Shown here: positions 1 through 64,000 of the stretch, one piece after another
Layout: each line of letters starts with the position of its first letter
Numbering within the stretch: position 1 is the first letter of the stretch
NCBI GenBank assembly: GCA_051362555.1
Contig: CM120640.1
Location: 61,916,788 to 61,980,787 of the forward strand
DNA: 64,000 nt
Reading direction: 5' to 3'
From: Lingula anatina
Taxonomy: Eukaryota > Animalia > Brachiopoda
The notes under the pieces: generated by a model
The model's database searches: none
Told to the model about the DNA's origin: nothing
The model's input: only the letters and a program-made list of their open reading frames with translations
Program-made: the position numbers and the translations under genes

Positions 1-37
<37 letters not shown>
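1..37. repeat. (CT)n microsatellite forming the polypyrimidine tract of an NCoR intron
   Basis: Perfect CT dinucleotide run directly upstream of the first NCoR exon in the window. Confidence 0.95.
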
Positions 38-42
<5 letters not shown>

Positions 43-54
43 CTTGCATAAGCC

Positions 55-3000
55 AGAGTACATGCTCTTCTTTCAAGATGTCCAGTACCAACTTGTAAAA
101 CGCCTAAAAGGAAAGTGAAAAGACTGCGGCCCCTTCCAGCTAAATGGGCTGAATTACCCATGGAGATGAAGGATCCTATCATTCAAGATTTGCGTAAGTT
201 CTTCTTTAGTTCTTTTTGACACTAAAATTCAGTTTATGCCAGTACTAGTGAGAGAGCAAAAAAGAAGAATTCCACTTCTGATATTTCTGACCTGGGCTTC
301 TATGTTCTTTGTTATTTAATGATAAAAATAAATGTTGCATCCAACTTAATTATTAGCACATTTAATTAATATGCTTCCTATTTTATTTTTCTTTAGATGA
401 TATTCTAGAAGGTATTTATGTATAGATGATATCAGTTATACTGATTTGATTTTATGTTGTATTTTTAGAACTGACTGATGATATAAACAAGTGCTGCTCT
501 GCTTGTTTTAACCGGATAGCTCGTCGTCTGGGTACCAACCCTCAGACAAATGAACCACTCGTTCCTTTAGTACCAGAAGGTGGTGATGGTATGAAAGAAA
601 AGATGATAAGCTTATTTGTGTTTGATTTGAATGTAAAGATTATCAACAATTTTAAAAGAGGAGTGCAAGGTCAAGTAAAGTTCAATTTTATTGCTTGGTG
701 AGATAGAAATAGATTACTTTTTTTACCACAGTTTCATTGTTATTCTGCTGCAAATTTTTAACTTTAGAATAGTTTTTTAACTTACTTGTCTTCCAATTTT
801 CAGAGGTGGTTGAAACATCTCGCTGGACAGAGGATGAAATGGAGGTTGCCAAGGAGGGTTTACGCATGCACGGTCGGGATTGGGCTGCAATATCCCTCAT
901 GGTAGGGACCAAGTCTGAGGCACAGTGTAAAAACTTCTACTTCAACTACAAACGCAAGTTTAACCTGGAAACTTTGGTGCAAGAGTACAAGAAAACTAAG
1001 GTATGATAACCATTTTATGTTTTTTTATCAACTTTTGATACACTCAAAAATCACAAGTGAAATGGTTTTCAGAAAAGTTGAGTGTACATAGTGAACTTCA
1101 ATTTTTCTTTGAAATCCAAACATGCTTTTGCCTAGTTTTCTCATATGTTGATTCAGGAAAGTTATAATAGATTTCCAGTGTATCTGGAAAAATTTTATTC
1201 CCTTTATCGCAACTTTGATTTTAACAATTGTGGTTACAAATGTTGCCACAGAAAAAAAGTTTTTGTAGTTATTTTCAAAAGATGTTTCATGGTTTAAAAT
1301 TAAATAATAAAACTCTAAATTTAAAACTGTTCTGCCATTCACCAGGTCCATGAGAGAACTCTGTCAATGTCTGAGAGTGTTGCCTCCACCATCACAGCCC
1401 CAGAGTCCGAGGGTGAAGAAGACATGTCATCCAGTGATGATGGTAATGCAGAGGATAATGATATGTCATCTGACACAGATAGTGCTCCCAGCCCGCCACC
1501 CCCTCCAGCCCCTGGGGCAGTGGAAGCTACACCCGCTGGGGGTAATGGATAGTTTGTTTATTTCTTTGTCTCTTGTTCATTGTTTTGAAGTTAAAGAGTA
1601 AATTTGTTTGTATCATAATTTCTTATTGGTATTTGTTATTCATTATGATGTATAATATCAATTCACCAGAAGTAAATTGTTTGAAAAGAAAAAAATAATA
1701 GATAATACACTGAAAATTAGATGCAATTGGAATTTGTTTTTCAGAGTCAGCTATGGATACTTTATGTCCACCACCACCCCCAGCCCAGTCAGGTCCCCCT
1801 GAGACAGACATGAAGCAGCCATCTCCAGATAACCCAGGAGAGAGCTGTAAAATGGATGAACAGACAGAGGAAAAGAATGATAACATTGACAACATGCCCC
1901 TGGGCACCTCTGCCAGCACTCTGGCCCAGCAGAAACCCATGAATTTTTCTGAGACGAGTCTGAAGAGTATTACAGATCCATATGATAGCAGTGCTACGGT
2001 CAGTGCTGATGAAGGGCCACATCAGGCCAGCCCAGGACAGGCCAGCCCTCCCAGACCAGTTGAACACAAGTCTTCAGAGGACAGGCAAAGGATGCAGATA
2101 GAATCCCAAGAAGACAGGTTAGTTTTCTTTTCTAACTAAATTGACTTTTCTTTTTCCCAGGTTAAAAAGGTACATCTATTATAATTGTACCACCAGCGTA
2201 GGCGCTGGCGGTACCCATGGTTTTAGTCCCGACCCGTAAGTTCCGCCGGCTCCTGCGGCTCCTGCGGCTCCGCCGGCTCCTGCGGCTCCGCCGCCAAGTC
2301 ACCGTTACCGCTTCTCCTCCTAGACGGTAAGGGCCCCTGTACCCATCTCTTGGATTTAGGTCACCTATAATCTCAACTCGTTCCACGTAAAATTTGGGCT
2401 TTGTCGGTATTGGGGTCTAGGTGTGGCACTCATTGCAATGCACCCTTGTCTAAAAATGGCAAAATTAAATGCTAATTATCTACCCTACGGAAGGAGTTAT
2501 GGGAAAAATTTCTACAGACAGCTTTCCAAAAGTCATATGTGTAGATTTCAAATATGCCCTTGGATTTGACCTTTGACCTTTATTTCAAGGTCAAACGGGC
2601 CAAAATTTTCAAAAAAATGAAATTTTTTACGAAAAAAAATTTTTTTGCCCTGTTATTCAGATACCACACAGACTTAACCAATAATATTATTGGAAAATGT
2701 TACCCTTCGGGTCATCTTTCATCTCCGTGAATTTGGGGTCAATCGGTGCATTTTCACGGGAGTAGCGGCCATAAAGTACCGAAACTGACAACTGTCTCTA
2801 ATTCAGGAACCGTTAATGCTAGAGACCCATCTCCAAAACTGGCAGAGATAGGACCATAATTTCTATTGAACTTGAATAGGAAGTCATATACTGGCAATCT
2901 AAATGTGACCTTAAAATTGACCTTTGACCTACTTTTCACCATGAACTGAACTTTGCAAATTTTGCTTCCCCTATATCTCCAAAACTGGCAGAGATAGGTC

Positions 3001-6000
3001 CATAGTTACTCTTGAACTTGAATAGGAAGTCATATACTGGCAATCTTACTGTGACCTTGAAATTGACCTTTGACCTACTTTTCACCATGAACTGAACTTT
3101 GCAAATTTTGCTTCCCTTTTATCTCTAAAACTGGCAGAGATAGGTCCATAGTTACTATTGAACTTGAATAGGAAGTCATATACTGGCAATCTAAGTGTGA
3201 CCTTGAAATTGACCTTTGACCTACTTTTCACCATGAACTGAACTTTGCAAATTTTGCTTCCCCTATATCTCCAAAACTGGCAGAGATAGGTCCATAGTTA
3301 CTCTTGAACTTGAATAGGAAGTCATATACTGGCAATCTTACTGTGACCTTGAAATTGACCTTTGACCTACTTTTCACCATGAACTGAATTTTGCAAATTT
3401 TGCTTCCCTTTTATCTCTAAAACTGGCAGAGATAGGTCCATAGTTACTATTGAACTTGAATAGGAAGTCATATACTGGCAATCTAAGTGTGACCTTGAAA
3501 TTGACCTTTGACCCACTTTTTATCATGAACTGAACTCTGCTAATTCCTTTCTCTTTTAACTCCAAACCTGGCAGAGATAGGTCCATAGTTACTATTGAAC
3601 TTGAATAGGAAGTCATATACTGGCAATCTAAATGTGACCTTAAAATTGACCTTTGACCTACTTTTCACCATGAACTGAACTTTGCAAATTTTGCTTCCCT
3701 TATATCTCCAAAACTGGCAGAGATAGGTCCATAGTTACTATTGAACTTGAATAGGAAGTCATATACCGGCAATTTACTGTGACCTTGAAAATGACCTTTC
3801 ACCTACCTTACGATGAACTTAAATTTGATTGTACCATTTTTAGTTTCATATATTTTTTGCATATATTGAAAATTCTTGTTGATTGCATGTTTACAGCTTG
3901 TCAAGCACAAGACTGGTGGCTGTGTCCCTTATTTTGTGTATGTGGGGGTCTATACGAATGCGCTTGCTCCAGCTGGTGGTACAATATTCGGAGGCGGTAT
4001 CGCCTCTCTGATCCTCTAGTTGAATTCATAATCATATTGTTGTGAATGCATATTTTTTATGCAAGACCAGTAAGCACATTCATGTTAGTTGATCAATGGA
4101 TAATTGTGGAATTGTAAGTTACATGCTATTTTTTAAAACAAACTATATATAACAGATATGGTCCTGGCCAGAGGATCATGCACTCATACCCGCCCACAAG
4201 GCATCCACCCAGGCAAGACCAACATTACCAAGGACCCTCCGGTGGTGGTGGTGGTGGAAGTGATATGACGCAAAGACCATCCAACCCACCCCAGGGGAAT
4301 GAAAGCACTGGGGGCGGTGGTAGCAAGGGAGGAGGCACTGGAACAGAGGGAGATAAGTCAAAGAGACCAACAACCCCAGGAAGTGGACCGGCATCAGTCC
4401 GTGATCTTATCCACACAGCCATTGAAAAAAGTTTAGCACAAGACCTTACTGTGAAGGGACAGAATAACAGTAAGTTTGAAGTTTTATAGCTGTATGATAT
4501 ATCTTGGATGTTTTTTGTTGCATAGTGTGAAAAAGAATACTTAAAACAAATTCCATTCCATTTTTCTTGTAAGTTGTAACAATGTCAAAATTGAAAACGT
4601 GGCACTGTTTCAGGTAGATGGTATGCTTTTGCACATGTGTTCATGTGTATGTTACCACTCAGTTACTGAAATATAATTCTACATTGTGATTTGATTTCAT
4701 TAGATAATAAAAGGTTATTTATATAAATAGGAAATAGTGAAATAATAAAGATATGTGACATTTCTTAGGCTGTATCTCATGAAGTTTCTCACTGTTTAGG
4801 AGGAGTTCCTGGCATGCATTCGAGAGCCAAAGATGACAGTTACTTAATGCCACAGAGACCAGGCAGCCCCAGCATGCCATCAAATGTACAGGACTTGAGG
4901 AAAGACAGGCACAGTGCAGATCACCCAATGCCCCAGCCAATGCGTGAGCACCCTGTCTCCTCCCTGGCAGGATACCATCATCCAGTACCACATGATAGGA
5001 GGGATTATGAGGTTCAAGATTTGTCAAGGAAATCGACAGAGCATCGTATATCACAAGGCTACAAGGGAGACCCTCGTGATTTTGACCCACGCGATCCACG
5101 TAATCTAGAGGTGCCATACATGCAGCCTGAAAACCTGGGTAGAGTGCGTGCCCCACCCCCTGCTCATTCTCATCACACTCCAACTCAGCAGGAGGCTTTA
5201 CAGATGGGGCTGGAACCACATGTGAGGGAGATGCATAGGTTTCAGGATCAGCGGGCCAAATCACCATCTGCCTACCCTTTAGAGAGAGGGATGCCACGTC
5301 CACCATACCCCACTTCTAGTTCCTCCTTTAATGCACCAAGGCCATCCCATCCATCTCCACTACCTCAAGTGCGTGGAAGCATACCACCACCTCCACCACT
5401 CATCAACACAAAGTCACCCAAACTAAGCCCCAGAAATGAAAAGGCTTCCCCTTTGGGTATGCCACCCCCTGCTGGCTCCATAACCCAGGGGACCCCCCTA
5501 AACCCTCCTCACAGCTCAGCTGGTGGGAGGTATGAGGGAGGAGGGCGTTATGAAGGTTTGCTTCAAACCACCACCTCCCACGGTGCCACACGCCCTGAAG
5601 GATCCATTACCCAGGGAACCCCTTTAGGTTCTGACCCCCCAGGTGGACGGCCCTCGGTCAGCTACGAGTCCTCTGTCCCCAGGATGCCTCAGATGATCCC
5701 TTATGAGGCTCTCCATGGGCACTTGCGGCCTCCTATGATGTTCCCTGGGGGGATGGACTATGCGAGAGCAGCTGGTCTACAGGGGATGTACCCTCCTCCA
5801 GTGCCAGGGTTCCCAGGGCCAGGACACCTCCAGGAGTACATGGGGACCCGGGGTCGCCTCCTGGCTGACTTTGTGACAGCACAGCAGATGCATGCAGCAG
5901 AAGTCCAGAGACGGGGACCAGGCCAGGAGAAGGAGGCCAGTTTGTCACCGAGAAATAGAGAACAAGCACAGGGCAACTACCCAGGCAGGGGTAAGAAGCA

Positions 6001-9000
6001 AAAGAGAGTATACATTGTTGAATGATTAAATGTTTGTTAGTTATCAAATTAACAATTGTTTGACTTAGGACATCCTTGTAGTCACAGTCGTTTATTCACA
6101 GGGGTAAGATAAGAACCTACACAAATTTATTTTTTATCACAATATAATTATTTTCTAGCTCAAGCAGAATGCATCCAGTCTGGTGCATATGGTATCCCTC
6201 TCCAGACTCCCCAGGGTATTATGTATGCGCCATACCCAGGGCAGGTGCCCCCCTCCTCCATCAGTGACCAGAGACCCAGGACTACCTCACCATCACAGCA
6301 GATGAGCTCTCTGTCCCCCAGGGGCAATGGTCAGAGTGGGAGTGGGTCTTGGTCCAGTGGGCAGCCACGACTTCCTGTGTCCAGTACCTCTGGGGGCAGT
6401 AACCCTGGGGCCAGGCCCACAGAGTACCCTAGGTCAGTTGTTATGATGTATGAGTCGGTGCATTTGAATGAAAGAGCTTGACAGTTTATTATTCTGGTAA
6501 AGACTTGTCACCTAGAGCACTGATAGCTTTATACTGAAAAACAGAATTGCATCTGGTGGAACATTCTATAATGTTATCGTAAGGACTTTATAACCAAGTT
6601 GCTGATAATTTGCTATGGAATTGTAAAATTGTGTTTGCATTGTTGTTATAACATGCTGCTCTCAATTAATAACAAAGACTTGTCTGTCAACATTTTGATA
6701 AAAATATTTGTGAAGTGAATGTACCATAATTGCAAGAAACATAATTTTCTTGGTGTGAGCAGGTTTCCCTCTGGGTCTCCCCAGCAAAGGCAGAATGTAA
6801 TAAAACGTGGTGGTGGCGGCAGCATACTTATGGGTACCAGTGGCAAGGGTGACCCAGGGCCAGAGAGACAAGGAGGACAGCATCCAAGGGGAACACCTTC
6901 ACCTAGGTGAGATTGATAAACTCATAGAAAATGCCTTACAAAACAAATTGCCCTTTGAAATGCAATTTATATTTCTACCCTATTCCCCTGCCCACTCCCA
7001 ATAAGTCCAGGATCTACATGTGACTGTTTCACAATTTGGTACATTGTTAGAAATAGCAAACTGTCATAATAGATCATTTTAGGATGTTGATTGAACCTGT
7101 ACTGTAATTTTGCCTAGGTGGTTGATATATTCAAGGTTATGTATTTGTATGTTTTAGATTCAGTGGGGAGAGTGGGGGCTCATTCCAAGTGTTAGTGGAT
7201 GCAGCAGCCAATGCTCAGAGTTTGTCTGTTGCCCACGAGAGGAGTCGAGAAGAATCCAGGTCACCACGCCTCATGGCAGAGATGAGAATGAGAGAGAACA
7301 GAGACAGGGAACGTGCTAGATATGAATCCGAGGTTGAATCCTACCGCATGATGAGAGAAAGGTATGATTCTGAGAGAACAAGAACTGACTCAGAGAGAAC
7401 CAGGACAGATTCAGAAACCTCTCAGATAGAGCAAGATAGAGAAAGGGAGAGAAGACAGTTGATGGAGCAGGCCAGAGCAATGCCCATGCCTAGATTTGGC
7501 CCCACAGTGTCCACAGAGCAGGCAAGGTACGAGGCAGCATTGGCTGCAGAAAGAGCACGTCAGATGCATGCACAGGCAGAGCACCAAGCCCGTATGATAG
7601 AAATGGAAAGGGCACGTTATATTGAAGAGCAGCGCTCTCGTATGGCACAAGTTCAGGCAGCTGCAGCCACATCTGAGGCCTCACAGGCTGTTGACATGCG
7701 CCCAGGAAGTAATAGTCGTAGCATGGAAAATTTACGGGGCGAGACCAGGAGGCAGGAAGCTGATCAGGCTAGCAGTCACTCTCAGCCTCTTGGTCGCCCT
7801 TCCAGTAGTCAAGATATTGTGTCTACTTCAAATCAACCCAGCAGTGAACAGCCATCGTATGGGAATCAGAGATCTTCAAGACCAACTGAACAGTCAAATG
7901 GGGATGTCCCTTTAGAAGATAGAGAGAATAGGGAGACAGCAGTGCAAGATGGATTGGAATTATTGTCAGGTTCATTTGAAAAAGATGGAGCAAAAAAGCA
8001 CATGTCAAAAGAAGAGGTGCAACAGGAATTGAAAGGAAAGGGTCAAACTACAATGACAGCAGCCAGTTTAATTGATGCCATTATAACGCATCAGATTAAT
8101 AATACAGTTACTGGGCCGCCTCCCTCTGAGCCCACATCAACACAGCCCCCTCTGTTATCAAAGCCATTAATTCAGCAACAACAACAGCCTCAACCCCAAC
8201 AGCAGCACCAGCAGCAGCAACAACAACCACATATACAGCAACCCCCACAGTTACCCAGACCACGCACTCTAACCCCAATATTTAATCGCCAGAGTCCAGA
8301 TACTTCTCAGCAGGTTGAACACAGGTCTCCACCATACAAGCCACACAAGGCTGCTCTCAGTCGATATGAAGCAGATGCCAGGGGAGAAAACTCCTCTGAG
8401 GCTGTTGAGAGTAGAACCATGATGGTAAGCCGGTCTTTGGAGCACCCATCAAACAACAGCCCCATCTCTGACATCAGTGACATGTCATCACGTTCATCCT
8501 CCTCCAACCACCCATCAGGGTCGTCACAGGGAGGCCCTTCTTCTAAGACTATTACACTCGGTGAGCACATTGATGCAATAATAATTCATGATTATCAGAA
8601 AAAGATAGCAGCCATTGGTTCTGGGGGATTTCTTCATAAGATGGGCAGTCTCCCCACTGAAAAAAGTGCAGCAGAGAGTAGCACTACTGCTGCCATCAAA
8701 CAGTTACTGAACAGCGATAGCTCTAGCAGTGTGGCATCCACATCACCCACTGGGTCTCCACGCAGTAAGCCAGCAGATTCCTCACCAGCTAGTGCTGGAG
8801 TGACCAGGGCCACAGAGGGGGAGGAAAACAACCCAGTGCAACTGCAGCTTCTGCAACAACAGCAACTTCAGCAGCAGTTACAGCAGTACCAACAGCTTCA
8901 TCAACAGCAGCAACAGCAACAACAACATCAGGCCTCGCCACCAGCAGCTCAGCAGCAGCATTCACCCATCAGCAGCCAGCCAAAGGTTTCTACTGGGTCA

Positions 9001-11772
9001 ACTGGTTATGTGCCTCAGTACAAGCCAAAGAGAAATTTTCAGGTACTAACATATATATTTATATATAGCTTATAAGTGCTAGAAGTTGAATTGTGCTCTA
9101 TATGCTGTGTTGTTATTGTTTTATACGTTTTTTTTTCAGGTTGTATGTAACAACCCTTAGTAATTTGAATTTGCACATATAATAAAATTTCTCAAGTTTT
9201 TTTTTTTTTTTTTTTTTTTTTTTGAGAAATACTTGGTGTCATTTTCTCTCCTAAAGTACCAAATTTTTACCCTGAGACAAACTTGACACACTGGTTTGAA
9301 GATGAATTTAATAAATTCTAGATTCCTCACTTACCTTGTATATTTAATTTATAGCAAAGAGTAGCTACAGAGGCTATGGCAGCCCCAGAGTCCTCAGACC
9401 AACCTGTACAAGCTGAAGAACAGAGTGCCAGACCAGCACAACCTACTCCCCCTGCACCTGATGATGGGGTGTCCCAGTCAGACCAGAAACAACTGGATTC
9501 CTACAGAATGGAGTCCATTTCACCAGCAGGTAAGAAGGTTATTGGTCCTTTCTAACGGTCTTGTCTGTTTGAAAGGTAAGTTTGCCATTTTGTTCTGTAG
9601 AACATTTGTTATGATAAGATTAGTATACTTAGATAGACATTATCTTCATTACAATCACAGTTATGATATCAAATGTGTGATATAAAAGGAAGGATTTGAC
9701 TTAGTAAGATATGTTGTACTGTAAAAACTGAAAGCAAAAACACCAACTTGAACATCTTTTACCTCAGGTTCTATGAACAGTGACAACAGTGATGTAGGAA
9801 GTGGTAAACCAGGGTCTCCACGCTCTCCACGAGGTGGCAGCACCTCTGCAATAGCTGCACATCACCAGGCAATCTCCAATCTCCTTCAGAGACCAGGTAA
9901 AATGTTGGATCTTCATTTTCACACTTTGTATTTATACAACAGATTAGGTTTAGATATAAAGTTTTGAAGTTATAATAGACCTTAACTGCATTTAAACTAA
10001 AAAGTTGAAAAAGTTCTATATCAATCATTAAAATAATCACTGAATAACTTTCAGGTTTTCCAGCAGACAGCAGCCGTAACCCTTCATCAGGTGGGTCCAA
10101 TGAAGTGAGCAGTTCAGCCAACAGAAACTTGTCCTTCTACAACATCATGTCCCCTTTGGATTATGTCCGCAGCAAAATAGCAGAGGTAATGAGAAGCGGG
10201 GAGAGTGTGGTACACAGCAACAGATCCTCAGACCAAGCCAGTGCTTCAAGCAGTGAGGTTCCTCATGGATCCAGTCCTCACGTGGGTCAGTCAGGGTATC
10301 CACAGGAAGGCACAGGAGCAGGAGACAACCCACAGCTGTCCATGCTGCCTGGCAGTAGAAATGGCGTGAGTGGAGGGGATGGTAGAGATGGCAGAGGTGG
10401 TAGTCATCCCAATACCCCCAGCTCCTCATTTAATTCAGGCCACCGGTCACCTCACCCTCACTGGCCAGGGTCACAACAACAACAACAACAACAACAGCAA
10501 CAGCAGAATCAGCCTCCACCCCAGCCACAGGCTGATGGCCATAACAAGCCATCCCCAGGGGTTCTAATGGGATCTTCAGGCAGGTGGAGCCCCAGGACAC
10601 ACCCGTACCCGCCCAGGCCCAGTTCAGCTCCCAGGGGCAGCATTATTCAGTCACCAATGGACAGGGTAAATAGTGGACAAGCTGCCCCCAGTGAGCCCAG
10701 ACCAGCCTTTGCTGACTCCTCTCGAGGGAATCATGAAGGAAGGCCCATTTTAGACATACGCAAAAGAGCTATGGAAGATTATGGGGAATCCAAGCAAGTC
10801 TCACCAAGACCTGCCAAGAAAAGATATTCACCAGCATTTTATGGTCAAGGGCCAGTCAGCTCTGATGACCCACAGTCCAACTTTCACATGAGACAGAGCC
10901 CCAGGTCCATGTCCCCTTCAAGCTCAGAAAATCAGGCTCCTTCAAATAGTTATGAGAGATCACAAGTTTCTTCTGGAAGTAGGGCTAGAGATAGCAAATC
11001 TGGAGATGGAGAAATTGATCAGAGTTCCTCCAGTCACGTAAGGGAAGCACATGTTAGTGGTTCTTCAGAAAAGTCCAGTGCTATGCCAGTGGAGAGCAGT
11101 AGCTCTCGCCGCCAGGATACTGGTGTAGGAAGCAGTGGTGGTGTGGGAGAGGTGGTGACCTCTCAAGATTCAGAGCGAGGTTCAAATCAACCTGGGGATG
11201 ATGGAGTCAGTACCGGGTCTCAGTCAGTGGAGGGTAGCAGTGCCATGAGCAGCAGCATATCCCATCAGAAGCATATCTCCAGTGATGCTGAAGACTCTGG
11301 CCTTGTCATTGATGAGGGAAATGATGCAGACAGTTCTGCCAATGCTCAGCCAGTGAGTCCTGCCCATGCTAAGATCTCTACCACCTCAGGGCAAAGGGAT
11401 AGAGACGCAGACCAAAGTACAGCCCCAGACACTGGTGCCAGCTCCTCTGAAGTCATAGGAAGCTCTTCATTACCTCATTCATCAGGTGGTGCCAATGTGC
11501 CCACCTCTGCTCAAGATGGCGGCACACTCGGAATCTCCTCTTCGTCATCTGCACTGCCATTTGGCGCCAGTTGTTATCCTTTCTCCTCACAGCCTCTGCG
11601 TACTGCAGGAGGATCCCCAGGGAATTCTCAGTTCCCCAGCAGCAGTGTTAGTACTCGTGGCAACTCGCCTACTATTGGGAGTAATGGTAGTAATAATGGG
11701 GTTGGGGACAGCACCACAGGATCTGTTCCAGCCATGTCATCACAGTATGAGACTATGTCTGATGAAGACTGA
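55..11772 (+). CDS. NCOR1: Nuclear receptor corepressor NCoR/SMRT (SMRTER-like); 5' part lies outside the window
   Basis: In-frame GT-AG exons ~55-193, 469-588, 804-1000, 1346-1541, 1745-2117, 4156-4469, 4800-5990, 6159-6432, 6763-6906, 7158-9042, 9355-9529, 9768-9896, 10055-11772. Motifs: SANT2 ([15 protein letters not shown]...[12 protein letters not shown]), ESVAST, two [25 protein letters not shown], CoRNR-like [14 protein letters not shown] and [15 protein letters not shown], and C-terminal [10 protein letters not shown] (LSD/SPOC-binding type). Confidence 0.95.
2184..4020 (+). mobile_element. Non-autonomous Helentron-associated element (HINE/pearl-like), copy A, in NCoR intron
   Basis: 5' subTIR ATTGTACCACCAGC (2184-2197) with adjacent inverted repeat CGCTGGCGGTAC; 9-bp GGCTCC(TGC/GCC) microsatellite; internal satellite; 3' subTIR GCTGGTGGTACAAT (3972-3985); hairpin GAGGCG-GTAT-CGCCTC; CTAGT end. 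Nearly colinear with 28099-31293. Confidence 0.88.
2829..3806. repeat. 146-bp tandem satellite, about 7 units
   Basis: AAGTCATATA recurs at 2881, 3027, 3173, 3319, 3465, 3610, 3756 (period 146, one 145). Confidence 0.95.
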
Positions 11773-13770
11773 AAAAAATGAATGCTATTCTGTCATTTAA
11801 ATTCCTAATAATGGAAGGGTGTTTTAAGAAAATTGGGAACCATGGGAAAGTGTTGCTATAATATTTAGATGGGCATCATTTTATACCAAGTCGAAAGGGT
11901 AGGGAATACATCCTCTTGGATAGTAAATGAGAACCTGTACTTTTCATGGGACTGTTTTACCCTGGCATGCTGATGAGAAGAATTACAAATTGGAATAGAA
12001 AGTAGTGATTTGCAGTAGAAGATGAAATAGAAAATGCAGGTATGGTAATTATGTACTAGTGTGAAGGAACGTTATTCACATACTGATAACTGTAATACAA
12101 TCAGATTTGCGTAATGATAAGTATTTTTTGTAAAGCCTTTGTACATATGTTGTTACACTTTATAAAGGACTTTATAAGCAGATGTAGATGTTTAGTTTAA
12201 AAATGAAAATCATGTCAGTTTATGCAGACAAGTTTACAGAATGCATGAAGATAAAATCTCTGAGATGGGCCCCTTATAATTTTTTATTTAAAAGTTATAT
12301 TGATTGATCGGCAAAATCCCTGTAGATCTTGTAAATTTTAATGCTATTTGAAGTTGCATAGGATAGGAAATTTGATATATCTCCTTGCCAGTTTTTTATT
12401 TTATTTATTTATTTATATATATTTTTTTTATTTTTGATTTTTTTAGAATCTACGTTGTTTTATATTGTGTAAAAATGTTGTTTTTATGTTATTGTATAGT
12501 TAGATGTGTATTGCTTTAACTATCTTTTCTGGTGTTATTTAGTTTGCTGTATGATAGCTGGGCATTTTTATATGAAAGTAATCAGTCAAGTTGTGCTGTA
12601 ATTATTTTGTTTATTCCCTTTTCTTTATTTGAAAAAGAACGATTTTCTTTAGTAGTTGTTTCTCAAGTGGGTCAGAATTATGTCTTGAATTATAAACAGA
12701 AACTCAGAAATAGAAATAAAATATTTGTGAGAACTTCAGAGGCTGTGGCAGTTTCAGAAAATGTGCTCTGAGGGTTGAAAGTCAAGACTTGTAGATTTTG
12801 AGGAGCATCAATAGATTAAGTTACTTTCAACACAAATGGTGTTGTACATTCTGTTGATCTATGCTGTTGTTTACAGAGCCAGTTTCATTATTATATAGCC
12901 TCAACAATATGTATGGAAACTGGACTTCTGTTTGTATCATGTTTACAGTGGAAAGTAATAAAAAGCACAACTGTTAAGTTTGTTTTCTGGTGTGATAAAC
13001 CGTGGCAGCATAAGATGGTTGCCTGGCACTTACCCAAAAATTACTCATTCCCCCTCGAAATCCAGTCAATTTAAAAATACGATGGACCTTTCTAGATCTT
13101 TTTCTTACAGGTACAAATGTACTTTGCTTAAAATCAAAAGCCATGCATGTTATTCCATACTTGTGATTTATCAAAAAACTTCCAAGTGGGTCCACAGAAA
13201 CATAAAAATACTAAGAGAGTAAAACAAAGTATTTTATTACATTGATGGTAGAAATACATGGTGTAGAAACGAAAAATGGACATCAGAGAGGCAACATTTT
13301 AATATGGAACTGGTAGATACCTGACCTTTCCTTCACAGAAAAGTCTTCAATTTGATGGAAGACCATTAACATCTATCCTTGAGGCACAACTCACAAAAAA
13401 GGTATTTTAAACCTTGTTCTCAGTCACTACAATCTGTGCTGTATGCTGGTATCCATCAACTATTCTCTGCATTCTCACTAAAGTATTTAGCCGTTCCAAT
13501 TTGTTGCACACATCTTGAAGAAAATCATTTATTCTAGGGGTGGATAATGGTAGTTTCGGACTAAATCATTTAACTTCAAACTGTCATAATGATGACAATA
13601 GGTGTCACATCTTTCAACTTTTCCCTGGCAGTCCCCTTAATTTGTTATTGGCATGATGTTTCGATTATGTAAAACTATTTTCATACAGTTCCTGTTGTTT
13701 TCTGTACATCTGAGTCACAAAACACTGCACTCTCTATCTAATACAACAGTCCCAGAAACATTGGGTTTCA

Positions 13771-16700
13771 TCAGCCTTTGAGAGATGTCATTCCAGCTCT
13801 CATGATTTCATCCACCAGCAATAAATTAGAGGCTATCACAGTGCTGGAATGAAAAAAAAATTCTTAATTCGAATTTTTATTCTGCAGCAATTTCCATCAA
13901 AATTTGCAATATACATGGTGAAAGAAAAACATTCCCTTGTACACAGTAAAGAAAATCTGTCTTGCTTACAAAAAAAAATGTGCACAAATTAACACAAGTG
14001 TATACATACCAGGAGTGTAACAGTTGCCTCTTCACTCTGTAGTTGTCTACAATACCTGCATCCATAGGTAATAGGCATTCACCTGAAATTAGAAACTGTT
14101 GTAAAAACACAGCAAGATTCACTGTTCATCTAGAATGACATTACTTCAAATATATATATTCATATTTGGTTTGTCATAAACACAGACACTTAAAAAAGTT
14201 TTAATTTGTGTTAAGCTAATGCAAAGCTAAATTCTCTCTGGTATTTATGTCTTATGACTGCCCCACATTTATACTAGGCCATATATCTTGTTGTAACCCC
14301 AGCCCTCACCCTTCAACCCACCCACCCAGCCAGTTACCCTAAAAATACAGGTCCAACTATATATATGTATTACCTGTGGCTAAATCAATGCCCACAGGCT
14401 GTCCAGCTGATGCATACTCCTCCTGTAGCTTCACAATAGTCTCCTGTGCATCCAGACCAGAATTTCTGGCTAGAGTTTTGGGTATTACCAATAAGGCTTC
14501 GGCATATGCAGCGATACCCAGCCTGGCACGCCCTTTGACTGTCTCCTTGTATTTGAACAGCTCTGCATGTGCTGCAATCTCAAAGGCACCAGCTCCAGGG
14601 ACAACTGAACCTGAAATTGAAAAGAAAAATATTTACTTTATCATTACATTCGAGTTTAGTGCTCCTCCCTATAATTTTTATCTCATAGTTTAACCTACTG
14701 AAAATTTTCTAAAGATAAATGTCGAACACAACCAAATTCATTAATACTGAAATTTTTTGCTGTGCTCCCCCCGACAGCACAATCTTGCTTCTCATTTTAT
14801 TTAACCTGTAGCATAATGCTCGACATACAAATAAAAAAGTGATTATGGCTAAATTGTACTGGTAGAAATCTGAAAAAAAAAAAGTAAATGTCTAAAACTT
14901 ACCATCTTCCACAGCATTCTTCACAGCTCTCAAGCCATCATGAATGGCATCCTTGATCTGAGCCACAGTGTGACGGTTTGGTCCCTTGATCACAACAGTC
15001 ACTGAGCGGGGGTTCTTGCATTCCTCAATGAAAAAGAACTTCTCTTCACCCTGATCAGACAAAAAAGAAATATTTAATGTGAAAGAATTATTTCAGACAT
15101 TGCAATATTGATCTTACATTCACAGAAGCAATCAGTTTGTAATACAGCGTTATAGTAAATTATAAAATTACTTCCATTTGTCAAATCAAAATGTTCCAAA
15201 CCTCATAAAATCATTTTCTGAGAAAACAATACTGATCTGAAAAAGAAAAAAAAGCTCACTAGTGTGTGCTCATATGCAAGGCCAGCATATCCCAAGCAAT
15301 CTGGGGTCAAATCCTCTAGGGAGTTCATGGCCATGCCACCACAGGCTAAGGTCAACCGTTCCATGTTTCTCCTCTTGGCTCTTCTCAAGGCAACAATTCC
15401 TTCCTTGGCCAGCATGTCCAAAGACATAGGATCAATACCCTAAAATTATTGTAAACAAAACAAAGGGTCAATTAAAAATACACAATCCTATATTATTTAC
15501 CCTTTAATACATTTAAATAGAACAAGGTATTAAAAAATAAACATCCACACCAAAAGCTTGATTGTAAACAACCATAATTTGATTTGAGGTTTTAATCTAA
15601 AAATAAATATGTTCTTGCTGATGACAATGAAATTTTCAGGAAAATGTTTATTAAATTTATATTATTACATACCTTTTGGTTTATGATTATAAAATTTTTG
15701 TCTGTGCCATCACACATTTTCTTCTTGAACTCAATAATCTTGGCAACCTTAATATCAGTAAATTCTCTCTCTGCCTGCACAAGCTTTTCCCTCTCTGCAG
15801 CACTCTTGTAGAAGAACCCAGAATTTACTTCACTGTAATTATTACAATGAAAATTTTTTGTAAAAAATCTATTAATAAGCAGTTTAAAAATAATGTTAAG
15901 GATGAAAAAAATGGCATTCATCTCAGGCTAAGCCCTGTCTCAAAATATTAACTAATATTTTCCTGTTCTTCCAGACTTTTTTCCAATATCTTCCAACACA
16001 AATTCATATCCTCCAACACACGATCTGTAATGCAACAATGAGTATGAAAAAAAAAACTGTTTACACTTTACCTTTTCTCATATTCTAATGACACATTACA
16101 GGTGAGGATGTAGGCATTTTCTATTCTCTTCTTCATGTCAGGATGACGGGCACCATGATCCATTACAATTCCTCTTACAAGTCTGAAAAAAAAGTTGACA
16201 AAAGTAACAAACAAGTTCATTAATATTTCATAGAGTCTTTTTGTTATCATTAAAAAAGTGAACAAGAGCTTTCAGAGACTGAGAGTGAACTTTGAAAATC
16301 TAAATCATGCTGTAACTTAACAGAAAGAGATTTTGTAAAGTAATAATAGCATGTACAGTGTACAATATATCATTTTTTTTTAATTACTGAAACACTTTTT
16401 GGAATATATTCTATACCACCTTTCAGATATAATAAGTACTTACGTGGTGTCCATATCAGTTTTGTGCATCATTTCCATGATTTCTACCATGTGCAAATCA
16501 ATTGGTTCTTCAGGCTTTTGTATAGCTAAAACTGCATCTACAACATGCTGAAAAGTGAACATTGCAACATCAAAACCAATTCAATTATGTTGCATTTTCA
16601 ACTTTTTTGTATCAATATATAAAAATAATGCACATCCACACGTGACTTAATGAATGCAGCTGAAAACAGTAATGTTACTGAGAAATATTGTAAAGGCTAA

Positions 16701-18356
16701 ATAGTTTGAAACAAAATTTACCTCTGTTAAAACATCAGCCAGCTCAGGATGCACTTTGGTCCTCAGGGATGTTCTAGCAACATTTATCAACATATCTCTG
16801 TCCATGGTCTTAGCTACTTTTATAGACTCCAATACCTAAAACAAATGGACAAAAACAAGCTTTATGTTACAGTTTACCTAAATTTTGCAAGTTAAAAAAA
16901 TGCATTCACATTCACCAAAACTCCCTGTAAAAATCTGTGCTTACATATGAGAACTATTCCAAGTACCAATATTTCATAGAAATAATGGAAAACTAGTCAT
17001 AAATCACCTACTGAGATGCAATTTATAAGGTCCAACCATCTCCACTAGAAGCGGGCTGTCAAAAGAGGTAAATGAGTAATAACTGAAAAAACCTTTACCT
17101 CTAATGCTTTGGTCTTGGCTAGCTCAAACCCTTCTGTCACTAGTCTTGGGTGAAGACCCTGAAACATAGCACAGCAATTTGTCAAGTTCTTTTCAACATT
17201 TTTCTGACATGCTACATGTAAATCACATCATCTAATACAAATTCTAAATAGTAAAAAATTACAATGGAAGTGAATTATTATTATTTTTTTTTAATTCAGC
17301 CAAGCTCACACCAGTTCTCAATCAATACTGAAAAGCCAACTGACAAAACTGCAACTGACAATACTCTGATATTGGCAAGTTAAAAGCTGCTAGAGCAGAG
17401 ACCTAGATAAATAACACAACCAAACACCTGGAGCTATAATTTATGATAACATACCTCTGATATGTACACATCAGCTTGTTTTAGTAGTTCTCCAATAATG
17501 AGGACATTTGATGTAGTGCCATCACCAGTGATGTCATCTTGAGCTGTGGCTACACGTGCAATCAGAGATGCTGTGGGATGCTGGATTTGCTGATAAATAA
17601 CATATATGAGAGTCGAGACATAAATATATCATGCAAATTTTTGAAAATGGTCACTTAAATTATTTAATATTATCATAAAAAATTGCCAGCATTACATTTG
17701 TTTCATAATGAAAATGATGCTGCAAAGATGACTCATATCAAAAACAGTAACTATTTGATAAATTGACTTGGCATTATTTAACATACCATTTCATGAAGCA
17801 GCACATTTCCATCTTTGGTCATTTTTATGTCTCCAGAACCAGACACCAACCTGACAATAAAAATACCAAAATCAGATAACCATACATATATAAAAGTATA
17901 TGCATAATTATCACACTGTTAAAGCTAGCACTGAGAACGAAAAACCAAAAAAAATCAACTATTCTCGAAGTGTATTTGCACCCTGCTCGACATCTAAACA
18001 TTCCATGAACTGATAAATATATCAGTTTTAATTTCGATAGACATAATGATTAAAAACGAAACACATGAAAATGGCACGAAAAAAAACAGAGCTTTTAGAT
18101 ACTGATCCAATACAGAAGTTGCTAGAATTTGTACGCGGAATAGAAAAAGGAACGAACATGTGCTTCTCATACCCATTTTTCCTACAGACAATACCTAACA
18201 TAAAAGTGTCTCGACTTACATTTTCATCGTTCCCTTTGGACCAAGATTACTTTTAAGAACATCCTGGAGACCACGAGCTGCGCCTATATTAAGCGCTAAA
18301 GCTTGTGCAGCCCTGGCAACTTCGGCTTTGGGATTCAACGCTTTGACAGCAGCCAT
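13771..18356 (-). CDS. CCT6: T-complex protein 1 subunit zeta (531 aa)
   Basis: 13 exons: 18356-18220, 17850-17787, 17589-17455, 17158-17099, 16835-16722, 16547-16444, 16182-16072, 15832-15673, 15439-15260, 15050-14903, 14610-14374, 14082-14010, 13843-13771 (1596 nt). Peptides [69 protein letters not shown]. Confidence 0.98.
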
Positions 18357-18800
18357 CTTGCACTCTTGATCAACAGTGTCGCCTGGCGGCAATCTCGGAA
18401 GAAGCGAGACTTGATGTACCTATATCTTGAAAATTAATCATATTAAGGTATCGATCAACTAAGATACCCTCTATTTCCAAATACACCTAAGAAATATTCA
18501 TTAATTCCAACACAAATGTTGAATTTAATCTGAGAGAATTTACAAGAAATTTATTTTGAAAGGTCAAAGGTCACCAAACGTAAATTCACGAGAACTGTTA
18601 ATCTGGTGTAAGACCCTCTTATAAAACGTCAGTCATAATTTTATCAGTGCGGTCAATTTAGGTGACACCGGTTAGACGTATGGGTAGTAAAACCGGGAAA
18701 CGTGTCAGAAGCGTTGATTGAGAGCGGTGAAACAGGTGGGTTAAATAGCAGGCCATACATTGTGGCTGGCTTTATGTAAAGCACTAAAGGTACGTGCGTA
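18357..18800. promoter_or_regulatory. Probable bidirectional promoter CCT6/POR with a perfect DR1 (AGGTCAAAGGTCA, 18561-18573)
   Basis: Head-to-head genes, locally CpG-richer sequence, candidate POR non-coding exon donor AAG|GTACGT near 18789, YY1-like CAAGATGGC over the CCT6 ATG. Confidence 0.6.
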
Positions 18801-19865
18801 CTCAAACTGATCACGTTTGGATTTTCGTGATTCAGCGCAGTGCCAAAAACTAGGTCGAATAAACTGACCCCTTTTCCATGGTCACTTTCCTCCGTGAAAC
18901 AAGCTTTTGTAAGTAAGATTCGGTGATGGTTGCATGACAAAATATTTGATCTACTTCATGTATTTATAAATGTAAGGTTGTCTCCCGATAACCGTCTCAA
19001 AATAATAGATGTGTAATGTATAACCTTTTTACATGGACTCCGACCTTGGCACAAAAAATGTGGGCATACATGATCCTGACCAAGTACCAGTTGGTCAAGA
19101 TAGATAGATCTATTCCGGGGAGATTTGCTTGTAGTACAAATTAAATGTTCTAAATTCTTTCACAAAAGAATTGTCTGAAAGCTTTTGGTTACTTCTTAAT
19201 CATATTAACCCTACCCCTCCTCTAAGGCATTTTTCTCAGCCTATGGCCCTCATTTAATGCTTTTTAAACTGCATACAAACATCACTAAGTTGGTTTCATT
19301 GTGTCTGTTATGGAATTTGAGCAGTCGTATCTTAACCAGAAAAAAAAAAGCTTAGAATTTTCTTATGGGCACAAACTCTGGGTCTGCCCAGTATAAGAAC
19401 CAATAGTTTTAGTTCAGGCATGCTTCAATTTTATGATAGTGATAACTGAGTTTTTGACATGAAATGTTTATGTACAGGGAATAATTGATTGACGTGGATA
19501 AAGTATGAAGTCAGCTTTTTAAATATTCACTATGTCGCATACATGTAGATACAACCTCAACCTCATGAGATAAGATAATATACATATGGTTATTCATACA
19601 AAGTCTGGGTCAGTTTAATTCTGGGTAGGTCTACTGGGACATGTCATCATGAAGTAATATCATATTTAGATATCAATGTACTTATAGACCTGATATATTG
19701 TGTTTTTTTTTTTTTTTTTTCAAATTAAACATTTTGGTGCAGTTATCTTGTTACACTTAAAGTTTAGGTTTCATATTGGTTAACTTTTATTTAACTTACT
19801 ATTAAAGGTAACTTTTATTTTCAACTTTTAAAACTGTTTTCTCTGTCAATGTGGTTATCATTTTA

Positions 19866-20038
19866 CTGGGGTAGCGCTAACACTCGCCAATTTAGCCAAA
19901 TGCTAAAACTTACTTAAATTGGCTAAAGAAAAAGGGCTTGATTTGACTTGTTATAGTCAAATGATCACCATTTTGATAACGAATTGACAAAATAGTGGTG
20001 ATTTGGCTAAGCGAAAAAAATTGCTAGCGCTACCCCAG
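19866..20038. mobile_element. MITE, 14-bp TIR, TA target duplication
   Basis: TA|CTGGGGTAGCGCTA ... TAGCGCTACCCCAG|TA, with an internal TTAGCCAAAT/ATTTGGCTAA inverted pair. Confidence 0.75.
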
Positions 20039-20152
20039 TATTATAATATACTTTTTTGAAGGAAATGGTTAAGCATAATTAATATTCATTTAAATGCTTT
20101 TCTTTTTTTCAGACACCTATTTTATTTATTCAAACAGTACACTAAAACAAAC

Positions 20153-23100
20153 ATGGTGCTTGTGACTATAACACTAGAAGCAAGTACAGAAGCAGTTACG
20201 GAAGCCTCAGAGCCATTACTGGGAATGTTGGATATAGCTATTCTAGGAGTCATTGCCATGGGCTTGGTATACTGGTTCTTTCTCCGGGGCAAGAAAGAGG
20301 AGCCTCCAACCATTAAGAAGTTAACAGTGCTGTAAGTTATTTGTTGGTGTCTTGATATTGTCACCCATGGATTTCTATTATACAAGATATTTTGTTTAAT
20401 AAAATCATGTTTATTCCTTCACACACAAAGTTATAGTGTTCATTTCATGTAATGCATGTCTCTTTAATGGAAATGCAGGTGCATGAAAAAAGTTAAAAAT
20501 TCCAGTTCATCTTTTTTAAACAAGGAGAGCATGTGTTATCTAGTTCCATGGACACCTGCATAAATAGGATATGCCAATGACATCAGCAGGAAGGTGTTAA
20601 TTGCTATATCAGTTAATAGTGTGTCGAATGACATCAGCTATACTGGTGTTGCCTTGTCAGATGTATAAAATATAATGACATCATTCAAGAACTTGTGTCC
20701 TGTAAATGAAGTTATGTACAATTTGGTTTACACGTAGCAATGTGGTAATTAATTTTAACCAGATAAAGATCTGACATCTTGTACTCTAATATTTCAAACA
20801 CTGTACAGTCTTTATATTTATTCGTCTATATTTATATGGCACAATCATTAGAATATTTACTTTGCCATATTTTTTTGTTATCTTCCTTTTAGTTGTGCAT
20901 TTGAAATCTACTTTATCGATTATATTCCCCTTTTGGTTATAATTGGATTATGAAGTGTTTGTTTACTAGTAATTAAGTCAATAGAAACCTTTGATAGGGT
21001 AGATAAGGATTTTTGCATATATATATTCAGGCACAAAAATTAATTTTTTTTCAATATTTTACAGGCCTTCAACTGTCAGAGCTGATGACACAAATTTTGT
21101 AAATAAGATGAAGCATGGAGTAAGTATATGCAAAACACATGAGCCTTTCATAAGTTTGAATTAATTGTTAATTAGCATCAAACACCTTTGATTGAGGTGA
21201 TTATCAGTTTTATAATTATATTGATTCCAGGTACATTGCTAATGCTTGCAGTGGCATATTTGTCATTCACACTTCCAGGGAGTCATTAAGCATTTGCCAC
21301 ATAGGTTTGACTCTATTTGGTGACCTTTTCAAGCTCTAAAAAGAAATTGTTTCCTAAATAGTTCATACTGTGCCATTAAGATTACTTGAAAATGACATTT
21401 CAGCCAGAAAAGAAAAAATGAAAAAAAAATCTTTAAATAATATTTAAAAATATTTAAATTGGGAATATATGTGGTGGTCTATTATTCTAGGGGAAGAATG
21501 TGATTGTGTTTTATGGGTCCCAGACTGGCACAGCAGAGGAGTTTGCTGGTCGCTTGTCCAAGGATGCTAGTCGCTATGGCATGAAAGGGATTACAGCTGA
21601 TCCTGAGGAATGTGACATGGTAAGATTTCTTTTTATAATTTTGTGATTTCAAAGTACTGTGGTAAATAGAAATACATACTTTTTTTCTGTCCCTATTTTG
21701 ATAGCATTTTAATTTTTATTACTGGCTTGATTCTCTTCTTAACAGGAAGAGCTTCCACAGTTGGCTGAAATTGAGAATTCCCTAGCAATATTTTGTATGG
21801 CTACATATGGTGAGGGAGATCCCACAGATAATGCACAAGAGTTTTATGATTGGCTACAAAATGGTGATGCTGACTTGTCTGGGGTCAGATATGCTGTAAG
21901 TAAAGATATTTAGAGAAATATACAAGAGAAACCCTTAATTGATACCCTATTTGAAAGAGAAGGGTATTATATTTTTCTGTTAAAACAGCTTGAAACTTGG
22001 GAAAGATTTAGCATTCTCCAGCTAGCTCACCCAACCCTACTCTGACAAGTACTTTTACAAACACTGTTATTTAAGCCATTTTCACTTGCCAGTATATCAG
22101 TAAAAGCCCTTGTTCCAGTGCTAACTCGGTGTTTTGTATGAAACAAAAAACTACATATTACAAAGTGCTTTGATATTCCTTTCAAACATGTTAATTTAGT
22201 TACCAGTACGTTTTTTGAATATTATTCTTTCATCCAGTTATGATAATGCTTAACAAAGAAATTCATGTTTTCTTTCTGGATTAAATAGGTATTCAGTCTT
22301 GGCAATAAAACCTATGAGCATTATAATGCCATGGGAAAATATGTGGACAAGAGACTGGAAGAACTTGGGGCAACAAGAATATATGAAGTGGGCTTGGGAG
22401 ATGATGATGCCAAGTATGTACACTAGATAGCCGTTATCTGATACCTCTTTTTTAATGGAAATTTCTTTCTCAGCCTGGTTTTATCTGAGAAGCTTTGCTA
22501 TATAACAAGTGTTCAAAGAAAAAAGCTTGTTTCTCTCATGCACATTTTTCATTTGACAATTACTAATAACTGAATAAGAGGTATGTTGTTGAGTTGAAAT
22601 GTTCAGAAGTCAGCATGTATAGATTGTGTATTATGAATTTTAGCATTGAGGAAGATTTTGTGACCTGGAGGGAGAAATTTTGGCCTGCTGTTTGTGAACA
22701 CTTTGGTGTGGAAGCAACAGGAGAGGATGTAAAGTAAGATGGCTGTATTTAATTTGTTTTAATTTTATACAGTAAGTTAAAAATAATTTACCTGAGGTAC
22801 ATTAAGTTGAAAATATTTAACTGTAGGTATCTGTTCATGTAATAAGTTGAACTTTCTACATGTTAATTGTCTTTTGTTTTATAAAGGATTTCAAGACCAT
22901 TTTAATGTTGAATTGTGATATTTAACTTCATTAATTTAATTGGAACCTATAATATTATGTAATTTTTTCCATATTTCATCTATTTTCCTATTAGCATGAG
23001 GCAATTTGCTGTAGAGATACATGAAGACACACCCAAGGAGAAGATATTTAGTGGTGAACCTGCTAGGCTTGGGTCTTTCAGAAATCAAAAACCGTAAGAC

Positions 23101-26100
23101 ATATTTTTATTTGAAATAAAACATTTGAAAATTTAGTGAGCGTATTTTTTCAGTATGATGAGGTTGCATACTTAAGCATATAGATTCTTTGTGTTCAGAT
23201 TGCAAATGGGCAATCAAATTCATCTAGACTCCATTTTTTTCTGTTTGATTATAGGCCCTACGACTCTAAGAATCCATTCTTAGCCCCAGTGATAGTAAAC
23301 AGGGAGCTACACAAGGGAGGAGACAGATCATGTATGCACATAGAACTTGATATCACAGGCTCAAGAATTAGGTAAGAATTTCATTGTTTCCCAAACCTTG
23401 TACACATAAGACTACATTGTAAATAAGTTGGAGGCATTTCATATGTCAACCTTGTTTGTTTTTCTGGTTAGTCCTTTTTTTCATTTTCAAGAAGGCAGTG
23501 CTAGCACTGTGTAAAAGCACTTATTTAACTACAGTAAGGATGATATGATTTTTATTGCTGCAGAAATTATAATTACTCCTTGTAACACTCTGTAATGAGT
23601 CTTCATTGTAACTGCTGTTACGGTAGTCTTAAATGTTGCGATCAATATTTCAAGATATGAAGCTGGTGACCATGTAGCAGTATTTCCCACCAATGACCCT
23701 CAGCTGGTTGAGGCCCTGGGCACAAGACTGGGGGTGGACCTGGACCAAGTCATGTCCCTAAACAATGTGGATGGTAAGAATTTGTATGCAGGATCCAATT
23801 ACTTATATGGAATCTGTTTTAATATCTACAATAAGGTTGAAACAGTTGAAATTGTATGCAAAATATAATGATCTGAAAAATATTGCTGGGTCTCCGCTAC
23901 AAGATAGATTGTACTTGAGAATGCATGTTACATGATAAAGATAATCATAACTTGAGGTGGGAGAATGGTGTTTCTGAATACTTCATTTATTTATTTTGAT
24001 TTGCATTTACCTATCCTTGACAAAAACTTCTTTTTTGAAACATTTCTACAGAGGAAGCAAGTAAGAAGCATCCGTTCCCCTGCCCAACAACTTACAGAAC
24101 AGCTCTACTTCATTACCTGGACATTGTTAGTCCTCCAAGAACACACATTCTCAAGGAGTTGTCAGATTATGCTGAGGACCCCAAGGACAAAGAATTCCTA
24201 CAGAAATTGGCGTGTGCAAGTGAAGAGGGCAAGGTAATTATATGTAAAGAAAATACAGAAACCCTTGTTTTTAAATTAAATGAACAGGCATATATTTTTT
24301 AAGGATGCAGAATTCAAGGGATGAAATGCCTAATATGAGTAATTCACATAAAAGTAATGAAGCATTTAGTTTTATATTACATATAGTTATACTATTTATT
24401 TTCATTAATTAATTAATTTATTTATTTTTGAGGAGAGAGTTATTGAACAGTTGTTTTGCTACAGAAAATGTGTTTCCCCACCAGATAGCGCACAACTGCT
24501 ATTGAATATACTGAATCTTTTAAAAACATTTTCAGAACTTATATATTGAATGGGTTGCTAAGGATCACAGGGACATTCTCACAGTTTTAACAGACCTCCC
24601 ATCACTGAAACCACCCATAGATTACCTGTGTGAACTATTACCAAGGTTACAAGCCAGATACTATTCCATATCATCATCTCCAAAGGTAAATTACTCTTTA
24701 TCATCACATGTGAAACTTTTGTCCTCTGAAGTGACTGTGTACATGTTGAAATTTTCACATTATAAGGTTGGTGATAAGTATCATAATATAGGTTTGTCAT
24801 TGACTGGCACCATAAAGCTATTATATACCATAGGTGAAAAATGTTTGATTGCAGGGTTGGGAATTGAATTCTGCCAGGCTGTTTAAACAAAGACATTCTA
24901 GAAAATGAACTTGTGTGGAATGTTTTAAATGATTAGAAAATATGTAGTTTAATGTATAGGTATAGATAGACTATGAAAAATGTTTCAGCTTTACCCATCC
25001 AGTATTCACATCACAGCAGTTTTGGTTGACTACCAGACAAGAACTGGGAGGCCAGTCAAGGGGGTGGCCACCAACTGGCTGGCATTAAAACACCCAACCA
25101 ATGGCATTAAACCCACAGTTCCCATATTTGTCCGCAAGTCTCAATTCCGCCTGCCTTTCAAGGCCTCCACCCCTGTCATCATGATAGGCCCAGGAACAGG
25201 TCTGGCTCCATTCAGAGGCTTTATCCAGGAGAGGCACTTTTTGAAGAAGGAAGGTAATGTATAAAGCTACGTTTGTTTGCTTGCCAATTTTTGTTGAAAT
25301 CGGTCATGTTGCTGCTCAATAAACATGAGAATTGCACCTCACTTCATTTTCTCTCTCTTTGCTCTGTGCCTATGACAAAGTGAGCCAAAGTGTTGAGTAC
25401 ATGGCAAGTATATCATTACTGTCATGATAATTTATCTTTGGCACAGTACTTCTCAGATCTTGCATCAGTAGAAATCTTTGTTTCAGTTAAAGTTGTAAAG
25501 ATTAGCAATGATCTGGCACAAATTGGTAACAAATTTTAGTTTAAAGATATAATTTCTAATACAGATGGAAGACAAAAAGGGTTCAATATGTGATATTAAA
25601 ATAAGTTCAAAATAATCTATAGGCAAACTTATTGGGACTTAGCATATTTCACCAAACGCTAGCTTTTTACTTATGCTGTACTGACTTCATCCCTATTCAA
25701 AATCCTTATTTCATTACCCCAGTTCTTTTATTACATTTACTTCATTTTATCATTCTATTTTAGGCAAAGAAATTGGACCTACGGTGCTTTTCTTTGGCTG
25801 TCGTAAAAAGGCTGAGGATTACTTGTACGAGGAGGAACTGCAGAGCTACTGCATGGATGGTTCATTGAGTCATCTTCATGTAGCTTTCTCCAGAGAACAG
25901 CAGCACAAGATTTACGTCCAACACTTGATAAAACAACAGAAGGAAGAAATATGGGAACTTTTGGAGGCTGGAGGACACATTTATGTTTGTGGGTAGGTTG
26001 TCTTTTGATAGATTATTACACTATTTTACTCTAAATATTAGTTTTTGTATTTTGATTTGCCTTCATTGTGTAACATACACCAGTGTACAATTTGTGGATA

Positions 26101-26431
26101 TTTATTCAAAATATGATGCTTTTATTCTGATTATAAGGTTTTGGCAGAAAAAAAGTAAATTATTCCAACAGCTCTGTAATATCTCATGTACATTAATTGT
26201 TCATAGGCATTTTTAGATGCATGTTAAGTCTGAAAAGGAGTGAAAAATAAGAAAGTCACTGAAGTAGTTCTGTTTCTACCTTTCAGTGATGCTAGAAACA
26301 TGGCCAAAGATGTCCATAGTTGCATGACTGATATAGTGGAGGAGTTGGGGAAGATACCTCGTTCACAGGCCGAGGATTATGTGAAGAAACTCCACACAAA
26401 GGGGCGCTATTCTGCTGATGTTTGGAGTTAA
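20153..26431 (+). CDS. POR: NADPH--cytochrome P450 reductase
   Basis: About 14 coding exons (approx. 20153-20331, 21065-21119, 21491-21619, 21747-21895, 22289-22413, 22643-22733, 22995-23093, 23255-23371, 23654-23773, 24051-24232, 24536-24684, 24989-25253, 25763-25991, 26287-26431). N-terminal TM anchor, [69 protein letters not shown]-terminal RYSADVWS*. Confidence 0.97.
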
Positions 26432-27403
26432 CACAGAGATGTGGAACAGAAATTGGTACAATTAGGATTTGAACTTGTGAACATCACACACTCTGATTTT
26501 TATTTTATGGTGTATGTATATGAGATGAATTATAAACGCATCTATGTTCACAGAATTAGCTAGATTACCATGTTTCTGGTTTTGGACACCAAATTATCTT
26601 TGTAAGAAGAAAAATCTGACCCCAGTGTTTAAAATGATGTATCACTCAATTTCTTTTAATTTGTCTCCCTTAATGTGAACCTTGTAAAATAAATAGAATG
26701 TTTTTATTATGAAGCCTACCTCTCTAGTCAAATAAAAAGTCCAAGCATGTAATTTATATAGATTCTGACTTTATTACCATATTATATCAAACATATTTCA
26801 TAAATCATGATATTGCACAAATTTCAATTGTCCTAGTTAACTCAAAGGTGTGACACAATTAAATTGTATTGAGTAACATGCATTGTGACACTGAACATTT
26901 CATTTGTTGATAACTTGGATGTTTGTGCATTGTGTATTCATGATGCTTTACACCTAATCAAATTGTGTTGGTTATTGGAATGCTGGTGAACCTAAAAAAG
27001 CTTGGTAGCTGTATTTTTATATATTTATTGTTTCATTCAAATATTTCCATCTTGACACAAAGAGAAAAATTGGTCATGTTAAAGTAGATAAATGTTAGGA
27101 TCTATTTGCTCATCCACTTTAGATAATGCAGAAATAAACTTTGTTATGTTATGAGATCAAAAATACATCAGGTTGAATTTGCTAATTGGGGCTGATGCTG
27201 TCACAGCAGAGTTCTTGTGGTAAAAATTGTTTTCTAATTCAAGCAGATCTCCCTCACCTTAGCTGCTATCAACAGTTTTAACATCTAATGAATCACAATT
27301 AAATTATGAGTACTACAATCTGTTGCTAAGGATTGGTTTTGAAAGGCTTATTTCTGATTTTAACAGTAAAGAGCAAAATAATGAGTTAGTTTGATGGAGC
27401 ATG

Positions 27404-27766
27404 CAGACATGCTGAAAACTTTTCAGAATGGCCGGACATTTGGACCAGCAGTAATGAAAAATTTGCCAGACTGAATGGATTTTTGTCAGACTGAAAATCA
27501 CTCTATTCGTTTGAGACACGTACTACCAGTACAATTAGGGTAGCTTACTTTGTTTGTGAATGTGATAGGTTTGAAATGGAAGGGAAAAAATGTTTTGGGT
27601 TTTATATAATTTTATTAGTGAAGTATGTCGAATGATGACTGTAAATTCAAAATTGCGGCTCTTAAAACTTTTGTCGGTCCTTTGGACCGACCAAGTCCCA
27701 TGTTTTACCGGTCCAGACAAATTTTCCTGGTCATGACCGATCTGACCGACAGTTTCAGCATGTCTG
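27404..27766. mobile_element. MITE (hAT-like termini) with target site duplication
   Basis: CAGACATGCTGAAA ... TTTCAGCATGTCTG, flanked by direct repeat AGCATG (GAGCATGC if the termini are shifted by 1); GGACC/GACCGA subterminal motifs. Confidence 0.8.
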
Positions 27767-28098
27767 AGCATGCAAATTAGGGACTTGGCTCTCATTAACA
27801 GAACATTTTAAAGCAAACACTGGTTACATGTTGTTGTCAACTGTGCCAATTTTCATGATATCCAATTTAGTTACAGAGGTACTCTGCACACTGATCACTA
27901 TTTTACATAAATTTACAAAGCAGTTTAATTGGCAATTAACAGGAGCAGTTTAAAAGCAGAAGAACTTGGTGAAGAAAACAACATAAAAGGACATTTTTGC
28001 TTGAATAGTATATATTTTATGGTCCTTTATCTAGATAAGAATATGTATCATAGGATTTTTTTTTCTTTTATTGCAATATTAATGTACCCATCTACCTT

Positions 28099-31000
28099 AT
28101 TGTACCACCAGCGTTAGCGCTGGCGGTACATATGGTTTCGGTCCCGTCCGGATCGTTCCGCCGGCTCCGCCAGCTCCGCCGGCTCCGCCGGACGGCTACC
28201 GTTACCGCTTCTCCTCCTAGACGGTAAGGGCCCCCGTACCCATCTCATGGATTTAGGTCACCTATAATCTCAACTCGTTCCACGTAAAATTTGGGCTTTG
28301 TCGGTATTGGGGTCTGGGTGTGGCACTCATTACAATGCACCCTTGTCTAAAAATGGCAAAATTAAATGCTAATTATCTACCCTACGGAAGGAGTTATGGG
28401 AAAAATTTCTATAGACGGCTTTGCAAAAGTCATATGTGTAGATTTCAAATATACCCTTGGATTTGACCTTTGACCTTTACTTCAAGGTCAAATGGGCCAA
28501 AATTTTCAAAAAAATGAAATTTTTTACGAAAAAAATTTTTTTTGCCCTGTTATTCAGACACTACACAGACTTAACCAATAATATTATTGGAAAGTGTTAC
28601 CCTTCAGGTCATCTTTCATCTCCATGAATTTGGGGTCAATCGGTGCATTTTCACGGGAGTAGCGGCCATAAGATACCGAAACTGAAAACTGTCTCTAATT
28701 CGGGAACCGTTAATGCTAGAGACCCATTCTTTTTTGCATTTTGTAAAGCCCAACACTGGAGGTGGTCTCGGTTTTTTTGTATTTCATACGGTTTTCGAGT
28801 TACGCTGTATCAAAAAGTACATATTGGTGGTAAAAGCAAAATGTGCAGTACGGTAATGGATAATAAATTTTGAACTCTGGAAAAATAAAACAAAAGGCTT
28901 GGCAAAGCAGACAACTTGTGTTCAAAAATGACATTATTTCATCAAATTTGAACTTCTGAAACTTCAGAGCACCTCCTATTTCAAGAATTTTGACCAAAAT
29001 GACATTTTCTTTATTTCAATTAATTTTTTCTGTACGAAATTTAAGGCACATTATGGTAACTCCAAAATTATAACATTTAGTCCCTTATATCTCCAAAACT
29101 GGCAGAGATAGGTCCATAGTTACTATTGAAGTTGAATAGGAAGTCATATACTGGCAATCTTACTGTGACCTTGAAATTGACCTTTGACCTACTTTTCACC
29201 ATGAACTGAACTTTGCAAATTTTGCTTCCCTTTTATCTCCAAAACTGACAGAGATAGGTCCATAGTTACTATTGAACTTGAATAGGAAGTCATATACTGG
29301 CAATCTAAATGTGATCTTAAAATTGACCTTTGACCTACTTTTCACCATGAACTGAACTTTGCAAATTTTGCTTTCCTTTTATCTCCAAAACTTGCTGAGA
29401 TAGGTCCATAGTTAGTATTGAACTTGAATAGAAAGTCATATACTGGCAATCTAAATGTGACCTTGAAATTGACCTTTGACCTACTTTTCACCATGAATTG
29501 AACTTTGCAAATTTTACTTTCCTTTTATCTCCAAAACTGGCAGAGATAGGTCTGTAGTTACTATTGAACTTGAATAGGAAGTCATATACTGGCAATCTAT
29601 ATGTGACCTTAAAATTGACCTTTGACCTACTTTTCACCATGAACTGAACTTTGCAAATTTTGCTTTCCTTTTATCTCCAAAACTGGCTGAGATAGGTCGG
29701 TAGTTACTATTGAACTTGAATAGAAAGTCATATACTGGCAATCTAAATGTGACCTTGAAATTGACCTTTGACCTACTTTTCACCATGAATTGAACTTTGC
29801 AAATTTTGCTTTCCTTTTATCTCCAAAACTGGCAGAGGTAGGTCCGTAGTTACTATTGAACTTGAATAGGAAGTCATATACTGGCAATCTATATGTGACC
29901 TTAAAATTGACCTTTGACCTACTTTTCACCATAAACTGAACTTTGCAAATTTTGCTTCCCTTTTATCTCCAAAACTGGCAGAGATAGGTCCATAGTTACT
30001 ATTGAACTTGAATAGGAAGTCATATACTGGCAATCTAAATGTGACCTTAAAATTGACCTTTGACCTACTTTTCACCATGAACTGAACTTTGCAAATTTTG
30101 CTTTCCTTTTATCTCCAAAACTTGCTGAGATAGGTCCATAGTTACTATTGAACTTGAATAGGAAGTCATATACTGGCAATCTAAATGTGACCTTAAAATT
30201 GACCTTTGACCTACTTTTCACCATGAATTGAACTTTGCAAATTTTGCTTTCCTTTTATCTCCAAAACTGGCTGAGATAGGTCGGTAGTTACTATTGAACT
30301 TGAATAGAAAGTCATATACTGGCAATCTAAATGTGACCTTGAAATTGACCTTTGACCTACTTTTCACCATGAATTGAACTTTGCAAATTTTGCTTTCCTT
30401 TTATCTCCAAAACTGGCAGAGATAGGTCCGTAGTTACTATTGAACTTGAATAGGAAGTCATATACTGGCAATCTATATGTGACCTTAAAATTGACCTTTG
30501 ACCTACTTTTCACCATGAACTGAACTTTGCAAATTTTGCTTCCCTTTTATCTCCAAAATTTGCTGAGATAGGTCCATAGTTAGTATTGAACTTGAATAGG
30601 AAGTCATATACTGGCAATCTAAATGTGACCTTAAAATTGACCTTTGACCTACTTTTCACCATGAACTGAATTTTGCAAATTTTGCTTTCCTTTTATCTCC
30701 AAAACTGGCAGAGATAGGTCCGTAGTTACTATTGAACTTGAATAGGAAGTCATATACTGGCAATCTATATGTGACCTTAAAATTGACCTTTGACCTACTT
30801 TTCACCATGAACTGAACTTTGCAAATTTTGCTTCCCTTTTATCTCCAAAATTTGCTGAGATAGGTCCATAGTTACTATTGAATTTGAATAGGAAGTCCTA
30901 TACTGGCAATCTAAGTGTGACCTTGAAATTGACCTTTGACCTACTTTTTATCATGAAGTTAACTCTGCTAATTTCTTTCTCTTTTAACTTCAAACTTGAC

Positions 31001-31293
31001 AGAGATAGGTCCATAGTTACTCTTGAACTTGAATAGGAAGTCATATACTGGCAATTTACTGTGACCTTGAAATTGACCCTTGACCTATCTTACGAAGAAC
31101 TTAAATTTGATTGTACCATATATATTTTTTGCAATAGTTTAAAAATTCTTGTTGATTGCATTTTTACAGCTTGTCAAGCACAAAACTGGTGGCTGTGTCC
31201 CTTATTTTGTGTATGTGGGGGTCTATAAGAATGCGCTTGCTCCAGCTGGTGGTACAATATTCGGAGGCGGTATCGCCTCTCTGATCCTCTAGT
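28099..31293 (+). mobile_element. HINE/pearl-like element, copy B, between the POR and SETD1 3' ends
   Basis: Same subTIRs (28099-28112; 31245-31258), 5' hairpin, GGCTCCGCC repeats, 3' GAGGCGGTATCGCCTC hairpin and CTAGT end followed by a T-run. Carries an extra ~360 bp (about 28728-29090) absent from copy A. Confidence 0.9.
29085..31090. repeat. 146-bp tandem satellite, about 14 units
   Basis: AAGTC anchor every 146 bp from 29141 to 30893, last at 31038. Confidence 0.95.
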
Positions 31294-33485
31294 TTTTAAA
31301 CATGATATAAGTGGAACTTTCCTGGAAACGAGTATAGGGAGGAGTTTTAAAACAAGCATGAAGTATGTTCACCATCAGCATAAATTTTATTTTATTACTT
31401 TATATTTAATGGATATGTGAAACTTGTAAATTTGCACATTTTATTTACCTTGCTTATAAAGGGAGAAGTGTTCAAAACATATATCAGGTAATCACTTTTA
31501 TTATATACATTCATTCATACTGGAAAACATTGACGAGCTTATCAGTTATTTAGATTTACTCTGTTGTATAAAAATTTTTGTAATAATTTTTAATTAAGAC
31601 ATTGCATTGTGAAATATAATGGTTTGAGGTTACTGTAACAGCCGTTAAAAAGGCCATATTATAAATTAGGTCAATCGAAAATCAGAAATTCAAATGCATT
31701 TTCAACTGGGAAGTGGAACTTAAATGACATGATGACTTGAATTATGACATTCTCTTGTAAAGTAACCTTTAAAAATGGTGTGAGTATCAAAAGACCTTCA
31801 AAGTATGTTTAAAATCCACGTTTTTATAAAACGGGATCATACATTTGTATAGAAAAAGAAAGCATTTTATTTTAATGTGATGTAGGAATAAATGAAATCC
31901 CTGAACAGTTACTAGTTCACATTTTTTCATGCCAACTTGACAATATTGATATACAGGATTGAAAGTGCTTGCTCTTCTTCACATCAATCAAGAATGACCA
32001 ATTTCTATCGTCCCACGGAAGTGCTCTCATTTGGAATTGCCATGTTGACTAAATTTTTACACTCCATTTCACCGTTTTGTAATAACTTCTTTCTGAGGAA
32101 GAGAAAGTATTCAATAGACAAGACTGTCAGCTTTCACCGTTATTATTTATTATATTGTAATAATCCTTTGTGTGGAGTATTTCAAAAACTAAAGAATTTA
32201 ATGTGCAAGACCTTTCTATAAATAAAACAGCATGGTCGAAAATAAACACTACATATAGACTAGTAAAGGTGCTATTTGTGTTAAAACCACATCAAACAAG
32301 CAAACTTCATTATCAATAACAGTTTATTGAGAATTGATACACTGTACAATTTCAAAAACATTACTGTATTACCTGTTTAATGTTTGTAAAAATACTATAC
32401 ATGACTATATCATACAGAAAGGGGGATAAAATGCAATTGCCAAAAAAAAAAAAAAATTGGTGTAACTCCTAGTGAGAAAAATTCATTCATTAAAGTATCT
32501 CCATTTCCACTGTGTTTCAGCCCAACATTGTACAAACAAATAGCAAGTTTGTGAAGCCATGATCCAGTGCTCCCTACAGTTAGATAAACTATGACATGGG
32601 CTTGTTAAAATTTAATGACATTTTGAGCAACTTTACACAGCTTTACATTCATTTATATATAAGAAATGCCTACACCATTTCTGCTAAATTGCTACACTAG
32701 TGTTTTCACTCTGTATACACATATCTACAGTTTAAAAAGGTAATCCCTTGATATTACTCATGGTTAACCAACCATGCTGCCAAGAAGGATCCATTTTGGT
32801 GTTTCCTAGTTATAGCCTGTTATAAACTGCCTGTCACAGTGTTTGATCCTAGCTTTTTTAATGTGGCAGCAATTTTGAATTCAAACTGCAACATGTGGGC
32901 TGCAGTGCAACCTTCTCAATAATGGCCATAATTCATAACCAAACAATGTAAATATAGTACCATTTCTGAAATAATGTAATTTACAACTAAATGGTCTGTA
33001 CAATAAAAAAAGTAACTTAAATGCCAGACCAACAAACTTGTCTTTCAAATTTGTTTTTCAATCTTATTTTAGAAGATAATAATTCTGTATAATTGAATCA
33101 TATACACAAGTATAAAACATAAAATGACTATCTGGGCACACATAAGATTGAAGATACATTTTGAACAGGATATTCAAAGCTTGGGCACAGAGCAAATCTT
33201 AACAATGTTCACCATTTTACTTCTTCATGTTGTTGGAAGTTATTCACTTTCCTTAACAAATGCAGAAATAGCAACACACTGAAATTAACACTATATTTTT
33301 ATAAACTGACTTGCATAATTCTCATACTAATACTACATTGATTTTGTGATTTCAAATAGCAGTACACATAATGATATTTATGAGAAGACCGATGAGCTGC
33401 CTCTATCTGTATTTTTACAATCACTATCACTTTAAGATAGTCCCTGGAGTGATCATTATGATAATATCTCCTTTATTATGGAGCT

Positions 33486-36400
33486 CTAGTTTAAGCTGCC
33501 TCTGCAGTTTGGTGCACCACAGAAACATGGGATCTTCTGGTCTTCCAGTGGAAACTTGTAATCATAGGTGATCTCTTCATTCATGTCAATGTCTCTCTTG
33601 GAATAGATAACAATCTTCTTGCTTGTATCCACTGTGATAATTTTAGCATAGCAATTGGGCTGAAATGAAAACATATTCCTCAGTAAATCAGTTTGCAGTT
33701 TTTATGGTTTGGATTTTAAGTTGGGATATTAAGATATTAAGTAAAAGTAAACTGGTAAACAATGGTCCAAGTGTTAACCTATTAGCAATTTAATTGACAA
33801 AATTAGATTTTGTAATCAACACAAGTTTATTTCAAGAAAAATACATAATAAGCAGCTGTACTTACATTACAACTGTGATTAATAAATCTGGCCAGATTGC
33901 CAGTTTTGGTTGCATCTATAATGGTCTCATGATCAACTCGAAATAGGTATGAGCTTCCTATACCCATTTCTTCATATTTCTTCTCTCGTAAATCAGCAAC
34001 TGATTGCCGGATGGCATGACCCACATATTCTATGACCATCTCATCAGCTGCAATAGGCTCCAGGGCAAACAGACCCCAATCATGAATTGTGCTCTTGGAA
34101 AATCTCAAGTTCTTGATACGGAACTGCAATAAAGGGGGAATACTTTGATTCGATTGCAATAATGGTTGTTTAGATTATAATTAAAAATTATATGTTTTTT
34201 TAATTCAATATAATATTAAATATTTTTATATTTATCCTAAATGATTGACAAAGGTGCAGTAGTATACAGAAAATGAACAAGACTAATATAACTATTCAGT
34301 AACAGTTAAATATCAATCTCAGAAACACAAACAAGAAATTTATAGATTTCAAGGCAGTATATCTTTTAAACACTGACTGACAAGAGGTTTACCTTCAATT
34401 GGTTAAATTTCAGCAAATCCCCTATCTCCAGATCTCCCATTGTGGTTAGTAGTCTCCTGTTCTCTGACCTGGCCTCCCTAGACAGCTGAACTTGCTTCTT
34501 CACTTTATCAAGGGTCAAAGACCCACCATCCTGTAGTATACCATAAATACAATTTCTCATGATATAAAATTATGTAAGTTAATTAATTCAACATTATCTA
34601 ATGCTATAGAATAACTAACACCATTTTTTTACAAGAGGGACCTTTCAATAAAAACGTCCGCTACCGGCCAAATTTCGAACACCATGTTTGTGTTTGTCCT
34701 TTACTTATACTTGCACTTGGGTCAATGAGGAGACATTAATACAATTTCTCAATACTGCCAATTGTAGCATTTCAAATTTAAAAAATCTAATTAGTACACA
34801 CTGAAGGAACTTATTAATCATCAACAGTGTCTGATATTGTCAATAGCTTGCTCAAACAAAGATAAAAACTCTTGCTAGCAATATTTTCACATACAAAGGT
34901 CAATGTAGATATAGCCATGACTCCCTTTATATAAAATAAAAGAACTTACAGGAGCAGCTGGCTGACTGGAAGCACCACGAGCAGCACGTAGGAATGCTTT
35001 CTTTTCTTTCATTGTCATCTTATAGTAACCTTCTGTTCTTGCAGAGCCTGAAGTGAAATGATAACACTGGTAAAACTGTCATTACCATAGTTTAGTACAG
35101 ATAATGAAGCATACACTCTCAAACACTAAATGCACCTTTCCAAAAGTGCAAGAACTGCAGGGTGGCAGATATCATGAAGCAAACTGGTGGACATAAAAAG
35201 TAGCTGAAACCATGCACCCTCCTCCACACATCTATATAAAAACATACAAACTTGTTGCATTTTGTGTTAAATGTTTTTTTTTTTTTTTTCAAAGGATGAT
35301 ATGAACTTTCAGAGCAATCAATTGTTTGACACACAACAAAAATTCTGTTTAAATATATATTTATATACATGTACTGTACCTGTCTCGTGTATCTTTGGCA
35401 TGTCATCATCTGTTTTCCTCTTCTTCTTAGGCACCACAGGGTCTGGGATATTGGTCAAAGGGTGTTCAACCCAATGAGTGTAGTTCAACCAGAAGGCAAT
35501 CTGTGGGTTGTCAATCCCAAGCATTTCTTCATAACTCCTTTTTAAATAATTAACATCTTCTGCATCAATACCTTTCCTGAATATGTCATACATAAGCATT
35601 CTTTCATCCATCTGGGCTCGTGGCTTGAACTTTGGTTTTGGTTTTGGGGGACTTGGCGGAGGCAAAAGATTGGCAAGTTCTCGATTCCTGCGAGATTTCA
35701 CTATATCTGTTATATCCCTAAGTTTCTGAGCTCCTTTCTTTTCTGGCGCAGACTCCTTCAACATTTCGCCTATAACAGACTTATTTTCTGTCACTGTCAG
35801 CTGTTCATTTTCTTTTGTTTTATCTTTATTTCTTACTTTTTTAACTTTTGGTTTAGTCTTTGGATGGAGACAGTAGTTGTGCTCTATAAACATACTCAGC
35901 GGGATAGTTGGTTCCCCATCACTCTCTTCCGAGGAGGAGGAGGAGGGCTTAGATTCCTCTGGTACCTCAGACTCTGTAGGTTTTGCAAAATAATCATGTT
36001 CTGAGATAATCTGCTGCTGTGTCTCATGCTCCTTTTGTTTCTGAGACTCCCTTTCTTTGACTGCCATCTCAACTAAAATGTCAAAGGCACCCATGTGGTC
36101 CTCCTCTTCCCCAGCCTCTTTCTCTTTCTTCCCCTCTTCATCCTTACTGGCATCCTCTGCTTTATCTTCAGAAACTTTTTCTTGGGATTTTTGGTCTACT
36201 GTCTTAGTGTGTGATGGCAGTTTTATTTCTGTGCTTTCTTCTCCTTCTTCCTCTTTTTCGTTTGCTTTGAATTCCCTACAAAAGCATCCAGTCATATTAC
36301 ACTTCATTTGAATAAAAAATGTTATACCTTTGACTTAATACCTAGATGAGCAAGACAGGTGAAACTTTTGTTATAATTTATCTTCAACCTCACAGTTGGA

Positions 36401-39400
36401 TACTTGAAACCTTCATTTTTTCAATCTGATGATTCAAGTTTTTACTTACTCTTCTTTTCCTACCAAGTCTTTCTCTTCTTCTATATCTTCTTTATCTTGT
36501 CTGAAATTATCAAAGAAAGCAGGTACAGCTTTAAAACTTATTTGATGCAAGTCCAGGTCCCTAAAATAATTTACTTCTACATTCAAATGGATGAAAAGTA
36601 CAAATAATCCAAGGTCACATGTATGGATTACAATGTGGATAAGGCATTATATTGTAATACTTTGAGTTTCCACTTTCAGTAAACATGAATGGTTGGCAAA
36701 TCAGTTTGTTTTCAGTACTTTAATTTATCTTACTTTTCTTTTCCTTCATCCACAGACTTAGCCTCCTCTTTGTCTCCCTCTTCCTCTACATCCACAACTG
36801 CTGATTCTTCATCTTCTTCCTCCTCCTCTGCCTCATCATCTGACTCTGCGCCCTCACTCTCCTCACTTTCCTCCTCCTCCTCATCTTCCTCCTCTTCTTC
36901 ATCACTGCTGCTGCTAGCATCCTCTTCATCTACAAAGCAAGAAGTGAAATGCAGCATTTACTGTTACTAATCTTTTGATAAATGTCAATAAAATCATCAA
37001 AAATTAACACTACTGAAGTTGAAACTTCTATAAAACATTAAATTACCTTCCGATTCAGCTTTTGACTCAGCATCAGATTTATCTCCTTCACTCTCACTAT
37101 CATCTGCTGGCCTTTTGATCCTACTTTTGGCTTTAGATGAGTCTGATTGGGTAGAATCAGCATCTATTGGAAAATTATATTACATATTATGTTACAGACA
37201 TTCAAATATTGCTTTTACATCAATTTAAATAATTTTTAATTGGGAAGTTTCACATTTATATTGCATTCATTCCAAAAGAATGTATTTTTTGGTTAAGAAA
37301 AACACTGCATTTCAAAGATTAAATGTTCTTGTTGCAACGTAAATTTCAACTAATATACATAGATATCATCAGTTCTTTCCCGCCTTCCTTGTTTGATCTT
37401 TTTCAAGGAGTGTCTAAGCCCCTACCGGAATCATAGTCTGCTTTCCTGCTGTCCTGTGTCTCATCATCTTCAGCTTCAACAGAGGGTGGTCTAAACTTCC
37501 GCTGGAAATAACAGAGGATGATAAGGTTTTAACTTTTTAACTTTTAACCTATTTTTTACTGCAGGAGGAGCTAGAAGACCTCTGGTAGAGATTTACCTTT
37601 ATTTATTTTTAACAATATTTTCCACTTGACTGTGAGGTCTGTACATTCACTTACCCTAAATGAGGGCATCTTTGGAATTCCAGCTCTTAGTCCCAATAGC
37701 CCACCCATTCCGAATCCCCCAGGTCCACCACTAAAGCTAGCACCAAAGCTGCCTTCCTGCCAGCGATTTGAGGAATCAAAAAGAGAGGACAGTGCTGCCT
37801 CTTGCTTCCCTCCAGATGAAGCAGTTGTCTGCTGTGTGGATGTGCTTGGTTTTTCGGTACCTGGGATGGTTTTCTGTACTTGAAGACTGGACTTCTGAAA
37901 TATAAAAAAAATTATATTGTCACACATATTGCCACAAAAGATATCCATCCTACCAAGAAATAATTACGAAATGTTTAAACAAGAGTAAATCTTAGATCTC
38001 AGCAGGCGTCCATAAAATATGCCAGATGTCATGATAAGTTTGCATACCTTTAACTCCGATTCTTCTCTGTCCCACCAACATTCAAAATGTTTAAATGCAG
38101 AATTTTCCACCATTTTCCTTCCGAGATCCTTTTTCATGATCTGTTTCAGTTCAGTAATGATTTTTTCTAATCCCTCATGAAATATTTCATCTCTTGGATC
38201 TGTTATTTCCCCCTCTAGGGGACCTTCCATACAGTTCATGTTGCCAATGTTTTGCCCCATGTTAAAATTGGACGGAATCTGGTTTAGATGTTGGTTATAC
38301 CCAGTAGGGCTTAGCATGCCACTTTGTGCATTATTCATGTTAAAGTTACCATTCATCATGACATTCATGTCTGAAGCAAAACCAGGTCCCATGCCAGGAT
38401 TCCAGTTTCCCATCATAGGGGGTATCATGGGATTGCCCAAGTTGGGTGGTTGGAAGTTCATCATGGAGTTTGGCATCATGGGGTTGAAGGCAGACATAGG
38501 TCCTGGAGGGGGAACCGTAAGGTTGATGCCCATATTGCTCATATTTGGAGGCGGGACTGACAGATCTGGGACAACAATTGGATTGACTTCTATCTTTTCC
38601 TCTCCACTGCTAATTGAAGACACACTCATCCTGTCTTCATTGTCACTGCTGTCCAAATCCATATCTTCCCCTTTACTGTCCTGTGTCTCCAGCACAGACG
38701 GACCTGGAGGAATTGTGGGTGGAAGCTCTGGGGCCTTAGAAATTGTCTGTTCTGATTCTTTCCTCTTACGATGTTCATATGAATCAATATGTTTAGTCCT
38801 GTCCTCTCTATTACTACTCTGAGAAGAGTCTGAATATGCTGCCCTGTCACTGCGGGAAGGCACAGGAAGAGGGGGTGGAGTATGTGAACGAGGGGTCTCA
38901 TCTGGGGGAGGAGGATGTTCCCCTCCTGATGAGTCATCTGGGCTACCAAAGGAAGCTCCCAAGTCTTTTGACTGTTTTAGCAGCATTTCAATTCTGGATT
39001 CCAGACTTAATGATTTGGGTTTCTCTGGTTCTGGAGATTTCTTCCTATGCCTGCTACTATGCTTTTCCTCACGATGTGTATGTCTGTCATGATAATCCTT
39101 GGGGGGCTGCTGTTGCTGCTGTTGCTGAGATCTATTGAACTCCCTGTTGTATTCATTAAAACCTCCAAAATTTTGATTTTGCATAGGAGCCTGCCCACTT
39201 TGCATATCAAACTGCTGTTGTGGTGGAGGCATATCATAGGCAAAATTCTGCCCACCCATATTCATGTTATACATGTTCATATTGTTTACATTGTGCGAAG
39301 CAGGCGGAAAACGATCAAACCCTTCCTGGTAGCCCATCATAGGTGTCTGCTGTGACAAGGGGGTGAATCCCAAATCAGAAGAAGTTTCTGAGAAGCCTAA

Positions 39401-41595
39401 TTCCCCTTGGCCAACAGAGTAACCACCACTTTGGGAGAAGTCTGAGCGTCCTGTGCTATAGCCAACGTCTGAGTGGCTTCCTGCTGGTGTTGTGCCATAT
39501 GAATTGTTAGAGGGTGTAAAATCTGCCCCCTTGCCTGTGGAATTATTATTGAAGCTTTTTGATGATGATGATGATTCATCACGATATCCCTTGTCATTCC
39601 TTGAGTGATTGCCTGAATGTAGAGGGATTTCTGGTGTGGCAGGTCTTGGTTCAATCCTGGGTTTATCTGTTGTCAAGTCCTCAATCAGCTTCTGCCTTTC
39701 TGTACCTGTCAAGGTAAAAGAATACTTGAAAGTTTTGTTATTAAAGACTGGTAGCAGCAGTGAAAGTTTTACACCACTAACCTGATAGCAGAATGCAACC
39801 TTACACCATAAAGCAACATAATATCTTTAATGAATGTCAATATGCATTAAATGATACTTGATATGAATAAGCACTGTCATTTGTAGGAGTGAAAATATTT
39901 TTATTGACTTACACCTTTTAACTGTACAGAAAAACATTGATTTCATTTATGATTGATTAAATGTTGTTTTTTTTCCTTGATGCAACAAATACTTATATGA
40001 TACTTATAGATATATTTGATTAATATTGAAATGAGACATCTGTATTCCACTACTCTATATCAATTAACAGGGACAAATACCTCTGAAAACTTCAAACAAA
40101 CAAACAATGTGGAAGGAAGATGGGATATTCACAAGCAATCAAATCACTGGGGATTTGTTCACTGAATGATAAAAATACACACCCATGGTATCTACAAACA
40201 CATTCATGATATTTCCCATCTTTGATGTTTGGTCCAGCCTGCTGGCACATATTCTAGCTGCCTTGGTAGAGGTGAACATGACCTATAAGAAAACAACTAA
40301 ATTAAATACAAACTGAAATAGTGTGACTGTGTCACCTTTGTTTGTCACAATATTCCTCCCACCAATTTGTTATAGTAGACAGATGTTGTGTTTTATGCCA
40401 AAGACACCAAGTTTTCATCTAATAGAAAGCAAAGCTAAAGTCTACATACCCTTTTTTCTTTTTATCAAAAGGGATGCCACTGTTTTTTTTTTATTGTTGT
40501 CTAATATCACATTAATGTCCATTATAAAGTAGAGTCACTGAATGCATACAAAAAAAGAAAATATTGCATCTAAATCCTGCACGACAAATTATCTGTATAC
40601 CTTAGCAATTCCCAGGTGCTTTCTGGTCTTTGGGTGGTAGTAGATCTTACACTCTTCAACTACCCCAAATGACCGCACCATGCCATCTAAGAATCTGTTG
40701 TCAATGTTGTCATTTAGGTTTGTAAATGTCACCTCTTTTGGTAGTGGTATACCAACATAGTATTCATCATACTGGAAAGATAAACAAAATGTGCCATTCT
40801 GATCCATAAGAATTAAAATTTCATTTGGTTAAAAAAAATGATAATCATATCATATGAACTTACAATATAGAAAATCCAACTTCAAAATCAACCATAAGTC
40901 CATAACTACCCTACGTACAAACCTTAAACTGTGGCACAACAAGATCTGCTTGGTTTATTTTTGTCCACAGTCTATTCAGCCTAGGCCTTGGGTCTCTTAC
41001 AAACACTGGTGTTGGATCCTAAAAATAATTGTGCCACAAACTGTCAGAGAATGAAGTATCAAAGGGGTTAGAAACAGTAATATTTCAAGAACAGCTCTGC
41101 AAAGGTAAAACTGAAAAAAGACTGCATGGTCTTTAAATGCTCCTAAAATATACAAATTCAAAATTTATATAAGTTGTGGCCATTTCTTCTTTCTTTTACA
41201 TGTAATTTCTTATCTTAATATTTTGACTGTGTTATTTATTAGTTCACTATACACAATTTTGTCTAGAAAGAACATCCTTGTCATATTTTGTCCACTCTCT
41301 GACCTGGGTATATATTCTTACCCCAGGAATTACACCTTCAAATCTATATAATTTCTGTTGCCCCTTGTGCAACACTGGGTCTACAAGTAATTTGTAGTTC
41401 CTCCTTTTTCTTTCTTGAGAACCCTCGCCAGGTCTGCTCAGCCCATTGATATCTAAAACAGAAATAAAAGTAAAAATAATTATCAGGGCATTATATAGTA
41501 CATCAAACCGGTTGGATATGGCAACGAAAACACACAAATGCTTCAAGTTCTTGGTGATGCTCACTTGGTGCTGAGTGTTTCCTCATGTGTTCCAT
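33486..41595 (-). CDS. SETD1: Histone H3K4 methyltransferase SETD1 (SETD1A/B-like)
   Basis: 16 in-frame exons from ATG 41595 ([10 protein letters not shown]). [12 protein letters not shown] ([11 protein letters not shown]...[15 protein letters not shown]), [30 protein letters not shown] motif [12 protein letters not shown] domain [23 protein letters not shown]...[15 protein letters not shown], post-[16 protein letters not shown]. Confidence 0.97.
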
Positions 41596-41762
41596 GGCGA
41601 TCAAGCAATTGTACAAAAGATCAGACACTTAATAAAAGTGGGATCTGTAAACAAGAACTGCTCGGGGTAATTCATACAGCTCCTCCATTCCAAAATCTCC
41701 TGTAAACAGCAAATAGGTGAAGGTTCTCTTGAATCTTAAAAGCGGACATTATATTCTGATTC

Positions 41763-41780
41763 AATCCCACAATGCACTTT
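41763..41780. promoter_or_regulatory. ZNF143/Staf-like site in the SETD1/unassigned-gene bidirectional promoter
   Basis: AATCCCACAATGCACTTT matches the CCCAYAATGCA Staf-binding consensus; a partial ACTACAATT motif lies on the minus strand near 42265-42273. Confidence 0.55.
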
Positions 41781-42474
41781 GTTGATGAATTTGCCGAGTT
41801 CATTTTTTGTCAACATTTAGTTTCGTACATATCTTGGGGAATATTTATGACTTCTATTGAAACATTTTATTATAAAATATCACTAAAGATGTTTTATTAA
41901 TAAAGTTTTATTCATGGTTAACATAGTTTAGCCCTATTAAAAATTCAATTAAGACACATTGATAAAAACGTCACTAAAAATGTATTTTCAACTTCGTTTT
42001 TAATATTTTTGCAGAATTAACACACGTGGATTGCAATTTGGATTAGCGGTCTCAGTTATCACTTAGTATTTTTGCGATGAAAAAAGCAAAGAAGTTCGTT
42101 TCTTTGCTGGTAAATAGGCTCTCTAAAGGTACTTGATTGACATTAAACGGTTGAGAACGTTAGAACCTTTTGTCGCACATATCTAGAAGTGTTTGGCCCG
42201 TGTTCATTAAAACCTGACATCTTAAAAGGCAGCACATGAAAAATATATACGTGAAAATATGTGTAATTGTAGTCTAGTTCACTGTAAAGGATTAATTTTA
42301 CATTTTTAAATAGTTTTTTTCACAACTATGTGGTACTATCAGTAGAAGGGATACCTATGAGTTGGTTGCAATACTAGTAACTGCCTAAACATCGGTATCA
42401 ATTCGCTGCGTATGTATTTCACTGCATAAGTCGTTTTAAAAGATATCTTAAGAGGGTGAAATGCAGCCTATCTA

Positions 42475-42513
<39 letters not shown>

Positions 42514-42542
42514 ACCGTAGAACCATCAAGATTGTTCAGTTT

Positions 42543-45500
42543 ATGTTTTTGATATTCACCCTGGAAAAACTTATTGAAAATCCTCTTTCAGAAAACTTTG
42601 ATGAAAGTGAATGGAACAAGGTATTTCAACAAGCTGTCCATGATCTACCAGATGGAGCCTTGAAGACAACCTTGGAAACCCACCTTGAAAAATACTTGAC
42701 TCTTTTTAAAAAGTTGGTAAACAGCTATGACATAACTTGACCTATAAAAGAAAATTATGAAATGAGAGTTTAATTATCAGATGTCAATTTTTATCACTAC
42801 TAGCCAGTACGTGTAGTTTACCCTAGGCCTGGAAAGTCCCTTGGGTTCATTGGAATGTAGTATGAAATTGAACAAAGATATGATGCTTATAGAGATATAT
42901 TACTAGCTTTATGCAATAATATTGTTTTTCTTTTTGTTTGTTTGTTTTTATCAGGAAACTCTTTGACGTTCATCCTGATCAGTCAGTTGCTGGAGAGAAG
43001 TCTCAAGAAAAGGGGATATATAATGAGCCAATTGAAAATCTGTATGCCTACAATCTATATCTCCAAAAGGGGCAGGCCCTGAGTGAAGAAAGTATCAGCA
43101 CACTAGATCCTCATGAAAAGAGAAGTCTGTGTAAGTGTTAAAGTAAAGTGGATGCCACTTAAATAAATTAATAACATTCTTAATTTGATTTTTTTTGATG
43201 GCATCCTGATCAGTAGTTATGAAGGATTTGAAGATTCAAAGTAACTTTTAATTCTTCAGCGGCTAAATGGTTGCTGTATCCAAGGGAAGTTATATGTGAA
43301 AGGCAGCCTTTTTCAAACAGTACATTTATAGCATTTTGGCATTTTAAAATATAGTCTTTTTTTTAGATTTAAATTATCTGGCTAAGAAGTTTGATGATGA
43401 AGATGAGACACAGTTATTCAGACTTGTCTCTGAAGCAGGCAAGGTAGGACATATTTGTTGTGATAACACAAAATTGAGTTAAACTGGACATAATGGATAG
43501 AATGATAGTTCTAGAAGTCTTACATATGTACAGCAAGTCTCAGAGACAAGTGTTAACATTAAATAATCGCAACTTAGATTTAAGCACCTACTGTCATTCA
43601 TATTATTCTGAAAAAAATAGCAATTTATTCCAATCTCAGAAAATTTGTTAAGATCATATTGTAATGAGTTTGTTTAATTTTTTTCTCAAGCCTATTGCTT
43701 CTGCAGAAGGAGAGGACAGGTTCCCCTGGCTAGGAAACTTTAGAAAATTATGTCTTGTAACCCTGAACAGGAGTAGTTCTAATCCCCAAACTCTACAAAA
43801 ACTGATGCACATATGCCTAACGTAAGTTATCTTATATATTAAGTTATCTAGTGAGTGAATATTTTATTGAATTTCTATGAATACCAATTAACATCTTGCT
43901 TTACTTATGTGGAAGAAAGGGGTGTTAATCAGATAATCATAAAACAATGTTTGAAATTTACAGATGTAGAAATGAACCAAAGAAGAATGTCATTAATTTG
44001 ATTGGACAATTTTTGTTCATATATGTACTTAGAAAAAGATTTTCTTTTCAGAAAATTAGGAATATCAGTTGCAGAGTGTATTGCAAACAGAAAACACCGA
44101 GGGTAATGGTATTGCATATTAAGCTTTATATGCAAAATAGATTATACAAATTTTAAATATTTGTATTCATAATTATGCAGTAAACTTTGCTTTAGAAGTC
44201 CTTAATTTAGATTGGAAAATTTACTGTTAATGGGCATCCAACACTTGAATGCAATTCTATGTATGATATGATTTTCTTGCAGTGGAAAGTCCTTAAGAAG
44301 AGAAATTTTGAACCTTTTGGTGTTCTTCCATTTCAAAAATAAAGATTTAAATCAGGTAAGACATTTCACAGCAATAATTGCAATTATTTGTGACTTGGTT
44401 TACATGTTTTTTAAAACAAAATTAGAATTCACATATATTTCTGATTAGCATGGCTTGTTTTGTTTCAGTTGTTTTACTTATGTTTTTACTTGTATTGATT
44501 TCAGTGTTTCGATAAGCCCTCCTATGCAGACTTAATGGCTAGCTTATTGAGCTTGTATGTAGACCTCAACTTGGTGTTAAACAGGTACATTAACTGATAT
44601 AATGTGTTGACTGTTACCAAATGAAGAATTTATTATAGATATTTGATGTAATATGTAAGCATTCATATTTAAAAGGTTTTGAAAATGCTTGGTAAAAGAA
44701 TTGTAATATAATAGCATGGTAACATAATGTTTTAGAGAGACTTCAATAAGGTATTGGAATGAATAACTGAAGTAATACTTCAATGATTTTAAGAAGAATT
44801 TAAGATGATGATGCAAAATCAGATTATCTGTGATGATATGAATACCGCCCCAGTCTGAACTGAAATGACTGAATGGTGATATCTGAGCCTGACGATTTCT
44901 ATTATGTGCTGTCTTTTGCTTTCTCCTCTCTCAAAAATGAAAAGGGTGTAAAAGTGCAAATTCATTTTACAGTGTCTGTGCTGTGGTACATTTTTCTCAT
45001 TAGCTTAATTTGTCTTTTCTTTAGGAAAGTGGAGGAGGATTTTGAACTTGGTGAACACATGGCATTTGTTGTGCATTTCTTGTTACCAAATTCACCTGTA
45101 CACTACCTAGATGTTATTCTGCAGTTGGAGGCAGTGGAAGAAATGGATAAAGATGTGATATTACCCCTCTTCAGGTCTGTTTTTTTTTTTTTTTTTTTTT
45201 TACACTCCAGGTTTTCAAGGTGTTGTAAAAGATAGGACTTACAAGAAGTAAATTGATTGTTGCTACCAACAATCAATGCTTTTAAAGATAAGTTTTCAAA
45301 TATATTAAAAAATATTGATATTTTGGGGCTAAAAAAGGTAAGACCCTTATTTTAATTCTAGGAAGATCCTGTCAAGTCCTCCTGCTAAGGAGACATGTGC
45401 ATGGTACTCAAAGTACATGGTGGCTGTTCGCTTTGCCATGAGAAGTCTAGGAGAAGTCAATATACAAGAAATACTGCAGGTACATTTATGCTTGTTTGTG

Positions 45501-48500
45501 TTGTAAAATATATGTGTACTTAACAATACTGGTACAATGTGAAAAGAAATTGAAGAAATTTGCTCATCTTAAGGCTCATCTTGACAAGAGCCCTGTCATT
45601 TTCATAGAGATTTGATGATTTGTGTTGTAGTGTTCAATTAATGTAGATGTATGATTTTATAACCCTCCATTTGGGACACTTTTCAGCATATCTTAATGTG
45701 GTTTTTTAGGTTGCCCAAAGTATACCAGCACCTCCTGACTTCATGGATTGGCTGAGGCAGAACCACGCAGTTGCTGTTGACAGTTTGCCAGAAACTAAAA
45801 AGTTTAAAGGAATCCACATAAGTCGATTTCTGCTGAATCCAGCTGAAGCAGATGAGGAACTGCTGGAAAAGTTATTGGATGTATGTGTCTAGAGGTTGTC
45901 TTCAAGTTTGACTGCACTGATATTTTAGTTGTCTCTTAACTCCATGTGTGCTTTGATATAATGTGTATACTATATTAAAAAGAATTTACATGGTAACAGT
46001 GATAATAGTATATATCTATCATTTGTTTTGCTAAAAGTAAATAAAAGGTTTGTGTGTTTGATGAGAAAAGTTGTATCTGCTGTCACTGTGGTTGTAGTTT
46101 TAACATGATTAACTTGTTAGATGTTTTGCTTCTTTTTATAGATAATGACAGAACAGCATGTCACCGAGAAAGAAAATAATAGCAGTGTAGATGGTGAGAA
46201 TTCAACTTTGCACAAGGATGATCAAGGTGCAACTGCAGACCAGGAGCTCACCTTCTTTGTGGATACTACAGCTGACAAGAAAACTGCTGCAGAAATGCAG
46301 GTATTAAACAGTGTAATGAAATTTGTGGCATTGAAGAGAAATCTATGAGCAAAAACAGAAATGACTAATTTTTTTTATGCAGACTTAGCAAATAATTGAT
46401 GGCTGCACAGATATATGTTGGGATTTAAGATTGTATGGAGTTAAAAAATTACACACCTTTCTACCTGTAAAAATATGAGAATATACCACCCAGTCTGAAC
46501 AAGATGTGATTTAGATTTCACATATTATATAAGATTTGTTTAAAAACAAATATTGATGACTACCAACACAAGATCTTCCAATTATTAGAAATTTGAATAT
46601 TATTATGGTTTGTCTGAAAATCGTTTGATATAAAAATTTAAGTATAAAGTGTCTCACTTTCACTTTGTTATTGTGGTAAGAAATGAGTAAATGATGTAAT
46701 AGTTCATTTTACTAATTTGTAAATTCAGCTGTATTCTAATTTTAACAGAGGGAGTTTCAATCTTCAAATGAAGAGACTGAAGGATTGGATAAAGATGAAA
46801 GTGATTTGGAAGTGATGGAGGTAGATATTAACATTTATTAGTATTTGATAAGTATAAAGTGTCTCACTTTCAGTTTGTTATTATGGTAAGAAATTAGTAG
46901 ATGTAATAATTCATTTTACTAATTTGTAAATTCAGCTGTATTCTAATTTTAACAGAGGCAATTTCAAACTTTAAACGAAGAGACTGAAGGATTGGATAAA
47001 GATGAGAGTGATTTGGAAGTAATGGAGGTAGATATTAACAGTGTGATCCTAAACATGGATTCTGAGTCTGAAGAGGATGTGGTGTTGGTAAGTGTCACTT
47101 TTTGTTATTTGGACAGTTTAAAGCTCTTTCATGGAGGTAATAGATCCGCACTATAAACATAATTAAGAATTCGATACAAGATATTTTGGCTGGAGAAATG
47201 CTGGAGAAAAGTTTTATTTCAAAATAAATGCAGTTTTTTTTTATTATGCATAAGACACAAATAATTCTATGTTTCACTTTAAAACACTTTTGGTTTTCTT
47301 CTCATTTATAAGGTGTGGTGTATAATTTTTAATTTTTGTAGTTATCCCGAAACGGTAGTGAATTTGGAGAAGAAGAAGATGTGGAGTCATTAACCACAAA
47401 AGAAACTGTGAAAGATTTTATTGACACTGGCTTGGAAACTGTACCAGACTCTACCTCGGACATTGAACATACTGCTACTAGACATGTTGCTTCACTCCCA
47501 GATTTATCACAGCATTTGAAAAAGATTGAACATTTACAAGAAAGAGAAGAATCGCCAGAAATTGAGATTCAAGCAGAGATTAAAAGAAATCCAGAAAAAG
47601 CATTGGAGTTATCTCCTAGTCCTATAAAAAGACGGTTAAGACCACATAGTGCCATGAAAGGAACAAGAAAGTCTGAACGTCCCAAAAGAGAAATGACTAA
47701 AGCATTGGTCAGTATGTCTGGTGTGGAAGGTGCTTCTGGCTTACAGGTGTATGATTTTACATCAGATGTGGAGTTGTCACCAGCAAAGCTGAGAAAAACT
47801 GATACCAGTGCTATAACCAGATCATTGCCAGATAGTAAAAATGAAGTATCTAAACTTGACAGAGAGTCCATTTCAAAAAGTGTAACTGCAGTTAGAACTC
47901 TAAGATCAAGAACTATATCTGAATGCTCTGCTGCCAGTTCCAAGGCTGATAATATGGATATCACTATATTGGATTATAGAAATGATTTGCCAAAGCGGCA
48001 TTCCAAAAGAACGAGAACCCCAGTGAAGCCGAAAGAAAAATCAAATGATGAGGTCTCAAAAATGAAAGTGAGTAGAACTCATGAAAACGTGCATTTATCA
48101 TTTAAAAAGACGATATAAATGATTCACTTTGTCAGATTTCATCTTGTGAAATAAGAATAAAATATTTAAAGCACAGTTTCTCTTTAAGTGACAAGAAATT
48201 GTTATCTATAGCCTTCTACGTACTATTAAGTTTGTATTTTATACTGGAGGGCATTTTTAAAGTGGACAGTTTATTCAGTATAGTAATATTTTGGTATTTC
48301 AGGGTTCCAAAGACGTTATTCCTGTAATGGAACAAGTGGATAAATCCGATACTGGACAGCCAAGGTATTTTTTTTTGTCAAAGTGTAGTATCTTTATAAT
48401 GTTTAGGTAGATTTCTGTAACTTTTCTTTTTAACAAGATTTAAACACATTTTATGAGCTCAGGCAACAGTTTTGGCTTGTCAGTTAACTATTTTTCGTAG

Positions 48501-48790
48501 TAACTGATTTTTCTGTACATATAACTAGGGAGAAAACATCGGAGGGCCACAGAAGGAAATCCGGCATTCCACCCGCTTCTCGTAGAAACAGTGCCAGTGA
48601 GTAAATCATGTTGCTTTTCTGAGTACAGAAGTATTTTGATAGATATTAGACGCAAGGTATTTATCAGTATTGAACAATACAATTTTCTCTCATTTAAATC
48701 CGTCTTATCTGTCTGATTTTACTTATTTTTGTTCCAATTCTCATTTCAGAATATGTCCTGCGATCCTCCCAGGTTGATGGCACTGAGTAA
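42543..48790 (+). CDS. Unassigned protein, ~777 aa (801 aa with the optional exon): helical-looking N-terminal half, acidic and disordered Ser/Arg/Lys-rich C-terminal half
   Basis: Frame-consistent exons 42543-42712, 42955-43130, 43367-43443, 43691-43821, 44283-44355, 44505-44584, 45025-45174, 45362-45479, 45710-45880, 46142-46300, (46749-46820), 46956-47087, 47342-48067, 48303-48364, 48529-48596, 48750-48790 (2334 nt without the optional exon). Start codon uncertain; no family recognised. Confidence 0.8.
44826..44890 (+). ncRNA. SNORD31: Box C/D snoRNA, U31/SNORD31 (snR67-type) guide for LSU rRNA P-loop Gm
   Basis: Box C GTGATGA 44830-44836; guide TACCGCCCCAGT; D' CTGA 44855-44858; C' TGACTGA; box D CTGA 44883-44886. 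The guide is antisense to conserved LSU ACTGGGGCGGTA, and the D'+5 rule hits the G equivalent to E. coli Gm2251. Intronic, same strand as host. Confidence 0.92.
46475..46512 (+). pseudogene. Decayed second U31-like snoRNA copy
   Basis: ATGAGAATATACCACCCAGTCTGAAC resembles ATGATATGAATACCGCCCCAGTCTGAAC; box C degenerate, guide mutated, no box D at the expected position. Confidence 0.6.
46640..47040 (+). repeat. Tandem duplication (~207-210 bp period) of an intron 3' end plus exon 5' part
   Basis: AGTATAAAGTGTCTCACTTTCA at 46641 and 46851; shared sequence runs through ATGGAGGTAGATATTAACA. Confidence 0.92.
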
Positions 48791-48817
48791 AGGAAATTGT
48801 GTTGAGATTTCTTCTGG

Positions 48818-48958
48818 CATGGGTGAAAGTTTTCAGAATAATGCCCGATTTCAGGGTTTTCAATCTTCACTTTGATACATGTTTTTCATATGGTCTTTAT
48901 GCAGTGAAAAATTGCAAGCTACGTTTTCAGGATTTTCAGTTTACAACTTTCACCCATG
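48818..48958. mobile_element. Short MITE in the 3' UTR of the unassigned gene
   Basis: 14-bp inverted repeats CATGGGTGAAAGTT / AACTTTCACCCATG with repeated TTTCAG; no clear TSD. Confidence 0.6.
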
Positions 48959-49150
48959 TAATTGCACCATGTCAACGCACTACATCCAAACGTACGAGAT
49001 CAGTGCATGGCATTCAACATAGAATACCCCCCTCTTAATTTTTTTTCTTTTTCTTAGAACACGTTGTTGTAATTTATATTTAAAACATTACTTGTTCGAA
49101 AGCTAATACATTTATATCATTGTAAATATATTTGCTTTATGTTCATTAAG

Positions 49151-49217
49151 TGTGGTGCAGCAGTCACATATATACCTGGTGATATATGTGGTGCAGCAGT
49201 CACATATATCACCAGGT
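49151..49217. repeat. Combined 23-bp direct repeat and 17-bp perfect hairpin
   Basis: TGTGGTGCAGCAGTCACATATAT at 49151 and 49187; ACCTGGTGATATATGTG (49174-49190) pairs with CACATATATCACCAGGT (49201-49217). Confidence 0.9.
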
Positions 49218-49582
49218 GTTTCTTGCCTTCAAATTATTTTACAGAGAAGTATTTATAACCTGTTTGAGTTAGACTCACGGTAGTGTAATAGATTGTTAAC
49301 ATATTGCCAGCTACTTTATCTTTCCAACCATATGAACATCATGCCAAATAGGCGAAGATGAGTCTTCAGCAAACGCATGGATATGAGGTGCCGTAACCAT
49401 GTTTTTAAAACAAATTTTGACCAGTAGCATACAAGATGAGAGAGAGAGATTATAGCCAATAAATTTATTTATCATTAATTCTGACGACCGTACGTATTTG
49501 CCATTAAATGAATTCTGGTTTACGCGTACGAGGGCAGTCTTTCAAGGAATAGTACTTCGAACTACCAATGTCTTGAGAATGA

Positions 49583-51276
49583 TTAAAAATTTGAAACTTG
49601 TTTTCTCACTGCAAACTTGGATTTTTCATGTCTTTTGCACTTAATAAACCAACGATCCCAAGAAACACATTTTTGTTTTTCCTTCAATTCGAAACAATTA
49701 AATGAGTTGAAGAACACGTCTCCAACTGTTTTTGACATTTCGCTGTCGGTTCTCTTCAGGCAGCTTCGGAAAGCATGGACGCATTTACAGCTCGGAAGCG
49801 TATAGTTGTCGTAGTTGTACAACTCGTGTGACCTGCTGTTACCTAAAGTAATATTTAATGTTTATATATTAAATGACAGAAATACTTTAATAACAGAAAT
49901 CTGCCAAATCTGTACTTATTTTCTGTTGTGTGGAAACAATCATTTAGATTTTCTTAAAAGTTCAACACGTACCTGGGATGATATCCTTACAGTTGTGTAG
50001 AGCACGGCAGCATGCGTCCGTCTTTTCATCAGAAAGCTTAGCTTTTGGATCTGGACGCCGCCCGCACCACCTGGTTCCTTGAGAAAAAAGTTAGATTATC
50101 TAAACCAAATGTAATTTTATTTACAATGATTGCTGGATTGTTGTTTACGTCTTGTGCAACTTTGGATTGATGATGTACTGGTGATAACCCCAAAACGGGG
50201 AGGGAACCTTAACCTCTATAGCCGTGAGCTGACCGCTCCCAGAGACTGTTAACGTGGTGTAGTTGTAAAATGGCACTGCACGCAATTACCATACCTTGGA
50301 TTTTCGAGTTCAGCAATTGCCTGGATTTAACTTGCCGTGGAACCGATGATGGGTCATTTAACAATTTTCGTCTCTGTCATCAAAAACAAAATGATACAGT
50401 TAGTTATTTGCGGTTAGGTTTTCGGTAATTTTTTAATCAACTATCGGAATCTGAACTGGCTCAAAGAGGTAGAAGTCCCGTTAACTTCCCCTTATAACAA
50501 TTCATCAAAAATCCAGCTGTTTTTGGACACCATTTTACACTTAAAAAGTTGAAAATTCGCGAAAAGGAGGAAAGTGCCCTTTTCTAGTATTAAATTATTT
50601 CACTATTAAATATACGCATACAAGACTGACTTATGGCTAACGTCTTTGTAATTTCTCTCATGTTAAAAGCAGCTGATGATGACAGTATGGTTTACCATAT
50701 CCCGATGGAATTTATTACATCTTCTCGCCAAGCGCAGAACGTCCATTTCTAACAAGGTCTGATGTTGTAGGGATTGGACGTTTGTCTGGTCAGTCAAACT
50801 CTGTGGAAGTGTTATAAAACTTAACGTTTTAGAAGCAACCGAGGAACAGCACATCTAAGTATGCAGTTCATTTTTATGCCAGTTTTACAGAATATTGTTA
50901 GTTTTCTTAAAATGTTATAAACAGTTGCTTGACAAATATTTGTGGCTTCTTATCAAAATTGCTACATTTCACCTCTGTTTCATCTACATTATGTTATTTA
51001 TGTTATAACCTATGAAGGTGAGCACCGATACGATACCTCAGAAAACAGTATGTTGGCCAAGGTGGTGTTTGCACGCATTACAGTACAGTCTACCAGCTCA
51101 TCTTTGGCAATGAAATACGCTGTTACAGTGTTAGCTCCATTGCTGTATATGCGAACGGTAACCTCGTTATCTTCACTCAAAACGCGCATTAAACTTCTCT
51201 CCGTCTTACAGAAACTTTGAGGGAAGAATACTGCCACGAAGAACGCCACTGAAACAATCTGTTGACTAGGTAACAT
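49583..51276 (-). CDS. Secreted group III phospholipase A2-like protein (262 aa), catalytic residues substituted
   Basis: Exons 51276-51037, 50800-50696, 50373-50295, 50077-49973, 49842-49583 (789 nt, open). Signal-peptide-like N-terminus; GTRWCG, TDACCRALHNC, SCKCVHAFRSCLK, VGDVFFN..CF..CVSWDRWFIKC follow the bee-venom-type PLA2 cysteine pattern. Confidence 0.88.
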
Positions 51277-52340
51277 GTTTAAAGTGCAGAATTACCGGTA
51301 TATAGTTCTACACAAAGACTAAAGATGCACGTGGGACAGGTGTGTCGTTCTCAGCCATACAAGCAACCAGGGTTTGGGTCTTATTATTTGCAGAGAACGA
51401 TAAACCGGTCATTGCGCTATGGCCCAAATCTCCAAGTGCATGTTGTTGCATTACATAGGCTTACATATAACGGGCAATTACTAAAAGATTTTATAAAATC
51501 AATATTATTTCACTATAAGAGCATTTCAGAAGTGGTTCTAAATGGTTAATTCTTTTTTTTTTTTTTTTTTTTTCAGATGTGATGTCGTTTTTTAAGTATT
51601 AAAAAACAATGATGAAAATGCGACCATTGCGTTCTGTAACATTTTAATATTGCCCTTTTTAGGAAGGGATCAAACATATAGGCCTAATGTAAGGGCCTAT
51701 GTGAGATCGTAGTGGAAAACAGGAGCGGATTCAGGATTCTTTGAAGAGGGGTGGCCTGCAGATGCGAAGCCGACTCTAACCCGGGTACCCTACAGGTATG
51801 TGTGCTGATGGTTGAGTCCTACCTTACTCATAGCTCCGTCGACGGGAAAACTGGTTGGCTTACAGGAGCGGACAAGAGATAGGCCTAGTAGCTATATAGC
51901 TATGAGAGGTAAGATGAAAATTAGAGTTTCCACCTCACGGTACATGGAAGTGCAAAATGATTGTCGTTTTACCTTTTGAGGCATTTGTTTTCATGCGTAA
52001 GCACAGTGTACATATTTTTTAAAAGTCAAAAGGAGTGGTGACGCATAAATTTCGTACGTTTCTACAGAATTTTACTATCTACAGGTAGAGAGTGGTCCTA
52101 AACTTTCACTAAATGATATAGTACGTGGTATACTTCTATTATATGTTTTTAGTCTGTAAAACAGATAAAAGAGACTAGCATACAGAAACCATATAGCATG
52201 CAGAAAACGATTTCAATGAAAACACATAGGCCTAAGCATTAAAAGACGTGGTCGCAGCTTGTCTTGATAATACACGCCCATAAAACGTACGCAAGTACTG
52301 CTAGTACACGAAGTTCAGTTCACAACTTTGGCCATTGGGC

Positions 52341-55300
52341 AATGGATCGTTGGAAGGGAAGGGTAGCTCTGGTGACTGGTGCTTCAGTCGGTATAGGCGC
52401 TGCTATTGTCAGAAAACTTGTCCAGCATGGAATGAAGGTGGTGGGGTGTGCGAGAGGCGTTGAGAAAATACAGGTACAATGATCAACTGTACCCTAGTCA
52501 AGTACCGGTAGTAGTTTTTATTAGCGCTTGTGTAATTTAAGGTTACCATGTGCTTAATTTAAAGTTATCTTGTGCGGGGTAGGCCCTTGTAGTCAACGCA
52601 GAAATGTAATGAACCACTACTAGTATGCAGGGACTGTACCCCAGATTGCTGTCCGTTATTTTATCTTGCAGACACATAGGGCATGGGATCGATAACACAG
52701 TTTACCCAGCTACTTAACGCTGACCTTTAAAATGTATTTGTACTAAGCAATATGTGGATCACTACATAAAAATATATACTTTAATTCTACTTGACTGAAA
52801 ATATAGGCTGCGTCAACTCATCTTATATCTACTACTTGTAGAAAACTGCATCATTTGTGATGACGTTTTATTCAGCATGGATGTAATTTTCACATATCCC
52901 TATCTTTAAAACAGGCATCTAAAAAGTCCATTGTGCATTTTGCTATATCAAAATAATTACATTGTAGAATGGTAAGAAATAATTCACTAATGGGCTCTGG
53001 AGCTGCAATGCCCAGTATACATGTAATAAATGGATCTTAGTGGAGCATAACAGGGGCATATCATCAGGAAATGGAATACATCTTTGACCAAACACATGTT
53101 GCACACCATGCACAATTTTCTTTTCTACCAGTATATTTTAGGGTTCATGTGTCTCCTCCTTTCTATTGGATTCTTTTATTGTGCCAGTAACTACCAGTGA
53201 AGCCTACATTTGTGAGAATGACAGTAATGTAATATTTAATCAGGCATTCAGTATTCACATGTAAAATTAACTGAATTGTTGCTTACTTATTTTTCTTTTA
53301 TGCAGGCCAAACTGAAGAAAAAGACAGCAGTTCAAATGAAATTATTCATTTAAATTTAAATGCACCTCCTTTTACTTTAGGCCCTGGCAGATGAGCTGAA
53401 AGATATGGATGGGACTTTGCTACCAATCAAATGTGATCTCTCCAATGAAGAGGAAATACTGTCCATGTTCAAAACAATCAAACAGACCTGGGGTGGTGTT
53501 GATGTGTGCATTAATAATGCTGGTTTGGCACTCAATGCACCATTACTCAGTGGAGCAACAGAGCAGTGGAAAACTATGTTAGATGTAATACTGATTTATA
53601 ATAGAAGCTAGGTTGCTAAGTCTTTTGAACAAAAAGGTTGTAAGCATAAAATACCTAGTTACAGCGGAATTCAATAGTGTTTTCAAAACTTATCATTTTC
53701 CATTCTTTCAAATACCTGTTGCAGTATTTTATTGTGTCTTTAGTTTTGTTTTTTACATATATACTTGCATCATTGATATTTAGTTTTATTTAAACAAGGT
53801 CAACATAATGGGTCTGTGCATCTGTAGCCGTGAAGCATTCAAATCAATGAGAGAAAGAAAGGTTGATGATGGACATATAATACTTATAAGCAGGTAGGAG
53901 ATCATGCAGCTCACCGAGATTACATGTGTGTACCATAATCATTTTTTCAAAGCATATTTTTTCATACTATGGTAGGAGATAAGGGTACTCCATACTAGAG
54001 GCCAGTTTAATGATGAAATAATTTCCATGCAAAAATCCTCGCTCACAGTAGAAAAAACTGCTATAAATTATCCAGGGACACACTGATATCTGGGAATATC
54101 TAGTGAAAAATCAATCTGTGGTCCTGGTAGAGGGTAAGGTAGGGGTGCAAGAGATCACATAGGACAGTATCATACACATTTTAATGGAATTTTAACATAT
54201 GGATCGAGGGGGTTACTTAATCCTCTTGTTTTTTAAGCAAAACACTTTATTCATGATTACATGTAATTTCATTACTGAAGAAAATTATGTTTACGCCAAA
54301 TATTTCAGTATGTCGGGACATCGTGTTATACCATCAGCAGCCATCCATTTCTATTCAGCCACCAAGTATGCTGTAACAGGCATTCTTGAAGGGCTGAGGA
54401 ATGAAGTCCGAGCTCTGAAGACCAATATAAGAATCAGTGTAAGTGATTGAATATGATTGATTGGGAAGGGAGGACAGGTGGCAAGATTTTTAGAAATCCA
54501 AACATTGACTTTGAAATTAACAATTACATTTCAGTATGGGAGCATATAGGTTAGTTCCTAACACTCCTCAGCTTCACTTTTATGCAGCCACAAAGTTTGC
54601 AGTACGTGGTATACTGGAGGGGATGAGAAATGAGTGCAGGGCACTGGAGTCTAATATCAGGGTGTCTGTAAGTTTATATGCTTTAAAAGAAAAAAAATGC
54701 CATATGCAATCACAGAAAAAGATATAATGATTATATTTTCAAAAAATTGCCAAAAATGCAGTGCTAGAGTTAGGAGTTTCAAGTGAAAACACAGATGAAT
54801 AATTCTTCTTTCAAACTTCAGAATTCTTTTTTCTTGCATGCTGTTTTCATACTTTCCCTCTCTCAATAAACATTTGAAGATCTTCCAAAAAAGAAATTTT
54901 CCCAATCATCTGAAGTATACTCACTTTATTTGCTGTCATTGATTATCTTACCCTATGTATTTACTTGGCCATGCAGGAACTAATATTTTGACTTTGAATT
55001 ACACAGGAGTTGGAAATCCAGTCAAGATTCTATAAGAAGACCAACTCAGCTGATTCAAAATGTTCTCATGTCTTCTCATGTGATTTAACAATGCCCCATG
55101 TGGATTAATTGTTAATCAACTGGATAAAAACTGACAGTATGGGAGAAGTCTCAATCAAGAGACTAAAAAATCCCAATTTCAGTTTCATGCATTCCACTGT
55201 TGTTTTTTGGATTGAAGGTCACAGGGCTATATCACATGGCAGTGGGTTAAATTTGTTGAATATAAAGGAATGAATTTATGAAATCCAGCTTTTTGTTCTA

Positions 55301-56321
55301 ATGCATCAAATGACTGTGACATAGATTATGATGGGAAAGAAGGCCACAAGGAAATGGAATTTTAATAATCATTTAATTTCTTCAAATATATAGGCAGTCA
55401 GCCCAGGTGTAGTGGAAACAGAATTTGCATACAGGCTTCATGAAGGGCAAGAGGAAAAGGCGAAAGCCATATATTCCAAGGCTCCTGTAAGATTTTTTAG
55501 TCCTAGCCATGAATTTTGAGTTCCTCAAATAATAAAAAGTCATAAGTTCAAGTTGATCGATGTTTTGCAGATTTTGCAACAGTATGTTTTATTGTGAAGT
55601 ACTGAATACTTAAATTAAAATTTAAGTATTGACACTGTAATGTTTAAAGGGATGACAACTCTGCATTTTGGTGGAGTGCCATAAAACATTTTCTTGGGGT
55701 TAATTTTCACATTTTCCGATGGTTAATGAATCTGTACTGACACTTAAAGTTAGTCAAGTGGGTTTTTTAAAAAGTGTTTGGAGGTCCTCATAGTCTGATG
55801 GCAAGCACAGATTACACAATAATTTCAATAAGTGACATTTTTGTGGTGAAATGGAGCTTATTATTATTTCTGTGTTGTTTACAAAGTATCATTTGTGAAA
55901 TATGAAGAGTTGTTATCCCTTCAAGATGAATGTGAAGTAATGCTTAACTTTATGTAAACTGTAAATACAGTGCTTCTCAACATCTTATTGTGCACATCAA
56001 CTTCAGGTTCTTCAGGGAGAAGATATAGCAGATGCTGTGATCTACGCATTGTCTGCACCACCACATGTTCAGGTGTGAAATAGTTTTGTTATTTATAACA
56101 ACAGTCTCTAAGTTATCCAATTTGTTCTCAAGGGATTCTTTCCATTTTGAATTCATAGTGATTTTTCCTCAAATGTTTTTTGCTTTGTGTGCATGCACCT
56201 GTGGTTCTCCCAGTACATTCAGATCAGATTTTGGCAAGATATTTTTTTTTGTTTAGTAACATTAAATTTCTTTCCTCAGGTCCACGACATTCTCCTACGT
56301 CCAACATCACAGGTTTCTTAG
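52341..56321 (+). CDS. DHRS11: Dehydrogenase/reductase SDR family member 11-like, with alternative exon 4a/4b
   Basis: Exons 52341-52473, 53381-53584, 53799-53893, 4a 54309-54438 or 4b 54535-54667, 55394-55486, 56007-56072, 56280-56321. MDRWKGRVALVTGASVGIG, DVCINNAG, DDGHIILISS, YxATK, SPGVVETEF, SAPPHVQVHDILLRP. Confidence 0.93.
55648..55920. mobile_element. Degenerate Kolobok-like MITE in a DHRS11 intron
   Basis: TTAA|AGGGATGACAACTCT ... AGAGTTGTTATCCCT|TCAA; related to 57247-57584 in opposite orientation. Confidence 0.65.
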
Positions 56322-56614
56322 GGACACCAATTAGTCATCACCAGATGAACGGATGAAAGTGGAAGGATAGGTGGACTATCTAGGAATACATTGATTAAAA
56401 CCTTTACACTAATTTTTTGATAAAATTTTGTAATTTGTTGTAGAATGCCATTTTAAAAAGCTTTTAGACTTATTTTTTTCACATATTCCCATTCATCACT
56501 TCAATATTATTTTGAGCAATATTTGCTGTTTGTGGTACATTGTGATATGACATGGCAGATTTGTCTGTGGATGATGCCCTGTGTTGGACGGTAACCATTT
56601 ATCAGACGTGATCA

Positions 56615-56734
56615 TGAAAACTTGGGACTGCGCTTCAGTAACAATTTCAATTAACATTTCTTTAGAGTGCCAATTGAAAACTTGGGACTGTGCCTCAATA
56701 ACAATTTCAATTAACATTTCTTTAGAGTGCCAAT
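56615..56734. repeat. 60-bp tandem duplication downstream of the DHRS11 stop
   Basis: TGAAAACTTGGGACTG...TTTAGAGTGCCAAT twice, period 60. Confidence 0.9.
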
Positions 56735-57246
56735 TACCATTCATTACCAGCTGGGAGGCTGAACAACTTAGTCTTATTCTTTTTAGATTTAAATCACTAA
56801 AAAGGCATACTTTCTGATTAATTTGAATAAACTACCTCATTTCAAATAGTGTTATTAAGTCATGTATAGATGTTAAATGAGCACACAAACAATACGTGGT
56901 GCCTTGATATGAAACCAGACAACTTTTGTGTTTTTAATCTCCAAATACTAAAAAAAATCAATTAGGCTGAGAATAAGAACTTATTATATCTCATATTTTA
57001 TATTAATTATTATTGAACATCACAATAATAAACGAGTTGCCTATTGACGTATGTCATGCTATGACATTTATTTAAAAAATATCAATTTTTACGAGATTAC
57101 AAATTGTATCGTAGTATTTGGTTCCATTGCCTCACTTTCAAAAATTAGAACAGGCGTTCTAAAACCAGAAGATGAAGTTCAAAAATTTTATATTGGCCGA
57201 GTTCACTCTTGAATAAGAATGTCCTCGCAGCATTATCTGCAATTAA

Positions 57247-57584
57247 AGGGATAATAACTCTTCATCTGAAATCTATATTTCACAATAAAAACATTGTGAA
57301 TAACTCATAGAAATATAATATATTCTGTTGTACCACAAAAAAGGGCAGTTATAGCTATTTTTCTGATATCTAAGCTTGTCTTTAGACGACGTAACCTCCA
57401 TTGATGGCTATACTCTGTTAAAATCTCTTAAGAGATTTTAACAAAAAAACGAACTTTTCAGAAAAAAAACAGGGAGTAACTTTGAATGTAAAAATGGATT
57501 CATTGACCATTGGTTAGTATGAGAAAATTGTTGTTCACTCCAGGAAAATTCATTTTTTGGCCGAAACGAAGAGTTATTATCACT
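57247..57584. mobile_element. Kolobok-like MITE with TTAA target duplication
   Basis: TTAA|AGGGATAATAACTCTTC ... GAAGAGTTATTATCACT|TTAA. Confidence 0.75.
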
Positions 57585-58710
57585 TTAACCTTCCTCTGAT
57601 TTTAAATGTATATTGCAATATCATTTTCAATCTGGCACATAGAGCATTTTATTTATCAAGAGTGGGGGAGGGGTGGAAATTACCCTTGGGGCCACATATA
57701 ACACTAGGGCTAAAGAGGGCTGTAATGGGTCAATACGAAGGGAATCCCCTTACAATGAAGGCAAAATAAATGTTATTCTAAGGAAGGTCCAATGGATTTG
57801 CTTATTAAACCAGACAATCAACACACGAACAGAATATTTCTTCTTAATTTCTCAAAACAACACCAGAAAGCAAATTAAATAAAATCAACCAGATGGTAAA
57901 CACCAGCAGGCTTTGTCAATTTCACAATTTGTTTATTTCAAACAGCGCACTTTTCACGTATGCGCAATTGTTTGAATCCTGTGCTTGTTAAATGTCAGAT
58001 AAGTGTGTAAACACAAAAGATGAGTAAAACAACAAAATCAATTCTTGGAGAAAGCAAGATATTCCCCCACCTTGAACTTGTCCGAAGTTAACCAAAAATA
58101 GAACGAATGACCAGATCTTGTACACATGCAGCCTTGATCTGCCACAGATGAGCGGTTAGTTAACTGGCCAGTATTTAACTGGATAAAATATTTAAATGTC
58201 AGTTAACTTAACTAACTGACTGTTTAAACACTGTTTATGAAACACAGTTTTAACCATTTAGTGAACAGGTGTTAGGAGAATTTATCCACTGGTTAGGCTT
58301 ATATGCTGGTTAGTGCTAAACATCCTTTATGAAAGTGGGCCTTGACATTTATTTTGGGATCAACACCTGTTGGCCAGTGCTCAGGTGGCCACCTTCAGAA
58401 ATTAAATTAACAAATCGCAGAAAAAAAAAACTGCAGAAAAAGCTCACCCCTGCTTGCACTGTATGATCAAAGGTAACCCCAGATGTTATCTTAGACCGGC
58501 CTTTCGTTTGGTTCAGTGTCCACTAGTCCAAAATTGCTGAAGAAAATACCAAGGATCATGCCAATTTTGAATTTGACCACAGTAATCAGAGTATGAAGCA
58601 ACATGGACAGAATTACTTCCCTGTTATTGCTGTGATAACCACATCTCCCACATCAGCAACACAGACAGGGCACTGTTGATGGCAATAGGTAACTTAAATG
58701 AAAATGAAAA

Positions 58711-60397
58711 ACAAGGCAGCAAAGCTGTCAAATGTACAGACAAAGAACAGAAAATAAAGATGCAAATAAGTGAAAAATTAGATTTTCACAAAAAACTGTT
58801 AAATTGCCAGAAAAATTTACCAAACAGACTGCGTTGCCTATTGAAGCTGTATGTTAGACCCATGTTTCTTTCCTGTCAGTTTGAGAACAGTAAGTGACAC
58901 GATTTCCCTTAAATGGTCATCATAGGAGCAGTGCCCAAAATAGGGGTTTCTTCAAATTTTGATGCAACATTACATAATGTTTAACAGCATAATGACAATC
59001 AAATGTTATTAATAAAATATTAGTAACATGGACATTCAGAAAATGTGACAAGCAAAAGTCTTCAAGATCATGGAACTTTAAAGTCACACCTTGAAAATGC
59101 CAATATGTGAAAAATTAAATTTTCACAAAAAACTGTTTAACTGCCAAAATAAATAAATAAATAAATAAAAATATCAAACAGACTGCATTGCCTACTGAAG
59201 CTGTATTTTAGTCCCATGTTTCTTTCCTGTAAGTTTGAGAACAGTAAGTGACATGATTTTCCTTAAATGGTCATCATGGAAGCAGTGCCCAAAATAGGGG
59301 TTTCTTCAAATTTTGACGCAATATTACATAATGTTTAACAGCTTAATGACCATCAATTTTTAATTATAAAATATTTGTTTCACAGACATTCAGAAAATGT
59401 GACTAGCAAAGGTCTTCAGGCCCATGGAACTTCAAAGTCACGCCTTGAAAATGCCAAAATGTAAACAAGACAGCACTGTTCTGAAATGGGTTTATATCCA
59501 TTTTTAACACTTTTTTAACATAAAACAAAATAAACATTTTACTGCCATTTTATATGACCAACTAAGAAAATTGATGAGATGGGAAAAGTATCAATAGAAC
59601 AGTGTTAAATGTCCAATTTCCTCCATTCTGAGATTCTGAACATAGTGGATGATTGAATCTGTCAAACTGCAATGATATGAGTTTATTTCCATTTTTGACA
59701 CTTTATTACACAATACATGATAACAAGTTTACCATGTTTTTTACATAATCAACTAACAATGTTGTAAAGATGCAGGAAATATCAAACAAACACTTTTAGG
59801 CATCTTATTAGTTAAATAATGAGACTGTTAACATGCCTAATAATTGAATCTGAGGAAATGTGAAAAACAGTATAACTTCTAAAATAATGGCCTGATTATG
59901 CTGATTTTCGAACTCAACCTGCGTTTTAGTAAGATTGACCACTCCTGTGAGTATGATTACAATTGGCCAATCCGTTTTTCTTATATTGTGTTATCAGTGT
60001 TGTATTTATATTGAAAATAGTGAAAAAACAGCATAAATTCCCTAAAAATGGCCCAATCATGCTGATTTTCGAACTTGACCTGCGTATTATGAATATTCAT
60101 CAGTTCTGTAAGTTTCAAGGCAAAAGGTAAAATGGTTTTCCACTTATCGTGTTATCGGTGCTGCATATATGCTGAAAAAAGTGAAAAAACAGCATAAATT
60201 CCCTAAAAGTGACCCGATCATGCTGATTTTCGAACTTGACCTGCGTATTATGAATATTCATCAGTTCTGCAAGTTTCAAGTCAAAAGGTAAAATGGTTTT
60301 CCACTTATCGTGTTATTGGTAAAAGTGCACGGCGACGACGGCGACGACAGACGCAGATGATGGCTATATGTACAGACACATCAGTGTCTGTACATAA
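58711..60397 (-). mobile_element. Second HINE family, minus orientation, with composite tandem repeats
   Basis: 11-bp subTIRs ATGTACAGACA (58732-58742) / TGTCTGTACAT (60385-60395); 13-bp hairpin 60367-60396; GACGACGGC microsatellite; small GGCAGC-AAA-GCTGTC hairpin and ACAAG (CTTGT) end; internal ~337-bp x2, ~192-bp x2 (diverged) and ~161-bp x3 repeats. Confidence 0.8.
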
Positions 60398-60544
60398 TAA
60401 AATAACATCACTCTAAAAACATCACAAGGGCTTGAAAAACAGGGGGACTTACTAATAAGGCAAATAAAAATATAACAAAAATTTCCCATTCATATTTTTT
60501 TAATTTACACATTTTTAGTAATGTACAAAATTCCAACAGTCTTT

Positions 60545-62030
60545 TTATCTTTTGCCTCCCACTCTTGGTGCAGATTTCTGCATGGGCCTGGCTGCCTTAG
60601 TTTTTTGAGCTGCAACTTTAGGTGCAGAAGTCTGGAAAAAACAATGCAGAATAAATAATAGATGTGTCATTTTTTTCCCTACACTTTTGCAGTAAGTACA
60701 CTTCATTTTTATCAGATATAAATTTAACAGGATTAGTATAACAACAAGATGGCAGTACCTTTTTAGCAGAATCCTTTGCTCTTTGTTTTTCTTTAGCAGC
60801 TCTGCAATGAAAAAAAAGCTCTAATGTAAATAATGTAACCATGTTAACTGAAGGAATGAAGCCAATTAAATATAAAGTTATTTAATAATAACACAAATGG
60901 ATGCATGTCCTCTACTTAAAGACAAGACTGTCTTTTCTGATCCACCTCATGCCACTTTTAACATCACCTTGCCTCTTTCAAACTCCTTAATCTACACCAG
61001 ATTTCCCATTTTTCATTGTTTCCTTGATAGTTTACATATGAGCAAACTACATAAAATAATTTAATATGAAGATAGTTCCCTATTCCAAAGTCCCATTTGG
61101 ATATATACTAAAAAGACTCTTATGGTGAAAGAAATACATTTTTTTCTTACCTGATGGCCTGTTCTCTCTGGGCCTTCCTCACTTCAGGCTTCTGGTTTTT
61201 CTTTGCCATAATATCTGTCAAACTGGTACCAGCAATAGCACGCTGAAACTTGGCTGTGCGTCTGGTTCTCTTCTTAGAGACTTCCTCAGTCTGGCCCTTC
61301 TTGTGCTTGCGTCTGTAAAGCACAGTCCAGTTGATCTTACGGGGGTTTCGCTTCATCAAATGAGACCGCTCACATTTTGCATTCAAAAAGATGGTGACCT
61401 GGTAAAATTTTTAAGTGGATGTGAGAACATGAATAGTAGTATAATTCGAAGGAAAATGCACTTGTCTCTAGTTGCCTGCAAATCTAGTACTTGCAAGTAA
61501 GAAAGTGCATTCCGAGTAGTAGACCCGCCCCCATACCATTCCCTATTCTAATTCTCTACTCGAGTCAAATTAATGAGCAACTATTGACATAATCTAAGCA
61601 CATGATCGTAACTGAGCTGTAACAATCTGTCATGACCAGAGAGCGATGCTAAGAAAATAAAAACGTATCCTCCTTCACTGCCGAACTTAGTGGTGTATTG
61701 AAGTGTGGAACTACCGGTTCCGTAATTTTGACTTGCGTTAGATTGTTGTCAGATGGTTTACGCAGATTCTTTGATTACCTGGGGAGATATATGAACTAAT
61801 AATATTTTTACCTTGCCATCAGCCTTGACAACACGTCTTCCATGGCCAGGATATATTTTGTACCCGCTGAAGGCACAAAGTTCGAGCCTGTAATTAAAAT
61901 TAATATTTATGAAACGAAAGTATACATATCAGTTTAAACTAAAATTAGCTTGGCGTCTTAGGATGCCGATGATTATTTGGTGATATATCTGGATTTCTAC
62001 CGATATATCTGAAATTTGGACTTACTTCAT
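60545..62030 (-). CDS. RPL24: 60S ribosomal protein L24 (eL24)
   Basis: Exons 62030-62026, 61887-61812, 61398-61151, 60801-60759, 60631-60545. [37 protein letters not shown], ends APRVGGKR*. Confidence 0.98.
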
Positions 62031-62037
62031 GATGGCG

Positions 62038-62075
62038 GAAACGGAAAAGGACTGCCTCAGTGTATTATGGGTATG
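62038..62075 (-). promoter_or_regulatory. RPL24 5'TOP/TCT-type start with upstream Staf-like motif
   Basis: Minus strand reads CATACCCATAATACACTG ... CCTTTTCCGTTTCCGCCATC-ATG. Confidence 0.65.
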
Positions 62076-63349
62076 TCTTTGCTTACAACGACTCGACAAC
62101 AAAACGGTATTTGATTGGGTCAATGTAGCGCTGCTCACCTAATCAAAGAAAGGATAACACCAAAAAGCTAAGCGGGAAAGTTCAAATGAATAAAAATGGC
62201 CGCTCAGGGTAACTATAACCAATAATATGAGACACCTTTTTTCGTAAATTTTATTATTTTCACTAATAGTTTTTCTCTCGAATTGGCGCTTGTACGTTCT
62301 GAGTGAAAGGGCCGCAATGCAAAATTTCAGCAAAATGATGTTGGAGTATACCTTCAGCTTCAAGCGCAGCTTGAACCCATAAAAAGTCATAAATGCACAG
62401 ATTCAGAAAAGAAAAAAAAAAATAGGTTGGCAAAACGAGATGCTAGATCTGCTTTTGATGAAGATCTATCAGAGCGGTCAACTCTTTTGCAGCAATTTCA
62501 CAACAACTATTTATTTTAATTGTACATATTTAAAAAATTGGGAAAGGGATCTTCTTGTTGTATCCCTGCATTGTTACTTTTTTAATTAGCTCCTCACATC
62601 ATTACTCCCCTTACAAGCAAAATGATGATAATGTCTCTCCCTCATTGTCTGTTTTCTTTTTTAATGGCGATTAAAACTTTCAGGTACATGTATTTACAGG
62701 AACAGGTTAAATGTGTGTTTTCCTCACAGACTAGTGTATGTTGTGGCAGTTCAGAGTACTCTCAAAACTTAAAATGTTTTTGGGTAGGTGCTAGCAAATT
62801 TATGTCCCATTTTAACCAGTGAGGAGTACCAGTAACATTGTGGGATATAGTAACAGTGTGAGGGTGAAATGATAATAAGGATTTAACCTGGGGGAGTAAC
62901 AATGTGGGGTAGTAAAGGTTTGGGGAAATGAAATGTAGCCAGCGTTAACACAGCGTCTTCCAAGGCCTTTAAGTAGCACATTTTTTCTTTTTATGGCATA
63001 GTAGGACTTGTACATCTTCACTAATGGAAAATCCACTTCAATTTGTTCAGTCAACATGACACTATGGCTCTTTTCCTAGTGTGTAGATCTTTTTAATTGA
63101 ATTCTGTTGACCTTTTGTACATAACCTACATGCTGACCAATCAGATCAATGGCTGATAAAAGTGAATTAGAAAATGATTTGGGTGTCCTGGTTAAATTTT
63201 GTTTATACATTAACTCACAAACATTTTTAAATCAAAGAAGGGTTTGTGAATGCTTTCATATATCTACAGTAATTTTCAAGGTAGAAATAAGAAGTAATTG
63301 TTTTATGGTAAATAAATTTTTGTTGTAGACTGCTAAAATCTTATGTTGT

Positions 63350-63450
63350 CAGGGCTCGACATTAGCGCCTGTCCGCCTGTCCGGGACAGGTAAAAATCCA
63401 GTTCGGACAGGTGAAGTTGCAGGGTTGGCTGTCCGACGGACAGGTCATGT
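63350..63450 (+). mobile_element. Left end of a hAT-like MITE (right end not seen)
   Basis: CAGGGCTCGAC terminus followed by repeated CCTGTCC/GGACAGG subterminal motifs. Confidence 0.55.
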
Positions 63451-64000
63451 TTTATAAGAAATTTGGATCAAAAATCTTTAAAAAATCATTTTTTGTTGCA
63501 TACTATCGTCTTTTTGTCTCTTCCTAGACGGTACTGAAAAGAGTGACCTACTTTTGGCACAAAATACATGCAGTCGCAAAACGAAGTCTGAGTAAACTTA
63601 CCGCCAAATTATGAAAGTGAACACCCTCCAGAACTTCATCAGACAAAATTTATTCACATATCAGGTTCACTACTGAACATTTATTTAGTTAAAAATCTAC
63701 GTGCTCTAGTAATAAAGACACTTCCAAAAACAGACACTACACAAGTACTGTGCTGGAGCCAGATTGGACTGGATGAACTGGCTATATCTAGTTAGTTGTC
63801 AAGGCAACATACTGCCTCTCAATCAAACACGTCGTATGCTATCTACTCACTATAGAAAGTGAAATCTTTGGGACAGAAGATCTTGTTGAAATGTTGTTTA
63901 TTTGCCAAAATGTAACCTGAAATTTTGTATGATGCTTTCTTTAATGACTCTAGCATCACCTCTGTTATTTACTGTATAAAATTTAGTGCTGGAATATGAT

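Follow-up and report, generated by a model that had tools for sequence, protein, structure and literature searches.

The brachiopod locus described here raises the question of whether one gene encodes two enzymes. Within a window of 64,000 nucleotides from Lingula anatina (the whole stretch of DNA analysed), a seven-exon short-chain dehydrogenase (SDR) gene on the + strand (52342-56321) has two candidates for exon 4, the exon that continues the active site. The preliminary description of this DNA assigned the gene to DHRS11, and the assignment is borne out by relatives, Pfam and the structure match. Exon 2 matches L. anatina DHRS11 at 99%, the predicted proteins match Pfam adh_short (E 4e-49 with exon 4a and 9e-48 with exon 4b), and the best solved relative in both sequence and fold is human DHRS11 bound to NADP (1XG5; Foldseek TM 0.96, rmsd 0.8, for a model of the 4b form), to which the 4b form is 56% identical. 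By its closest named relatives and its closest structure, the gene is Lingula DHRS11. Both isoforms have the classical SDR hallmarks, namely the glycine-rich cofactor motif, the NNAG motif and, in the model, a Rossmann fold. Both also have the full catalytic tetrad, with N114, S144 and K164 invariant in 98 aligned rows and Y160 present in 95 of the 96 other homologues as well.

The exons would divide the protein into a cofactor side and a substrate side, with all constitutive junctions backed by RNA reads. Exon 1 (coding part 52342-52473; Pfam adh_short, RNA joint to exon 2) provides the start codon, the glycine-rich cofactor motif and Arg38 after strand 2. Exon 2 (53381-53584; RNA joints, Pfam and homologues) provides the NNAG motif, and exon 3 (53799-53893; RNA joints) the catalytic Asn114. 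The last two bases of exon 3 begin the codon of catalytic Ser144, which is split at the exon 3/exon 4 junction as first described. Exon 4a (54309-54438, 130 nt) and exon 4b (54535-54667, 133 nt) are separated by a 96-nt GT..AG intron (54439-54534), and each encodes the loop after Ser144, the YxxxK helix and half of the next strand. Exon 5 (55394-55486; RNA joints) encodes the substrate-binding lid region, followed by exon 6 (56007-56072; RNA joints) and exon 7 (56280-56321; RNA joints), which ends at the stop codon. The coordinates and splice sites reported for the paralogous pair are correct: both exons are preceded by TTTCAG and followed by GTAAGT, begin in phase 2 (finishing the Ser144 codon) and end in phase 0. 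The two are adjacent, homologous, alike in phase, similar in length and bounded by canonical splice sites, as tandem exons are. Translation through exons 1-2-3-4a-5-6-7 is open and gives 253 residues, and through 1-2-3-4b-5-6-7 it is open and gives 254. With 4a as tblastn query, 4b is recovered (E 8e-16) and the 64-kb window yields no further exon-4 copy.

The pair is already present in RefSeq in the form of automatic isoform models that share a scaffold: XP_013385782.1 (isoform X2, 253 aa, 4a-type) and XP_013385773.1 (isoform X1, 254 aa, 4b-type). RefSeq variant models of this sort usually rest on transcript alignments. Each model differs from the corresponding window translation solely at residue 53, for which both alleles are present in one RNA run (X4), and the 4b and 4a peptides are each identical in the window and in RefSeq. 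A further DHRS11 model of Lingula, XP_013399400.1 (P0004), sits on a short scaffold; it is of the 4a type only, lies one residue from isoform X2 and is probably an allelic copy. The earlier remark that no prior account of such a DHRS11 exon pair was known holds for the literature searched, where none was found; the two isoforms themselves were already database models.

Other features of the window lie around the gene. Two near-identical 60-nt tandem units occur at 56620-56740, shortly 3' of the DHRS11 stop codon, and reads of two RNA runs (X7 and X8) contain a 184-nt step back at 56579-56396. The intronic segments 54086-54136 and 55782-55814 attract hundreds of loose-ended reads from other loci on both strands and are pieces of dispersed repeats. 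Long open frames of 258-649 codons elsewhere in the window (4769-6025, 7126-9075, 10048-11772 and 47342-48118 on the + strand; 35318-36334 and 37964-39826 on the - strand) have no Pfam match and are read as large exons of other genes.

The two exon-4 peptides share 26 of 43 aligned residues. Codon by codon, 9 of the 43 pairs match exactly, 17 carry synonymous and 17 non-synonymous differences; changes occupy 25 of 31 synonymous sites and 27 of 98 non-synonymous sites (Fisher p 3.7e-7). The preliminary description, which noted that both exons are open, keep YxxxK and show many synonymous differences, was right on each count. Because 4a is constrained anyway, a null model was simulated in which 4a accepts synonymous changes only and 4b is fully neutral (seven branch lengths, 20,000 draws each, a simple substitution model without indels). 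The probability of reaching pS >= 0.81 together with pN <= 0.27 is at most 0.00055 across branch lengths, and at most 0.00005 when the absence of a stop and retention of YxxxK are required jointly. Since the neutral-4b null is rejected, protein-level selection has, by this paralogue comparison, acted on 4b for a large part of its past, and the exon does not resemble a dead copy.

In an exon-4 peptide tree (48 rows, 43 columns), 4a and 4b are sisters (96/94), with a branch length of 0 for 4a and a long branch of 0.72 for 4b. From this we infer that exon 4 was duplicated on the line to Lingula and that nearly all of the change occurred in 4b, so that 4a appears ancestral-like and 4b appears to be the derived copy. 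This polarity, and the duplications of neighbouring parts of the gene in other animals described below, were overlooked in the preliminary description. A grouping of Lingula 4b with alternative exons of vertebrates is weakly rejected (p-AU 0.034, 25 rows). Some clam exons share the one-residue insertion of 4b. The conservation check proposed earlier gave no counterpart of 4b in relatives, among which no other brachiopod genome was covered: a weak search with the 4b peptide alone as protein query, yielding two candidates, gave no significant match in other organisms, no 4b-type form is present among the other proteins of a 289-protein set, and exon 4 is doubled in none of 26 animal DHRS11 loci from metagenomes (none of them Lingula-like, the best at 59%). 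Four of the animal contigs from metagenomes (L006, L007, L017 and L021) carry head-to-tail whole-gene DHRS11 copies.

The changes in 4b concentrate beside the active site. Placed on an AlphaFold model of the 4b form, exon 4 runs from the loop behind Ser144 through helix 155-180, which carries Y160 and K164, to the middle of the following strand. The mean pLDDT of the model is 95.6, a confidence that is hardly specific to 4b, as the input alignment is mostly of 4a-like rows. Of the 18 positions that differ between 4a and 4b, ten fall in a 12-residue loop (residues 146-157), in agreement with the divergence between catalytic Ser and Tyr noted at first, and from HFY onward only 8 of 31 residues differ. 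In this loop 4b gains one residue and replaces SGH with GAY, where the Gly is present in 95 of 96 and the His in all 96 other aligned homologues. The His at position Ser+4 is found in 246 of 247 motif-matching proteins (from the set of 289, which is redundant and vertebrate-heavy), the sole exception being 4b; one of the metagenomic loci (L012) has Gln at this position. In human DHRS11, Thr163 and Val200 are said to govern specificity, a point not counted as evidence here. Because of where the 4b changes sit, a difference in substrate between the two forms is plausible. Swaps of segments around the pocket change the substrate preference of bacterial SDRs (PMC10827548), and by analogy the exon-4 loop of DHRS11 may have the same effect.

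Thus far, Lingula DHRS11 is probably best understood as a gene with a tandem exon 4 in which 4a serves the everyday enzyme, while 4b is rare, likely restricted to a tissue or stage, and expected from the predictions to yield a complete reductase whose pocket is remodelled. In the proposed scheme, a tandem duplication of exon 4 on the line leading to Lingula would have left 4a with the ancestral sequence and allowed 4b to alter the loop after the catalytic Ser. Exons 1-3, common to both forms, would supply the NADP(H)-binding half, and the 4b enzyme would prefer carbonyl substrates other than those of the 4a enzyme.

An alternative, which we consider unlikely, is that 4b is translated and selected for another property, altering oligomer contacts, stability or turnover or providing a damped subunit. 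Exon 4 spans helix 155-180, which forms the usual four-helix dimer interface of SDRs and in which 4b has Arg for Thr, making an effect on assembly a real rival; moreover, the 4b residues R168, M174 and C178 are found in only 2, 1 and 0 of 96 homologues, respectively, and replacing a His that is almost invariant might reduce activity. Against this alternative stand the distribution of the changes, with the 12-residue loop differing at 10 positions compared to 8 of the 31 residues from HFY onward, and the retention of all catalytic residues in 4b.

Whether 4b is used was addressed in eight of nine raw-read RNA runs under the Lingula species label (X1-X8, three studies; reads placed at 90% likeness from 6-26% of each run, about 6% of X1-X6 and about 25% of X7-X8), in which a joint is listed only from three reads at two starts. 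In every one of the eight runs, which come from samples of unspecified type, exon 4a is joined to exons 3 and 5 and is the dominant form. Joints of exon 3 to 4a are supported by 105, 128, 126, 11, 4, 9, 3 and 5 reads in X1-X8 (391 in total) and joints of 4a to exon 5 by 63, 57, 75, 7, 15, 7, 3 and 5 reads (232 in total). At the threshold of at least three reads, no joint of exon 3 to 4b, 4b to exon 5, 4a to 4b or exon 3 to exon 5 is listed in the eight runs. In the 6-26% of each run covered, the junction-count check proposed in the preliminary description goes against 4b, with no 4b joint compared to the 391 reads joining exon 3 to 4a. Depth over 4b is zero in runs X1, X3, X5, X6 and X7. In run X2 it is 1.0 and 0.52, spread over 54535-54650 with just three bases upstream, a shape from which we infer that about one read was spliced at the acceptor of 4b. 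The 4b depth in X4 (4.0) and X8 (1.3) is not taken as inclusion, because the flanking introns are covered too, as in unspliced RNA. By depth shape, 4b has a share of about 1/360 in the three deepest runs, with an upper bound of about 1.5%. In the RNA examined, 4b is a strongly minor form. The intron that follows 4b (54668-55393) has sense-strand reads in X3, X4, X5 and X6, exceeding introns 1 and 5 in X4; these few reads suggest slower splicing around the alternative exons.

The original proposal that splicing yields two enzymes is thus upheld in part: both isoforms are RefSeq models and 4b has evolved under constraint, but the RNA is nearly all 4a and shows no two-way switch in the eight runs. 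Such scarcity could mean that 4b worked formerly and is now silent or vestigial, with its transcripts and the RefSeq X1 model reflecting splicing noise. This explanation draws on the zero or near-zero use of 4b in eight runs from three studies, on its long branch, along which conserved positions have changed, and on the failure of the searches made to find a 4b orthologue. It is nevertheless quite improbable, as 4b has neither stop nor frameshift and retains consensus splice sites on both sides. The identity of the 4b peptide in the window and in RefSeq, between proteins that differ elsewhere, adds a weak argument (4a is identical too). The null test also rejects neutrality since the duplication, though it is compatible with a recent loss of use.

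The means by which the exons exclude one another was considered from the sequence around them. Inclusion of both 4a and 4b leads to a stop at codon 192, and skipping of both to a stop at codon 150, which confirms the early stops first predicted. Mutual exclusivity is forced by the reading frame, because joint inclusion or joint skipping ends the protein early. Transcripts with both exons or neither would be removed by nonsense-mediated decay (the frame is shifted and the stop precedes further junctions) and not be prevented by steric hindrance. Branch-point-like motifs lie 30 nt (TTGAC) and 18 nt (TTAAC) before the 4b acceptor and thus over 50 nt away from the donor of 4a, compared to a limit of under 50 nt for steric interference given in PMC5740500. 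In this single genome, intron-intron helices are no longer than in shuffled sequence (21, 8 and 27 of 30 shuffles reach them), and the 48 pairs of inverted repeats around the exons are short, AT-rich and not above chance in a shuffle test. Neither steric nor docking-site exclusion is indicated by this single-genome test. That 4b is a poison exon, whose inclusion next to 4a would shift the frame and so reduce expression of the gene by way of nonsense-mediated decay, is highly improbable: the transcript with both exons does stop at codon 192, the 96-nt intron looks spliceable with its branch-point-like motifs more than 50 nt from the donor, and such RNA would be expected to be scarce, as observed, yet an exon read out of frame would not keep a DHRS11 peptide with a synonymous excess, and the 4a-4b joint is not listed in any of the eight runs.

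The favoured reading, a rare 4b form with a remodelled pocket, gains a wider setting from DHRS11 in other animals, where annotated isoform pairs differ in blocks that start at the exon-border positions of Lingula. Exons were read in these animals from protein models and from exon borders common to several loci, including the bird-like L015. Eleven vertebrate pairs were compared. Ten of them, from a paddlefish, a sterlet, six frogs, a lungfish and a stingray (e.g., P0093/P0094, P0100/P0096, P0285/P0271 and P0289/P0119, among others), are identical over residues 1-146 and differ throughout residues 147-255. The eleventh pair, from coelacanth, was based on a truncated model; the RefSeq X1 protein gives the same pattern, as does Xenopus tropicalis. 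A second block of exons 4-7 thus appears to give two 255-aa DHRS11 enzymes in sharks, sturgeons, lungfish, coelacanth and amphibians. Because the alternative exon-4 peptides of vertebrates, nine in number, fall into a single clade (100/99), the duplication of this block would predate the split of sharks from bony fish. For the alternative form of X. tropicalis there is a Logan record as well as an accession of the cDNA type, and its cluster includes a curated NP_ protein. The alternative block is not seen among the amniote or teleost proteins examined. The Pelobates cultripes pair, which has a different N-terminus, was not counted as an exon swap.

In bivalves, the variable part is the counterpart of exon 5. 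Isoform X1 differs from X2/X3 solely in this exon in five oysters, and Mercenaria and Ruditapes have three versions each of the exon-5 (lid) segment (oyster and venerid clam variant models: P0141/P0140, P0241/P0151/P0240, P0226-P0229 and P0149/P0231/P0233). The exon-5 copies of oysters and clams may go back to one duplication or to separate ones, the comparison covering 31 columns and giving an unstarred grouping. The oyster copies are not strictly exclusive, as models from three species hold both in tandem. Abalone isoform sets were rejected as exon swaps, since their members diverge either at the N-terminus or along the whole protein, as paralogues merged into one model would; Ruditapes X4/X5, which differ in several exons, and the Mytilus set were not counted.

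These cases allow the tentative proposal, which we hold with somewhat less than even confidence, that DHRS11 is a repeated hot spot at which duplication on the substrate side yields several enzymes from a single gene. At least three independent events would be involved (in Lingula, exon 4; in oysters and venerid clams, exon 5, with two or three copies; and in jawed vertebrates, the exon 4-7 block, retained from sharks to frogs), with exons 1-3 shared and each form, including the His-to-Tyr 4b form, acting on a different carbonyl class. The larger point is that the same gene has apparently been duplicated in part several times across phyla, at conserved exon borders and always on the substrate side; recurrence in brachiopods, bivalves and jawed vertebrates lifts the Lingula pair above an isolated case. 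The vertebrate pairs point to an additional DHRS11 enzyme in sharks, sturgeons, lungfish and amphibians, a case that Xenopus would allow to be tested directly. If 4b has substrates of its own, the Lingula pair would be a natural swap of a single segment that maps specificity in a DHRS11 enzyme.

Human DHRS11, the best sequence and structure match to the Lingula gene, is an NADPH-dependent 17-beta/3-beta-hydroxysteroid dehydrogenase according to PMC8073704. It differs in that a second type of exon 4 is not seen among the amniote proteins examined, and the substrate in the brachiopod need not be a steroid. Fish provide a different route to diversity: PMC8073704 also describes whole-gene duplication of dhrs11, and in cichlids the gene diversified by whole-gene tandem copies, unlike the exon duplication of Lingula. 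No description of alternative DHRS11 exons was found in the literature searched, which left out most subscription papers, including those on DHRS11 enzymology. DHRS is not mentioned in the main texts of two human surveys (PMC9741552 and PMC5740500), and a search of PMC9696374 for active-site terms gave no match.

According to PMC7434440, which describes the closest parallels, it is rare for a splice choice to alter an enzyme's catalytic core. In COQ-2 of helminths, annelids and molluscs, homologous exons 6a and 6e are used one at a time and remodel the catalytic core, as proposed for 4a and 4b, and one exon is likewise ancestral-like and the other restricted to a lineage. COQ-2 differs in its fold, in the experimental demonstration of a substrate switch and its regulation, and in that each form becomes abundant under the appropriate condition, whereas 4b is rare. 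CYP4F3, cited in PMC7434440, resembles the proposed 4a/4b system in that tissue-specific exon choice changes the substrate of a small-molecule oxidoreductase; it differs as a mammalian P450 with experimental proof. The tandem-exon substitutions of KHK and ACOX1 (PMC9741552) place the swapped region beside the ligand site and keep the catalytic residue in both forms, as in 4a and 4b, and differ in being human genes. The kind of exon choice is already known from COQ-2, CYP4F3, KHK and ACOX1, and the DHRS11 exon pair is a new case of it.
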